The notes: generated by a model from the sequence alone, not told the origin. DNA of 64,000 nt from Bacteriovoracaceae bacterium (GCA_018649885.1 JABIHA010000020.1:62001-126000); one strand, 5' to 3'; counted from the first letter of the stretch, positions 1 to 64,000 are shown. Numbers and translations are program-made.

Positions 1-5
1 AAAAA

Positions 6-599
6 TTGCAGCACCAAGGAAAACTTGATAGTGCTACATTTGACTCGCGAATGGAAGTTATCAATACCACTTTTGAAAGAATCAGGTCAGTTGTCGATGG
101 GCTTAGGCATTTTTCTAGAGACGGTTCAAACGATAGTCTTGACCACATTTTAGTAGAAAATGCCATTAATGATGCAGTAAGTTTATGCAAAGAGAGATTT
201 AAAAATAAAGGCATAGATCTAAAAGTTTTAATCAAAGAAGATCAGTTATGCTTTTCAGGCAGAAAAGTTCAAATATCCCAAGTTCTAATAAATCTTTTAA
301 ATAATGCGTTTGCAGCAGTCCAAGGTACTGAAGAACCATGGGTTAAAATCTCTATTAAACATAGTGATGGGCTCATTTCGATCTACATTGATGATAGTGG
401 AAGGTCCATTAATTCACATATTAAAGAGAAGCTATTTCAACCATTTTTTTCTACAAAAGTTGTCGGTGAAGGCATGGGACTGGGACTAAGTACCAGCAAA
501 GGCATTATTGAGGATCATGGCGGGAGGATTTACTTTGATGACACTCAAGGTCATACAAGGTTTGTCATTGAGCTAAAGTCCAAAGAGCGTAGGCGATAA
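6..599 (+). CDS. Sensor histidine kinase, C-terminal HATPase domain (5'-truncated by window edge)
   Basis: N box QVLINLLNNA, G1 DDSG, F box LFQPFFSTK, G2 GMGLGL. Confidence 0.92.
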   Translation: MQHQGKLDSATFDSRMEVINTTFERIRSVVDGLRHFSRDGSNDSLDHILVENAINDAVSLCKERFKNKGIDLKVLIKEDQLCFSGRKVQISQVLINLLNNAFAAVQGTEEPWVKISIKHSDGLISIYIDDSGRSINSHIKEKLFQPFFSTKVVGEGMGLGLSTSKGIIEDHGGRIYFDDTQGHTRFVIELKSKERRR

Positions 600-663
600 A
601 TTTTGACTGAAATCAATCAATTTGATAATGCTTAGTCTCAACTAAATTATTCATGAGGTAGAG

Positions 664-1215
664 ATGCGCACCATACTATTACCAATTATGCTTTTGACCT
701 TTTCACTACAAGCAAATGCAGAAATTTCAGGTCTTGGCTCTTTTGAAGGAAAATACGAAAACCCAAAATCAAAACAAAAAATTGAACTTTTCGAAACACT
801 TGGAGAATTGGTTGGCACTACATCCATCGCTTACGTCGACTCCAAAGGCGTTCCCACTGGGAAAAAAATTGAATACTTTTTTTCTTTCAAGGAAGTCATT
901 TCAAAAAACCTGATTAGAGGCAAACTTCAAACATTTGATGATCACTACGATTGTTTCCTAGAAAATGGCGAAGCCTATATCCAAAAAATGCCAGGTAAAA
1001 AAATAAAAATTATCAGCAATAGAGTCATTTTCAACGTGAAAACCTATTATAAGACCAACCAAAGCAGAAGAACTCCTCGCTATTGCCGCTCTCCCTACTC
1101 AGGGTATCGTTACTTCTGTGGTTACCGCTGGCATAAAGAACCAAGAAAGAAAATTGGGCGAAAATGCATCATTAAGCAACGTATAAAAAATGTTGTCGTC
1201 CTAGATCGAAAATAG
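664..1215 (+). CDS. Secreted hypothetical protein
   Basis: Signal peptide (..LQANA), RBS GAGG, basic Cys-containing C-terminus. Confidence 0.7.
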   Translation: MRTILLPIMLLTFSLQANAEISGLGSFEGKYENPKSKQKIELFETLGELVGTTSIAYVDSKGVPTGKKIEYFFSFKEVISKNLIRGKLQTFDDHYDCFLENGEAYIQKMPGKKIKIISNRVIFNVKTYYKTNQSRRTPRYCRSPYSGYRYFCGYRWHKEPRKKIGRKCIIKQRIKNVVVLDRK

Positions 1216-1227
1216 CTGCAAATTTTC

Positions 1228-2097
1228 TTACAATGATTTAACTAAGCTATTGTAGGCCTGCTGGTTTTTCTCAAATTCTAAAATTGATTCTTTCAATAAT
1301 TCTTGCGTCACAATTTCAGATTTAATGGACAGCATGTTAATTCTTTCAATCAACTCCCCTTGCCTGTTTAACAGTGACGAAATATGAGTTTGGTCTTCAG
1401 GACCTAGCTTCATTTTTTTGTATTTTTCATTCAATTGTTCAAAATACCATTTTGAAGGAGCAATAATTGTTCCTAAATAATAGAGATCATCTTTATCATA
1501 AGGTTCCTCTATCAAAACTTGAATAAAGATACCTTTTGCCAGGGGAATTAAGTGTAAATGAGAATCAACCCCATTTTTATCAACACTCCAAAAAGAGTCA
1601 GTATCAAATCGCTCTAGTTCAAGTTCATCTTTATCATTACTTGCCTCATCTTGATCAAAGCACAGCATTTGATTTTCACAATAAAAAGTAATGTCCTCAA
1701 TTGTCTCATCAGCCTCAATGCTGTAGCCAGAGGTCACTGGCAAATGCTCTTCCTTATCATCAGTATATGAATATAGCGGTTTTAAAATCAAAGTATCGAC
1801 CTGTGGTTTAGTATTTTCACCCATATAAAAGAATGCGATTTTTCTATATTTGTTAAATAAATCATCATCTTCGCTTTCAATTTCTACAGGTTTTTCCGAG
1901 CTAATGTATCCGGTTACAATTTCCAAGGCCAACTGTCTTATTTCCACGCATTCTTTTCTCTTAGCACTTGAAATTTGATACTGAGTACAATTCCAGTAAG
2001 GATCGAGTATTGAATCATTAGTTTTAGAGTGAGAGGTAAAGGATGCAACAAATGATAGAGTAACTACTAATAGAAAGCAGGATGACCTTCTTAACAT
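1228..2097 (-). CDS. Secreted hypothetical protein
   Basis: Long ORF; ATG at 2097 follows AAGGAG and gives a signal peptide (MLRRSSCFLLVV..); coiled-coil-like tail. Confidence 0.7.
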   Translation of the reverse strand: MLRRSSCFLLVVTLSFVASFTSHSKTNDSILDPYWNCTQYQISSAKRKECVEIRQLALEIVTGYISSEKPVEIESEDDDLFNKYRKIAFFYMGENTKPQVDTLILKPLYSYTDDKEEHLPVTSGYSIEADETIEDITFYCENQMLCFDQDEASNDKDELELERFDTDSFWSVDKNGVDSHLHLIPLAKGIFIQVLIEEPYDKDDLYYLGTIIAPSKWYFEQLNEKYKKMKLGPEDQTHISSLLNRQGELIERINMLSIKSEIVTQELLKESILEFEKNQQAYNSLVKSL

Positions 2098-2516
2098 GAT
2101 GTGCTCCTTTGACAGATACCATAACAAACCTGCGCCCACCCTAACCTAAAATCTTTTTCCAAAGGTAATTTATTGAAAAGAATACCTTAACTAAATGCTA
2201 AAATTAACAATCACTTAACCTAGTTGAAAACTAGGTTCACACTAAGGCCCTTGAATAACGTTCTACTAATTATTACACTTGTTAGAATAGACTATCTTAT
2301 ATCTCTTATAGCAAATAGTGGGTTCTCCCAAATCGTAGCGGTCGTTAATAAGGCCAATACAGTCAAAGAGATAGGCCAAAGTGCAGTGTAATTTCAAACC
2401 CTTATACCTTATTGAACCAATTTTCCATACTAGTATATAAAGGGCCAATTAGGTGTTATGGTGATCAAAAATGGGACAAAATTCTTCCAAAATACTGCCA
2501 AAACATGGGTACTGAA

Positions 2517-3458
2517 ATGGGCAAAAGTTATAAATCAAAAAAGAAAAAAGGTGGGGCGAAAGACAGCGCGATAGCTGATGGAGAATATAAAGATCCCACT
2601 CTCAATTGGTATCCCGGCCATATGATTAAGGCATTAAATAAAATCAAAGAAAATATTAAATTAGTAGATGTAATAATTGAAATTCGTGATGCGCGCTCAC
2701 CTCTTGCCACTGGTAACCAATCATTTAGCCAACAATTTAGAGACAAAAAACGCTTGATCGTCATGAATAAAACAAATCTAGCAGACCCAAAAGTTGTGGC
2801 ACTTTGGGAAAAGTGGTTTTCAAAGAAAGATGAGCCATTTGTTTTTATCAATGGATTAGATTCTAATTCTCTAGGTAAAGTTATTCAACTTACAAAAGAG
2901 ATTGTTAAAGAATCGAGGTCTGAATCAACCAAAAGCTCAAAACTTAAACTAATGATAGTAGGATTGCCAAATACTGGTAAATCTACAATTATTAACCGTC
3001 TTTCAAATCGTGATGCCTCGAAAGTTGCAGACAAGCCAGGCCAAACCACAAGACAGTTGTGGGTAAAAGTTAATAGTGAGTTAGAGATCCTAGACACACC
3101 GGGAATTATGCCTCCTTTTATGGAAAGCAAAGAGCAAGTTCATTGGCTCTCAGCACTTCACGCAATCCCAGAAAGGATTACAGATTCGGAGGATACGGCC
3201 TGTTATATTATCAGACATATTTTAGAAAACCATCCGAAGAACTTGAGAGATTTTTATAAGATCGATGATTCGGCTGATGACTTGGTAGGCACCCTAAATC
3301 TAATTGCCAAAATCAGAGGATGCATAAGAAAGAAAAATGAATACGACTATGAACGTGTTTATAAAATTGTCATTGCTGATTTTAGAAAAGGAAACTTAGG
3401 TCTAATTAATTTTGGGCTTCCCCCAACTGAGGAAGAAGAAAATCAAGATGAACTCTGA
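2517..3458 (+). CDS. rbgA: Ribosome biogenesis GTPase RbgA/YlqF
   Basis: WYPGHM, DAR.P, NKTNL, GLPNTGKS, PGQT, DTPG in circularly permuted order; start chosen at 2517 (2505 possible). Confidence 0.93.
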   Translation: MGKSYKSKKKKGGAKDSAIADGEYKDPTLNWYPGHMIKALNKIKENIKLVDVIIEIRDARSPLATGNQSFSQQFRDKKRLIVMNKTNLADPKVVALWEKWFSKKDEPFVFINGLDSNSLGKVIQLTKEIVKESRSESTKSSKLKLMIVGLPNTGKSTIINRLSNRDASKVADKPGQTTRQLWVKVNSELEILDTPGIMPPFMESKEQVHWLSALHAIPERITDSEDTACYIIRHILENHPKNLRDFYKIDDSADDLVGTLNLIAKIRGCIRKKNEYDYERVYKIVIADFRKGNLGLINFGLPPTEEEENQDEL

Positions 3459-3699
3459 TCTAAATGATTGCTATGAAGATTTAATGAACTCTGAGCATCT
3501 GAATGCCTTCAGCGTAATAGAGCTATTTTGTGAACAGTGTGCAGACCTAACGCCCCATCATATTGATGAATCGAAATCAGGCAAGGAGAAATACTCTACA
3601 CCAGTTGATAGAGTTTTAATTTCTCCCATATCCGTCCACGAGTGTGTCATCTGTCGTGAAAATGAAGAAACATTGCTTACAGGATTAAAGTCCCAATGA
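3448..3699 (+). CDS. Small putative Zn-ribbon protein
   Basis: CEQC...H and CVIC pairs; overlaps the rbgA stop; ATGA-coupled to the next gene. Confidence 0.65.
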   Translation: MNSDLNDCYEDLMNSEHLNAFSVIELFCEQCADLTPHHIDESKSGKEKYSTPVDRVLISPISVHECVICRENEETLLTGLKSQ

Positions 3700-4364
3700 A
3701 TATATACTATGTAGGTGGAACGGTTCGTGACCAACTACTAAATTTAAAACCTAAAGATGTTGATTTGGCCTGTGAGGTTGATAGTTTTGAGGAAATGAAA
3801 AAATATGTCCTTAAAAATTCATCAAAAATATTCCTTGAGAAACCTGAATTTGGAACTATTCGCTACTTAAACTTAAAAGGTGAGCCCCAAGATATTTCAC
3901 TATGTATTAAATCGAGATCCGTTGACAGTGGAAGCTATCAAATAGGGAGTATTGCTGAAGACCTAGCAAACCGCGACTTTACCATAAATGCAATAGCCAG
4001 AAATATTGAAACTTCGGTTTTGCACGATCCTCTTGGCGGTCAAAATGATTTAAAAACTAAAACCATTAAGTGCTGCAACTCTCCAGCAAAGACTTTTGGT
4101 GATGATCCTGTCAGAATCATAAGAGCACTAAGATTTAAACTTCAATTTGGTTTTTCATTTGATCACTCCATTGCCCAGTATTTCACCAATTCATCTAGCT
4201 TTGATGATCTTAAACTGCCCCATAGTGAACGAGTCAGGGCCGAACTTGATAAGTGCTTTAAAATTTCTCCCATTGGAGTTTTCTTAGAGGTAGAAAAAAT
4301 CAATCATGCATTTTTGAGAGTCTTGTTTTCAAATCATGGCCTTAAAGTAGGAATCTCTTTATAA
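3696..4364 (+). CDS. Short class II tRNA nucleotidyltransferase/poly(A) polymerase family protein
   Basis: VGGTVRD..DVD, NRDFTINAIA, DDPVRIIRALRF, ERVRAEL; only 222 aa. Confidence 0.88.
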   Translation: MNIYYVGGTVRDQLLNLKPKDVDLACEVDSFEEMKKYVLKNSSKIFLEKPEFGTIRYLNLKGEPQDISLCIKSRSVDSGSYQIGSIAEDLANRDFTINAIARNIETSVLHDPLGGQNDLKTKTIKCCNSPAKTFGDDPVRIIRALRFKLQFGFSFDHSIAQYFTNSSSFDDLKLPHSERVRAELDKCFKISPIGVFLEVEKINHAFLRVLFSNHGLKVGISL

Positions 4365-4435
4365 AAGCTCAATAATAGATATTTAAAACAATATAATTCC
4401 GCCTACTTAGATCCCAAATTTAGTTGACCTAAACA

Positions 4436-4462
4436 TCAAGCTCGACCAAAAAACTCCGATAA
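4436..4462 (+). promoter_or_regulatory. Putative sigma28 (FliA) promoter
   Basis: TCAAG-N14-TCCGATAA, about 40 bp upstream of the 4501 gene. Confidence 0.6.
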
Positions 4463-4500
4463 GTATCTTGAGGAAACTTAAAAAATTGGTTGAGTAGTAA

Positions 4501-7500
4501 TTGATGAAAATTTTTCTGATAGTGTTTAGCATTCTCACATGGAGTAACCTTCTATATTCAGAAGACCTAGAAACTGATTGTCTTGGTGAATTAGATCGCT
4601 ATTTTGCCAACCCAGTAAATGCTGAAAAGGCCAAAAAGTTTTTAAGTCTTAAAGGCCAACTAACCATCCACCGTATTGGCTATGCCATGTTCCACGATTC
4701 AACCTCTGATGAGGCCCTAAAGGTTGAATTAAAAATCATGAAGTACTTAGGACAAATGGATGCCCTTGCTGCCATTGATCCCGAATTTAAGGCCGCTAAA
4801 GAATCATTTGAAAAAAACCCATTATCAAGGGCCGCTTTGGCCAAGGTCATGCCTTATATTAAAAATGTGCTCAATACAGATGTCACCGATCCAGTCGCGA
4901 GGAGTGTCTTTCTACTCGATGAAGGAGATATGAAGATTTTAGATATCTTGGGTGAAGTTGAATACATCGGAACGGATGGAAAATACCGTGGCACAACTCT
5001 GTCTAGTGATCTTAGCTTAAATCGAAGTGTCATGAACTTTGTGAGACAACTTGACTATGCTCTAAAGGGAGTTAAATTTACTGACGGGGGAAGAAGAGAG
5101 GCCTTCGTTGAGAAAATGGAAGAGAATTCTAAAAAAGTTCGCGACTTTATGAGGGCCCTACCCATATCTGAAGCTTGCATGGTAGTTCTAGATCTTGCCT
5201 GTCCAGCTGATCCCGGTGGAAATCAAAAATTTCTATCAGGTAATTTTGTAGATTTTGCCAAAAAATATTTAAAGGGAAGAGAAAATACATACCTTAGATG
5301 GGGAAGCTTTTGGACCCATATTGGGCACGCAGGTGCTTCAAGAAAAACCACCACCAGGCGAGCGCCAGCTCCTAGAAGACCCAAACCTGTGGATTTAACA
5401 GTTTATGAAAGAGAGCTCTACGATCAGATGGCCGATCGAGTACTCGCCAAATATGATTATTTTTTTGAAAAAGCAGACTTGCTTGCCGACCCAGAACTTT
5501 TAATGGCGATTATCCAATCCATGGATCAAGGTTCTAGTTATTTTGCCTACAAGGGTAGAAGATATTTTATACCAAGTATCAATGGAACAGATTCAGCAGA
5601 TACTGCGCTCGACTTGACTGCTGAAGCCTATGCTGAGTTTGCAATGACAATACTAGGAATTGGTGAAGACAGTTACGCTAGTCGAGCCGGTTCATACGTC
5701 GTAGATGCTGTTGTACCTGAATCATTGCAATCAGTAGCATCTGCTGGGTTTGGATGGCTATATGACAAAGGCGCCGGTGTATTGTCCACTGTCATTAGCG
5801 ACGATGATATCCGCGATGAAGCCTTATTCCTTCCCGAAGTTAAGGCCAAACTGGCCTTAATTGAGAGTAGTGCTCCTTCATGTGCCTTAGGTGACGATGG
5901 AGAACTTGATCCAGAGTTTCATAAAATGCTTGCCTACGCAATAATTGGCGCTGATAGAATGAATGCAAAAGAATTGCAAAAAGCTGAACGGTATCCTGGA
6001 TACACCCCCAAACATAGCTCAACATTTGTTTTTAACAATAAGCAATGTGATGCCCGTACGGGTAAACATATTTCACCGGACCCAGCGGGCTTTTTAACCT
6101 ATAAAAGAAGAATCCAAGAAGCCGATCCAACTATGGATGTCTCTAGCTATGGTGAAAAAAGATGGCTTGCCATACACGCAGCAATTGAAAGAGGAGATAA
6201 GGCCTATATATTTGAAGGAAAATTGTATCGCCTAAGTGGTGTTGAAGTATATTACCCCAGATCTAGTGAGATAGTAGGACTAGACGCACAGAAGGTCTTA
6301 GCGAGAATTAATGGAGACGACTATTTTCTTTTGGATGGAGTAGCATATACAGCACATGGTACCCCAGTTGCTCCTCTAGAAAAAAAGGCGATTTTAGATC
6401 AGTATCTACAAGCTTATTCAGATATTTCATTCTCGTCAGGTACATCACCTGAAAAATTGTCCCCTTGGATAGTGGCCATTGATCGAGGGGAAAATACTTT
6501 TGAATATGGTGGTACTACATTTTCCACAAAGACCGGCCAAGTGAGAGGTGGTGGTACTGAAAGAGTTGGAGGGCAAGTCTCTGCCGAAGACTATTCAGCT
6601 ATTGCCGGAGCCCTACATCAAACAATCGATAGTTTAAATGCCAGTGATGATGAAAGACTTATTGTTGGTTACCATAAAGAGTTGGAACCATCCACATGTG
6701 GGCACTACACAGTTGTTGATAAGAAAAAAGCGCGACTGACAGTTTACAAAGATAATGGCGTGATAATTTATGGCCCCATTGAGGTTCTTGTTGGAAGAAA
6801 TAGAACTGATGCCAGAATACTCTGGACAGATTATGAGGACCATTCCACAAACGGCAGCACCAATGCTGGCATATTTTCGGTTAGCGCCGCTAAAACTACT
6901 GCTGACAGTCCTTACTATGCTTACTACGACAGTAATTTAATTGACTTAATTCCCGAAGACGGCTCAATGAAAGAAGAGGGGTCAAATGCATTTGCCATGC
7001 ATCAAATCCCCAGATCACTTTCTCATCGATATAATGCCCTTGGAAATTCTAGCTTGAGTGATAATCGTGTCAGCGGCGGCTGTGTCAATTTAAGAAAGAG
7101 TGACCTGGATGCCTACAAAGCCGCTTTTCCTCAGCTGGGTTGTGAGTACTACGTGCTTCCAGAAGAAGATGGAAATAGATTTCAAATTATTGATGGTGAC
7201 TTGAAGTTCACACCAAAGAGCAGATCTATTGCTTGCGCATCTAGTGCTACATCTAGCACTAACGGATGTGACGATGAATATAGATACTCTCCCTCGGGAG
7301 CTGCAGCTTCGGTGGGCCCTGATGAAGTGATGGCCATTGATATAAGAATCGATACAGATTACGAAACAGGAATCTTTGAGGGTATCGACACAAGACCATA
7401 TATTTTATCAGTTCTTGCACAAGACCCCGATGTACCACTAATCGATCCGCTAGGACCACTTACTCTATTTGTAAATTCCATTGAACGTGAAAAATCCGGT

Positions 7501-8091
7501 ATTATGGCCACAACAGAGCTCACAAATGAGGAATACAATGAGCTAGCAAAAATCGCCGTTGGTATTATGGGAGTAGAGTCTGAATTTTGTATGCACTATA
7601 AATACTTGGCGAAAGAATCAAGATTCGGACAAACTGCAGTGACGGCGGCAAAGGCCGTAAAAGAGGAAGGCATTCAAGATGTAACCGAAGAAACTGCCGT
7701 CAAAGTTATAGTAGGTGCTGAAATAGATGGTATCTCAACTAATAGTAGAGGTTGTACTCAAATTAAAAATATCGAATTATACGTACCTGGTCTAAATGGA
7801 GATAACCTTAAAGACCCAGCAGTTGCTGGTGGAGCGACAATGTATGTACTCGCCTCAATGTACAAAGACCTAAAACGAAAATCTGAGGCGGGAGAAATAG
7901 ATGCAGAAATAATTTTTCCGGGAGTTGGTAGTGAACCAACAAATATTTCTGACTATCTATACTATATGTACAATGGAGGTGTAGGCCAGCTCGAAAGTGG
8001 TGTGGCAACTCCAGAATTTAGCCAAAAAGTAATCAAAATGAAAGGCTATATGGAGCATGTTCAAGTTTATACAGATATGCCAGAAGAATAG
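4501..8091 (+). CDS. Large secreted protein with L,D-transpeptidase (YkuD) domain and C-terminal lysozyme/SLT-like domain
   Basis: Signal peptide; VVDKKKARLTVY..VLVG..TNAGIF..AMH..SGGCVNL (YkuD); GVES..SRGCTQ..YMYNGG (SLT-like motifs). Confidence 0.8.
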   Translation: MMKIFLIVFSILTWSNLLYSEDLETDCLGELDRYFANPVNAEKAKKFLSLKGQLTIHRIGYAMFHDSTSDEALKVELKIMKYLGQMDALAAIDPEFKAAKESFEKNPLSRAALAKVMPYIKNVLNTDVTDPVARSVFLLDEGDMKILDILGEVEYIGTDGKYRGTTLSSDLSLNRSVMNFVRQLDYALKGVKFTDGGRREAFVEKMEENSKKVRDFMRALPISEACMVVLDLACPADPGGNQKFLSGNFVDFAKKYLKGRENTYLRWGSFWTHIGHAGASRKTTTRRAPAPRRPKPVDLTVYERELYDQMADRVLAKYDYFFEKADLLADPELLMAIIQSMDQGSSYFAYKGRRYFIPSINGTDSADTALDLTAEAYAEFAMTILGIGEDSYASRAGSYVVDAVVPESLQSVASAGFGWLYDKGAGVLSTVISDDDIRDEALFLPEVKAKLALIESSAPSCALGDDGELDPEFHKMLAYAIIGADRMNAKELQKAERYPGYTPKHSSTFVFNNKQCDARTGKHISPDPAGFLTYKRRIQEADPTMDVSSYGEKRWLAIHAAIERGDKAYIFEGKLYRLSGVEVYYPRSSEIVGLDAQKVLARINGDDYFLLDGVAYTAHGTPVAPLEKKAILDQYLQAYSDISFSSGTSPEKLSPWIVAIDRGENTFEYGGTTFSTKTGQVRGGGTERVGGQVSAEDYSAIAGALHQTIDSLNASDDERLIVGYHKELEPSTCGHYTVVDKKKARLTVYKDNGVIIYGPIEVLVGRNRTDARILWTDYEDHSTNGSTNAGIFSVSAAKTTADSPYYAYYDSNLIDLIPEDGSMKEEGSNAFAMHQIPRSLSHRYNALGNSSLSDNRVSGGCVNLRKSDLDAYKAAFPQLGCEYYVLPEEDGNRFQIIDGDLKFTPKSRSIACASSATSSTNGCDDEYRYSPSGAAASVGPDEVMAIDIRIDTDYETGIFEGIDTRPYILSVLAQDPDVPLIDPLGPLTLFVNSIEREKSGIMATTELTNEEYNELAKIAVGIMGVESEFCMHYKYLAKESRFGQTAVTAAKAVKEEGIQDVTEETAVKVIVGAEIDGISTNSRGCTQIKNIELYVPGLNGDNLKDPAVAGGATMYVLASMYKDLKRKSEAGEIDAEIIFPGVGSEPTNISDYLYYMYNGGVGQLESGVATPEFSQKVIKMKGYMEHVQVYTDMPEE

Positions 8092-8128
8092 ACATAACCC
8101 CTGTGTTCAATTTATTGGAGCAACAAGG

Positions 8129-8150
8129 AGCCGACCCCGAAGGGCCGGCT
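8129..8150 (-). terminator. Hairpin between convergent genes
   Basis: On minus strand AGCCGGCCC-TTCG-GGGTCGGCT (UUCG loop, one G-U pair). Confidence 0.65.
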
Positions 8151-8156
8151 GTTAAA

Positions 8157-8579
8157 TTATTTTAGAATAATAAGTTCAACATCGCTTTCATCTAAGAAGC
8201 CTGCACCAACGTGAAGCTTAACGATTTTTGAGCTCATTTTTGTACAAATAGAAACCATGGACATTTTGTTGTGAACATTAATTCCAGAAACAATTAATTC
8301 ATATTTTTTGCTACGTGAATTGTACCTAGAGGCAGAAGAGATGGCGACAACGCGGTCAAAGCATCCACCGCTAACAAATTCTACAGTGGCCACTGTTCTA
8401 GGAAGGCACATTGCGTGTGGAGGACAGTCACCAAAGTCTGTATCAACAGAAATAATATTTCCTCTTGTTACTTTAGATAGTGCCACATCACCTTTGTTTA
8501 ATTCTACGAAATTAGACTCTGATGCGAATAGGTTTGCTGTTAATAGTGAGAAAACAAGTACTGTAATTAAATTTTTCAT
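8157..8579 (-). CDS. Secreted hypothetical protein
   Basis: Signal peptide, RBS AAGGAG, CPPHAMC and GCFD Cys motifs. Confidence 0.75.
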   Translation of the reverse strand: MKNLITVLVFSLLTANLFASESNFVELNKGDVALSKVTRGNIISVDTDFGDCPPHAMCLPRTVATVEFVSGGCFDRVVAISSASRYNSRSKKYELIVSGINVHNKMSMVSICTKMSSKIVKLHVGAGFLDESDVELIILK

Positions 8580-9131
8580 CTTTGACTCCTTACTTCCAAA
8601 AGATTTATCTGAGGCGAAAATATGTGAAGTGTAGGAAAAAATGAAATTATTAAAGATGAGAACAGCCCATTAGTATGGCTAATCAACTCTGAAGACTCAT
8701 GAAGATTTCCTTTTTTATCTTAATAAGTAGCTAAAATTATAGGTCCTAAATAGAAGCTTTCGAGGATAATCTATCGCCGCATTGCGTCAACACATCTTTA
8801 TAATACGTTTTCGTCATCTGGAACTTCTTTTTGATAATGTAAAAGTAACATGGATTTAACATAGAACCATTAACTTAACTCTCCACGATTCATCTCTTAT
8901 CTCACTTGGAATTATTTTCCGGTGATGGCCGGTATCAAGTTGACACACTTTATAACAAACTAAAAAAGTTCATTTGCTCTAAAACAAATTGCACCCGCCA
9001 TCTAGAAAGTCAGTGCCAAAATGCCCCTGGCACACTTTAAATCCTTTCATTTTAAGTAAGTATTTTTCGTTTGAAAAAAACCTATTGGAGCTTTTAAATA
9101 GAACTAAGCAAATAAAAAATCGGGAGAGAGA

Positions 9132-9590
9132 ATGAAGAAGTTAATGACAGTATTATTTTTTGTAGGATTGTTTTCAGTTGCTTCTGAGGCAAGTGCTAAC
9201 AGGTGCCAATCTCAGTTAAAGAACGGAAGAGGAAGAGTTATCCGGACATTTTCAGAAAGAGGACGAGACCGCCGAAGTGCATGTCAAAGAGCAAGTCAGG
9301 CATGTACTAGAGAGCTTAGATGGATGAGAAGAAGTGGAAGACATCCATATGCATATTGTACAACTAATGGAAGACCAGGCCCTGGAAGAGGTAATACAAC
9401 AGTTCGAAGATCATGCGTGGCAGATCTTGTTTCCTGGAGGGGAAGATTTGTTAGATCCTTCAACGCTAGTGAGAGGGGCAGAAGAGGCTCAGGCGTTAAA
9501 GCTAGGGCCTGTGCAAAAGCAAGACTTAAGTGCGAGAGAAAAAAGTTTGAGCTTAGAAGACCTGCAGCTCAGTGCTTAATTAGATACTAA
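9132..9590 (+). CDS. Secreted Arg-rich protein with two Cys-containing repeats
   Basis: Signal peptide; two copies of C..L...RGR..R.F....RG....AC..A...C. Confidence 0.75.
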   Translation: MKKLMTVLFFVGLFSVASEASANRCQSQLKNGRGRVIRTFSERGRDRRSACQRASQACTRELRWMRRSGRHPYAYCTTNGRPGPGRGNTTVRRSCVADLVSWRGRFVRSFNASERGRRGSGVKARACAKARLKCERKKFELRRPAAQCLIRY

Positions 9591-9608
9591 ATTATTTATA
9601 TCCTTTCT

Positions 9609-9645
9609 CAGGAGCGACTAGATTCTAAAATGATAGTCGCTCCTG
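9609..9645 (+). terminator. Probable intrinsic terminator hairpin
   Basis: CAGGAGCGACTA..TAGTCGCTCCTG 12-bp stem after stop. Confidence 0.65.
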
Positions 9646-9933
9646 TCTAAGTCTTTTCATGATTAGCTTCACCAATTGTAATTTTTTTCCAATCCAAAAC
9701 CTTGAATCATTTCATATTTTTTTCAAAAAAACTTCGGAGAAATTTTGGAAACTAAAACAAACACATATTTCAAGTATTTGTGCAGTCAAATTAGAGGAGA
9801 ATGCCACTAGCAATGAAACACATCAGTGAAGTAGAAATATTTATTTCAATGCACTTTGTCAGAGTATTTTCATTGGTTTTATATCAAGCCTAATCATAAG
9901 CTTAAAATATTTTTAAGCTCTTAAGCAAAAGGA

Positions 9934-10386
9934 ATGGGAATGAAATTTTTATTAACTCTATGTGCATTGTTGATGATGTCAACAAGCCTAATGGCCTATA
10001 ACTGGGATGGTGTTTCAAGAGAAAGAGATACTCTTGGTAATGGCGTAACCATTGTGGCCAAGACATTTAGTCCTGAATACACGACTGGAAAGACAATAAT
10101 CGACATGCGTGAAGTATTGGGCCTGGGACAAGGATTTAAAAAAAGACATTTATTTATGGTTCGTGTTTTTACAAAAACAGATTTCTGCAAAGGAACAATC
10201 TCTCTAAAAGTTAATGGAACTACAATAGAGCGCCAGAAAGTTAGATGTAATGGGAAATTTTATGATTTTAGGATCCCACGATACATGGGAGTCTTAGGAA
10301 GAAGTCTCAACACACTTCACGTAAAATTGAAGGGCCGTTTCACCACAACCAGACTTGTTACAAAGTTTAAACCGAGAAATCAGTAA
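9934..10386 (+). CDS. Secreted hypothetical beta-rich protein
   Basis: Signal peptide, RBS AAGGA. Confidence 0.7.
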   Translation: MGMKFLLTLCALLMMSTSLMAYNWDGVSRERDTLGNGVTIVAKTFSPEYTTGKTIIDMREVLGLGQGFKKRHLFMVRVFTKTDFCKGTISLKVNGTTIERQKVRCNGKFYDFRIPRYMGVLGRSLNTLHVKLKGRFTTTRLVTKFKPRNQ

Positions 10387-10394
10387 AAAAATTG

Positions 10395-10436
10395 AATAGT
10401 GCCACAGACAATTATAAAAAGGACTGTGGCACTATT
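10395..10436 (+). terminator. Intrinsic terminator
   Basis: AATAGTGCCACAG..CTGTGGCACTATT followed by T-rich tract. Confidence 0.65.
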
Positions 10437-10554
10437 TTCATTTTGATGACTCGCGGCTTAACTTAATTTCTGCCCCAACTCAAATGGTGATCTGTATTCA
10501 TTTGGCGAAACTATGCTTAGAATTTAGTTTGGGTTTAAGTGCAAAGGATTTTTC

Positions 10555-11553
10555 ATGGTAGAGAGGGTCTTAGTTTTTGGGGGCAGAGGTTTTTTAGGTC
10601 GAAATATTGTAACTAGGCTTCTGTCAATTGGTTACCATGTCAGGGTATTCGATCTTCCAAGTATCACGCCCGATTTAGATCATCACCACGCCCAGTACAT
10701 TGATGGTGATATCACGGACAATCAACGAGTAATGGAACAAACTAAAAACTGTGATTACGTATTTCATTGTGCAGCTATGATTAGTTTTTGGGATAAACAA
10801 AAACCCAGACAATTTGAAGTCAATATTGGGGGAACCAAAAATATTCTTAAGGCCTGTGAATATCACCTAGTAAAAAAAATCATTTACACCAGCACTGTTA
10901 GTGCCCTTGGTTATGTAGAATCTCCAGAACATATTGGTGACGAAGAAACCCAGTTCAATTGGGGGAAATTTTCTATTGGATACCACGATTCAAAAAATTT
11001 GGCCCAGACCCTAGTTGATGAATTCGCCCAGAATAGCAATCTCCAAATTGTTTCCCTTCTTCCCGGTACAATATTCGGAAGAGGTCACTTTTCAAAATTT
11101 AGTGCTAATCACTACTTCACTGAAATTAAAAGTGGAAAGATGTTTCTCTACCCCAAAGGGGGAACCAATTGTGTCAGCGTAGAAGATGTGGTTGAAGGTC
11201 ATATTCAAGCAATTGAAAAAGGAGTTTCCGGAGAAAAATATATTCTTGGTGGAGAGAATCTAAGCTACAAAGAAATTTTTGAAACCATAGCCCAAAAGAT
11301 GAATGTCCAAGCTCCAAGGTTTCAAGTCCCTCACCTTTTAGGAATATTCGTTGGTCGCCTTCTCGAAATATTGGCCTATATAACTAAAAGGCCACCTCTA
11401 TTAACTTCCAAAGTGATCTTTGCCTCGGCAAACCACTGTTACTATAGCTCTAAGAAGGCCCAATCTTGTTTAGACTATAGTTTTAGACCATTTACTGCAA
11501 TTGCCGAAGATGTGTGCTCCTATCTAGAAGAAACCCAAGAAGGAGAAAATTAA
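10555..11553 (+). CDS. NAD-dependent epimerase/dehydratase (extended SDR, dihydroflavonol reductase/HpnA-like)
   Basis: GGRGFLG, VFHCAA, YTST, YHDSK (YxxxK), V.VEDV..GH, GEKYILGGEN. Confidence 0.9.
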   Translation: MVERVLVFGGRGFLGRNIVTRLLSIGYHVRVFDLPSITPDLDHHHAQYIDGDITDNQRVMEQTKNCDYVFHCAAMISFWDKQKPRQFEVNIGGTKNILKACEYHLVKKIIYTSTVSALGYVESPEHIGDEETQFNWGKFSIGYHDSKNLAQTLVDEFAQNSNLQIVSLLPGTIFGRGHFSKFSANHYFTEIKSGKMFLYPKGGTNCVSVEDVVEGHIQAIEKGVSGEKYILGGENLSYKEIFETIAQKMNVQAPRFQVPHLLGIFVGRLLEILAYITKRPPLLTSKVIFASANHCYYSSKKAQSCLDYSFRPFTAIAEDVCSYLEETQEGEN

Positions 11554-12461
11554 AAGAAAAATTGAAAATAAATAGGATGATGATCAGAGCCCTTACTTTT
11601 TAAAACTTTTAAGCTCTGAGCTCTTACACCTCTTCCGTAAACTTGGTCTAAATCAAGAGGAGTTCCCAGGTTTAAAAAGCTGCTTTTAAAAGTACCTCCC
11701 GTCTTCCCCAGCATATCAAGATTTTTTGAAATTAATGAGTAGGCATATGTCTTTCGAAATAAAATCTTTTTGGGAAAGTTAAAATCTCCAATGACAATAA
11801 AGCGCTGACCAGGCGGCGTTAGCATTTTTGTGAATTTCAGAAGACTCGCAAGCTGATAAATAAGGGGCTGGTTTGCCTCATTGACCATTATGTCTAAAGT
11901 TTTAAGCACTCCAAACTCTTTTTCGATTTGCATCCAAGGCTGCATTAAATGAACTGGAATTAGTGAGTACGAAGCCTTATGGACTCCATAATCAAGTTGA
12001 ACATATGTTTTGCTGTGGGGATCATCGGAAAATGGCCTTAGCCACTTTGTCTTAAATTCACTTTCTCTTCCAGCAGGGTACCAGGGCATATTTTTTTCAA
12101 TTGTCTTGTGAGGCCCGGTCTTTGAGAAAACGAGTATTCCAAACTCGGGGTAAGTTGAATTGTAGGAAAAGAATTTGTGGTAATGATAAATTCTTCTCAT
12201 TTTATCCCAGAAACTTTTTGGAAATGCCGTTTCAACAATCTCACCCATAATAAAATGCTCTGGTGAGTGAGTTTCTGCCAATTTGGTAATTTGAGATACC
12301 AGCAAAAGATTTCGACTCTTTTCTTTTTTAGAGCGTGGTATTTTTGCACCGTGAGTATCAATCCCTACCCTAGCAACATTCCACCATATAATATCGACTT
12401 CCGCTCCTAGCAGTACTGACACACTAAACAAATTCAACAAACAAAAAAGGAGCAATTTCAT
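11550..12461 (-). CDS. Secreted endonuclease/exonuclease/phosphatase (EEP) family protein
   Basis: WWNV, GE, VHL, IGDFN, LDQV, SDHHPI. Confidence 0.85.
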   Translation of the reverse strand: MKLLLFCLLNLFSVSVLLGAEVDIIWWNVARVGIDTHGAKIPRSKKEKSRNLLLVSQITKLAETHSPEHFIMGEIVETAFPKSFWDKMRRIYHYHKFFSYNSTYPEFGILVFSKTGPHKTIEKNMPWYPAGRESEFKTKWLRPFSDDPHSKTYVQLDYGVHKASYSLIPVHLMQPWMQIEKEFGVLKTLDIMVNEANQPLIYQLASLLKFTKMLTPPGQRFIVIGDFNFPKKILFRKTYAYSLISKNLDMLGKTGGTFKSSFLNLGTPLDLDQVYGRGVRAQSLKVLKSKGSDHHPIYFQFFF

Positions 12462-12561
12462 TCAATTACCCTATCAAACTAAAAAAAATCCTACCAGGAG
12501 ACTTTTAACTGATTATTCCAAATTAATTCAATTTTAAACCTAACCCTCCGAGTATTAGCAT

Positions 12562-13338
12562 ATGAAAATAAGTAATTTCACAGTAGTTATGATCCTTTTC
12601 ATTGCTTACTCCTGCTCTACGGCTCCCAAGCAAAAGCGTGCAGCACAAAAGTACTGGAAACCTCATCCTCAAAACTTCCAAATTATCCATTTAGATAAAA
12701 TTAAAAATCCATGGAAAATCATAAAAGACAATTCCTTAGTCAATACCGAGCTTGATCAGATTACTCCAGAATTTATGCATGAATCTAAACGAAGAGGAGT
12801 AAGAGTCGTTGCCTATTTTAGTGCATCCTTTGAAAAATGGAGGGCAGATGCTCCTAAATATCCCAAAAAGGCCAAAGGCAAAAAAATGGGAGACTGGGAC
12901 GAGCTATGGGGAGATATCTCAAAAAAAGAGCTCAGAGATTTTTTAGAAATTCGTATGAAAAAGGCCAAAGCACTAGGTGTTGATGGAATTGAAATTGATA
13001 ATACTGATATTGCTTACAATGAAGTAGGTTTTAAAGTGAGTCCAGAAGAAAACCTCCAAGCCTTAATTGATCTTGCAAGTAGAGCACACAAACACGGTCT
13101 TGCCATCTTTCTAAAAAATACAGGAGATCTTGCTCAGGAGTTGGCGAAACATTTTGATGGTGTCTTTAGTGAGTCTCCCATCCGCTATAATGAGTATGAT
13201 GATTTTCTTCCCTTTATAAATAAAGGACGACCAGTTTATATAATTGAATACCAACGCCGATTTTGCACACCAGTTGCAGGAGCAGTTGTTCAATTGAAAA
13301 AAGATTATTTTTCAACCAACTATAAAATATGTGAATAG
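12562..13338 (+). CDS. GH114 endo-alpha-1,4-polygalactosaminidase family lipoprotein
   Basis: VVAYFSA.FE.WR.DA, DGIEIDN, GLAIFLKN, FDG..SES, KGRPVYIIEY; lipobox-like YSC. Confidence 0.82.
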   Translation: MKISNFTVVMILFIAYSCSTAPKQKRAAQKYWKPHPQNFQIIHLDKIKNPWKIIKDNSLVNTELDQITPEFMHESKRRGVRVVAYFSASFEKWRADAPKYPKKAKGKKMGDWDELWGDISKKELRDFLEIRMKKAKALGVDGIEIDNTDIAYNEVGFKVSPEENLQALIDLASRAHKHGLAIFLKNTGDLAQELAKHFDGVFSESPIRYNEYDDFLPFINKGRPVYIIEYQRRFCTPVAGAVVQLKKDYFSTNYKICE

Positions 13339-13491
13339 AAAGAAATTCTACATTCCTGTACCTAGGAGAAAAAGTCTTAGTATCTTTAATGATGCATTGC
13401 CGGTGTAAAGCTTACCTCTAAAGTTTCTTGTAGTATTCAAAACATAGTATTTCTGGGATATTGCGTTGAAACTTTGAAATAGGAAACGGGA

Positions 13492-14052
13492 ATGAAAAAA
13501 CTAATTATTTTAGCTTTAGTGATGGTGTCTATTAATATTCAGGCAGCAAAGATTAAAATCGACTACAGTGAGAGCACTCTTGTAGGTGATTACAAGGCCC
13601 TTTTTGAGCAAGCTTTAGAGCTACAGGCCTTGAGTATGGAGTCTACACCAATTTTAAAACATGATGGTGTCGTAGGACTCGATAGTATTCATATTGAAAA
13701 AAAAATCGGTCAAAGTGAGCTGAAGGCAGTTAGACAGCTACTACACGCACACTTTGGTTGCAACTCAGGTGAGGAAAATGAAATAACTGCTGAATTACAA
13801 AACCACTCTGTAGACAGCACTATTTTCTTTGACGCTTTTACAGTTAAAGGTGAAGAAACCACAACTGACTTTACATACAAACTGATTCAGTTTTCTGACA
13901 AAGTAAGAAATATCTCTAAGAAATCTGGAAATAAACTCTACAAAGTTAATTACAGTGGTGGTGGCGCATGTGAGTTTGGCGTCGATGGATTTTTTATCCT
14001 CGATAAGGAAAACTCACAGGGAATCATGGCCTATATTAGCTGGGAATCCTAA
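13492..14052 (+). CDS. Secreted hypothetical protein
   Basis: Signal peptide; followed by hairpin at 14066-14098. Confidence 0.7.
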   Translation: MKKLIILALVMVSINIQAAKIKIDYSESTLVGDYKALFEQALELQALSMESTPILKHDGVVGLDSIHIEKKIGQSELKAVRQLLHAHFGCNSGEENEITAELQNHSVDSTIFFDAFTVKGEETTTDFTYKLIQFSDKVRNISKKSGNKLYKVNYSGGGACEFGVDGFFILDKENSQGIMAYISWES

Positions 14053-14239
14053 AACCAAAACTATTGTGCGGCCTTTCGCTGAGGTGATAAAGCCGCACCT
14101 TCTCCTTACATATCAAATTCCTATAATTCATGAAACGCCCTCATAAAATAATTCACAGCGAAAGCTTAATAGTAGACTGGAACTCAAACCTAGTGGTACA
14201 AAGTCTTGATTCAAATTAGTTCTAAAAGGGATAAATCAT

Positions 14240-14875
14240 ATGAAAATCGTATATTTTTTTCTCATCCTGACTACATCTGTTGCCCACTCTAGTGGAACCA
14301 AGAGGATGTTAAGAGCTTATAATATAGACACTGAAATCGTTCTAGACCACAGAATGCCCAGAGACCCTGATTTTCTTAAATTGAAGTTTAGGCACCAAAT
14401 AGAGCTTCAGCTATTCGAAGAATCCAAGGCCATAACCAGTAGATGTGAATTCAAGTCAAATATAGGAGATGTAGGCGAAATACGAATTTTTGAAGTTGGA
14501 GATTATAGAGCTTCACTAGATTTCACAACTATTTCTAACAATCCAGGTGGGATTTATAAAAGTAGAGAATGGAAATATTACAATAGAAGAAATATAGAAT
14601 ATAAGCGAAATCGTATATTAAGGAATTATGACCTACAAGAATCAGCATTTAACAAATTCACATCTTACAAAAGCAGCTACCTTGAGGGCCTAAAACGAGA
14701 TAAACAAGCTGGTAACTTAACACTATCTATTTACTCACAAAATACCCCAGGCACTAGCAATAAACTACTGGCATCCATCAATTGTACAGATGCATTCACA
14801 TATCACGACTTAGCTCTCGCCTTAGGAAATGATATTATTTTTTACGTCAATCCTGAAGTTGTCATTATAGAGTAA
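14240..14875 (+). CDS. Secreted hypothetical protein
   Basis: Signal peptide, RBS AAGGGG. Confidence 0.7.
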   Translation: MKIVYFFLILTTSVAHSSGTKRMLRAYNIDTEIVLDHRMPRDPDFLKLKFRHQIELQLFEESKAITSRCEFKSNIGDVGEIRIFEVGDYRASLDFTTISNNPGGIYKSREWKYYNRRNIEYKRNRILRNYDLQESAFNKFTSYKSSYLEGLKRDKQAGNLTLSIYSQNTPGTSNKLLASINCTDAFTYHDLALALGNDIIFYVNPEVVIIE

Positions 14876-14953
14876 CTCTTCTTAAATTATTGATTTCAGT
14901 CCATACTAGTCAGTTAGACCGAGTCGTTAGCTCGGTTTACTTAACCTCAAATT

Positions 14954-16195
14954 ATGGAAGAGCTTGGAAATGCTCCTATGCGATCAACTATTGGCACTAT
15001 TTTTTGGGAAATGGGTCTTGAGGGTGAGTGGTTTTCTAATTACCTAGAATTTCACGTATGGGATATGTTGCCTCAAGAAGTGCTTTTAAAAGCAGGTACT
15101 GAACAAGATGCAGTTTTCAAAAAGAGATTAGAAACTGAGATTTTTTCAAATCCAGAGATCGTTAAAAAAATGAGATGCTCTTTAAAAGTTGATGATCAAA
15201 AAGAATTTTGTAATCCTGCAACTTTGGCCGAAATTGCTGGAGTGAAGGGGGAAAATAATATCAAACACCAAAAAATTGATGGCAATTTCCAACGATGTGA
15301 GATGCTCGATCGAATTACTTCAAAAGTTAAGCAAATAGAATATGAAATAAGCGCGAAAAGGGGTTCTCCTTCAGCTAATGTGCCCGATACGTCACTGATA
15401 GAAAGAGGGAAAAGCTGTGGACCAAGTGATAGCTTTTCCTCCAAAACAATTGATGTTAGCTGCACGGATGATTCACTACTGGCACAATCTGGAGATGATC
15501 AGGGTCCAAGTCGAATGGATGACATCGTCATTGCCACTTGTAACGCCACTGGAGTATGTCTTCAGAACTTATCCTCTGAGTCTCTTGGGTTAAGCTCACA
15601 AACTATTGATCTTCTCTCAGGGTTAAAGAGCTCATACTCTCGCCAGCTAGCATCTACAGATTCTTCATTTGGTGATTTATACCAAAGTTTTACCTCTATA
15701 GAAAGAGAGTGCCGTGGAGAACTAAGCCAGGCCCTAGGTGGAAAATTCCACGTAGGCAGCAGCTATGATGTTAAGCCATTTTCTCCAATCAAAGTGGCTT
15801 ACTTTGAAAAGGATGACAAAGGAAAAGACAAAAAAGAGTCTGAAATGAGGAATTTACCTGAAGGCGTTTCGGGAAAAATAACAATCACAAGAATAAAACC
15901 GGATTGGACAGGCCAGTTAGTTGCCACAGGGTCTCTACTCGTAACGAAGAATCAAGATAAAGATGACAATATCATTTTCAATAAACAACAAAAATGCCGT
16001 CATCTCGTGTGTGAGGGAGAATATGTAGAAGTCAAAATACCTCTCACTGGCCTAGAAAATGTTGATTTCGGTAACCATATAGGTGAGAATATAACCTCTA
16101 CTGACTGTACCGAAGTGGCCCAACTACAAAGTCAAAAAGCTAGTCCTGCTTCATACAATGACTCTAGTCGCAACCCTGCAAGTATCTCAGATTAA
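14954..16195 (+). CDS. Hypothetical Cys-containing protein with C-terminal RNPAS motif (N-terminus possibly lost)
   Basis: 413-aa ORF; no clear RBS or signal peptide. Confidence 0.6.
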   Translation: MEELGNAPMRSTIGTIFWEMGLEGEWFSNYLEFHVWDMLPQEVLLKAGTEQDAVFKKRLETEIFSNPEIVKKMRCSLKVDDQKEFCNPATLAEIAGVKGENNIKHQKIDGNFQRCEMLDRITSKVKQIEYEISAKRGSPSANVPDTSLIERGKSCGPSDSFSSKTIDVSCTDDSLLAQSGDDQGPSRMDDIVIATCNATGVCLQNLSSESLGLSSQTIDLLSGLKSSYSRQLASTDSSFGDLYQSFTSIERECRGELSQALGGKFHVGSSYDVKPFSPIKVAYFEKDDKGKDKKESEMRNLPEGVSGKITITRIKPDWTGQLVATGSLLVTKNQDKDDNIIFNKQQKCRHLVCEGEYVEVKIPLTGLENVDFGNHIGENITSTDCTEVAQLQSQKASPASYNDSSRNPASISD

Positions 16196-16196
16196 A

Positions 16197-17145
16197 TTAA
16201 GGTTTCTCAATATCTAATTGCTCAAGAACATAAGAAAATGTATCGGTACCAAAGATTGTATCATCAGGTAAGGCCACACCACTACGATAATTTTGGCCGT
16301 ATATTACAAATGGAATAATATAATTGTCTTCACTAAACATATCGTAGCTAAGAACAGAAGGATCATCGATATTAACTTCATTTCCTTCAGGATCTTCAGT
16401 GCCATGATGCTTCCCGTGACCACCATGATCAGCTGTAACGATAATAGTTGTATTTTCAAAATTAGGATCCGTGGCCTCAAGCTCTTTAACAATTTCTCCA
16501 ATCATACCATCAACTCTTCTGAGATTTTTATGTTGTCTCAGCTTATCCCATCCAGATCTCCAGTGTCCCGCCCAATCTACATCAGCAAAGTGTACAAATA
16601 GGAAATTGGGGTTGTGATCACGTATTATGTTTAGAGCATTTCTAAGTACAGTTCTTGAATTCTCGTATTTTGCAATCTCAAAAATAGGTGCTTGTAAGAG
16701 TTTAAAAAATTCAACTTTGGGGTTCGGGGCCATGAGATAATCAACCGCATCGTAGCTATCGTCCACGGTTAAAATTGATTTAAGTTTAAACTTTGAAAAA
16801 GATGCTGCTGTGACTAGCTCAGGGTCATGCTTTTTTATAACATCATAAAGTGTTGGGTCCTGAACTTGCTCATCGGCCGTATAAAGATTATTTAGCATAC
16901 CATGCTCAACTGGGTGAAGACCTGTCAGCATTGAAGTGTGGCCCGGTATCGTTCGAGAGGGTAAAACTGCTTTAGCGCGAAATGTGGCACTACCTTTCTC
17001 ACCCAAAGCCTTAATATTTGGGGCGAATTCGCTTTTAGCGAGGTGATCCCATCAGGCCATCAACACTAATCAGGACAACCCTTTTTCCTGCCACTACAGA
17101 ACTTGATAATAGAAATAATAAGGTAAATGAAAGCGAATACTTCAT
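16197..17145 (-). pseudogene. Alkaline phosphatase/NPP-superfamily phosphodiesterase, frameshifted near 17050
   Basis: ATG 17145 gives signal peptide + KRVVLISVDGL then TAA at 17037-17035; another frame continues DHLAKSEFAPNI..PSRTIPGHTSMLTG..DVDWAGH..TADHGG. Confidence 0.82.
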
Positions 17146-17325
17146 GATTTGATCTCCGAGATACTTAATTTTATCCAATAAGCGTTTTTTTTGTGCAGGC
17201 CAACCTTACAACAAAAGAAGATTTGATAAAATCCTAGGTGTAATAACTATATGTTTTTATTCTGAGTTGTTGTGCCCTGGGCACAGGTAAACGACCAGAT
17301 CTAATTTACTGGCAAAAAATTGAGA

Positions 17326-17356
17326 CCAGGAGGTTTTTGGATGAAAAACCTCCTGG
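17326..17356 (-). terminator. Terminator hairpin after protease gene
   Basis: CCAGGAGGTTTTT..AAAAACCTCCTGG 13-bp stem. Confidence 0.65.
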
Positions 17357-17364
17357 ATTAATTA

Positions 17365-18315
17365 CTATCTTTGTAATGTATGGCCTGATTTTTCAATGAA
17401 CTTTTTAATTTCTTTGTAAGCACTTGGCACTGAACTAAAAAATGAGCTTAACCCTGTAAGACAACTTTGATTGCTTGTTAAATCCGACTTTTTTATTCCT
17501 GCTGGAGTTTTTACAAGCCCTCCACTTAAAATTCCGTATAGTTTCCCACCTCTTACAAGTGGTCCACCACTATCACCTGGACATGTTGTTGGCAGGCCCA
17601 TAAGAGTTGAGGCCGTGGCTGGCTCCAAGAGAGCACGGTAAACAAATTCAGCTCGGTGATTTGGGTTATACTGTGTAATCATATCCATTGTATGAGATCC
17701 AATGACTGGCAGTGTACTGAGGCCTAATCTTACTCCCGAGCTATCAGACAGCCATGCATAAAACTGCATATCGGCTTTACCTAACTTAGGAAGTAAGTCC
17801 CAAAGCACTTGTACTCCGGATGATTCGCCACTTCTTATAGTTTTCAAAGCAAGGCCAGTTTGGCGATCACGGTACCGATCAACAATTCCAGTAGCACCAA
17901 AGCCTAGTGCCGTAAGAGGGTCTAAAGCTGTGACTGATTTATGGCCTTCTAAGGTCATAGGCGTAATGCTGGTCACTTCTCTTTCTAAAGTCAAAATGGC
18001 CAAATCTGGTTTATTACTAATCCCATTGCTGTCGACTCCACCAACAAAAGGCTGCGAACTGCTTCCTCTAAACACCTTATAACTTTGTCCATTTACCACT
18101 TCATTTGTTGCAGGAAGAATGAAAACTGATTTCAATGTGTAACAATGCTCAGCTGTCAAAACATGCCTTGGCGTGATTAATGTACCTGTGCAAGAGCCAG
18201 AGGGATTAGAAATAATACCTACTGCTGGAAACTCAGAAGAGTAATCCGATCGATTATATCTAATTCCCCACGCTGTGGATGTTAATAGTAACAAAGATAA
18301 TGTAAAAAATTTCAT
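17365..18315 (-). CDS. Secreted trypsin-like (S1) serine protease
   Basis: CTGTLI..LTAEHC, DLAIL, TCPGDSGGPL; signal peptide. Confidence 0.93.
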   Translation of the reverse strand: MKFFTLSLLLLTSTAWGIRYNRSDYSSEFPAVGIISNPSGSCTGTLITPRHVLTAEHCYTLKSVFILPATNEVVNGQSYKVFRGSSSQPFVGGVDSNGISNKPDLAILTLEREVTSITPMTLEGHKSVTALDPLTALGFGATGIVDRYRDRQTGLALKTIRSGESSGVQVLWDLLPKLGKADMQFYAWLSDSSGVRLGLSTLPVIGSHTMDMITQYNPNHRAEFVYRALLEPATASTLMGLPTTCPGDSGGPLVRGGKLYGILSGGLVKTPAGIKKSDLTSNQSCLTGLSSFFSSVPSAYKEIKKFIEKSGHTLQR

Positions 18316-18635
18316 ATAGAACTCCTATTCATAGTATTAAAAATTTGAATACTTCAATACTGATTAAAATTTTGTGCTAGCAAAATAATATAGTAATTTT
18401 AAATTTCAAAATAGTTCACAGGTAACAGTTACAGTGACTGTAAATGAGAAGACGAGCTATAAACTAAAGAGGTTTCATCAGCACTGAAACAACAAAAACA
18501 AGGAGCTTAAGTTCATGGTGAAAATTACCATATCAATTTTCTTAATATCTTTTTTCAATTTTTTAAAAAAGTGTTGATGAGACGAATTCAACACTTTCTA
18601 ATTGAATTATAGAATTTTCTTAAATGGGCAGGCCT

Positions 18636-21518
18636 TTACTGATTTAATAATCTCTTAAGAAAGTTTCCTGTGGGACTTTTTTTGCTTCCTGCTACTTTTT
18701 CTGGAGAACCGGCGGCAATAATCTTACCTCCCCCTTGTCCTCCCTCAGGTCCTAGGTCAATAACCCAGTCAGCACTCTTAACCACATCGAGATTGTGCTC
18801 AATAACCACAACAGTATTACCTGCATCAACAAGCTTTTCGAGAACGGCCAAGAGTTTTCTAATATCTTGAAAATGTAGTCCTGTAGTTGGCTCATCTAGA
18901 ATATAAAGAGTTCTTCCTGTGGCCCTCTTTGAGAGCTCCTTCGCAAGTTTTATTCTTTGTGCCTCACCACCAGAGAGATGAGTAGCAGGTTGACCAAGCT
19001 TAATATAATCAAGGCCAACTTCCATTAGAGTATCAAGGATTTTTGCAATTTGGGGTTGGTTGGTAAAAAGCTCTCTTGCCTGTTCAATGCTGAGATCAAG
19101 AACATCGGCAATTGAGTGGTCCTTAAACTTAATCCTCAGTGTTCCTTCATTAAATCGTTTTGTTTTGCAGACCTCGCATGGAACCATGACATCGGCGAGA
19201 AAGTGCATTTCTACTTTTATATGCCCGTCTCCCTCACAGCTTTCACATCGTCCGCCTTTAACATTAAAAGAAAACCTTCCCTTTTTATAACCTAAGGCCT
19301 TGGCATCTGGCACCATGGCAAAGAGATCACGAATATGATCAAAGAGTTTGGTATAGGTCGCTGGATTACTCCTAGGTGTTTTACCAATGGCCTTCTGGTC
19401 TATATTGATAACTTTATCAAGGTTTTCAAGGCCTTGAATTTCACTGTGCTCCCCTACTTCTATATCAGTATTGTGAAGCATTTTACTCAGAGCTGGATAG
19501 AGAATTTGATTAATAAGTGAAGACTTTCCTGCACCGGAAACTCCACTGACACAAGTGAAAAGTCCAAGAGGAATATCACAATCAATATTTTGAAGGTTAT
19601 TGGCGTTGGCCCCAAGAATTTTTATCCAATCGTCCCCTGGTACTCGCCTCTCATCAGGAATTGCCATTTTTTCTTTTCCGGACAAAAACTTTCCTGTAAT
19701 AGAACGCTTATTTCTTTTGAGTTGAGCAGGAGTTCCTTCCGCTATCACTTGACCGCCAAGTCTACCGGCACCAGGCCCTATATCTAAAATCCAGTCAGCT
19801 GATTCCATGGTTTCTTGATCGTGTTCAACTACCAGTAGCGAATTTCCAATATCTCTCAGGTGGCAAAGCGTTTCTATTAATTTAATATTATCTCTCTGGT
19901 GAAGACCAATAGAGGGCTCATCGAGAATATAGAGAACTCCAGTAAGCTCACTTCCAATTTGAGAGGCAAGTCGTATTCTTTGAGCCTCTCCTCCTGATAG
20001 AGTAGGTCCACTTCGATCAAGACTCAAGTAATTGAGACCCACATTAACTAAAAACCCTAAGCGAGTTGTGATTTCTTTTAAAAGCTCTTCAGAGATCAGC
20101 TTTTCATTTCCCGTAAGCTTGAGCTTTGAGAAAAATATATGGGCGTCACCAATGCTCAGTGCAGTTATATCATTTATCGATTTTTTCTTAATCAAAATGG
20201 AGTTAACACTTGCTTTAAGTCTTTGGCCTGCACAATCAGCACATCCAAGAGTTGAAGTATATTTTGCAACCCATGACTTTCGCCCCTGAGTTTGATGTTT
20301 CATATAAAGACGCATAAGCCTTGTTATGAGTCCCTCGTAATTAGCATTCCAGTGATACTCTCCATTGTCACCATCCCAAGACAGGCTCAGCTCATACCTA
20401 GGATCCGTACTCCCATCCAAAACCCGCTGTCTTAATTTTTTGGGAAGTTTATTCCACGGTTTGTTTAGGTCAAGCTTCCAATCTTTTTCAAGAGCATTAA
20501 TTCTAGCAAGTCCCCATGACATCTCTTTTTTACGACCGCGACTATCAAAGTAATTGTCCCATGGACGAACTGCTCCCATGCTAATAGACAAATTGGGATC
20601 AGTGATAATCTTTTTCTCATCAATTGAGATCACACTTCCAATGCCGTTGCAGGTCTCACACATTCCGTGTGGAGAATTAAACGAAAACAGCTGGGGAATA
20701 AGCTCTGGGAAAGCGTGACCACAGCAACTCCTTGCCTCACTCATTTTTATATCTTCACGGTTTTCAACGTGTACGATCAACTGTCCAGCCCCAACCTTTA
20801 AGGCAAGCTCAAGACTGTCGAGAAGCCTTTTAGTGAATGCCTCCCCTTTTTTGACAACTAGTCGATCGACGACGACTTCTAAATTGTGTTTTTTATTCTT
20901 TGCAAGTGATTGCACATCCCCTATCGGTTGAACAACACCATCAATTCTAACTCTTGAAAAACCATCCGCTTTAATATTGATCAAAAGATCTTTAAATTCC
21001 CCTTTACGATTTTCAACAACAGGGGCCATTAGAAGAAACTTTGTGCCCTGGGGAATCTTCAGTATTTGCTCAACCATATTCTGAGCAGTTCCTCTTCCCA
21101 CCTCTTTGTTACATATGTGACAATACTGGGTACCGACTCTTGCAAATAAAACTCTTAGGTAGTCATAAATTTCTGTAATGGTTCCAACAGTAGAGCGAGG
21201 GTTTTTACTTGCTGATTTTTGTTCAATAGCAATAGTGGGAGATAGTCCACGAATGGTGTCATACTTGGGCTTTTCCATTTGTCCCAAAAACTGACGGGCA
21301 TAAGAAGAAAGAGACTCAACATATCGTCTCTGTCCCTCAGCATAGATGGTATCAAAGGCCAGAGATGATTTCCCCGAACCAGAAACACCGGTTATAACAA
21401 CAAGTTTTTTCTTGGGGATTTCCACATCAATATTTTTGAGATTATGCTCTTTAGCACCGATAATTTGGATATTATTGAACTCTTTAATTACGGGTCTTTT
21501 TACTCTTTTTTGTGTCAT
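18636..21518 (-). CDS. uvrA: Excinuclease ABC subunit A
   Basis: [23 protein letters not shown], two ABC cassettes with LSGGEAQRI, Zn fingers. Confidence 0.98.
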
Positions 21519-21607
21519 TTTGGCTTCACTTTTGTAGCTTGATTTTTCGTTAAATCAATACCATCTCTCACGCCAAATGACGATACCCTATGCGCGGTGC
21601 GCGCCCC

Positions 21608-23860
21608 CTAAGGAGTAGTGGAACGCGAATAATTTAGAGGAATAAACACCTTGTTGATCTCAGTTTTATAGCTCCCAGCAACTGGCCTAAAAGGTGCACC
21701 ACCATCAGGAGGAGTATTAGCATACTCTGGGGCCCCCAAATATTTGTAAGAATTTTCAAGTTCTTCACCAATTTTGTTTTCTATATGCAAATGAAAAGCA
21801 TTCCTTAACTGCGTCGCTCCCGGTTTGAATTCATTTGATGCTACAGAGTAGTACTCACTAACAAGGTTTAAAGAAAGAGCATCCCAATTATCATTGGTAT
21901 CACCAATCATTGGAAGAGTTGTATTGGTGTTGTATACATTGGCAATTGCCTTAAAAAGTGTCGTTTCACTGCCACCTTCAATCCGGTAGGCCGTAATTTC
22001 GATTTGACCAATATTAAAGTGCCATTCAAAACCTAAAAATGGTGGTATTGTTAGCTCCACTTTAAATTTTAATGATTCATAGTCATCTAATTCCAACTCA
22101 TCAGCAATTGACTCTACAATTGCATCTCTTGAGCCCAGAAAATCAAAAGAAAAACCAGACTTACTACGACTCCACAAAATCATATTAATTGGACTTGTCG
22201 TTAGCATTACTGAGGCGTCAAATGATGGTCCAAAAACAACATCATCATCATTTCGACTTACAATTGAACAATTGGAAGGATATTTTATTTCCTCTATACT
22301 TCCCACTGAACCTAGATCATCTCCCCAGCTAACCCAGTGGTCAAAAGTAGTAGTACTTCTGGTAGTGGCCTTAAAAGGATAAATTGAATAAAGACCAATC
22401 TGACCATCGTGGCAATCTGTCGAATCCCCACGGACAAAATCATGATTTACAAGCGCTCTAATTCTGGAACCGCGCTCAGTAGTATTTTTCCCCATCTCAA
22501 CAGAATACAATGCGCTTTCAAGAGATCTGGCAAAATGATGCCTAGGCTGACCATTGTTTAAGATAGATTCGTAATAATTTAAAACCATATCTGCGGCGTT
22601 TTGATTTAAAGTTCTGGCAGTGGAATTTAATTCATCCATATCACAAAGCCCTGAGCGACTATCAATAGATCTCGAATCAGAGGACCCTGAAAAACTATTT
22701 CCATTAACTTTCAAATCTTCACTAGAATCAATAAACCTTAATCTTTTATTTGAGAAGCTAATATCCGACTCTCCTGCAATAGTACACTCTGTACGAGATC
22801 CAGAAGTAATATTCTCAAAAATCACAGGATTCAATCTGTGCTTTATTTTGTACTCCATTTTCACTGAAATTTGATGGGAAACGTCATCAAATTCGTAACT
22901 CACCTTAATTGGATCAACCGATGGGTCAATATCAACATCAACATCCGAAGGGGCAATTCGACCCAATCCCGATAATTTTGCAGAAAAAGAAGTCACACAA
23001 AACTGAAATTTTCTATCACCACTGCTGGCATATGGAGCTGCCACTGCTAATGCTTTAAGTCTACGTAATTCACTTCGAAACTGATCTTGAAAACTCTCTT
23101 CTAAATCTGTCCAATTAATACAATCGGTATAAGAGCCAGACACCATTGGTTCACTGGCCTCAACTAAGTTAAAAACGGTATTAGGATCAGACAACGTTGA
23201 ATGAGGAATATTTTTTTCAACTTCATCACTCAGTTCTGTAATAAAGTCAGGTGTTAGTTGTAAAGCAATGGAGTTATCAATAATGGTATCATCTTTCCAT
23301 ATCATGGGCATTGAGCTATTACCCCACCTTGTATCTATAAATGTGGTCATATCTCTGGCAACATAGAGGTCAAGGTCTCTTAAATCTTGAGTATTACTTA
23401 TAATTTCGGCCAAAACAGGCCTTACCTTTTTGTCCCAGCCATATGCTAAATCATTTCGAAATGGAAAGCGAGGGTATATGCTCGCATCTGGTGCCGATGA
23501 TCCAGAGGAGTCTGTTAGTGGATAGTTATCAATCTCAGGGACGGTAAACTCCCAAGCGTTGGGACGACTTCCATAGGCCTGAAATGAACCTCGATATCTT
23601 TTTCCATTTACATAATACTTGTAGTTTGATGGATCACTTACTCCAGTAATCAGACACCTCACAGGGTAGCTTGCCACTGCCCCCTTTACACTTCCAGTAG
23701 TAGGCTCAAGGATTCTTATTTTAGGTTCAGTTGTCCCTCCAAAATCAAACTCAGGTGATACACCACCTAAGCTGGCCCCTGGACCTGAAGAGGTATCAAT
23801 TTGAGAAAATATCGGCGCTATAAAAAGAAATGCAAATACAATGAAAACTAATCGAATCAC
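21608..23860 (-). CDS. Large secreted hypothetical protein
   Basis: 750-aa ORF, GTG start after GGAG, signal peptide. Confidence 0.7.
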   Translation of the reverse strand: MIRLVFIVFAFLFIAPIFSQIDTSSGPGASLGGVSPEFDFGGTTEPKIRILEPTTGSVKGAVASYPVRCLITGVSDPSNYKYYVNGKRYRGSFQAYGSRPNAWEFTVPEIDNYPLTDSSGSSAPDASIYPRFPFRNDLAYGWDKKVRPVLAEIISNTQDLRDLDLYVARDMTTFIDTRWGNSSMPMIWKDDTIIDNSIALQLTPDFITELSDEVEKNIPHSTLSDPNTVFNLVEASEPMVSGSYTDCINWTDLEESFQDQFRSELRRLKALAVAAPYASSGDRKFQFCVTSFSAKLSGLGRIAPSDVDVDIDPSVDPIKVSYEFDDVSHQISVKMEYKIKHRLNPVIFENITSGSRTECTIAGESDISFSNKRLRFIDSSEDLKVNGNSFSGSSDSRSIDSRSGLCDMDELNSTARTLNQNAADMVLNYYESILNNGQPRHHFARSLESALYSVEMGKNTTERGSRIRALVNHDFVRGDSTDCHDGQIGLYSIYPFKATTRSTTTFDHWVSWGDDLGSVGSIEEIKYPSNCSIVSRNDDDVVFGPSFDASVMLTTSPINMILWSRSKSGFSFDFLGSRDAIVESIADELELDDYESLKFKVELTIPPFLGFEWHFNIGQIEITAYRIEGGSETTLFKAIANVYNTNTTLPMIGDTNDNWDALSLNLVSEYYSVASNEFKPGATQLRNAFHLHIENKIGEELENSYKYLGAPEYANTPPDGGAPFRPVAGSYKTEINKVFIPLNYSRSTTP

Positions 23861-23990
23861 TGAGATCTCCGGATGTTATTGAAGGTTATTTTCACCATTA
23901 ATTTTCGGAAATTTGGATCCAAAGTATTAGCTATTTAAATCCAGAAGTGTTTTAGTCGCCTATTTATTGAGGGGGAGAATTAAATTAGAT

Positions 23991-24701
23991 TTATGGCAAT
24001 TTATTGTTTGTATTATCCCTTTGAAAAGCAGCGGCCAGAAGAGCTGCAGGAACTGAAACTATCCCAATACCCAGCACGAGAATAAAAAAAGTAAATACTT
24101 TTCCTCCAGGAGTTACCGGGTATACATCTCCATAACCAACAGTAGTTAAAGTTGACAGTGACCACCAAAAACTATGAATAATTGACTTAAATTGTTCTGG
24201 CTGTGCCTTGTGTTCGAAAAAATAAATTCCTGCAGACGAAATATATAAAATAATTAGCGAGAGAATTGAAAATACAGTTAATTCCTCTTTCACACTTTTA
24301 AAAGCATTGTGTAGGCGCTCCATCGCTTTGGCATACCTGGCCAACTTGAATATTCGTATCGCTCTTAGAAATCTAAATGCTCTTATAAACCTAAGATCAA
24401 ATAGGCCGGCTGATAATATAGTGGGAAGTATGGCAAAGAAATCCACCAACCCATAAAAACTAAAAATAAATTTAGATTTTGATTCCGCCACACTCACTCT
24501 AAGGAGATACTCAATAACAAATGCGCAAGTCAAAATGATTTCGATTATATGAAATATATTCTTGTAATTGGAAAACTCTGGGACAGTCTCAACGGTAAGC
24601 TGGATAATAGATGCTAAAATAAGAATTTGGATGAACCAATTAAAAGCCCTCCCCTGAGGAGTATTAGTCTCATTGACGATTTCATTCAATCTCTTCTTCA
24701 T
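23991..24701 (-). CDS. Potassium channel / ion transporter (6TM, voltage-gated type)
   Basis: TTVGYGD selectivity filter; S4-like RFIRAFRFLRAIRIFK. Confidence 0.93.
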   Translation of the reverse strand: MKKRLNEIVNETNTPQGRAFNWFIQILILASIIQLTVETVPEFSNYKNIFHIIEIILTCAFVIEYLLRVSVAESKSKFIFSFYGLVDFFAILPTILSAGLFDLRFIRAFRFLRAIRIFKLARYAKAMERLHNAFKSVKEELTVFSILSLIILYISSAGIYFFEHKAQPEQFKSIIHSFWWSLSTLTTVGYGDVYPVTPGGKVFTFFILVLGIGIVSVPAALLAAAFQRDNTNNKLP

Positions 24702-24744
24702 TGAAGTATTCTATCACTGCTTATGAGAACAAAACAACCAAATG

Positions 24745-24772
24745 TTGGGTGCTATCTAGAAGAAGCACCCAA
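24745..24772 (-). terminator. Terminator hairpin
   Basis: TTGGGTGCT..AGCACCCAA after the peroxiredoxin stop, T-rich on minus strand. Confidence 0.55.
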
Positions 24773-24781
24773 TCATTTTAC

Positions 24782-25498
24782 TTAAAGAGCAGAGGCCAGA
24801 TCATCAGCACCACCTATGAGCTTTCCATCGAGGAAAACAAGTGGGTATGTACCTGAACCACCCATACTTTTAAGAGTCTGAGTGCGAACGCCTTCAATAT
24901 CAGTGAATTTAATATTTTTTTCGTTCAGTAAATCCTTGGCTCTTTTACAATGAGGACATCCTGGCTTGGAAAATACAGTTGCCCCTTCTGTTGTCACAGC
25001 TTTAGGATTAATATGAGTTAGCATTGTATCGGCATCACTTACTTCAAAGGGATCACCTGGCTTATCAGGCTCAATAAACATTTTTTCAATAACTCCGTCA
25101 TTAACAAGCATTGAATATCTCCATGACCTCTTTCCAAATCCGATGGCCGCTTTATCAACCAGCATTCCCATGCCTTGTGAAAACTCTCCATTTCCATCGG
25201 GAATTAAATTAATATTTTCAGCTTCCTGGTCTACTCCCCAAGCTTCCATAACAAATCCATCATTGACAGAGAGACAAACAATCTCATCAATTCCATTTTC
25301 TTTAAAAATGGGGGCAAGGTCATTGTAACGTGGCAGATGAGTTGACGAACATGTTGGTGTAAAAGCACCAGGTAACGAAAAAACCACTACTTTTTTTCCA
25401 GCAAATATATCTTTTGTTGATATATCTTTCCAGTCACCCTCGCGGCGAGTTTTAAAGACTACCTCTGGAATTCTTTGTCCTTCTTTGTTTTCTAACAT
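24782..25498 (-). CDS. Hybrid peroxiredoxin-glutaredoxin (Prx5-Grx, glutathione-dependent peroxidase)
   Basis: LPGAFTPTCS, SVND.FVM, RSWRYSM, C-terminal GCPHC Grx domain; start at MLENKEG after AAGGA. Confidence 0.95.
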   Translation of the reverse strand: MLENKEGQRIPEVVFKTRREGDWKDISTKDIFAGKKVVVFSLPGAFTPTCSSTHLPRYNDLAPIFKENGIDEIVCLSVNDGFVMEAWGVDQEAENINLIPDGNGEFSQGMGMLVDKAAIGFGKRSWRYSMLVNDGVIEKMFIEPDKPGDPFEVSDADTMLTHINPKAVTTEGATVFSKPGCPHCKRAKDLLNEKNIKFTDIEGVRTQTLKSMGGSGTYPLVFLDGKLIGGADDLASAL

Positions 25499-25511
25499 AA
25501 ATATTTCCTTT

Positions 25512-26504
25512 TTAAGAATTGAGAATTTTTTCTCTACGCATTCTTCGTTTTTTTGAGTTGATTGAATCCATTGCATCTACTGCAATATCCCAACCTGTAT
25601 AAATTTGGTTTTTCTTGCCCGCTTGTAAATCGCCTACTGCATAAACATTTTCAACTGAAGACTCACTAAGCTTGTGTGTTTTAACAAAGCCTCTTTCATC
25701 AAGCTCTAGCTCTAAACTCTTTGCCAGCTCGTTATAGACAATCATTCCAAGAGAAACGAAAGCAATATCTGAGGCAACTAATGTTTCATCTTCTAAAACA
25801 AAGCCGTCCAGCCTTAACTCCTTGTGGTTTCCATTGACTTCACTAATGGGAGAATATTCAACTTTTATTTCATATGCAGAGATCAGCTTCTTTATTTCTT
25901 CGGAAAACTCTTGTTTGTCACCATTGGTAATAATAGTCATATCCGCCACGTCATAACGCTCTTTCAGTAAAATCGCGACCCATGCAGCACCGTCCCCTCC
26001 TCCGATAATTGAAGTTTTTTTCCCAAGCACATGATGGCCATCACAGCGGATGCAGTAATCAACCAATTGAACATTGGCAAAAGGCAAAATAGGCTCAATT
26101 GATCCACCAATATTTGGTTGTACATCCATAACCCCAGTGGCGAGTACAACGGCAAAAACAGTTTCCTCGCCGCCCTTTTCATCTTTCACTGTAAATGTGC
26201 CATTTGAGTTTTTTATGATTTCGCTGACAGAGCTTTTCACCTGGGTGAGCAAACTTGCGAAGGGACTACTAGCAATCCATTTAAGGGTCTCCATACTTGG
26301 ATTCACAATCCCTTTTTTATAATCAAGGTGACCGGGCATATTTTCGACTTTTCCCACCCACAGGGCCCTTGATTTTTTCTTAGCTTTTGCAGAACCTGTA
26401 TAGAGAACAACCTGATCGTTATTTAGGACCCCTCGAAGCGCCGCCATTACTCCGGAAGATCCACCACCAACAACTGCTACCTTAAAATTTTCACTTTCTG
26501 ACAT
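25512..26504 (-). CDS. Thioredoxin reductase-like NAD(P)/FAD oxidoreductase
   Basis: VVGGGSSG, LATG, YCIRCDG, IIGGG, VYAVGD. Confidence 0.88.
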   Translation of the reverse strand: MSESENFKVAVVGGGSSGVMAALRGVLNNDQVVLYTGSAKAKKKSRALWVGKVENMPGHLDYKKGIVNPSMETLKWIASSPFASLLTQVKSSVSEIIKNSNGTFTVKDEKGGEETVFAVVLATGVMDVQPNIGGSIEPILPFANVQLVDYCIRCDGHHVLGKKTSIIGGGDGAAWVAILLKERYDVADMTIITNGDKQEFSEEIKKLISAYEIKVEYSPISEVNGNHKELRLDGFVLEDETLVASDIAFVSLGMIVYNELAKSLELELDERGFVKTHKLSESSVENVYAVGDLQAGKKNQIYTGWDIAVDAMDSINSKKRRMRREKILNS

Positions 26505-26636
26505 AATGATTTCCTTGTTACGGAATCCATTATCGCTTAAGTACATAAATTATTGAAATTAATTAAATCAAAGACGTCATAGCAAAAACTAATCAATACT
26601 TGTTATATATTCAAGCACTTAGGCAGTCGCAACGAA

Positions 26637-27029
26637 CTATGGCGCCATGAGCCAAGTTGTCTTACAAATAACTGGTTCATTTTCAATTAAGGGTACCAAT
26701 GCCGTGGGATCAACAACCTGAATATTAGCGCTATAAACTGAAGATCCCTTTAGCTGATTTCCATCTCCTGCAAGACTCACATTATTAGTAAAGCTTAGCT
26801 CAAGATCAAAACTCCCAACTGAGGCCATCCTTGAAATACGCGTCTCCTTTGCCTTCAATTCACCATTTATAGATAGAAATACCCCTCCAATCACCATTCC
26901 CTTGGGTGGCTCTGCTCCAAAGTCACCAAATACTGATGAATAGTGAACAGAAGGTCCGGCACAAATAGTTGAACCGGCAAATGAGTTAAAAGATATTAAA
27001 CTTAGAGCGAGTATCGCAATATATTTCAT
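26637..27029 (-). CDS. Secreted hypothetical protein
   Basis: MKYIAIL..SFA signal peptide after GGAG. Confidence 0.7.
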   Translation of the reverse strand: MKYIAILALSLISFNSFAGSTICAGPSVHYSSVFGDFGAEPPKGMVIGGVFLSINGELKAKETRISRMASVGSFDLELSFTNNVSLAGDGNQLKGSSVYSANIQVVDPTALVPLIENEPVICKTTWLMAP

Positions 27030-27295
27030 TTTTTCTCCATGGTGAAAATGACTTTCCTTCCAATCACTATATGAAAATAGATCATCTATCAAATGAAGTA
27101 ATATAATGTTGCTTTTGATAATGAAAACTCAATTACATAGCTATACAAATTTTACAGGCCAGTACCTTATAAAGAACAATTATTTATACCCACTGGAATT
27201 AAACAAATTTAATCTATGACAAATTTCTTAATTTTTTGTGTTCCACAATTTTCATATACTTTATCTATACAACGCACTTAATGAGGAGAAAAACC

Positions 27296-28597
27296 ATGAA
27301 AACAGCAAAATTAGCAATAAGCCTATTTGTTTGGGTCATTTCACTTACGTGCGGAGCAACTAATTATCAATTAACTGACGATCAAAAAGATAGTGCAGAA
27401 CTTAACTGCCAAGGATGGGCCCGCGAAAATATTCCGTATGTGGATGGGGAAGATTTTTGCAGGACTGGTTATGGATTAAGTGCAGGCGAGACCCTCGTTC
27501 CCTCTCCTGCACTTACAAGACCAACTCCCCCCGAAAAACCTAAGTGGCCAACCTATGCAGAGTATACAAATGAAGATGTATTTTTTAAAGATGGTCCCTC
27601 AGTTCCACAGGGAATGAGTAGAGCAACTGCCGCAGCAGGTGCTGTATACAAAAGAAGACAGCAGGCCTTTCAAATAGAAAACCGTGAGTACCAAAGGGAG
27701 CTTCATGCCTTTAACGATAACTTGAAACTTCCTCGTAAAATCTCAGATTTTTTTGCACTGGAAACGATGCCTCCAGCGTTTCAAAACCTTCTGAAATGCT
27801 CTCAGCTCTATAAAGGTGTCAATTCAAATAGTGTAGATCATGAAGCCTCTCTCAGATCACAATGTGATTACAGAAAACTAAATGCCAATAAAACTTATCT
27901 TGATAAACAATTCACTGCAATTTCTGAATGTGGAAAATACATGAAACAGGGAAATTACTGGAACAAAAGCCGAGTAGGAAATCTTACAATGGTTAAAGGA
28001 CAAAGAGGCTCAGTTGAAGGCTGTTTTGATAAACAACTACTTGGTGCCTTAAAACAAAAACCTCAACTTGAAGCTTGCATGACAAAAGCAAGAAAATCTC
28101 CTCTAGATGATCAAAGATCATTTCCTCTAGGTTATTGTAAGTCTATAAAAAATAGAAGCCACCTATTAAGCTTACGCTACACTGTATGTTCTGCCACACT
28201 AGATGAAGCAGGAAAATGGGATATTGAAAACGCTTTTAAATGTAATTTTGGTAATATTCATAGAGAGCTCCCTGAACTTTTGGCCCGTGACCAAAAAAGT
28301 GAATGTCTTGCTGATGGTGTTGGATGTGTTCCCGAATGCTTCAAGGGCCTTAAAGGATTTGGTTTGGCACACGAATTTAGTAAGTACTGTCCTGGACAAG
28401 TCAGATCTATCATCAGCTCTGAGATCAAAACCTGTATGAGATTGACACCAAGTCTCGACGCTTGCCTTGCAGTCAGACAGTACAACCAAAAAGACAATGG
28501 GGTAAGTAATCAAATCGTAGAAGGAGAGCAAGGACAAAAAGAAAGTCTCTACGCCAGGGGAGTAGATTTTTACCACTCAATCATGTCGAATGAATAA
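27296..28597 (+). CDS. Secreted Cys-rich hypothetical protein
   Basis: ATG after GAGGAG, signal peptide, many Cys, Pro-rich linker; hairpin at 28610-28646 downstream. Confidence 0.7.
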   Translation: MKTAKLAISLFVWVISLTCGATNYQLTDDQKDSAELNCQGWARENIPYVDGEDFCRTGYGLSAGETLVPSPALTRPTPPEKPKWPTYAEYTNEDVFFKDGPSVPQGMSRATAAAGAVYKRRQQAFQIENREYQRELHAFNDNLKLPRKISDFFALETMPPAFQNLLKCSQLYKGVNSNSVDHEASLRSQCDYRKLNANKTYLDKQFTAISECGKYMKQGNYWNKSRVGNLTMVKGQRGSVEGCFDKQLLGALKQKPQLEACMTKARKSPLDDQRSFPLGYCKSIKNRSHLLSLRYTVCSATLDEAGKWDIENAFKCNFGNIHRELPELLARDQKSECLADGVGCVPECFKGLKGFGLAHEFSKYCPGQVRSIISSEIKTCMRLTPSLDACLAVRQYNQKDNGVSNQIVEGEQGQKESLYARGVDFYHSIMSNE

Positions 28598-28826
28598 ATT
28601 CTTGAGATTCTTTGGACCATCTAAAATCATCATAAGTGGTCCAAAGCTTAAGCTCACTTTTTGAAAGTAAATTCGTTTGATAGTGATGAATGAAGATGCT
28701 AATATTTTCCTAGGTTAATTTTTCTTTCCTTCAAAAATCACCAATAAAAATCAATTTATATTCGAACCTAAATCATTTCAATATCGCATCCCTTACTTTC
28801 CAATAGTAGTATACAGGAGGTGGGAT

Positions 28827-29432
28827 ATGGATTTGGATAATCAACTAATCGAGCGTGATGGTGAGAATGTAATCAATGTGAGAGGTATGTATTTCGAGCA
28901 GGGAGATGTAATTGGGGAGACTTTTGCTAGGATCTCCATGTACAAAACCTTTAAAGAAAGTGAGCAGCAAAGTGAAATGGAACCTACACAGAATTCCATA
29001 AAAAAGGTATTACTTGCATCAAGTTTAAGAGATGAGCACTCAGGAAATGTACTTGCCTGGTCAAACGAATTTGCTAAATCCATAAGTGCAAACTTAGAAG
29101 TCGTTCATGTAGTTAAACCGGCAGCGATTTGGCAGATACTTTTAAACTTGAGTTCAGTAGAGGACAGTATTCGAGAAAATTTCAAGGAAGCAGAAATTAA
29201 AATGGGACAGATTATGAAATCTCTCCCCTATGCAGATGAGAGAATCAAGACCCATTTCACTTGCACAGATGCAGATGACATTGGTGACAAAATAATAAAA
29301 ATAGGTAAAAATGCTGGAGCTGATCTGATCATTTTTGAAGACCAGTCGAAACTTATGAACTCTCACATTTTAGATAAAGTTAGCTCTGAAAGTGGAATTC
29401 CTTTTGTAATAATAGGGAAAACCCACAATTAG
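28827..29432 (+). CDS. Universal stress protein (USP) with N-terminal extension
   Basis: IKKVLLA, LEVVHVV, GADLII, SGIPFVII. Confidence 0.8.
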   Translation: MDLDNQLIERDGENVINVRGMYFEQGDVIGETFARISMYKTFKESEQQSEMEPTQNSIKKVLLASSLRDEHSGNVLAWSNEFAKSISANLEVVHVVKPAAIWQILLNLSSVEDSIRENFKEAEIKMGQIMKSLPYADERIKTHFTCTDADDIGDKIIKIGKNAGADLIIFEDQSKLMNSHILDKVSSESGIPFVIIGKTHN

Positions 29433-29450
29433 GGGCATCGAATTTTGAAT

Positions 29451-29478
29451 AAGGGTAAGTGCGATTTCACTTACCCTT
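29451..29478. terminator. Bidirectional terminator between USP gene and isonitrile operon
   Basis: AAGGGTAAGTG-CGATTT-CACTTACCCTT 11-bp stem between convergent stops. Confidence 0.7.
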
Positions 29479-29487
29479 TTTAATTGA

Positions 29488-29958
29488 CTACTTTACCATT
29501 CCAACACAGTCAGAAAGGACATACTTATCAAATACAACGGTGCTTAACTTCGGTTTAACGGCTAGGTCGATCACTCCATTACCAGAAGGTATTTTCAATT
29601 TTTCTCCGCCAACTTCAATTTCTTTCAGATCCACATACATGGAACCCTTAATGGATATATCAGGTGTACTTACGCCCGAGAAATCAAACTTTATCTGGGT
29701 AGCATCAGTGGTTTCATTTGTAAGAGAAATGTTGAACACATGAAATTGATTTCCAACAGAGGTGAGAACTCCTGAATATAGCGCTCCACCTGAGTGCCGG
29801 GCCGAAAATGAAATACTGATGGGAGTTCCACCAGAACCATTACTTAGACAGCTTACAGTGGCACTTCTTTGTTTCGTAGTAATCGCTCTAGAAATATCGA
29901 GTTCACTGGCCATGCCGGGCACTGAAATAAAAATAGCTAAAATTAAATTCTTCATCAT
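29488..29958 (-). CDS. Secreted hypothetical protein (last gene of isonitrile operon)
   Basis: Signal peptide; ATGA overlap with upstream GNAT-like gene. Confidence 0.7.
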   Translation of the reverse strand: MMKNLILAIFISVPGMASELDISRAITTKQRSATVSCLSNGSGGTPISISFSARHSGGALYSGVLTSVGNQFHVFNISLTNETTDATQIKFDFSGVSTPDISIKGSMYVDLKEIEVGGEKLKIPSGNGVIDLAVKPKLSTVVFDKYVLSDCVGMVK

Positions 29959-30599
29959 TTCTCCTTGTTTTTTGTATAAACCAAATAACGATGTACCTGG
30001 TCAGCATAATTGATTATTTTTTTTGAATGAGTCCAAAAAAAACATTGTTTTGAACCACCCTCGTGCGCCACATTGTTGACTAGCTCATGCAACTTTCGAC
30101 TATATTTTTGATTTCTATAGTTTTGGTGTACCACTCCACTTAACAAAACGGCCTCCCCTTTTGTGGTTCCGATAGTGACACAACTAATAGGAATATCATT
30201 TTCTAAAATATATCCCACTTTAAACTCAGCACTCAGATCAGGAAGAAAAGTCATCAGCCCTTTAAGAAAATCAACATCTTTTTTAAATCCATCATCCAAT
30301 AGGCTCCAGTACGCAGCTCTTTTGCTGGCCTCACTCAAGCTCTCTACCAAAAACTCGTCCCTTTTCTTTGATGGCCTTGTTGTAAAACTTGCCAAGTAAA
30401 AATTATTTCGTACTGTATATCCAGAGAATTCTTCAACGGGCTCCTCTAGCGCCTGAATCCTGTTAAAGTGATCCCCCCCAGTTTGCTGAAACCTTGGTGA
30501 CAAGATAGGATCTTTCATCTGGGGAACAAAGAAACAATTCTCCTGAACTCTAAAATTCACATAGGCTTGATTCCAATAGGAAATCATGGGGTGGTTCAT
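29955..30599 (-). CDS. GNAT-like acyltransferase (divergent)
   Basis: VLLSGVVHQNYRNQKYSRKL resembles GNAT motif A; ATGA overlap with P450 stop. Confidence 0.6.
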   Translation of the reverse strand: MNHPMISYWNQAYVNFRVQENCFFVPQMKDPILSPRFQQTGGDHFNRIQALEEPVEEFSGYTVRNNFYLASFTTRPSKKRDEFLVESLSEASKRAAYWSLLDDGFKKDVDFLKGLMTFLPDLSAEFKVGYILENDIPISCVTIGTTKGEAVLLSGVVHQNYRNQKYSRKLHELVNNVAHEGGSKQCFFWTHSKKIINYADQVHRYLVYTKNKEK

Positions 30600-31816
30600 T
30601 GCACTTTTTCCAATATCAACTGATCAAATCCAGAAAATGAAAGTGAATAGTGATCTCTACTGGCCATTTTCACCTTTAGGTGCGGATACTTGGTAATTAA
30701 GGTTTTAAAAAGTAAATTCATTTCCATTCTTGCTAGTTTTGCTCCTATGCAAAAATGAGCTCCATAACCATAGGCCATATGTTGAATGCCTTTTCTGTGT
30801 ATATTTATTTGCTCTCCATGGTCAAGACCCGTTCGATTGACACAATGATTTGAAATAAAAACGGTATCTCCTGCTTTAATATGTTGGTCCCCTATTTGTG
30901 TGGCCTGTCTTGCAACTCTAAAAATAAATGTAACAGCAGGATCAAAACGGTTATATTCTTCCAGAGCATTGGAAATTAGTGATGGATTGTTTTTCAATGC
31001 AATTTGGTCTTCCAAACTACTGGCCAGTAAGAACATATTATTACACATTTGATCAGTAGTGGTGACCTGTCCTGCTACCAGCATCATAATAGCTTGTGAA
31101 ATGATTTCGCCATCTGACAAATTAAACCTATCTTGGGCCTTGAGTAGCGAGGAGATGTAGTCTTCACCAGGCATTTGTTTTCTTTTTGCAATAAGCTCAG
31201 AAAAATAAGTTTTTAAGGTAGATGCAGCTTTATTGACTTTAATGCCGTCCTCATTTTCATAGCCAGTCCCCCCTCCGAAAAATGCAGTCATGGCGATGGA
31301 GTTATTATAGAATTCCACGCGGTCTTGTTCAGGAATACAAAATAGGTCTGCCAAAACAGTAGATGGAAGTCGCTTGGCCACATCATCACAAAAATTTACA
31401 TCTTTTTTTGATAGTGCACTTTCTAAAAGGGAATCTACGCTTATGGCAACTTTACTTCGAAACTTATCTAAAACGTGATCTTCAAAACCAAGCTGGGCGG
31501 CCTGTCTTTTCCTGCTATGATCTTCTCCATCACTCATTACCATCATTTTACTAACTACCGAAAAAAAGTCTTCAATCAGTGACAAATCCATATTGGGCAT
31601 TCTTGAGATAAAAAAGCTAGATCTATCCGCACTTAGTAGTGGGTTTTTGAGTGCCTCCATTGCCTCCCCTAAGTCAGTGACCACATGAAAATTACCAGCA
31701 GGCCAAAAATAAGGACGATTTTCAAAATTCACATGCCTAGAAAAATCATTGGGAAAGGTTGCAACATTTGCTTCTCTTTTAAATTGATGGAATGATTGCC
31801 CAGTTCTTTGTCTCAT
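30596..31816 (-). CDS. Cytochrome P450
   Basis: H.RKR, I-helix AGQVTT, EYNR (ExxR), heme motif YGYGAHFCIG. Confidence 0.95.
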   Translation of the reverse strand: MRQRTGQSFHQFKREANVATFPNDFSRHVNFENRPYFWPAGNFHVVTDLGEAMEALKNPLLSADRSSFFISRMPNMDLSLIEDFFSVVSKMMVMSDGEDHSRKRQAAQLGFEDHVLDKFRSKVAISVDSLLESALSKKDVNFCDDVAKRLPSTVLADLFCIPEQDRVEFYNNSIAMTAFFGGGTGYENEDGIKVNKAASTLKTYFSELIAKRKQMPGEDYISSLLKAQDRFNLSDGEIISQAIMMLVAGQVTTTDQMCNNMFLLASSLEDQIALKNNPSLISNALEEYNRFDPAVTFIFRVARQATQIGDQHIKAGDTVFISNHCVNRTGLDHGEQINIHRKGIQHMAYGYGAHFCIGAKLARMEMNLLFKTLITKYPHLKVKMASRDHYSLSFSGFDQLILEKVQ

Positions 31817-31828
31817 TTTAGGTTCCTT

Positions 31829-32539
31829 TTATAGTACTTGAACTCTTTTGAAGCTCCTTCTAAGGTTTTCACCAAGACTATGCCTGCCGTGGATATAAGA
31901 AAAATTATCTACAATAAGAAGATCACCTTTTTTCCAAGTATGCTGGTAGATATGGTTTTCATCTCTCAGTAATTCCTCAATTCTCAAACACAAATTCTCA
32001 TTTCCTGAGAGGATGGTTCTAGTCACTGGATTTTTTTTGCTCTGAACGGGCAGAGCAAAACGAAGTATTTTTTCTCCAGTATCGGGGTGATTTTGTAAAA
32101 CAGGCACTTCTATGGAGCCTCCATAGTGGGCCAATTTTTCTGTCTTATATTCTAATTTCAGCTTTTGAAGTTGTTTTTTTTCATCACCAGAAAGCGCATG
32201 GTAAACCCCGCGGGTATCACAGAACATCCCCTCGCCTCCCGCACCACCAGAAGATTCAGTACAAAAAAAGATCAAGTACTTTGGCTCTTTTAAAAAAGCA
32301 CCATCCCAATGAAAAGGAACCTCTTCTTCTGAGAATAAGTAGTTTTTTGCTGAGGCGCTGAACTTCATTTCCATTATAGGTCCGAAATCCCATTCTAGTA
32401 GTGCCTTGTCTTTGCGTGAACTTAAAGTATGGGCCAATTCGAGAAGCTCTTGGTCATTAAAGCTTTGATTTTCAAGACAAACAATTCCTTTTGTGGTGAG
32501 TTCATTTGTGGTAAAATTAAAATTACTCGAAGTAGACAT
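31829..32539 (-). CDS. pvcB: Fe(II)/2-oxoglutarate dioxygenase, TauD family (PvcB/IsnB-like)
   Basis: LLEWDFG, VPFHWDG, W..GDLLIVDN...IHGR; overlaps the isonitrile synthase gene. Confidence 0.88.
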   Translation of the reverse strand: MSTSSNFNFTTNELTTKGIVCLENQSFNDQELLELAHTLSSRKDKALLEWDFGPIMEMKFSASAKNYLFSEEEVPFHWDGAFLKEPKYLIFFCTESSGGAGGEGMFCDTRGVYHALSGDEKKQLQKLKLEYKTEKLAHYGGSIEVPVLQNHPDTGEKILRFALPVQSKKNPVTRTILSGNENLCLRIEELLRDENHIYQHTWKKGDLLIVDNFSYIHGRHSLGENLRRSFKRVQVL

Positions 32540-33452
32540 ATTTTCCACCCAACTTCTTCTCCACCGCACCCATTTCAAGAGCTTCCCTTTTTTTCATCAG
32601 TTGATACTCTCCATCTCTTTTAACAACCACATTGTGCCAGGGCGTTGCCCACCTTTCTGAGGACGGAACAAGTTTCACTCCAAATTTTTTGTGCTCGATT
32701 GGATATGGGTGAATAGACAATCGTAGTGCCTCTTCAAAACAACTCGATAGCAGCTTATCCCAAGCGCCGGAACGTTGTATTAACTGATAGGCAAGGGTCT
32801 TGGATTCTTTTGCAACTTGATTTCTTGATAGATCACCTCGAAGAACATTCATATCCTCTTTTAAAAATCGGTGGAGTCCATTAAAAATATTTCTGTACTG
32901 ATAGTCTTCTCTTACCTTAAACTTAATATCCTCAATACTTTGTGAAAAATCATGACAGAACTCTTCTCTCATTGATTTGTAGCTCATGCTATTTTTGTAG
33001 TAATCATCAAGGTCATAGGTCTTTAAAAAAGAAAAACCATGAATTTCAATAATTTCGGAAATTTTGCTCTTATAGAGCTGTAGATCGTAATCACTTACAA
33101 AAACAATATCATTAAAAACACGCCCATCTGAGCAGATGGTGATTTCAATGCCTGGTCCATAAATTTTAGAAACTTCATGGCAAAAATCATTGAGAGTTTT
33201 CAAGGCCAGAATTTCACCTAAATCTGGAAGCGGGCCACTAGTCTTTTCTGGGTTTGAGCTCTTGGCCGGAAAAGCAGGAAGAATAAAAGTTAGCTTTTTG
33301 TCCTCAAGACATTGTTTGTACATCTTTCTATAAAGAGGAACACTCCAGTAGTCGATGTCGCCTGCTTTGCTTTCTGGTGTATTACTTAACTTTAATAGTA
33401 GAAAGAAAATCGTGCTTGCTAAATTTTCTTCACTTAAAATTGCTTGTTCCAT
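32523..33452 (-). CDS. pvcA: Isonitrile (isocyanide) synthase, PvcA/IsnA/DIT1 family
   Basis: FILPAFPAKS.N, LPDLGE, ICSDGRVF.D, LRLSIHP, KFG, WATPWH. Confidence 0.95.
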   Translation of the reverse strand: MEQAILSEENLASTIFFLLLKLSNTPESKAGDIDYWSVPLYRKMYKQCLEDKKLTFILPAFPAKSSNPEKTSGPLPDLGEILALKTLNDFCHEVSKIYGPGIEITICSDGRVFNDIVFVSDYDLQLYKSKISEIIEIHGFSFLKTYDLDDYYKNSMSYKSMREEFCHDFSQSIEDIKFKVREDYQYRNIFNGLHRFLKEDMNVLRGDLSRNQVAKESKTLAYQLIQRSGAWDKLLSSCFEEALRLSIHPYPIEHKKFGVKLVPSSERWATPWHNVVVKRDGEYQLMKKREALEMGAVEKKLGGKYVYFE

Positions 33453-33529
33453 TTCTATCCTCCCAAATTCCTGACGAGAGAATAATACTGAGAGGGAAAT
33501 AACAACACTTAATAAGAACGATGCTTATC

Positions 33530-33544
33530 ATAGTCAATGCCTAT
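33530..33544. promoter_or_regulatory. LysR/OxyR-type T-N11-A box upstream of the isonitrile operon
   Basis: ATAG-tcaatgc-CTAT; adjacent ATAAG-N7-CTTAT at 33512-33528. Confidence 0.45.
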
Positions 33545-33620
33545 AACGACACAACTTCCCATGCGACCATACTGAAGATCGGAGCGGATTTAAACTTCAA
33601 TTTGCTGGTATGTTCTTTGG

Positions 33621-34148
33621 CTACTCAGTCCAAGATCCGCCTGTACTGGTTTGCGAGCCTCTTCTTCCCCAATAATCAGAATTTCCATTGTATAAATTTG
33701 GGGTTTGGGGTTTTTCCCTATAGCTACAATCAAGCCTTTTGAAAACTTGAGTGGAGTTTCGAAGTAGTTTTACCTTTCCAGCACCATCAATACTAAAAGT
33801 GATTTCTTCACTTGGAGCACTCTCATAACTAATTCCTTCATCTATATAAGCACCTAGACTCTCCACTATGTCTCCCCAAACCTTGATTCCGAGAGCTTTA
33901 CACACATAATTAAAATCTCCAGAAGAATCAAGTTGTAGATCACTTTCAATACCCTCAATTTTAATTCTAAGTACGGGTGGAATAAAGGTAAGCTGGCTAA
34001 GATAAACTTGCTCGAGACTATTGTAACTTAATGCTACTATCTCATAGCATTCATCGCTAACTTCAAAACAGGCCATTTTGGTCTCTTCGGTATTACCAAA
34101 TAACTGGGTACTTGTGCTTAAAAGTAGTAAAATCAGTGCTAGCTTCAT
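33621..34148 (-). CDS. Secreted hypothetical protein
   Basis: Signal peptide, RBS GGGGG. Confidence 0.7.
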   Translation of the reverse strand: MKLALILLLLSTSTQLFGNTEETKMACFEVSDECYEIVALSYNSLEQVYLSQLTFIPPVLRIKIEGIESDLQLDSSGDFNYVCKALGIKVWGDIVESLGAYIDEGISYESAPSEEITFSIDGAGKVKLLRNSTQVFKRLDCSYREKPQTPNLYNGNSDYWGRRGSQTSTGGSWTE

Positions 34149-34286
34149 AATTCCCCCAATATGACCAAATTATAGAGTTTGTACATTTTCTTCTCAGAGC
34201 TAATTCCTTCGTGGAAACTAAGACTATGAAAATACACATACTCAATAAATTTTATTTTTGCATTTCTTTATTCTAGGTAACTAAAG

Positions 34287-34302
34287 AGCAAAGATTGTGC
34301 CA
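34287..34302 (-). promoter_or_regulatory. Putative sigma54 promoter
   Basis: Minus strand TGGCAC-AATCT-TTGCT matches the -24/-12 consensus. Confidence 0.6.
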
Positions 34303-34388
34303 AGTAACACATATAAAAAATCTCAAGTGTGGCATAAATTCTCTAAGTGTTTCAGTAAATGACTATGGGCATTGTCTGACTCTCGTGA

Positions 34389-36867
34389 TATGAGCTTTTC
34401 TATGAGATCTCAAAGTATTCCAGAACTACTCCTTCCTGTCGGTGATATGCGCATGTGCCTTGCGGCCATCCACCACGGAGCAGACGCCATTTACGTGGGC
34501 ATGCCACAGTTTAATGCGCGCGGAAGAACTGAGGATTTTAGTTTTGAACACCTTGGCGAGATGATAAATCTTTGTCACCTTTATGGTGTAAAAGTTCATG
34601 TGGCCTTTAATATAGTGATCTTTGAAAGAGAACTAAAAAGTGCCCATCAGGCCCTATTGCAAGTTTTGGCCCTTGGCCCTGATGCACTGATAGTACAAGA
34701 TTTGGGTCTCATTAAAATGATTAAAACCATTGCTCCCTGGCAGGAAGTTCATGGTTCAACTCAAATGAGTGTCACAAGTGATCTTGCTATTCGTTTTTTA
34801 TCTGATTTAGGAATTAGTCGTTTTGTTCTTGGGAGAGAAAACTCCATCTCTGATATTGAAACTATTAAAAAAAACACCGACTGTGAGCTTGAAGTTTTTA
34901 TTCACGGAGCACTTTGTGTCGCCTATTCAGGGCAATGCTTTACCAGTGAGACCATTGGCGGACGAAGTGCTAACAGAGGGCAATGTGCCCAAAGCTGTCG
35001 ATTTGAATACGATATGTTTGTGGATGGTGAGAAAAAAGATCTAGTGGATAGAAGCTATCTTGTTTCACCTCAAGACCTATGTGGGCTTGAACAACTCCCT
35101 CAGTTGATGGAGATAGGAGTTGACTCGTTTAAGATTGAAGGAAGACTCAAAGGGGCCCATTATGTGGCCCAAGCGGCAAAGTCATATAAGGCATACCGAG
35201 ATAAAACCCTGGGCCCTTCGAAGACAGTTCCCAGGGAACTTATATCACCTATGGCCATTACTTACTCTAGAGGCCTTTACTCTGGCTGGCTTGATGGAGT
35301 TCAACACCAAAAGCTTGTGGATGGTAGATTTGGCTCAAACCGTGGACTCCTAGTAGGTAAGATTTTAGTTCAAAAGGGAAAATCACTGCTGATAAGCTCT
35401 CATCACCAAATTAATAAGGGAGATGGGCTTCTTTTTATCACTTCAAAAAATGCAGAAGTAGGCTCTAAGGTTTATGAATGCAGTCAAACAAACGACCACG
35501 AATTTCTTGTCAGCTTCTCTAATGATTTTGACCAGCGCCTAATTGAGTGTGGAAATGAGGTTTATCTCAATAGCTCTAGCACTCTATATAAAGAACTCGA
35601 CCAAGTAATTGATGATAAGAGAAAACAAAAAAAGATCCCTGTGAATATCGTTTTAAAGGCCCATGCTGGAGAATATGCAGAACTTGAAATGAGTGATGGT
35701 GTAAATTGTGTAAAAGTAAAATCCCCCGAGCTTCTACAAGAGGCACAAAAAGAACAAGATATAGAAAAAGTAAAAAAAGAAATTAGCTCACTTGGCGGAA
35801 GTGTCTTTTGTGTAGGCGATCTTCAGATAAATCAATCAGGTAATACACCTTTTCTTCCCAATAAAGCTCTCAAAGTTTTAAGAAAATTGGCCTGTTCAGA
35901 GCTTGCGGCAAAAAGAACATCAATAGAGGATCATCAAATTGAAAATTTTGAATTACCTCACCTTGTGACTTCACCCAAGAGAGCGCCAGTGCTCAATATT
36001 CTGGTGCGCTGTATTGAGCAAGTCGAAGACCTTCTAAGCTTTAATGAATGCTCAAGGATTGGAAGTATAGTACTAGACTTTGAATTTGGAGCCGATTACG
36101 GTAAAGCACTATCACTTGTCAAGGCCGCAAAAATTCCTTGTGGAATCGCTACCAATAGAATTTTAAGGCCAGGTGAATATCACCACATGAAGTCTTTAAT
36201 TCGTCTGAGTCCTGATTTCATACTGGCCCGCAATTTGGGGGCCGTGCAATTTTTAAAAGAAAACCAAAGTAGCATTCCGGTTAGAGGAGATTTTTCTCTC
36301 AATGTCACTAATTCTCTAAGTGCAATGCATCTATTTGAAAAAGGCTTCGACACACTTTCCCTTTCTTATGATCTCAATTCAGATCAAGTTGTTGATCTCA
36401 TTGAAAACTGCCCTAGAGTAGATTTTGAATTGACTCTCCATCAGTATATGCCCTCATTTCATATGGAGCATTGTGTGTTTGCTGCTTTTCTAAGTAAGGG
36501 AAGTTCATTTAAAGACTGTGGAAAACCCTGTGAAAAACATAAGCTTGAGCTTCGTGACCAATTTGGGAATACCCACTTCATTAAGGCCGATAGCGAGTGC
36601 CGAAATACTATGTTTAATGGCACACCTCAATCAGCATCTTCGTTGATCGAAAAAGTAACATCGCTTGGAGTTCGTGAGTTTAGGTTTGAAGCATTATTTG
36701 AAAGAGGTGATGAGCTAATTAAAAAGATATCTCTTTATTTAGATTTCCTGGAAGGTGATATGGATTCCCAAACACTCAAAAAATCCCTTGGAGTTTTTGA
36801 AAAGTATGGCCTCTCCTCAGGACAGCTCAATAAAAAAGACCGATACCTTGATAGAAAAAAAAGATAA
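34389..36867 (+). CDS. U32 family protein with C-terminal extension (RlhA-like rRNA hydroxylation protein)
   Basis: PELL.P, GADAIY.G, HGSTQM, E.FIHGALCVAYSGQC..SANRGQCAQSCR, KIEGRLK; start uncertain (34372/34389/34401). Confidence 0.88.
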
Positions 36868-36892
36868 AGTGCCTATTTTTCGTCAGTCATAA

Positions 36893-38086
36893 TTAATTGC
36901 TCAAAATTGATTTGGCGATGACCTCTTTCATGATCTCACTTGTGCCGCCGTAGATTCTTTGAACTCGATTGTCCCGATACAACCTGGAAATAAGGTACTC
37001 ATCCATATAGCCATATCCTCCGTGAAGTTGGAGACAGTCATCAATCAACTTAGAGCTCATTTCACTGGCCCAAAGTTTGGCACTAGAGGCTGAAACGGTA
37101 ATATCTTTGCCTTCCAGAAACTCGCGGTAACATTTTTGAATATAGGCGTATCCCACATCTAAATTCATCTTCATTTCAGCAAGTTTGTACTTTGAGTTTT
37201 GAAAGCTTGCTATTTGCCTTCCAAAGGCCTTTCGCTCACTTGTGTACTTGAGCGTCGTCTCGAAGGCACCAAGGGCCTGTCCCATACACATAACTGCAAT
37301 TCCCAGGCGTTCAATACCAAGGTTTTTCATTAAATAGACAAATCCCTCCCCTGCTTTACCCAGCAGGTTTTCTTTTGGAACTTTGCAATTTTCAAAAAAG
37401 AGCTCACAGGTATCTTGAGCTTTTAGGCCCAGTTTATTAAAGCAGTTTCCACTACTAAATCCAGGTGTATCTCGCTCAACTACAAAAAGGGAGATTCCAG
37501 CATGTGGTTTTCCAGGGGTGGCCTCTGTTCTGGCAACCACCACTATAATGTCAGCGCTCATACCATTACTTATAAATGTTTTTTGCCCGTTAAGAACCCA
37601 CTGATCTCCGACTAGTTCAGCTTTAGTAGAAATATTGGCCAGGTCAGAGCCAACTGCTGGCTCAGTCATGGCAATAGCGCCAATTTTTTTGCCACAGGCC
37701 ATATCGGGGATCCATTTGAGCTTTTGCTCATGGGTCCCGAAATGATTAATGTAATTGGCAGTTAAGTCACTGTGGACTGCAAAGCCGACGGCCGTAGCAG
37801 AAGCACCCGCCTTCATCAATTGATGGTAAATAATCGCAGAGTAGCGAAAGTCAAGGCCAAGGCCTCCATACTTTTCTTCTTGAGTAAGGCATAAAAGGCC
37901 TAACTCACCCGCTTCACACCAAACCTGCCTAGGCATGATCCCTTGCTTTTCCCAGCTTGGATGATTTGGAGTAACTGAATTTGTAATCCACTTATCTATG
38001 GTATCTTGAAACTCAAGAATTTGATCATCTTCAAATAGGTTCACTCTAAGCTCCTTCATCGACTTCTGGATGAAATAGTTTTCCAC
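36893..38086 (-). CDS. Acyl-CoA dehydrogenase
   Basis: GAIAMTEPAVGSD, LNGQKTFISNG, QLHGGYGY, IYGGTSEIMK. Confidence 0.95.
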   Translation of the reverse strand: MENYFIQKSMKELRVNLFEDDQILEFQDTIDKWITNSVTPNHPSWEKQGIMPRQVWCEAGELGLLCLTQEEKYGGLGLDFRYSAIIYHQLMKAGASATAVGFAVHSDLTANYINHFGTHEQKLKWIPDMACGKKIGAIAMTEPAVGSDLANISTKAELVGDQWVLNGQKTFISNGMSADIIVVVARTEATPGKPHAGISLFVVERDTPGFSSGNCFNKLGLKAQDTCELFFENCKVPKENLLGKAGEGFVYLMKNLGIERLGIAVMCMGQALGAFETTLKYTSERKAFGRQIASFQNSKYKLAEMKMNLDVGYAYIQKCYREFLEGKDITVSASSAKLWASEMSSKLIDDCLQLHGGYGYMDEYLISRLYRDNRVQRIYGGTSEIMKEVIAKSILSN

Positions 38087-40259
38087 GCTCTAAATGATCA
38101 TTCAAAATAGGTGAAACTTCAAATCTTTCGCCAAATTTATCTTCTAGCATCGCCATATTCTTTTTAAAGTGAGCGTGGCCAATAGAATCGATGTAGTGAA
38201 AGGGGCCTCCCAGCATTGGAGGAAAACCAAGACCTAAAACGGCTCCGATGTCTCCATCGACTGGACTCAACAGAACTCCTTCGTCCATGCATCTTAAGGC
38301 CTCATTAATAAATCGGTAAGCGAGTCTCATTTGAATGATTTCATTGTCTGTACAAGTACTGCTATTTTTTAGGCTATACTGCTGAATAATCTCGAGGGCC
38401 TCAGGATTAATCTCCTTGCCTTTTGGTTTAAACATTTTAGAGGCAAGACCAGTGGGCCTATCTTCATAAAGAAAAAATCCTTTTTTACTTTTTCTGCCGT
38501 AAAGACCTTTCTCACTAAGTTTATTTAAAATAGGATCTTTTACATTGCGAAGCTTCGATCCAATTCTTTGTGATAAAAAATCAGATATATGAGCAGCCGT
38601 ATCAATTCCTACCTCATCAAAAAGAGTAACTGGTCCAACAGGAAACCCAAAGTCTTTCATAAGATTGTCGAGTTTTTTAAAATCTATTCCCTCTTGTAAT
38701 AATAAGATGGATTCATCCATCAAGGCAGCAAGGACTCTTGTGGTATAAAATCCAGGAGAATCTTTGACCACAATGACTGTTTTTCCCTGGTCAAGACCCA
38801 TTTGTACCGCCCTTGCGATTGCCTGCTCAGAGTTTTTCTCATGCCCAATAACTTCTAGTAGAGGCATTTTGTTAACAGGAGAAAAATAATGCATGCCCAC
38901 AATATTTTCTGGTCGTGCTGCCTTTGAGGCCACTTCTGCGATGGGAATTGCCGAGGTATTTGTGGCAATTATGCAGTCTTCGGCGCAAACTTCTTCAAGC
39001 TGGGCGATAACTTTGTGTTTTAAATCGATATCTTCGAAAACGGCCTCTATAACAAAATCAACACGATCAAATTGTTTAAGATCAGTTTGAGCTCCAAGCT
39101 TTGCCATTAAGCGATCTCTTTCAAAGGAATTAATGGCACGTTTTTTACATCTTCTATTTAGCTCATCCCAGATCACTTTTTTTCCACGACCTAACCCTTC
39201 ATTGTTTACATCTTTTAAAATAACCTCTTTTCCTTTTAATAAACTCACAAGTCCAATGCCTGCCCCCATTTGACCGGCCCCAATAACAGCAAGAGTTGAA
39301 TCCTTTTTTTCAGGTTTACCTCTGCTATTTTTTTTCAGGTTGGTATTTCCAAAAAAAAGTGAAATTAAGCTCTTTGCTTGGGTGGATTGAGTGAGCACAC
39401 CAAACTCTTTGATTTCTCTTTCATAGCCGGCGGGTTTGCCTTTGTTAATTCCAGTTTCAACAGCATTGATGAGAGCAAAAGGAGCAGGATAGAGCCCTCT
39501 GGTTTTCTTTTTAATCATCGCCCTGGCCTGATTGAATAGTATTGCCCTTCCAGCAGGATTTCCTTCTAGTAGTTTTTCGGCAGTGGAAGAGGTTTTATTT
39601 TTATGTTCTAACTCTCCACTTATAAGTTTTTTGCACACACTCATTGAAGTCTCTTGAAGACCCCAATGAGATACAACTTGGTCGATCATTCCAATTTTTT
39701 TGGCCTGCTTGCTCCTGATATTTCGACCTGTAAGCATTAAATCTAGGGCCTTTTGAATTCCTACTCTTGGTGGAAGCCTTTGAGGAGCACCTCCAGCAGG
39801 AAAGAGTCCTAGAAGTATTTCAGGACAGGCAAGTACAGTTTTTGGATGGTCGGTGGCAATTAAATAGTGACAGCCAAGCGCCATTTCAACTCCTCCACCC
39901 AAACAAACACCGTGAATGGCGGCGACAACAGGCTTTTTACAATCTTCAATGCTTTGAAATGCCCTTTGTCCCCTACGTGGAATTTCTTCCCCTTTTTCTA
40001 TGGTATCTGCATCTTGTAAAATTTTAACATCTGCTCCCGCCATAAAGCAGTTTTCTTTGGTGGAGATAAATACAGCGCCTTTGACTTCTGGGGCCTTATT
40101 CACAAATTCCATTGAAGATTCAATTTCATTTAAAAATGTCTCATTTAGTGTATTCACTTTTTCGCCTGGATTATTAATTCTAATAATAGCGATTTCATCA
40201 ATAACTTCAATTTTTAAGATGGTATGATCGGGTGTTGTCATCACTTGCTCCTTATTCAT
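38046..40259 (-). CDS. fadJ: Fatty acid oxidation complex alpha subunit (enoyl-CoA hydratase/3-hydroxyacyl-CoA dehydrogenase)
   Basis: FMAGAD, CLGGG.E, GAGQMG, IEAVFED, GMHYFSPV. Confidence 0.9.
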   Translation of the reverse strand: MNKEQVMTTPDHTILKIEVIDEIAIIRINNPGEKVNTLNETFLNEIESSMEFVNKAPEVKGAVFISTKENCFMAGADVKILQDADTIEKGEEIPRRGQRAFQSIEDCKKPVVAAIHGVCLGGGVEMALGCHYLIATDHPKTVLACPEILLGLFPAGGAPQRLPPRVGIQKALDLMLTGRNIRSKQAKKIGMIDQVVSHWGLQETSMSVCKKLISGELEHKNKTSSTAEKLLEGNPAGRAILFNQARAMIKKKTRGLYPAPFALINAVETGINKGKPAGYEREIKEFGVLTQSTQAKSLISLFFGNTNLKKNSRGKPEKKDSTLAVIGAGQMGAGIGLVSLLKGKEVILKDVNNEGLGRGKKVIWDELNRRCKKRAINSFERDRLMAKLGAQTDLKQFDRVDFVIEAVFEDIDLKHKVIAQLEEVCAEDCIIATNTSAIPIAEVASKAARPENIVGMHYFSPVNKMPLLEVIGHEKNSEQAIARAVQMGLDQGKTVIVVKDSPGFYTTRVLAALMDESILLLQEGIDFKKLDNLMKDFGFPVGPVTLFDEVGIDTAAHISDFLSQRIGSKLRNVKDPILNKLSEKGLYGRKSKKGFFLYEDRPTGLASKMFKPKGKEINPEALEIIQQYSLKNSSTCTDNEIIQMRLAYRFINEALRCMDEGVLLSPVDGDIGAVLGLGFPPMLGGPFHYIDSIGHAHFKKNMAMLEDKFGERFEVSPILNDHLERGKLFHPEVDEGA

Positions 40260-41569
40260 TACATATTAGGATTTTCTAAAAGCATCGCCAGCCCATGGCC
40301 TCCGGCCGCACAACCACTCACTACGCTGTAGCGTGAACCACTCTTTGCGAGCCTGCTAGCGGCCGTCATCACGAGTCTTGCTCCGGTTGCACCAAATGGG
40401 TGCCCAAGCGCCAGTGATCCACCAAAAATATTAAGCTGGTCCATGGGGATCTCTCCAATGGCATCAATGTTAAAGATATTTTTTGATAGAGTTTTTGAAT
40501 CCATCACTTTTAAATTGGCCACCATTTGTGAAGCAAATGCTTCATGTATTTCCCAAACACCAATATCTTTAATACACAGGTGGTTTTTTTCGAGAAGCTT
40601 GGTAATGGCGAGGCTTGGACCCAGGAGTAAATCATCTAAAGGTTCTGTCCCCGCAGTGATGTAATCCTTAATTATGGCCTTTGCCAAAAATCCTTGTTCA
40701 GCTGCGTATTCTTTTTCCATTAAAAGTACTGCTGCTCCTCCATCTGATAAAAATGAAGAGTTGGCCGCCGTTATTTGACCAAAGTTTCTATCAAATGAGG
40801 TACTTAATTTGGCCATACTCTCCAGGCTACTATCACCTCGGGGACCATTGTCTCGCTCGATTGTTTTAAATTCAGGCGCCAGTGAAATTGAGCAAACCTC
40901 ACCTTCATATTCTCCAGCTTCCCATGCCTGACTTGCCCTTTGGTGTGAGGAAAGTGAAAATTGATCAGCCTCTTCGCGAGTAACCCCAATTCTTTTTGCT
41001 AGTCTTTCACAACTTGCTCCCATTGTGAGTCCTGTAGAAAACTCTGTAACTGAAGGAACATCTGGGATTAAATCTTTTATTGAGAGTTTTTTGACCTCAT
41101 TTAGATAGTCAACAGGACCTTTTGCCTTTTGCAGTTTAATCAAGGCCTTTCTGATTTTTTTTGAGTGCCTAATAGGAAAATCAGATAGTGTTTCTGCCCC
41201 TCCTGAAATGGCCACCTTGTAGCGACTCAAGCTCATTTGATCAAAAGCAAGCCCAACTGCTATATTGGAAGAGATGCAGGCCATGCTAACTGTAAATGCA
41301 CTTGCCACAGGGGGAAGAGAGTTTCCAAGTAGAACCTCCCTTGCCATATTAGGTGCCTTGGGATCACTGATCACTGTGCCCATCACAACTTGTTCAATTA
41401 AATCCCTTGCTATGCCACTTTTTTTCAACAGCCCTTGGGTGGCCAATCTACCAAGATCGTGTGAGGCCAAATTTTCAAAGGCCCCATTACTTCGAATAAA
41501 GGGTGTTCTTACCCCATCAATAACAGCTACTTCTTTTACTTGTTGCATTTTAACTCCGATTTTCTCCAA
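40259..41569 (-). CDS. fadI: 3-ketoacyl-CoA thiolase (beta subunit)
   Basis: MACISS, EIHEAFA, GHPFGATG, CAAGG; start may be 41548. Confidence 0.9.
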   Translation of the reverse strand: MEKIGVKMQQVKEVAVIDGVRTPFIRSNGAFENLASHDLGRLATQGLLKKSGIARDLIEQVVMGTVISDPKAPNMAREVLLGNSLPPVASAFTVSMACISSNIAVGLAFDQMSLSRYKVAISGGAETLSDFPIRHSKKIRKALIKLQKAKGPVDYLNEVKKLSIKDLIPDVPSVTEFSTGLTMGASCERLAKRIGVTREEADQFSLSSHQRASQAWEAGEYEGEVCSISLAPEFKTIERDNGPRGDSSLESMAKLSTSFDRNFGQITAANSSFLSDGGAAVLLMEKEYAAEQGFLAKAIIKDYITAGTEPLDDLLLGPSLAITKLLEKNHLCIKDIGVWEIHEAFASQMVANLKVMDSKTLSKNIFNIDAIGEIPMDQLNIFGGSLALGHPFGATGARLVMTAASRLAKSGSRYSVVSGCAAGGHGLAMLLENPNM

Positions 41570-42117
41570 ATCCCATCAATAAGCATATCTACTAATATAT
41601 TAAAACTTTGTTCTGCATCCACTTGTATCACCAAATTTTCTTGTTCTTCTAAATCTACAAATCCATGAATACTACTGCGGACAAATCGCACCATGTGAAT
41701 ACTAAACTCCTCTCGCATATTGAGAGTGCTCAAAAATTTAGTTAACAGTCGAACAGGCTTTAGTGTGACTCTTTTTAATTCTTTGTCATTTTTATCAATT
41801 GGAATTGTCATGGTTTCATAAATCCCAGAGTGTTCTTGGTAAAAATCTCTATAGGCAAAACATAATTTACGAAAACCATCTTTACCTTCAAGTCCTTGAG
41901 TATCTAGTTGTAATTTTTCAAAGAGCATCTCATTGGTTTTAATTTGAACGGCCCTGATTAAGTCCTTTAGACCATCAAAGTGGTTATAAAGGGAGGGAGA
42001 TTTCATATTCATTTTTTTGGCCACATCGCCCAGCTGGAAATTGTTTAATCCGTTTTGATCAATTAGCTGAGTGGCCGCCTCAATTATTTCATCTGTCGAC
42101 TTACCAATTCTACCCAC
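41536..42117 (-). CDS. TetR/AcrR family regulator (WHG-like C-terminal domain)
   Basis: IIEAA..LID..G....L.DVAK.M.MKSPSLYNHF; SIHGFVDLE. Confidence 0.92.
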   Translation of the reverse strand: MGRIGKSTDEIIEAATQLIDQNGLNNFQLGDVAKKMNMKSPSLYNHFDGLKDLIRAVQIKTNEMLFEKLQLDTQGLEGKDGFRKLCFAYRDFYQEHSGIYETMTIPIDKNDKELKRVTLKPVRLLTKFLSTLNMREEFSIHMVRFVRSSIHGFVDLEEQENLVIQVDAEQSFNILVDMLIDGIWRKSELKCNK

Positions 42118-42133
42118 GCAATCCTCTCAAAAA

Positions 42134-42158
42134 ATAAACTAACCCGATTAGTTTATTC
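42134..42158. promoter_or_regulatory. Palindromic operator for the TetR-fad operon
   Basis: AATAAACTAA-cccga-TTAGTTTATT just upstream of the TetR start. Confidence 0.7.
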
Positions 42159-42413
42159 AAAATAACGCCGATTCCAGCTAAATGCAAGTCTGAAAAATTG
42201 CCTATTTATTGAAATGTTTCGAATAACAACAAGCGTCAAGAAACCTCAAAACTTCATCTGTAGTGGAAACTCCATAGAAAACTAATACCTTTTTTTTCTT
42301 CCAAAACTTTGATTAAGAATTTTATTGCTAACGCGTGACGAATCTACACATCGCATTGACACCATCAATTCGCTGAGCAATCTTGCCTTAATTAATTTAA
42401 ATTTGGAGAAACA

Positions 42414-42779
42414 ATGAAGTATTTATTACTACTTACCCTATTACTTTCTACAAGTGCATTTGCCAGAATCAGTCAAAGTGGCGCTGTTCAAGTGGCCCTA
42501 GAAGAAATGCAAAGAGAGGGTGGCTCTCACTTTGGAACCGATTCATGGAAAGATTATCTCGATATAACGACGGTTGTATCTAAGAAAGAATATAAGAAAA
42601 TGTTAAAAATATCCTCAAAAAATGGAAACACAGATTTTTCAGATTTTCTAACTCAGTACCCTTACAGTGAAAATTTCTATGTAAATGTTGAAGTCAGCGA
42701 TTGTGTTATTCAATGGATTCTTTATGTTGTGAATAAGAGTTCTGGTAAGCTAGTTGACCAAATTTCTGATCAAGAATAA
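42414..42779 (+). CDS. Secreted hypothetical protein
   Basis: Signal peptide (..TSAFA), RBS GGAG. Confidence 0.75.
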   Translation: MKYLLLLTLLLSTSAFARISQSGAVQVALEEMQREGGSHFGTDSWKDYLDITTVVSKKEYKKMLKISSKNGNTDFSDFLTQYPYSENFYVNVEVSDCVIQWILYVVNKSSGKLVDQISDQE

Positions 42780-42989
42780 AAAATCTAATTTTTGCTATCC
42801 CTCGCTACATAGAGCATCGTGATAGTCTTTTTTGAAAAAATAATTTAGGTGGGGGCGATTGGCAGGGTGTGAATGATCGCCTAGAAGCATGCCGCTAAAA
42901 GTGCAGCTACCTGCCATTCCCAAACAAGAAGACCGTCTAGATTGGTCAACTACCCTCTTGTTTAGATTCAAACTTTCCGAAAAGACCAG

Positions 42990-44174
42990 GTGGCAATAAA
43001 TATTCAAAATATATTACGACTAGTTTTGCTATCCATTTTGTTGGTAGAAAGCAAAAGTTTGCTGAGTTGTGAAAGAGGTCTCCTGATTGAAGCTGAAACC
43101 CCAGAAGGGTTGATCGATTCAATTGATGGCATAGCTGTTAAACAAGAAAGAGAACCTGCTGCAGAAAAAGCTGATTATCGAATGAATTGTGATTCTATGC
43201 CCTACAAATTGGTGGGTCGTGGAAGCGAAGATCATAAGTTAATACAAAGAGGAAATAACTGTGTCGACAAAAGCTGTGTCGACGAGGGTGACGAAGAGCT
43301 TTTGAGTGTTTTTGATGAGGTTTTTGATGAGGGAGTAGCATGCTTGATGGGCCAGGCGAAACAAACTGCAGCTAATGCGATTGACCCTCTTGTTATTGAA
43401 GGATTAATGGAGAAAATTAAAAATAGAATCCCCTTAACAAGTGATGAGATTGCCACAGTTAAATCAAATTTTTCACTCAAAAATGCGGCACTTATTAGCT
43501 CACTCGCCAGTGGTAATGGTGATTTTGCAAAATTGATTGATTTGCAATCACAAAGTCCTGCGATTCGTGAATATGGCGTCAATAAATATCATTTACGTTT
43601 GAGAAAAGAAGAAGAATTGGATCAGCTATACAACCCAACCAATAGATCGCGAGTAAAATTTTACTGCTCTTCGAACGATGATATTTCTATACATGAAACA
43701 ATTAATGGAGCTACATTTGTAGCTTCCATTGGCCCTGAACTTGGGTTCTCGCCCTTTGTTATGCGCGCGGCCTATCTTGGGGGAGTCGCATGGCCTAGAG
43801 TGAATTTAAAAAGGCATGTCTTTTACAATACCTTTCCCAACTGGAAAGAGTCGACTAAGGCAGCTATTTTTCATGAGTTGTTCCACAATATTGGCTACCC
43901 TCATGGCAATAATATCAACAGCATTACCCTTGGGGATAAGGCCATTCCCGTCCATACGGCCTGTACTATTTGTTGTTTTCCAAATGGTAATACATCTCCC
44001 AGTATAGGTTCTTCGCCGACATGTCTTGTGGAGGATCGCCAGCATGCGTGCCGCATATGTCGAGGTGATTATGGATCATCTAAGGAAGAAATAAAATCCC
44101 AGACTTACCAAAATGCAGAAAAAAAATACTTAAAAAGAACTTCGATGTGTACTAGTTATGGAAACCCGCAATAA
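42990..44174 (+). CDS. Secreted putative zinc metalloprotease (metzincin-type motif)
   Basis: HELFHNIGYPH = HExxHxxGxxH; Cys-rich C-terminus. Confidence 0.7.
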   Translation: MAINIQNILRLVLLSILLVESKSLLSCERGLLIEAETPEGLIDSIDGIAVKQEREPAAEKADYRMNCDSMPYKLVGRGSEDHKLIQRGNNCVDKSCVDEGDEELLSVFDEVFDEGVACLMGQAKQTAANAIDPLVIEGLMEKIKNRIPLTSDEIATVKSNFSLKNAALISSLASGNGDFAKLIDLQSQSPAIREYGVNKYHLRLRKEEELDQLYNPTNRSRVKFYCSSNDDISIHETINGATFVASIGPELGFSPFVMRAAYLGGVAWPRVNLKRHVFYNTFPNWKESTKAAIFHELFHNIGYPHGNNINSITLGDKAIPVHTACTICCFPNGNTSPSIGSSPTCLVEDRQHACRICRGDYGSSKEEIKSQTYQNAEKKYLKRTSMCTSYGNPQ

Positions 44175-44234
44175 GTATGAAAACTAAAACTTATAAAACG
44201 TTTTGCAGAAGATATTACACTGAATGCCAAATTT

Positions 44235-44954
44235 TCAAATAATGCCCGCGCAAATCTCTTCAAAAATCCCAAGAGACTCCTGGCTTTTTCTAACTCGCCT
44301 GCATTCATCAATCGATACAGGATCTAGGCTTTCCCACCTATCAAAAACCATCTTAGCCTCTTTGCTAATTATCTCTATCTCATATTTTTCGGCCATATAT
44401 CTATAAACCCTAGCAACGTCACCTTTACGATTCTCTGGTGGCTCCATTTTTCGGCCTTTAATTTCGATATCACAACCACCATATGCTCTTTTTTCACCAG
44501 CAATTTCAAAGTAGTTGTATTTAGATCTAAGAGCATTCACTTGCCCAATGGCCGGAACAATATTTATTCTATCTGCTTCCATTTTTCTAAACTTAGCACT
44601 CACTTTTTTTGCACATTTTCTTCCCTTATACCTTCTTCCCTTTGAACGCACACATTTTCTATGACCCTTTCGCCACATTTTAAAATGCCTTCCAAAATTT
44701 TCTGTAGAAACAATGTGCCCCCACTCAACCATGTGGGGTAGTTTCACGTAATTTGCACTTGGCCTATATTCTTGAAATCTACGAAACTCAAATTTTGAAT
44801 TAAATTTTTCACCGCAATAAAAACTCTTCCCGCCACTGGTGTGCTGGGCCTTCAAAAGTTTTTTACTTTCAGCAAAGCTTTTCTTTGAGCTGGCCTGTAC
44901 ATTAAATTGTCCAACCAATCCAAGCACTACAAGAAATAGCTTTAATAATCTCAC
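44235..44954 (-). CDS. Endonuclease I (EndA/Vvn/Dns family)
   Basis: SFYCG, EWGH, RKC, MEAD..I.PAIG.VN..RS, EPP..KGDVAR. Confidence 0.88.
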   Translation of the reverse strand: MRLLKLFLVVLGLVGQFNVQASSKKSFAESKKLLKAQHTSGGKSFYCGEKFNSKFEFRRFQEYRPSANYVKLPHMVEWGHIVSTENFGRHFKMWRKGHRKCVRSKGRRYKGRKCAKKVSAKFRKMEADRINIVPAIGQVNALRSKYNYFEIAGEKRAYGGCDIEIKGRKMEPPENRKGDVARVYRYMAEKYEIEIISKEAKMVFDRWESLDPVSIDECRRVRKSQESLGIFEEICAGII

Positions 44955-45391
44955 AAAAATAATCCCTTTAAAAAATACAATCTTACTCCAGTGTACTAGG
45001 TAATAAAGGAATTGTCAGAATAAGTGGGTAGTAGTAAATTTTTAAATATGAGAAAATTCCCTTCATCCAAAAAGTTCAATATAGGACTCTATTTGGGCCG
45101 TATTTCCCGACTGAGCCGCTTCCAGGTAAAAATAGTTGTGAAACATTGTCAAAATTAACCAATTGGTTAAATAGGCCCTCACCCAGCAGTAAGAGCTCTG
45201 CAAATACGAGTGCTTGTATGGATACTCAGCTTAAAATAGTTTTAAAAAAAATTGAAATATACCGCAAGCATTTAAGGCGCAAAAGATACGCTGACACCCA
45301 ATTGTTCTGAAATTCTAGTAATGATTACAACGAAGACTATCCCCCTCAAAAGCTACTGTAGTGTCACCCTATATTAATCAGGGGAGAAATT

Positions 45392-46483
45392 ATGGGAAAG
45401 CTACATTTAGTTTTAGGACTATCAGCACTAATTGCGATCAACTCAATTTGCGCGCAAACAATTTGCTCTAAGTCCAAAAGAAGAGAAGCTTTCGAGCAAG
45501 CCACGGCTACTAGTCAGCACTTCCAACTTGATTGCCATTTAACATTTAGTAGTCCAGGAGATGTTATAACTAAAAGAATTGTATTTGCTGGATCTAAATC
45601 TAGTAATGTCATTTTAAATTGTAATGGAGGAAGCATAAACTATACAGATTTTGGGGATAAAAACGGCTATATAGACGCTGTAACAATTAAATCTTTAAAA
45701 TATGGAAGTGATCCACTAGAAGGCTATTCAAGGCCTGAGAATACCACCATCGAAAACTGTAAAATAAATGGATCCATGAGAATTAAAGGAATGGGTTCAA
45801 ATGGTGAGGCAGAGGCGATAAAATATTCATCACGAATTTCTGGCCACACACAGCGTATTCGAAATAGCTCTCCTACAGGGATTGTTGTCCAAAATACAAT
45901 CATTAATAGTGTAACAGGAAGGATACCTCTATATATTGCCCCAGGGGTAACATACACATATGTTAGTGGCTCTGAGTTTAAAGGTTATAGCGCAAGTGTA
46001 GGAATTTATCTTGATACTGAATCGGGATATAACACTTTCGATGGTAACTATATTCATGTTTCAACTGACGTAAGAGAGCAAGTTGCCATAGATTCATCAA
46101 ATCACAATGTCTTTAGCTCAAATTTATTTTCTGCAATTAATCACGGGGGAATTTACCTTTATAGAAACTGCGGTGAAGGTGGAACTATTAGACATACATC
46201 TCCACAACACAACGAAATCGTTTTTAATAAATTTTACTACAAACACTACGATGGTCCTAACCAGGCCATAGTTCTTGGATCTCGGCAAGGACGAAGGTCA
46301 TATTGCTCACTCGATAAGGGTTTTCCATTTGGAAGCAGTGTCAGCAACTTGGATCATGCTCGGTATAATATTGTAACCGACAATCTGTTTTTAAATAGAA
46401 ATCCATCAAATTATATCGACGACGAAGGTGATGACAATTTTGTGAAATTTAATCGACAGGTTAGTAGTTTCGTAGGCCTTTAG
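45392..46483 (+). CDS. Secreted right-handed parallel beta-helix (pectin lyase-like) protein
   Basis: Signal peptide; repeating N.F..N coil patterns; GIYLD.ES, GGIYLYRNCGE. Confidence 0.75.
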   Translation: MGKLHLVLGLSALIAINSICAQTICSKSKRREAFEQATATSQHFQLDCHLTFSSPGDVITKRIVFAGSKSSNVILNCNGGSINYTDFGDKNGYIDAVTIKSLKYGSDPLEGYSRPENTTIENCKINGSMRIKGMGSNGEAEAIKYSSRISGHTQRIRNSSPTGIVVQNTIINSVTGRIPLYIAPGVTYTYVSGSEFKGYSASVGIYLDTESGYNTFDGNYIHVSTDVREQVAIDSSNHNVFSSNLFSAINHGGIYLYRNCGEGGTIRHTSPQHNEIVFNKFYYKHYDGPNQAIVLGSRQGRRSYCSLDKGFPFGSSVSNLDHARYNIVTDNLFLNRNPSNYIDDEGDDNFVKFNRQVSSFVGL

Positions 46484-46865
46484 TGCTGCAGTCTAATCGC
46501 CAACTAAGAGTCATCGGTAAATTTTGGCCAAATATAATTTATTGAATGTTGGCATGGTAGCACTCAGTTACTCAGCATTCCTGGCGCAGCTGGTGGATCC
46601 ACAAGAAAATAATTAATTTTACAAGAGTATTATTTCCAACATATGACAAATCAACAGTAAAATTTAAAATCATCACAGCAAAATGTTTAAAGTTTGAACA
46701 ATAATGAAACAATTACAAAAACGGCAGATGATAAATTGAATATTTTGTGTCCTGACCTTGTCGAATGTTCACTACTTATACCATTTCATTCTATTCTAAG
46801 ATAAGTTAACTCTATAAGATTTCGCACAGATCTTTGCTTATGAAATACAGAGGTAGCTTAAAACC

Positions 46866-47327
46866 ATGTTAGTCATTTTAGATAAATTTCTAGCGCCTTA
46901 CATTGGCCAAGTTGGTACAGTTTTGTTTACCTCAATGTCACTTTATATCGTCCTAAGAACTAAGAAAAAAAACAAATTAAATTCAAAGAAAATGAACCAA
47001 AATATTTCAAGAGGTCGAGTAGATCCAAAGTGCCATGATGAGAAAAGGCCTGAAGTCTCAAAATTCCCTAAGCCCAAGCTTCAAATCAAAGAGGGACATT
47101 ATGAAAAGAAAGACTGTTCTAGCTGTCATAAGACCGAAACGAATAAAAACAAGTGGTACTTTGATCACTCTGATTCAAAAGATAGAGATATAAAATTTTG
47201 TCTTCCTTGTCACAAAACGGCAGGTAAAAGAAAACATTTCTATGCAATTCCCTTTGGCGGTTTTCGTGGAGATGGTAACTGCTATACCTGTCACAACAAA
47301 AAAAGACAAAGCTGGAAGGCGAAGTAG
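46866..47327 (+). CDS. Small multiheme cytochrome c (possibly truncated)
   Basis: CSSCH, CLPCH, CYTCH plus incomplete PKCH; N-terminal hydrophobic segment. Confidence 0.7.
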   Translation: MLVILDKFLAPYIGQVGTVLFTSMSLYIVLRTKKKNKLNSKKMNQNISRGRVDPKCHDEKRPEVSKFPKPKLQIKEGHYEKKDCSSCHKTETNKNKWYFDHSDSKDRDIKFCLPCHKTAGKRKHFYAIPFGGFRGDGNCYTCHNKKRQSWKAK

Positions 47328-47491
47328 CTCCTAGGTTGTTTCAAAAAAAACCATGACTGGAATCAGTAAGATGGTAAGGGCAATAGTCGAATTGAACTTC
47401 AATTTGTACGGAAATTAGTTGATACTAGGTGATCAATTGAAACTTTTACATCGCCATTCAATATTGCCACTCAGTAAAGTAAAAGCTCGGC

Positions 47492-47936
47492 ATGATGAAA
47501 ACCATTACTTTATTAGTCACAGTCCTTATTGCACAAACAATTCTTGCTCAAGATGAAAATATTCTGCTAGAGGAAAAGGGCCAGTAAACTAACTAGTGGT
47601 GATATTGAAGCAGTATCGACTTACCTAAATGGTCTTTCATGGGAAGCTAAAGTTAAAAAGTCTTATAAGGCTGATACTAAGACAATTTCTCTGAAAAAAA
47701 AGATTGGTTGTTTTAACTGCCATGGCACTAAATCGCCAAGCGATTTGGATTACTTTCCTGCTTTGGCCGGACAAAAAAAGAGGTACATTATCAATCAGCT
47801 TAAGGCCTTTAAAGAGGGCACTAGGCACTCCAACTTTATGGAGCCCATAGCACAATCACTTAGCAAAAAAGAAATTAAATCTATTGCTAGGCTTCTTCAC
47901 AATATATTTTCAGTAAAAAATTCTGAGCTTCAATAA
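47492..47936 (+). pseudogene. Cytochrome c4-like pseudogene with first heme domain deleted
   Basis: Signal peptide MMKTITLL..EEKGQ* (stop 47585-47587); another frame gives ASKLTSGDIEAVSTYL..GCFNCHG..FPALAGQ..QLKAFK.G.R..M..IA. Confidence 0.8.
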
Positions 47937-47985
47937 GATAGGTTTTACTTAACTCGACTTTTTATGGCCCTAGCAATAGAACCTT

Positions 47986-48351
47986 TCATATCTTCATTGC
48001 CCGTTTTCCATAGATTCTTCTCAGATTTTCGCATTGAGCAAGTCCCACATTCTTTAAACAAACCATCGTAGTCACATATCGACATGCAAGGGGTGAAAGG
48101 AAAAAGACGACAGCAATGTAGATGGGGGCAAGGATTTTGTGCTTTGCTACTCCTGCGGCCAAGGATTTGCAAAGATATATTGGTGCTTTTCTCATTTTTG
48201 GATGAATAAACCAAACTAGCATTCCACAAATATTAAAAAGAAAGTGAACAAGAGCAATGGCCAGGCCGTGAACATTTCCAGCTAATGCCGCGATTAAGGC
48301 CGTAGCAGTTGTCCCAATATTAGCCCCAGTGGTCTTTGTTTGAATGCTCAT
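47986..48351 (-). pseudogene. Na+/phosphate cotransporter (NptA-like) remnant with large internal deletion
   Basis: RBS AGGAG + MSIQTKT fused directly to GANIGTT..ALVHFLFN, the C-terminal repeat of Na/Pi transporters. Confidence 0.78.
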
Positions 48352-48611
48352 TTCAAATTCTCCTAAAAAATTCCCACACATTAAGGAACAATCTGTCCCG
48401 ATGTCTTCTTGAGTTATTATTAACGATCTGAAAGCGTAGTGGCAATACGAGTATTGAGATACTGTCCCTAATTGAGAATCGGGACGCTAGAAACTGGTCA
48501 TATAAGACGAACTCCCCTAGCTATGCGACTAAACCCCTTGAATTTATTACAAGCTAGACGCTATATATAGAATCCAGTAAAATCTGTGAATATAAGTTCT
48601 AAGGGGCCAAT

Positions 48612-49508
48612 ATCAGCAATTGTACAGCATGTAATAGCACTAATATAAAAATGGTTCCCTTCAACAATCACTTAGAAAACAAATTTAAGCTAACTGCCAA
48701 GCAAAGTATCGCCTCAAAATTATTTCCCATTTTCAAACACTTTTTTCCCAATCAATTTTGGTATTGGAGAAAAATACTACCTCTGCCTATTTTTGATATT
48801 GAGTTATGTACAGACTGCGGGCATGGTCACCATCCACTTAATATCTCTGAAAAGGTTTTGAGGGACTATTACACTAGCAACTATTGGTATTCCGCGGGAG
48901 AAACTGTCGAAGCAGACGACGAATACTTAACGAAGCTCCAGTGTATTGAGCAATTTGAATTTATTCAAGACAGCATTCCAAGTAGCATTACTGAAGTTTT
49001 AGAAATAGGTGGCGCCCACTGCCACTTTAGTCAACTGCTTAGACATCACTGGAAAGTACAAAATCTTCATGTCGTTGAACCGGGTGAGCGTTGGAATGAC
49101 TATTACAAGACAATTAGGATTGAGAAAATATCAGATTTTTTCCCCTGTGATACCCAAAAAAAGTTTGACTACATTCACACCTCTCATTGGTTAGAACATG
49201 TCTCTGGGGTAAAAAACACACTTGGAGAAATTTCCCAACTACTAAAAGACCGTGGTTTCCTTTTTATAGAAGTACCAAATTGTAATAGTGAATACTGGGA
49301 AGTAGATACCGGCGTTTTTCCCCATCTTGAGTTTTTTACAAAAGAGTCAATGACGTTTTTTCTAGAAGAGCATTTCAATGTCATTGTAATAGATAATTAC
49401 GGAGATGATCACCTCTCAATAAACACTGGAAATATCCATCAGGGAAAGGCAAAATTAAATGAAAAAGGTCAGTTTCTAAGAGTATTAGCACAGAAAAAAC
49501 CTATCTAG
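48612..49508 (+). CDS. Class I SAM-dependent methyltransferase with Zn-ribbon N-terminus
   Basis: VLEIGG, VVEP, FDYI..SHWLEH, LFIEVPN; in-frame CTAC upstream of ATG 48651 pairs with CTDC; ATC at 48612 follows AAGGGG. Confidence 0.8.
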   Translation: MSNCTACNSTNIKMVPFNNHLENKFKLTAKQSIASKLFPIFKHFFPNQFWYWRKILPLPIFDIELCTDCGHGHHPLNISEKVLRDYYTSNYWYSAGETVEADDEYLTKLQCIEQFEFIQDSIPSSITEVLEIGGAHCHFSQLLRHHWKVQNLHVVEPGERWNDYYKTIRIEKISDFFPCDTQKKFDYIHTSHWLEHVSGVKNTLGEISQLLKDRGFLFIEVPNCNSEYWEVDTGVFPHLEFFTKESMTFFLEEHFNVIVIDNYGDDHLSINTGNIHQGKAKLNEKGQFLRVLAQKKPI

Positions 49509-49538
49509 CTTTTAACTTCTTTTAACTTCTTTTAACTT
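49509..49538. repeat. 10-bp tandem repeat x3
   Basis: CTTTTAACTT repeated three times. Confidence 0.85.
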
Positions 49539-49578
49539 TATTTTTCTATTTCTTAAATCAACTCTATACCACTTACAA

Positions 49579-49586
49579 GCCGATAA
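49579..49586 (+). promoter_or_regulatory. Putative sigma28 -10 element
   Basis: GCCGATAA 22 bp upstream of ATG 49609; -35 (TCAAC) spacing imperfect. Confidence 0.45.
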
Positions 49587-49608
49587 ATCTGGTAACAAGG
49601 ATGTTACC

Positions 49609-50373
49609 ATGGCAAATCAATTAACTTTAGTAATTCTAGAAAATTTTTATCAATGTTGTGAAGACCCGCTGGCAAAGGATCTATTCGGACAAATGGCCGC
49701 ATTGAAATGCCTTGGTTATTCAAATATTTATGGTGATGGAGTTCTCGCCTTTGATAAAGATGATTTATTTGGAACCCATTTATTAGTTTGTGATAAACAT
49801 CAAGGAAACCTAAGAGTCTTATCGGGATATAAATCAGTAAACTACTCAAGTTGCAAGAAATTTGGATTCAACTTTGCTATTAAAAATATGATTGCCGCCA
49901 ATGGATCTAGCCAATGTCTTGAGGAGTTGGAAAGTGTCATTACTAAATGTGAAAAAGAAGGCCATGAAATTTCCTATGATACAACTTGGACAATACTCCC
50001 TCACGTAAGAAATCAACCCAGCTCATTTAAAAAGACATTGAAAGAGTGAACATGTGCATATTTAGTACATCATCACAAAAGTTACAATATTAAGTACTGG
50101 CTTACATTTGGAATGAAAGATGTAAAAACGGATCAATATTTTCAAAAAATAGGTGCTACAGATATCTCCTCTTCTCCTTGGCTCATTCACCCTACAATAA
50201 AATACTTAGAAGATTATGCCCCCGTATCTGATGTAGAAGCAAGATCTATGATATGTGACATAGATAATTACACTGACTATGCCTATGGTATTGCTGATAA
50301 GTATGCCTCAATGTGGGAAGAAAGAATTGTGATCGCACCAGTTGATCAAATGAAAATTAAGAAAGCTGCATAG
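49609..50373 (+). pseudogene. GNAT/LuxI-FeeM-like protein interrupted by one in-frame TGA (50047-50049)
   Basis: ORFs 49609 and 50113 are in the same frame and open between the TGA and 50113; LK..GY..D..D...HLLV, WTI.P..R and YF.KIG patterns. Confidence 0.65.
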
Positions 50374-50392
50374 AAGGTTTTTAGGCGTAATT

Positions 50393-51274
50393 TTAAAAGT
50401 TTATATGGTAAGAGCAATAGCTATCACCTAAGTGAATACTTTTAGATAAATTCACAGAGGCCTTTGGAAACCCTGCATACATTGGAAAAGTCGACATGAC
50501 TCCTACCTTTGATACCGAAAGCGGAAGGTTGCCGAGATTTTTCTTCTCTAAGATGTCAGCAACATCTGAATTCGATCTTACTCGTATTTCGCAAAGTTCA
50601 CCGTTCATTTTGTGAATTTCATAGTCAAAGTTTCTGTCGAACCGATCTATGATTTCTTCAACAATACAAGCAAACACCTCTTGAGGTGTGCTAAATTGTG
50701 ATAAGATCTTTCCAAGTGCGCCATGCTTATTTGAATAGTATGACTGCTCCCCCATTTTTGAAACTTCATTAAGATCATGGCCACGTTCATATAAACTACC
50801 TAGTAGATCAGTAATAAAATTATTATTGATGGCCGCCTCTGGATCAGAAAAATGGTGCTCTTTTAGTTGAAACTCTCTAAGCAAGCTGGTCTTATAAACT
50901 AAACCATAATTTTCTTCAATATAGTCCAATATATTTATAACTGTTCTCTTCTTCCCAAATGCTCCTTTTGCAAAGTATTTGGGAAGACTATCAACATTAC
51001 CCTCAAAACTATCTAAAAGAAATTTATAGTCCACACTATCTAAAATTGCTGAATTAAAATCAACATTCAAAACATTGAGCATTTCCTGAAAAGCAAAAAT
51101 AGGAAATTTCTTCTTATCCGCAAGAATCTGCTTAAACTCCGACTCTCCAACCTGAAGAATCCTGGCCATTTCCAAGTCATTCCACCCTGCTAAGAATTGA
51201 AATTTTTTGACAAAACTTCTGGCCCCAAAGCTAATTTCAGCTTTATTCAAAGAGCTTTGAAGTGGTAGTGCCAT
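50393..51274 (-). CDS. Putative regulator: degenerate XRE-like HTH + H-NOX/V4R-like ligand-binding region
   Basis: N-terminal EMARILQV; C-terminal SIHLGDSYCSYHINF resembles V4R C..GD..C.Y. Confidence 0.6.
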   Translation of the reverse strand: MALPLQSSLNKAEISFGARSFVKKFQFLAGWNDLEMARILQVGESEFKQILADKKKFPIFAFQEMLNVLNVDFNSAILDSVDYKFLLDSFEGNVDSLPKYFAKGAFGKKRTVINILDYIEENYGLVYKTSLLREFQLKEHHFSDPEAAINNNFITDLLGSLYERGHDLNEVSKMGEQSYYSNKHGALGKILSQFSTPQEVFACIVEEIIDRFDRNFDYEIHKMNGELCEIRVRSNSDVADILEKKNLGNLPLSVSKVGVMSTFPMYAGFPKASVNLSKSIHLGDSYCSYHINF

Positions 51275-52137
51275 GGCCCATTCCTATTGCTATTACTATT
51301 ACTATCAAGTTCAGTCTTTAAGACTTCGTAGTCACTAAATTGATCACTATATTTACAAATATTTTCAAAAAATAGAAAGTCATATTCTTTTATCAGCTGG
51401 CAGTCTGAGTCAGTAAAACGAGAAAGTTGATTTGTATAAAAAGGGCCAGGAGTAACATCAATGCTTAATATGCCATCAAGGCCTTGTCTTAACTTCCTGG
51501 TAAAGTTACAATCGTACTTATTTGATTGTTTGACATAGACGCCTGCAATTTCATGAGGAGTATCAATCATATTATAAACGTGGTGCAAGTGACCATGGCA
51601 CTTTGGAGACAAAAAATCAATTTCACTAAAAATGTCCTTCTTACCCAAGTCAGTACAACCTATAACTTCTTTTGTAAAATCGAGAAAAAACTTAAAGTTT
51701 AATTTTGTGTCAAAACAATAAGTAATATGTTCATCAAGGTCATAATTATTGAGAACCTTATTGAACCCAACTTCACCCATTTGTTTTTTAGCATATAAAA
51801 ATAACGGTGCTATTGCCCTCATGCTATAGGTAGCATTTTTCTTATACATTTCAGGTACCCTCAAATTCCCCGCTTCATATTTAAACGATCCATGGACAAC
51901 TTTTAAGCTATCAAGAAAACCATCGAGTAATGAAGAGGGAGAAACACCAAGCCTATGACAAATGCCCCCCCACTCCCCAACCGAAGGAAGATACTTTTCA
52001 TTTTCAATCCTAGAAACTATTGATTGGCTTAAATAGACGTGTGAGGCCAGCTCTCTTTGAGAAATATTTCGAACCTTTCGGATATACAAAAAGAGATCTT
52101 TTATATTTTTGGCATAATTTTTTTCTATTTCGTTCAT
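51247..52137 (-). CDS. XRE-family HTH regulator with C-terminal ligand-binding-like region (paralog of the adjacent gene)
   Basis: IRKVRNISQRELA..LSQSIVSRIEN..PS; P.Y...A.YS.R and YD.NF motifs shared with neighbour. Confidence 0.75.
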   Translation of the reverse strand: MNEIEKNYAKNIKDLFLYIRKVRNISQRELASHVYLSQSIVSRIENEKYLPSVGEWGGICHRLGVSPSSLLDGFLDSLKVVHGSFKYEAGNLRVPEMYKKNATYSMRAIAPLFLYAKKQMGEVGFNKVLNNYDLDEHITYCFDTKLNFKFFLDFTKEVIGCTDLGKKDIFSEIDFLSPKCHGHLHHVYNMIDTPHEIAGVYVKQSNKYDCNFTRKLRQGLDGILSIDVTPGPFYTNQLSRFTDSDCQLIKEYDFLFFENICKYSDQFSDYEVLKTELDSNSNSNRNGPWHYHFKAL

Positions 52138-52203
52138 ATACTCATAAGTTATTATATTTTCATTAACCCTATTTTAATGAAAATAATCTAACTAAATGAA
52201 TAT

Positions 52204-52575
52204 TTAAGCTAACATGGTTTGGCAAGTCGACTGGTCTACTGTGCTGAGCCAAGAAACCTTTTCTTCCTCCGGTAGGTTAACAAGTTTGAGTGCAAGGTTT
52301 CGGTCCAAAAGAAGAACCGAGCCGCTTCGCCCAGTAAATTCAAGTATACTCACCCTAAGGAATTCATGTAGGTGCGCATCAACGCTAATTTGATCAATAA
52401 TGACAACTTTCTTGATAAGAGGATCCATGCACTCAAGCTCGGCCATTAACATTATATAGTTACAAGTAAGTGTCACACGCTCAATTCCAGACAAATCACC
52501 CTCTCCGCCCTCTCCTGTTGCAAGGTCGCTAATCCACTTGTGATCAGTCGAAAATAGCAATACATTCATTTTCAC
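52204..52575 (-). CDS. Hypothetical protein (possible degenerate receiver-like fold)
   Basis: GTG start after GAG; VLLFSTD..VVIID pattern. Confidence 0.5.
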   Translation of the reverse strand: MKMNVLLFSTDHKWISDLATGEGGEGDLSGIERVTLTCNYIMLMAELECMDPLIKKVVIIDQISVDAHLHEFLRVSILEFTGRSGSVLLLDRNLALKLVNLPEEEKVSWLSTVDQSTCQTMLA

Positions 52576-52728
52576 CTCTTAAATAATAATTTACTTCTAC
52601 TTAGTTTAAATTGCATTTTCATGAAAGGTGGAGGGATGATTCCATATGAAATCAATTTGGGGTTAATAATTTCTTAAATTAAGTTCAAGAAATTTAATAA
52701 CTCTTTTTGTTGGTTTTAATCAAAATGA

Positions 52729-52744
52729 TGACTCGTTTGAGTCA
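52729..52744. promoter_or_regulatory. Palindromic operator candidate between divergent genes
   Basis: TGACTC-gttt-GAGTCA flanked by AATGA/TCATT. Confidence 0.45.
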
Positions 52745-52868
52745 ATCATTCTACCATTAATCACTTACTCATTGTTTCTTATGTTGATTGATTTTCGTCA
52801 TCATAAAGTCTTTGAAGCTAGATTATAATAATTTATTGAAAAATTGTTGGAAGGTGAAAGGAAAAATC

Positions 52869-53960
52869 ATGGATCAAGTGAACCTACAAGACCGAGAATT
52901 GAAACCACTTAGAGGACTTCCCTCTTGGGGGGGTAAAGCTTTTGCCCGTTGGATATTGAAGCTTTTAAGTATGGAAGAGCAACCACTCTCAGATCAAGAT
53001 CAATATATCTCACCTATTAAGGGTTACTTTAGAAGAGATCGCTATTTTCAGCCTAAGCTTTCAGCGCAGTCTTATTCGCTAGAAATAAATAGTCCTCATC
53101 AAAGTAAGAGCTTCAGCCTAGAAGAGTTAAAAAAGCTTCCCCAAAAAAAGATTGTATGTGTGCAAGAGTGTGCAGGAAACGGCAACCATCTCATGGGTTC
53201 AGCTGGATTAGTGGGTCACTGTCTGTGGGAGGGACCAACTGTGCAGTCAGTGCTTGAACATTACCCAGATATTCAACAGACTCCCTATTTGGTATTTCGA
53301 GGTCTTGATAATTTAGGGGGAATAAAAAAGGGATATCACTACGGTCTTTCTATAGAAGAAGTGATTAATGGCAAGGGAATCATTGCACTCAAAATGAATG
53401 GTGAAGAGCTAAGCAGACGACACGGGTTTCCTGCCCGTTTGGTTGTTCCTCGGATTTACTCAATGTCACATGTTAAATGGCTTAGTGAAATTGAATTGGT
53501 TAAAGAGCCACATTCTGGAATCTACAATACCAAAATTTATGTTAATAAAGAATTTCAAGACGGAAAGTGGGTTAATGTGCAGGCCAGGTGGATTGATTTA
53601 AAATCCTACATCACTCGCTGTGAACCTCTTGGGGATGGGTCCTTTAGACTTTCCGGTTTTGCTTGGGGGGGAGAGGAATCCATATCCCGAGTTGAAATTT
53701 CCACAGATCATGGAGTGAGTTGGACTAATGCTGAGCTAACAACTGCCGAGCTTCCATCCTCCTTAAAAGAAATAGAGGGAGTCGAATATTTTGGGTCTTG
53801 GCAATGCTTCTCTACAGTATGGAGGCCTGAAGCTGGTCGTTATACTATTGGTTCGAGGGCCTACAGCTCCAGTGGACAGGCACAGCCTTTAACACAACCT
53901 GAAAATGTCAAAGGGCATTTTAATCAGTGCCAAATTATGTGGCGGAAGGTGGACATATAG
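52869..53960 (+). CDS. Sulfite oxidase-family molybdopterin oxidoreductase
   Basis: ECAGN, W.G, MNGE.L..HGFPARLVVP, VKWL..I, G.AW..I.RVEIS.D.G.SW dimerisation domain. Confidence 0.9.
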   Translation: MDQVNLQDRELKPLRGLPSWGGKAFARWILKLLSMEEQPLSDQDQYISPIKGYFRRDRYFQPKLSAQSYSLEINSPHQSKSFSLEELKKLPQKKIVCVQECAGNGNHLMGSAGLVGHCLWEGPTVQSVLEHYPDIQQTPYLVFRGLDNLGGIKKGYHYGLSIEEVINGKGIIALKMNGEELSRRHGFPARLVVPRIYSMSHVKWLSEIELVKEPHSGIYNTKIYVNKEFQDGKWVNVQARWIDLKSYITRCEPLGDGSFRLSGFAWGGEESISRVEISTDHGVSWTNAELTTAELPSSLKEIEGVEYFGSWQCFSTVWRPEAGRYTIGSRAYSSSGQAQPLTQPENVKGHFNQCQIMWRKVDI

Positions 53961-55482
53961 CTCTAGGTGACGTGGTACTAGTTTTTTTACCAACCAGTTG
54001 ACCACTGACAAGAGGAACTTCTTTTTTACATTTGGCCTGAATTAATAAATTCCTAAAAGGAGGAATTTTGAAATCTTCTAATTTTTCTGCCAAGGCCATG
54101 GTCAAATAGTCCATCCCTTTACTACCTATAATTTGCACTGAAAGTGGTAGCTGATCCTTATCCCAAAGAACTGGAACTACGCTTGCGGGAAGACCAAGAA
54201 AATTATAGCAACTGGTATTGCCAACCTTATAAGGACAATAAATGTCCATCTTATGTTTTACTGCCTTTGAAGGATAGACAGGAGAAATTATCAGGTTACC
54301 ACCAGACAATTTGGCGTTAACCTCCAATTTCATTTGCTCAGCTTGTTCAAGGTAGCGCTTGATTGTCTTTTCTGGATGTTTAATGAGTTTCTCCAAAAGA
54401 ATCATTAGAGATGTAGGAACGGTGTGAATATTGGCACCGATGATACTTTTGAGTAATTCTATAATGGGATTAACTGAATTCCCATTCGCTAGCAGTTCTT
54501 CACCGGTAACGGCCTCTGGAGCATTTTGTAAAATAGTGGTAAAAATCTCAAAACCTTCTTCTATGAAAGGAGGTCTCCACTTTTCAAGCTTAAATCCCAA
54601 TGATCCCGCTCTCATTACGGCGAAATCGACACAGGCCTTAATATCATTATCTGTTTTATATCTTCCATCTTCACTATAATAGTAAATCGTTCTATTTTTA
54701 AAACTGATTTGATTAGTACTTTCTATATGACTGCACTCACTGGCGAGTAAATGCTTTGCACCCCCTAGGAGTAAATTGAAAAGGGGAAATAAGTCAGAGG
54801 CCCTCCTGGCCATGGGGCCTGAGCAAGTTAAATACTCAATACTTCCATGGGTTGTAGGCCATGATCCTGTGAGAGGAATAATTCCCCCTGTTGGTTTGTG
54901 TCCTGAGACTCCACAAAAGGCTGCTGGATAACGTATGGATCCACCTGTATCACTTCCTAGGCCCAGTGGTGTTGCACCTGCTGCAATCAAAGAGCCTTCT
55001 CCCCCACTGCTTCCCCCTGGAGATCTGGTGATATCGTGGGGATTATTCGTTCTTCCTACAACACTATTTTCAGCGTCCATCCACATCCCCCCCTCACTCA
55101 TATTTGATGTGCAAATAGGAATCAGGCCTGCACCAATATACTTTTCAACTCCATAGGCATTTGAGTTCGCCACTATTTGAGTTCGGTAGTGACTTCCTCC
55201 AAACCAAATCTGATTTTTAATAGAGTATGAGGCCTTTATGGAACAAGGTACTCCAAAAAAATCGGGTAAGTCAGATGGGTCCCTGCGGGCCAATAACTCG
55301 TCAGCTTTTTTTGCACAATCTATTGCACTTTCAAATAGTGGAACTGCAATTGCGTTAATAACTGGATTAATTTTCCTTAAGTAACGTATGTGAAAATCAA
55401 CCAACTCACTTGAAGAAATTTTTTTCTTTTTAATTTGCTCCGCGAGCTCTCGCCCACTGGCTGAAAAAAGTAAATCGTCCAT
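53935..55482 (-). CDS. Amidase signature family enzyme (FAAH2-like)
   Basis: GVPCSIK, GGSSGGEG, GLGSDTGGSIRYPAAFCG. Confidence 0.93.
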   Translation of the reverse strand: MDDLLFSASGRELAEQIKKKKISSSELVDFHIRYLRKINPVINAIAVPLFESAIDCAKKADELLARRDPSDLPDFFGVPCSIKASYSIKNQIWFGGSHYRTQIVANSNAYGVEKYIGAGLIPICTSNMSEGGMWMDAENSVVGRTNNPHDITRSPGGSSGGEGSLIAAGATPLGLGSDTGGSIRYPAAFCGVSGHKPTGGIIPLTGSWPTTHGSIEYLTCSGPMARRASDLFPLFNLLLGGAKHLLASECSHIESTNQISFKNRTIYYYSEDGRYKTDNDIKACVDFAVMRAGSLGFKLEKWRPPFIEEGFEIFTTILQNAPEAVTGEELLANGNSVNPIIELLKSIIGANIHTVPTSLMILLEKLIKHPEKTIKRYLEQAEQMKLEVNAKLSGGNLIISPVYPSKAVKHKMDIYCPYKVGNTSCYNFLGLPASVVPVLWDKDQLPLSVQIIGSKGMDYLTMALAEKLEDFKIPPFRNLLIQAKCKKEVPLVSGQLVGKKTSTTSPRAICPPSAT

Positions 55483-55532
55483 TTCGACCTCCGAGCTTAT
55501 AATAAATGAGAGTGGGGATTTGTGATTGAATT

Positions 55533-55576
55533 TTCACACTGAGTGTAAAAATAGAGTTTACATTTAATGTAAACTC
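55533..55576. promoter_or_regulatory. Tandem palindromic operators upstream of amidase
   Basis: TTCACA-N5-TGTAAA (55533-55549) and GAGTTTACATT-T-AATGTAAACTC (55554-55576). Confidence 0.6.
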
Positions 55577-55985
55577 ATCGTTTTGTACTATAAGTGACAA
55601 CGATATTAAGAGCTAAAAAAAAATCATGGCTGCCTATAGACCAAAACAAGAGTTAAATATTGAAACATTTTTTAAATTTAGACAAGGTTACAGGATTGTA
55701 AATAGTGAAGAAGTAATTGCCCATGAATGTTCTTGCAGCCTTAGATGGATCTGACTAGAAATAAACAAATTATCAAAAAATTAAGATCGGATTAATAACG
55801 TAATAATCATTACATCTCAGTAGCTATTATATTTAAAGGCCATACAGTGTGTGCAACTAAAGCAGGCCTACGTACTTTTTAATTCGTATTCGATTTTTTT
55901 CGGATGAAATATTAAGAAGCTTTAAGGTACTCAACCAAATTGTATCTAATTTTTTAGATTTTAAATTTAATTAGGAGTACAATCC

Positions 55986-57670
55986 ATGAAAAGTTCATTT
56001 TACTTATTCATTTTATTATTAATTTCAATCAATTCATTTTCTGGGGTAATTGGCAACGGAAGCGGTGTCGTAACTCTTGAAAACAAAGAGGTTGTTCCAG
56101 CTGATCTCCATATTGCACTTGAAGCTACAAAGATTCCAAAAGATTTTATTTCATATAAGCTTAAAGACAATTTAAGTGTATTGAATGAATTAACAAGTAT
56201 GATCAAGCTCTTGAATCTATACAATTATGGAAAATATTTCCTAAAGGCGGCTACTGGTGAAGCTACTATTGATGGGAGTAAATGGTATAGAGATATTAGC
56301 GTCGAAGAGTTTGATGTTTACCTTGTAGATGAATTAAGCTCTAAAGAAATAATTAAAGTACGACCAGGACTCATCTTCGATCCCGCTGCTTTCACCTATA
56401 TTGCAAGATTGGAAGATTGGAAGATAAAGATACATTTCGAGTACATTTAAGAAAGGTCATCGAATTAAAAAAAGAAAATTATCGGGCACTTAAAACACCC
56501 AAACATAAGGCGCTGCTAATTTTACATGAAATTCTTCATTATGCTTATCCTGAGGTAACCAAAAATTATGGCGATGGGCATTTTTTAATTTCTAATCTTA
56601 TAAAAAACCTTAGCCTTGTTTATGATTATTTTAAACCACAAAGTGATAAAAAGATTAAAGACATTCCAGTGGAAGCAAGAACAGCATCATTAAGTCTATA
56701 TAAAATAGTTAACCGTTTTGTATCAGGTTATGACGATTATAATAAATATGTTTCAAGTGGTGGAGGAGTTACAGACTCAAAAGAAATAGCCGAAAATAAT
56801 TTTCTTTCTGTAGGCACAATTGTCTTTGGTTCTACAAAGAGACAAAATAACTTCGAAGGAAATGACATTTACTTTTCTACACTATTTATTTCTCAATCAT
56901 CTGGATATAACGATTCTGGAACTCATTACTCAGAACATAAGGTAGAAGCTAACGAATTTTATTATTCAAATATGAGTCTGAGTACGGGATTAATGATAGA
57001 TGAAGAAAAAACTAAAGATTGTCAAAATAACAAATTTACAAATGTTACCGCTAGCGTTAGATGTAGGGGAGGAAATAATATTTTTCGCGACGTAACGGTC
57101 CCGTATCCAGGACACGTTGGGCTTTATAGTGACAATGATGTTTCAAACCTAAAAGTAAAATTCGGTCTTCGTATAGATTTAGATCAGTCTAGAATCCGAA
57201 ATGCGACCTTTGAATTTAAGAATGTAAACGATTTAGAACTTTCAAATTCGACTTTCTATGATTCAGGTCTCAAAAGTGACCGAGATTGGAGTAATTTGAA
57301 AATTATTGATTCAGAGATTATGAATTCAACAATCGATGGAAATTTTAATTTTGAATCAGCAACGGTAACGAATTCTAAGCTAACGGCAAGACGAGATGCT
57401 TATCATATCACAATTGGTTTCCAACTCAATTCATCAAACCTAATATTTGGAAAGGGCAGTCACGAAGTCATAGGAATGCCATCTCAAAAGATCTCACACT
57501 TAAATTTAGATCTAGATACTAAAGAACTAGTGATAGATCCAAAATTAACTGCTGTAGAATTTGAAAAAGATAAGTTCTTTAAAGCGACCTCATTTAATCC
57601 ATTTTATGACATTAAAGTAAAAATAACTAAATCAGGTAAGTTGAAAAGAGCTAAAGAGATTGTAAAGTAA
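55986..57670 (+). pseudogene. Secreted HExxH protein with beta-solenoid-like C-terminus, split by an 8-bp duplication
   Basis: Signal peptide + GVIGNGSG; AAGATTGG x2 at 56405-56420; removing one copy fuses both ORFs; HEILH. Confidence 0.78.
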
Positions 57671-57700
57671 TCATTCACTTTTTTTATTTAGGAGTTTGTA

Positions 57701-58537
57701 ATGAACCGCACTTTTAATATTTACAATTTCACAAGTGTTTCAAAGTGCTTTTGCGAACTTAAAGAGCATATGGAGAGCAAGGGAGAAAAACTCTCTTACT
57801 CTTCACTTGCAGCGATAGCTAATTTAGGTTCACGCACTAAAATGAAAAAAATTCTAAAAGGTGAGATGCAGATGCCAAAGCATTCGCTTACCAAGCTCGC
57901 CAGATACTTCAGTTTAGATTGTCACCAAGTAAAATACCTTGAAACAATAAGACTATTAAATCTACAAACTGAACCTGAGGCCATTATTTGTTTACACGAG
58001 AAGGCCATGGAGCTTAAGACAAAGCACGACGCTACTTACAATCAACATAAACTATCAAACCTACAAGTTAAACTGTTAAAGAAATGGTACTACCTACCAC
58101 TGCTTTCTTATTTTAAACTTGAGAGTTCTTCTTGTGATCCAGCGGCCATTCGAAATGCGTTCCACGGGAAAATTACAATTGAACAAATAACTGAAGCAAT
58201 AGATGTGCTGCTTGAATTAAATTTAATCAGCATCAATACCGATGGAGAGCTGAAAACCATTAATGACTCAGTAACTCTTTTAGACGGAATCCCAAGAGCA
58301 CTAATAAAGAAGTTTCATCACGACATGATTGAAAAGGCGAAAGAGACGATTTACAATGTTCCTGTTGATAAAAGATATTTAATTAGCACATCTTTGAATA
58401 TTGACGAAAGTGACTTGGACCTCATTCAAACGAAAATAAATTCATTTTTTCTGGGGCTGGAAAAAGAGTTTTCAAATAAACAAGGTAAATTAATTCATCA
58501 GATGAATTTGCAGCTGTTTAATATTTGTAAATCTTGA
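57701..58537 (+). CDS. TIGR02147/DUF4423-type HTH protein
   Basis: SYSSLA.IA.LGS, ILKG, WYY..L, A.D.LL.L.LI, IKKFH..MI.KA, HQMNLQLF. Confidence 0.85.
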   Translation: MNRTFNIYNFTSVSKCFCELKEHMESKGEKLSYSSLAAIANLGSRTKMKKILKGEMQMPKHSLTKLARYFSLDCHQVKYLETIRLLNLQTEPEAIICLHEKAMELKTKHDATYNQHKLSNLQVKLLKKWYYLPLLSYFKLESSSCDPAAIRNAFHGKITIEQITEAIDVLLELNLISINTDGELKTINDSVTLLDGIPRALIKKFHHDMIEKAKETIYNVPVDKRYLISTSLNIDESDLDLIQTKINSFFLGLEKEFSNKQGKLIHQMNLQLFNICKS

Positions 58538-58862
58538 TTTATCCATTCTGGTACTGTGGTTAAAAATTGCCGGATGAGAAAACTCTTTTACTAAAATCGA
58601 TATTTGCTGACTTAAATAGAGCTATTTCGTCAAGATTCAACCCTTCATTGATACCGTAGTCCAGCGAAGCTTCAAATAAAACGGGGGGTTCAGAGGGATT
58701 ATAAGTGCTCATATACCGACAGTGTATATTAAAAATAATATTTAATATAATGAGAGAAGTCCCATACTTGGAGTATGTTGGAAAAATGCCATTCCAAATT
58801 CTAATTCTTTCTTTTCTCTCTGGGTCCTGCTTTTCTTTACGAACTCACTAATACGTGAAAAA

Positions 58863-59519
58863 ATGGCCGCTATGGGAAATAAAATTCTAAGTTACCTCAT
58901 TTACTACTTTCTAAAGCTATGGACCCTCACCTTCCGTTTTGTTTATTACGGTGAAGAGCACAAAGAAAAGGCCAAGGAAATCTCCAAAACGGGCGCCTAT
59001 ATTGCCTCCATCTGGCACCACGACGCCATTGGCGCCATTTTTGGCCAAGTTGGAACTCCCCATGGAGTTTTAATCTCAAAATCTCTTGATGGGGAGCTAC
59101 TGGCCACTACCATAAAAAAATTGGGCTATATTCCAGTGCGAGGTAGCTCAAGCCGTGGAGGTGCCACCGCCAGAGTTCAGCTGGCCGAGCTTCTTACCAA
59201 AGGGATTCACCTGGCCATTACCATTGATGGCCCCCGAGGTCCCAGGCACGTTGTTAAACCAGGTATTGTAGAGCTTGCGCGGTTAACGGGATCTCCCATT
59301 GTCCCCGGAAGTTGCAGTTATTCTAATTTCTATCTTTTCAAGAAATCTTGGGATCGGTTTTGCTTACCACTACCCTTTTGTAAAATCGTCATTCAATTTG
59401 CTCCTCCCATTGTGGTTCCCGAAAAGCTCAGTGAGAAAGAGTTTATTAAGATCCAAGAGGATGTGAGAGATGCTTTGGAGTCCAATCGAAAGCTAGCAAT
59501 TCAAACAATGAGTCAGTGA
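58863..59519 (+). CDS. DUF374 lysophospholipid acyltransferase-family protein
   Basis: IWH, LISKS.DGE, VRGSSSRGG, TIDGPRGP, SWDRF.LPLPF. Confidence 0.9.
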   Translation: MAAMGNKILSYLIYYFLKLWTLTFRFVYYGEEHKEKAKEISKTGAYIASIWHHDAIGAIFGQVGTPHGVLISKSLDGELLATTIKKLGYIPVRGSSSRGGATARVQLAELLTKGIHLAITIDGPRGPRHVVKPGIVELARLTGSPIVPGSCSYSNFYLFKKSWDRFCLPLPFCKIVIQFAPPIVVPEKLSEKEFIKIQEDVRDALESNRKLAIQTMSQ

Positions 59520-59686
59520 AGATGAGTGTTTGGAGTGAAAAGTAGAGTTTTTACATATTCCAAAACAAAAGCAGTTTTAAATTAGTGTGGTGGAAGGGCG
59601 ATTTGTTACAAACAATTTACACATAAAATGAAAGGCACCAAGAAACGCGTTGCGTGAAAGATGAAATAGAAAATTTGGCCCTATTT

Positions 59687-60139
59687 TTAAAAAGAAAAAA
59701 TTGCAAGATCACCATCGTCCTCATCACTTCCTGGAACCACGCATTTAAAAGAATTCTGAAAATCGACTTCCATATCTAGAAAGTTATATATAACGCCATC
59801 ACGAATATAACCTGAAGCTGCGTGGCTGGACTCGAAAACTACCTCATTGACTTTAAGTTTCTCTATACCTTGATCTTGGGCTAGTTGGTCACAGATTTTA
59901 GTTTTTTCTACCAGCAGTGCTCTTTTCGCCTCTTCCTGACCCTTTTCCTGAAACTCATCACTTGATACTTTGAGGCATTTTTCATCTTGCCCCTCCTGAC
60001 AGCGTAAAATGGTGGCGACTGCTTTTAGATCATAATGAAACGACTCTAAAGTGAAGTTTTCTACCAATGAAATAATTTTAAACTCACATGGCAAAACATT
60101 GCTGGAAACCAATACAAGCAGAATTAAACATTTTTTCAT
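59687..60139 (-). CDS. Secreted hypothetical protein
   Basis: Signal peptide; 6 bp downstream of neighbouring gene. Confidence 0.65.
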   Translation of the reverse strand: MKKCLILLVLVSSNVLPCEFKIISLVENFTLESFHYDLKAVATILRCQEGQDEKCLKVSSDEFQEKGQEEAKRALLVEKTKICDQLAQDQGIEKLKVNEVVFESSHAASGYIRDGVIYNFLDMEVDFQNSFKCVVPGSDEDDGDLAIFSF

Positions 60140-60145
60140 AAAATA

Positions 60146-60805
60146 TTACTCCAAATTAGTTTGGTCTTTTTCACTTTCATCTGCTTCGCCATCTTCCGCT
60201 ACTAAAGATTCATCTTGCATTTGACCACTGACCCTATTCCCAGCTAAATCTCCAATTTCTTCTTGGTAATTATTGGAGTCCTGTGGAGAATAGAAACATT
60301 GAATATCAATGTGATACTTTCGAAATCCTATCATCGTGACATTCAATTCCTGAGAAACTAGTGCTGATTGACTTTTCTGGAAGGGGAAGAAAAAACCCTC
60401 AGTATAAGAGAGCTCTCTTTTTGCTTTATTGTCTTTTCGTACACCAATGGAAATTTGATATTGAGGAATTTCGATTCCAGAGGCCATCACAAGTGGAGCT
60501 GATTCGAATACAACTGGTGGATTTTTTCTAAGAGTTAATTCAAATTCTATCCCGTGTGACGATACTGTACTAGTGTCACGGCAAACTTCACTAGAATCCA
60601 AAATGCCAGGAGCTCTTCCAACTTCGGGACTGCACAAGGTTCCATTTAAATCTGAGGGAGTTAATAATTCAACGGTCTGAGAGAAAACTTCTTCTCCGGA
60701 CTTAAATTGCTCCATAGTAATATCACACAGAATAACTGGTAGCTCAGAGGCAATGGTATTGATTGAAGTAAGGAGTAAAATCCCAGCAAATATAATATTT
60801 CTCAT
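60146..60805 (-). CDS. Secreted hypothetical protein with acidic tail
   Basis: Signal peptide (..NTIA). Confidence 0.7.
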   Translation of the reverse strand: MRNIIFAGILLLTSINTIASELPVILCDITMEQFKSGEEVFSQTVELLTPSDLNGTLCSPEVGRAPGILDSSEVCRDTSTVSSHGIEFELTLRKNPPVVFESAPLVMASGIEIPQYQISIGVRKDNKAKRELSYTEGFFFPFQKSQSALVSQELNVTMIGFRKYHIDIQCFYSPQDSNNYQEEIGDLAGNRVSGQMQDESLVAEDGEADESEKDQTNLE

Positions 60806-60816
60806 ATATTTATAAA

Positions 60817-60832
60817 TGCAATTTTTCTGCCA
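60817..60832 (-). promoter_or_regulatory. Putative sigma54 promoter
   Basis: Minus strand TGGCAG-AAAAA-TTGCA (GG-N10-GC). Confidence 0.5.
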
Positions 60833-61004
60833 GAAAACCTGTTCTAACTGCCTGAGTTTTTGGGAAAATAAATTCTATTTACTGCCTAAAAGTTAATCAT
60901 TGTAGTTACTTAATACTGCCATTGAAAGAAAAGGCACCATCAATTAAAATTATTTAGAATCCCAATATGCTATAATTAATAGTTCTTTTTCAAAGGAATT
61001 TGCT

Positions 61005-62360
61005 GTGCCTGTGTGCTTGCTCATTGAAGATAGAGAGAAGGTGGCTGCACTTAATTCGCTAAACCTTCGGGTCTATGTTGGACTTGAAGTCATTTGGATG
61101 AAAAATACTGAAGATGCCATGAGGGTTCTTGATGTTGTACCCAATATTGACCTGATTATAACTAGAGCGAAAATCAAATCCTGTAATTCTGCAGTGGAGA
61201 TCACTGAAAAGATGCAAATCTCGGGAAAAAAGATTCCAATGATTGTCATTGGCTCTGATCCCCATCTCGATAAAACCATCAGGTGCCTGGCCTCTAGTGT
61301 TGATATTTTCAAGTTGGTTCGAATAACAGCTCAAATGATGGGTGTTACGGCTCAGGAAATGCTGGAAAAAGTAGTCCCAGACTATTACTCGATACCACTT
61401 CGCTATTTTAAATATATTAATAATATTATATGTGAAGTCTATATCAAAATTTCAAATGACTCCGATAACTTCCAATTTATAAAAGTTGCAAATGCTGGTG
61501 AAGGCGAAAAGTTATCAGTGAGTGCCATAGCTGGCTTTGCAAAAAAAGGTGTAAAAGATCTCTTTATTTTGTGCCAAAACAGACTCAAATTCGTAACGGC
61601 CTTTACCAACGAAATTGTTCCTCAGCTCTATAATGAAAAGCTAAGTGTAAGTGAACGCTTTGAGCTCAATGAAATTTCTTTTGATTTTGTATCAGCAGAT
61701 ATTGGAAAAGTCGGCCTCAATGAAGATATAGTGAAAATGTCAAAGGCCGGGATACAATCTGTAGTGAAATTTTCAGATCAATTTATTGGAACCAAAATCA
61801 AAAACCTATTAAGTACTATGATTTCTAAACCTGGATCGTATAAATTCAAAATGGCCCAATTAACCCATATTTTAGCTTCCCATGCAATTAGAGAGAGAAG
61901 CTGGGGAACTCAGGAGCATATTGATAAACTAGGTTATGTATCATTTTTTCATGATGTATTAATTCCAAATGACCAGATGGCAAAAGTCCTTACCAATGGG
62001 GAGTGTGAGATTCTTAAGCCTAAGCCACATGAGCTCAACATACTCAATAACCATGCACTATGGACTCAAGAACTTTTAGATAAATATCCAGAGGCAAAAA
62101 TGGGAGTCAATATACTTATTAGACAACACCATGGGTCCCTAACAGGAGTGGGTTATCCAGACAGCTATAGCACCAGGCTCTCCCCTCTTAGCATTGTTTT
62201 TATTGCTAGTGAGTTCTATGCAAGAGAAGTTCTCGAAAATACTAACGATTTCTCGCACCATAAAATTTTGGAAAATTTGCATCATTTAATGAATTGTCAT
62301 AAGTATCGTGAAGTACTTGAAAGCTTTGACAGCATCTATAAAGTAAAGAAAGCTTCTTAA
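61005..62360 (+). CDS. Degenerate receiver + HD-GYP-like domain protein
   Basis: CLLIED..IDLIITR; FFHDV, QHHG..GVGYP. Confidence 0.75.
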   Translation: MPVCLLIEDREKVAALNSLNLRVYVGLEVIWMKNTEDAMRVLDVVPNIDLIITRAKIKSCNSAVEITEKMQISGKKIPMIVIGSDPHLDKTIRCLASSVDIFKLVRITAQMMGVTAQEMLEKVVPDYYSIPLRYFKYINNIICEVYIKISNDSDNFQFIKVANAGEGEKLSVSAIAGFAKKGVKDLFILCQNRLKFVTAFTNEIVPQLYNEKLSVSERFELNEISFDFVSADIGKVGLNEDIVKMSKAGIQSVVKFSDQFIGTKIKNLLSTMISKPGSYKFKMAQLTHILASHAIRERSWGTQEHIDKLGYVSFFHDVLIPNDQMAKVLTNGECEILKPKPHELNILNNHALWTQELLDKYPEAKMGVNILIRQHHGSLTGVGYPDSYSTRLSPLSIVFIASEFYAREVLENTNDFSHHKILENLHHLMNCHKYREVLESFDSIYKVKKAS

Positions 62361-62456
62361 CGACCCTCTAAAATCGGCCACACAATGCCTCTCCCCAAGA
62401 CTAGGACAATCAATCCTATCTGGGTATTGCAACATGCAAAACTAAAAAATAGATTA

Positions 62457-62669
62457 TCAATAGCGCAACCTGGGATAACTACTGCCTTCGTCAATAACCC
62501 AAACACCTGTACCTGTAGTAAAATCCCACCCCACATATGTGGCCTCGAGCTTTAGCTGGCCATCCGTTTTTGAAGTACCATCTGCAATATTGGTACAATA
62601 GTCGGGAGCCGCACCTATTCCTGAGCAAGAAGTATCGAGGAAGTAACTTGATTCAATTATATTTTGATC
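62457..62669 (-). pseudogene. Remnant C-terminus of a GLUG-type beta-helix protein
   Basis: IESSYFLD..SKTDGQLKLEATYVG/WDF..VWVIDEGSSYPRL* with a 1-nt frameshift; no start codon. Confidence 0.55.
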
Positions 62670-62825
62670 CTATGGGTGCACCAAAAAGCCTTTCAAGCAT
62701 ATGTTAATAGGTAAAAGCAATAAGTTGTGAAAAGCAGGAGTGTAATTAAATTGAGGCATTAACCTTAAGAAATATTAAATGAAAAAAAGAATTTTTAGTA
62801 CGTCCACACTAAAATATTACGAATC

Positions 62826-64000
62826 CTACCCCTGACTTAATATCTCAATATTTGAGTTTTGCTCATCACTTCTTTCATCATCTTCACCACCATCAACTAT
62901 ACTCATAAGGTCCCTTACGCTAGAGTTAAGGTTTTGAGCACTTACCTTAAGCTGAGACGCCATTGAGGCAGAATTTTGAGCAACTGATGCATTTTGATGA
63001 GTAACCTGATCGAGCTGTTGCATTGCAACTGTTATCTGACCTACACCAGTTGACTGTTCTCCAGAAGCTGTCGCTATTTCTTTGACCATTTCGTTAACAG
63101 AGTCAACATTTTGAAGAATACTTTCTAAAGATAAACCGCATTTATCGGCCATCATCGTACTTCTTTCAACTTTTTCTTCACCTTTGGCCACAAGGTTTTC
63201 AATTTTACTTTTTGAGTTCTCTACAATTTCGTTAACTTGCTTTATAGAGCTATCAAGCATTTCAGAAATCTCTAGGGCTGCCCTACCTGACATAGCAGCA
63301 AGGCTTCCAACTTCTTCTGCAACAACAGCAAACCCTTTACCGTGCTCGCCAGCTCGTGCTGCCTCTACGCTTGCATTAAATGACAAAAGTTTGGTTTGAA
63401 ATACTATTTCATTGATAACCTTTGTTTTTTCTCCAATTTGTTCGATCAACTCAGAAATTTTTGTTATTTCATCGTTATTATTTTTCATCTCCATGCTGAT
63501 TTCAGAATTACTACTCGCTATATCGCCAATTGATTTGATCAAATCCTCAATATTTTTCTTACCTTTAACGGCCTCATCGTGAGAATTTTCAGAGTTCTTG
63601 GTTGAAGAGGCAGCAGCAGTGGCATTTTTTTGAACCATGCTGCTGATTTCATCAATTGAACAAACTGTCTCTTGAAGTGAGGCAGCTTGTTCACGCGAAG
63701 CATTGCTAAGTTGAATACTGGCCTCAGCAATCTCGTTACTTGAGGAGGTGACTTCCCCTGAGCTTCTTCTAAGTAAAGTAATTACTTGATGAATTTTTTT
63801 AGTGATCGATCCTGACATTAAGGCGACAAAGAAAAATAAAGCCGCGAGAAAAATACTAATCACTATTGATATTTTAAATAAGGCTTGAGCAGACTCACTT
63901 TGAATTTGATCAATATCGCTTACTAAATCATCTTTTTGATAAATAATTAACTTCCCCAATATATTCAAAGCACCTGTAATAGTTGAAAAAAATTGATTAG
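62826..64000 (-). CDS. Methyl-accepting chemotaxis protein (5' end beyond window)
   Basis: [32 protein letters not shown] helix; frame open to window edge. Confidence 0.95.

What the first reader, a model, noticed from the sequence alone, without database searches (positions are those of the whole stretch)
29488..33452. Isonitrile operon with a xanthocillin-like enzyme set (ICS + Fe/2OG dioxygenase + P450) plus GNAT and secreted protein
Seen: five co-directional genes that overlap or nearly abut (pvcA/pvcB overlap; 12-bp gap to the P450; ATGA overlaps P450/GNAT and GNAT/secreted gene), closed by a terminator at 29451-29478. Known: PvcA/IsnA plus PvcB/IsnB make aryl-vinyl isonitriles from Tyr or Trp. 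Bacterial clusters usually add flavin monooxygenases (paerucumarin) or glycosyltransferases (rhabduscin, byelyankacin). Fungal xanthocillin instead pairs an ICS-dioxygenase with a dimerising P450, and yeast pairs DIT1 with the P450 DIT2. Inference: this probable predator may make a P450-coupled or acylated isonitrile acting as a copper chelator or antibiotic, with the secreted protein as carrier or self-protection. isnA clusters have been reported in Bdellovibrio and Legionella, so novelty of this exact architecture needs checking.
Basis: partly seen in the sequence, partly recalled or inferred. Interest (0 to 1): 0.82.

Follow-up and report, generated by a model that had tools for sequence, protein, structure and literature searches.

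The report
Predatory bacterium's indole-isonitrile P450 operon
A five-gene cluster in a bacterium from a family of bacterial predators carries two isonitrile-building enzymes that likely start from tryptophan, not tyrosine, plus an uncharacterised cytochrome P450 that would join two such indole molecules into a product I found in no paper searched, and the same three-gene core recurs in dozens of other genomes.

Summary
The five genes, their overlaps and the hairpin are as described; the hairpin's U-tract faces the other strand. The core isnA-isnB-P450 is a conserved cassette: 23 of 38 synthase loci in the window's family, 12 of 19 Legionellaceae loci, other Bdellovibrionota and a cyanobacterium. 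The xanthocillin (tyrosine) reading is probably wrong. The dioxygenase has the tryptophan-type pocket of hapalindole AmbI3 and eDNA IsnB at 5 of 5 sites. All 46 P450-linked dioxygenases are of that type; all 16 flavin-monooxygenase-linked ones are tyrosine-type. The P450 is a distinct family; none of 167 sequences has the catalytic acid (Val/Ala/Ile-Thr), as in indole-coupling dimerases. Best reading: Trp to indolyl vinyl isonitrile to a P450-coupled bis-indole diisonitrile (about 0.4); ring oxygenation is the main rival (0.3). The GNAT travels with the P450 in a minority of clusters. The secreted beta-barrel is loosely linked, with no sign of a carrier role. A LysR box is kept while the LysR gene lies on another contig. 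The triad was noted in Legionella in 2016 without substrate or product. Against Trp: no trpA found in the genome. New variant of a known kind.

The parts
33530..33544 (-). LysR-type dyad box (ATAG-N7-CTAT), 92 nt upstream of the synthase start; likely operator for a LysR encoded elsewhere (G000:C57:113093-113974)
   Evidence: related boxes at -93, -92, -87, -87 and -91 in L044, L037, L054, L062, L064; ATA-N9-TAT in 47 of 67 upstream regions against 16.7 expected from shuffles; binding not tested
32523..33452 (-). Isonitrile synthase (IsnA/PvcA, PF05141), 309 aa; Trp-type leaning
   Evidence: below the cut-off of the L-tyrosine equivalog NF045653 (194 vs 600 bits); NGLHRF motif like AmbI2 rather than PvcA; 216 vs 190 bits to a hapalindole versus a Tyr-type synthase
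31829..32578 (-). Fe(II)/2-oxoglutarate desaturase (IsnB/AmbI3 type); H90-D92-H230 triad, R245 and W63 kept; A94-F95 pocket and A175 of the Trp type
30596..31816 (-). Cytochrome P450 of an uncharacterised family; heme Cys356, ExxR, I-helix AGQVTTTDQ with Val251 in place of the acid residue
29955..30599 (-). GNAT-fold protein (short N-terminal half-domain plus full GNAT domain); CoA-loop glycine lost in this subclade; optional partner that travels with the P450
29488..29958 (-). Small secreted protein: signal-peptide-like N-terminus, predicted 8-stranded beta-barrel with an invariant Cys37/Cys151 pair; loosely linked accessory
29451..29478 (.). 11-pair hairpin between the operon and the convergent usp gene; U-tract on the + strand, possibly bidirectional

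Best explanation
The operon likely converts L-tryptophan into 3-(2-isocyanovinyl)indole with its synthase and dioxygenase, and its P450 would then couple two of these molecules into a bis-indole diisonitrile, an indole counterpart of xanthocillin. Shown: the genes, their intact catalytic motifs, their conserved order, the Trp-type dioxygenase pocket and the acid-to-valine I-helix. Inferred: (1) Trp as substrate, about 0.8, with ribulose 5-phosphate as carbon donor as for AmbI1-3; (2) oxidative decarboxylation to the vinyl isonitrile, as all characterised Trp-type enzymes do; (3) coupling rather than oxygen insertion, about 0.5 given Trp: H abstraction from the indole N-H gives a radical that spreads to the isonitrile-bearing carbon, two radicals join and tautomerise to a 1,4-bis(indol-3-yl)-2,3-diisocyanobutadiene (C22H14N4), other linkages possible; (4) electrons from ferredoxins encoded elsewhere; (5) the GNAT as an optional acylation or binding step on the P450 product; (6) control by a LysR acting in trans. 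The product would most plausibly be an antibacterial or metal- and heme-binding compound made from prey-derived tryptophan during predation; this last step is analogy only.
For: Dioxygenase: the window protein reads W-D-FG, NYLF, PFHWDG-A-F, GG-E and RF-A, matching AmbI3/WelI3/HpiI3 and eDNA IsnB and differing from PvcB at all 5 sites in the published alignment and from PIsnB. Changing PIsnB M105-Y106-K107 to Ala-Phe-Ala removed stabilisation by the tyrosine isonitrile (Kim 2022). 46 of 46 P450-linked dioxygenases have A-F and score closer to a hapalindole I3 than to a Tyr-type enzyme; 0 of 15 monooxygenase-linked ones do; the monooxygenase-linked clade is split off at SH-aLRT 100 and is the one close to PvcB and PIsnB (263 and 251 bits against 78 and 110 for the window protein). 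P450: position 251 is Val 116, Ala 48, Ile 3 of 167 sequences, never acid, Thr kept in 166; Wei 2024 state that tryptophan-diketopiperazine dimerases keep the alcohol and have valine for the acid. Fungal precedent for synthase-dioxygenase plus a dimerising P450 (proposed, Lim 2018). The monomer is an antibiotic. Linkage: 45 of 47 loci.
Against: No enzyme of this family has been assayed. The Trp/Tyr motif rule rests on two characterised Trp lineages and two Tyr enzymes, and the 46-versus-16 split is one phylogenetic event, not 62; a Hymenobacter plasmid enzyme mixes the motifs. The synthase signal is weaker (38 of 45 closer to hapalindole synthases). No trpA was found in the 92%-complete genome, while chorismate synthase and prephenate dehydrogenase are present, so Trp would have to be imported. 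The P450's best solved relatives are ordinary oxygenases (BioI, PksS, CYP109-like); no entry named as a dimerase is in the top 60. An invariant Asp255 one helical turn on could replace the missing acid. A 33%-identical Nostoc plasmid P450 with no synthase nearby also lacks the acid, and some plain hydroxylases such as EryK lack it too (recalled). In the Tyr-type sister clusters the third gene is a flavin ring hydroxylase, which suggests oxygenation as the job of that slot.
Confidence: 0.4

Rival explanations
1. Trp is the substrate, but the P450 is a monooxygenase: it hydroxylates or epoxidises the indolyl vinyl isonitrile, and the GNAT, where present, acetylates the new hydroxyl (acetoxy-indolyl vinyl isonitrile) for storage or self-protection.
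For: The third gene in the Tyr-type sister clusters is a flavin aromatic hydroxylase (9 of 38 family loci, 7 of 19 Legionellaceae loci). Thr252 and an invariant Asp255 could still deliver protons. Nearest solved P450s are oxygenases. The GNAT follows the P450 in all 10 full-length family cases and moved with it in G218, as an enzyme acting on a P450-made group would.
Against: Family-wide loss of the acid residue matches indole dimerases. The GNAT is missing from 15 of 23 family clusters and from all 12 Legionellaceae ones, and its CoA-loop glycine is lost in the window's subclade.
Confidence: 0.3
2. One reading: tyrosine is the substrate and the P450 dimerises 4-hydroxystyryl isonitrile to xanthocillin or a close relative.
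For: Same three activities as the proposed fungal route. The genome encodes chorismate synthase and prephenate dehydrogenase, and no trpA was found. The P450 has a coupling-type I-helix. Single changes at the K107/N188 sites did not switch products, so motif rules are imperfect.
Against: 5 of 5 pocket motifs are Trp-type; Leu96/Ala175 stand where Tyr vinyl-isonitrile enzymes have Lys/Arg and Asn/His; the Ala-Phe-Ala mutant of PIsnB lost ligand stabilisation; Tyr-type enzymes of the same family form a separate clade that goes with monooxygenases.
Confidence: 0.12
3. The indolyl vinyl isonitrile monomer is the end product; the P450 is a self-protection module that binds the isonitrile at its heme or oxidises it to a harmless isocyanate or amine, which the GNAT caps.
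For: Isonitriles ligate P450 heme iron (abstract listing of PMC10475101). The monomer is itself a broad antibiotic, and no exporter or hydratase is in the cassette. In G218 P450 + GNAT persist about 585 kb from the synthase pair.
Against: Trp-type synthase pairs exist without this P450 (hapalindole clusters and other cyanobacterial loci). About 86 near-invariant residues, many in substrate-recognition regions, fit a shaped catalytic pocket.
Confidence: 0.12

Closest known systems
Legionella isnA-isnB-P450 cluster with HTH regulator (Tobias et al. 2016, PMC5126622, cluster L)
   Same: Same three genes in the same order; Legionellaceae P450s are 46-50% identical, their dioxygenases are also Trp-type.
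   Different: No substrate or product given in the passages read. Legionellaceae loci have a divergent regulator and no GNAT or secreted gene (0 of 12); the window has both, with its LysR on another contig.
Indolyl vinyl isonitrile synthases: eDNA IsnA/IsnB; AmbI1-3/WelI1-3/HpiI1-3 of hapalindole clusters
   Same: Synthase motifs and all 5 dioxygenase pocket motifs; 38.5% identity to a hapalindole-cluster I3 against 30% to a Tyr-type enzyme.
   Different: No prenyltransferase, duplicated synthase, trp or isoprenoid genes; a dedicated P450 instead.
Fungal xanthocillin (XanB/XanG) and yeast Dit1/Dit2
   Same: Synthase plus desaturase plus P450; proposed oxidative dimerisation.
   Different: Tyr-derived; synthase and dioxygenase fused; methyltransferase and hydratase present. 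The window's P450 resembles bacterial soluble P450s; it was not compared with XanG or Dit2 directly.
Tryptophan-diketopiperazine P450 dimerases (NascB, AspB, NasF5053, PtmB)
   Same: Valine plus alcohol at the acid-alcohol position; indole substrate next to its biosynthetic gene.
   Different: No close sequence kinship seen (none named in the top 60 solved hits); substrate is a cyclodipeptide.
Paerucumarin (pvcABCD, PtxR) and rhabduscin/byelyankacin clusters
   Same: PvcA/PvcB homologues, LysR-type control.
   Different: Tyr-type pocket; flavin monooxygenases or glycosyltransferases as tailoring genes.

Membership tests
Isonitrile synthase (PF05141) | Profile score above cut-off and the six conserved motifs | tested here: met
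   241 bits vs 26.4; motifs aligned to PvcA and to the published alignment
L-tyrosine isonitrile synthase equivalog (NF045653) | Score at or above 600 bits | tested here: not met
   193.7 bits
IsnB/PvcB Fe/2OG desaturases | HxD...H iron triad and carboxylate-binding Arg/Trp pair | tested here: met
   H90, D92, H230, R245, W63 align to PIsnB H101, D103, H250, R265, W74
Tyr vinyl-isonitrile desaturases (PIsnB type: rhabduscin, xanthocillin) | Lys/Arg at 107, Asn/His at 188, Met-Tyr pocket | tested here: not met
   Leu96, Ala175, Ala94-Phe95; the paper's own alignment figure is an image and was not seen
Trp vinyl-isonitrile desaturases (AmbI3 / eDNA IsnB type) | Five pocket motifs that separate them from PvcB in the published alignment | tested here: met
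   5 of 5; closer to hapalindole I3 in 46 of 46 P450-linked enzymes
Trp vinyl-isonitrile desaturases (AmbI3 / eDNA IsnB type) | Turnover of the Trp isonitrile to indolyl vinyl isonitrile | not testable with these tools
   needs an enzyme assay
Xanthocillin (xan) cluster | Fused synthase-dioxygenase, methyltransferase and isocyanide hydratase in the cluster | tested here: not met
   two separate genes; no such tailoring genes among the five or their neighbours
Xanthocillin (xan) cluster | P450 homologous to XanG/Dit2 | not tested
Cytochrome P450 | Heme Cys motif, ExxR, I-helix Thr | tested here: met
   Cys356 and E287/R290 in 167 of 167, Thr252 in 166 of 167
Indole-coupling P450 dimerases | Acid residue replaced by valine, alcohol kept | tested here: met
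   Val251-Thr252; no acid in 167 of 167
Indole-coupling P450 dimerases | Sequence kinship with the known dimerases | tested here: inconclusive
   only the best 60 of 354-402 solved hits were shown
GNAT acyltransferases | GNAT fold | tested here: met
   model pLDDT 94; Foldseek E 1e-7, Z 12.6 with rmsd 4.3 over 178 residues to MshD
GNAT acyltransferases | R/Q-x-x-G-x-G/A acetyl-CoA loop | tested here: not met
   Arg kept, glycine replaced in the window protein; glycine kept in 5 of 11 aligned members
Legionella isnAB-P450 cluster (Tobias 2016) | isnA, isnB and P450 adjacent | tested here: met
Legionella isnAB-P450 cluster (Tobias 2016) | Adjacent helix-turn-helix regulator gene | tested here: not met
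   upstream gene is a 175-aa ORF of no family; the LysR orthologue lies on contig C57

The most novel reading that the evidence does not exclude
Predatory Bdellovibrionota, Legionellaceae and some cyanobacteria share a three-gene pathway to an undescribed class of bis-indole diisonitriles, made by a new family of radical-coupling P450s that work on a free isonitrile: a bacterial, tryptophan-based parallel to fungal xanthocillin, and a chemical weapon or metal scavenger that predators build from prey tryptophan under LysR control.
Probability: 0.35. Interest if true: 0.8.

Novelty: new variant of a known kind. Interest (0 to 1): 0.58.

Why it matters
The cassette is common (24 of the 39 synthase-bearing genomes found among 201 of the family, counting the window; at least 400 P450 sequence clusters at E 1e-60) yet has no known product in the papers searched. 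It predicts either a new bis-indole diisonitrile scaffold or a new oxidised indole isonitrile, from only three small genes that can be expressed in a laboratory host. It would add a P450 that tolerates a heme-binding substrate, give predatory bacteria a defined small-molecule product, and supply a simple sequence rule (Ala-Phe versus Met-Tyr after HWDG) to sort bacterial isonitrile clusters by substrate.

Tried and rejected
Xanthocillin/tyrosine reading: rejected on the dioxygenase pocket. Secreted protein as copper or product carrier: no His, Met or Cys beyond the pair is conserved among 35 aligned members; Foldseek gave no match at E 0.001, and the wide search gave only generic 8-stranded barrels (best Z 10.6, rmsd 2.7, 108 aligned, OmpA); Atlas hits were under 0.9. 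P450-GNAT complex prediction: no answer, score 0.00, not evidence either way. Transcription: 4 RNA runs listed, one with a 0.06 share; of 2 runs laid, one 272-nt contig at depth 2 covers 30462-30733 across the P450/GNAT junction; a contig shows neither strand nor a single transcript, and DNA carry-over is possible. Sigma-70 promoter scan: 14 sites against 17 expected, nothing useful. Recent transfer: cluster GC 38.3% equals genome GC 38.3%. Metagenome scan with the GNAT returned only an identical copy. Plasmids: no P450 orthologue, best 33%. The upstream 175-aa gene had no match in the loci and is left out of the system. Literature: 10 searches found no characterised bacterial synthase + P450 product and 0 papers with 'isocyanide synthase' plus 'Bdellovibrio'; Brady 2007, Drake and Gulick 2008 and Clarke-Pearson and Brady 2008 were not held, so a prior description there, or in other subscription journals, is not excluded. 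The careful tree did not finish; the quick tree was used. Earlier scan findings: none on this architecture.
Full report
OBSERVATION. The five minus-strand ORFs, the pvcA/pvcB overlap, the 12-nt gap and both ATGA overlaps are in the sequence. Gene 1 is an isonitrile synthase (PF05141, 241 bits), gene 2 a TauD-family dioxygenase whose best solved relatives are PIsnB and PvcB, gene 3 a P450. Gene 4 is under the Pfam cut-off but folds as a GNAT (pLDDT 94; Foldseek E 1e-7). Gene 5 has a signal-peptide-like start and a predicted 8-stranded barrel (pLDDT 75). The hairpin at 29451-29478 is real, but its U-tract is on the + strand, behind the convergent usp gene. Each of the five genes is single-copy in the 5.4-Mb, 92%-complete genome.

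THE CORE IS A CONSERVED CASSETTE. A synthase was found in 39 of 201 genomes of the window's family; named relatives are Bacteriovoracaceae. Of the 38 other loci, 23 read synthase-dioxygenase-P450, 9 read synthase-dioxygenase-flavin monooxygenase, 5 are cut by contig ends, and 1 (G218) has neither third gene (monooxygenases were called by a Rossmann motif, 2 confirmed by Pfam). In the Legionellaceae, 35 of 149 scored genomes have a synthase hit; of 19 loci fetched, 12 are of the P450 type and 7 of the monooxygenase type. The triad also occurs in other Bdellovibrionota and in a cyanobacterium. Over all loci then held, 45 of 47 with a P450 orthologue have both genes upstream in order; the other two start at a contig edge. 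The protein search gave 400 clusters at E 1e-60, of which 120 were listed; orthologues include cultured Bacteriovorax. In a phylum sample, 20 of 241 genomes hit at E 1e-30, 18 of them at orthologue level.

THE SUBSTRATE IS PROBABLY TRYPTOPHAN. Micallef 2014 (PMC4236562; passages and supplementary files 5 and 6 read whole) align the Trp-using AmbI3/WelI3/HpiI3 and eDNA IsnB with the Tyr-using PvcB. Five sites separate them, and the window enzyme has the Trp form at all five. Kim 2022 (PMC9467999; parts 1-3 of 5 and supplement passages read) show that Met105 and Tyr106 line the phenyl pocket of PIsnB, that changing 105-107 to Ala-Phe-Ala removes ligand stabilisation, and that Tyr vinyl-isonitrile enzymes have Lys/Arg107 and Asn/His188; the window enzyme has Ala-Phe-Leu and Ala. 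All 46 P450-linked dioxygenases have Ala-Phe and score closer to a hapalindole-cluster I3 (fetched, identified by its duplicated synthases, prenyltransferase and DXP synthase) than to a Tyr-type one; the 16 monooxygenase-linked ones have Met-Tyr (15) or Met-Phe (1) and form a separate clade at support 100 (quick tree; 99 for the synthases). One of these scores 263 and 251 bits to PvcB and PIsnB, against 78 and 110 for the window enzyme. Limits: this is one split among kin; the synthase signal is weaker (38 of 45); PvcB, PIsnB and XanB were not in the trees; and no trpA was found in the genome although chorismate synthase and prephenate dehydrogenase were, so Trp would come from prey or medium.

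THE P450. It is about 30% like any solved P450 and strongly conserved within its family (86 positions at 97% or more among 167 sequences, some counted twice between the locus set and the search hits). Heme Cys, ExxR and the I-helix Thr are kept; the acid before the Thr is Val, Ala or Ile in all 167. Wei 2024 (PMC11573659; passages) report the same valine-plus-alcohol state in the P450s that couple tryptophan diketopiperazines by radical chemistry. With an indolyl vinyl isonitrile, an N-H-derived radical is conjugated to the isonitrile carbon just as the phenoxyl radical is in the route proposed for xanthocillin (Lim 2018, PMC5974471; passages); this chemical step is my inference. Against it: the nearest solved enzymes are oxygenases, Asp255 is invariant and may stand in for the acid, a synthase-free Nostoc P450 lacks the acid too, and the sister clusters use an oxygenase in this slot. 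No redox partner is in the cassette; ferredoxin-like ORFs exist elsewhere by motif scan.

ACCESSORY GENES. The GNAT follows the P450 in 8 of 23 family clusters. A profile search hit 14 of 200 other family genomes: 10 are directly behind the P450, including G218, where P450 + GNAT lie about 585 kb from the synthase pair, and G201, where a contig break splits the cluster; 4 are longer, weakly matching GNATs in other contexts. Seven of 8 non-self GNAT hits in the protein database share their longest-contig length with a P450 hit, which is circumstantial. It is absent from all 12 Legionellaceae clusters. The window's subclade has lost the CoA-loop glycine, so activity is open. The secreted gene is in 3 of 23 family clusters and in one more distant cluster; its family has 45 representative hits, keeps only a Cys pair and a few structural residues, and sits away from the cluster in G091 and G122, which both carry the cluster elsewhere; it was not found in 4 other GNAT-bearing genomes. 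It is an optional passenger or partner of unknown role.

REGULATION. Most relatives have a divergent LysR gene before the synthase; the window does not. A LysR 51-59% identical to four of these lies on contig C57, and the window keeps an ATAG-N7-CTAT box 92 nt before the start, at the offset seen in relatives. The Pseudomonas pvc operon is also under a LysR, PtxR (PMC3639982; passages). Control in trans is inferred, not shown.

WHAT IS KNOWN. Tobias 2016 (PMC5126622; passages) state that a P450 and an HTH gene always accompany isnAB in the Legionella genomes they studied, so the triad has been seen; the passages give no substrate or product. The monomer is a known broad antibiotic (PMC5947517; passages). 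Ten searches found no characterised bacterial synthase + P450 pathway; passage searches of PMC13647977 and PMC11656739 gave nothing relevant, PMC9112060 gave background on the acid-alcohol pair. Brady 2007, which covers isnA clusters from several bacteria, was not held, and the alignment figure in Kim 2022's supplement could not be read; both bear on novelty and on the motif rule.

VERDICT. A real, intact operon. It works like the xanthocillin route in logic, but is not a member of it: the core is tryptophan-type. Best mechanism: Trp to indolyl vinyl isonitrile to a P450-coupled dimer (0.4); rivals are oxygenation with optional acetylation (0.3), tyrosine/xanthocillin (0.12) and a self-protection P450 (0.12). 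New variant of a known kind; interest 0.58.

Noticed in passing
G000:C57:113093-113974: Orphan LysR gene, 51-59% identical to the regulators that sit divergently before synthase clusters in L044, L054, L037 and L062; it has a related dyad upstream of itself.
   Followed up: partly
L029-L036, L038; L068-L071, L074, L081, L082: A second, tyrosine-type synthase-dioxygenase-flavin monooxygenase cassette in the same family and in Legionellaceae; genome G669 carries both types.
   Followed up: partly
L053 and L092 (G218): Split pathway: synthase pair with its LysR at one locus, P450 + GNAT about 585 kb away.
   Followed up: partly
L104-L107: Cyanobacterial fused synthase-dioxygenase proteins of 609-641 aa in which the HWDG pattern was not found; divergent, in varied contexts.
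   Followed up: no
L102 4743-9742, L108 5294-10282, L103 4812-10467, L067: Trp-like synthase/dioxygenase pairs in cyanobacteria outside hapalindole clusters, followed by other enzymes; two are second copies in genomes that also have a duplicated-synthase cluster.
   Followed up: no
L110 3791-8800: Hymenobacter plasmid cluster with elongated synthase (544 aa) and dioxygenase (588 aa) and an FAD oxidoreductase; the dioxygenase mixes Tyr-type and Trp-type motifs.
   Followed up: no
L109 7902-9137: Nostoc plasmid P450, 33% identical to the window P450, also without the I-helix acid, beside an ECF sigma/anti-sigma pair and with no synthase nearby.
   Followed up: partly
G000 whole genome: No trpA found, but chorismate synthase (C20:175067-176152) and prephenate dehydrogenase (C20:179927-180319) are present.
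   Followed up: partly
window 24782-26546: Peroxiredoxin-glutaredoxin hybrid gene next to a thioredoxin-reductase-like gene.
   Followed up: no
window 27236-28597, 33621-34148, 26637-27092: Three ORFs with signal-peptide-like starts and no Pfam or NCBIfam family (453, 175 and 151 aa) flank the operon; the 453-aa one is cysteine-rich.
   Followed up: no
L040, L049, L058, L060, L061: A roughly 235-aa ORF of similar N-terminus follows the P450 in five family clusters that lack the GNAT; not identified.
   Followed up: no
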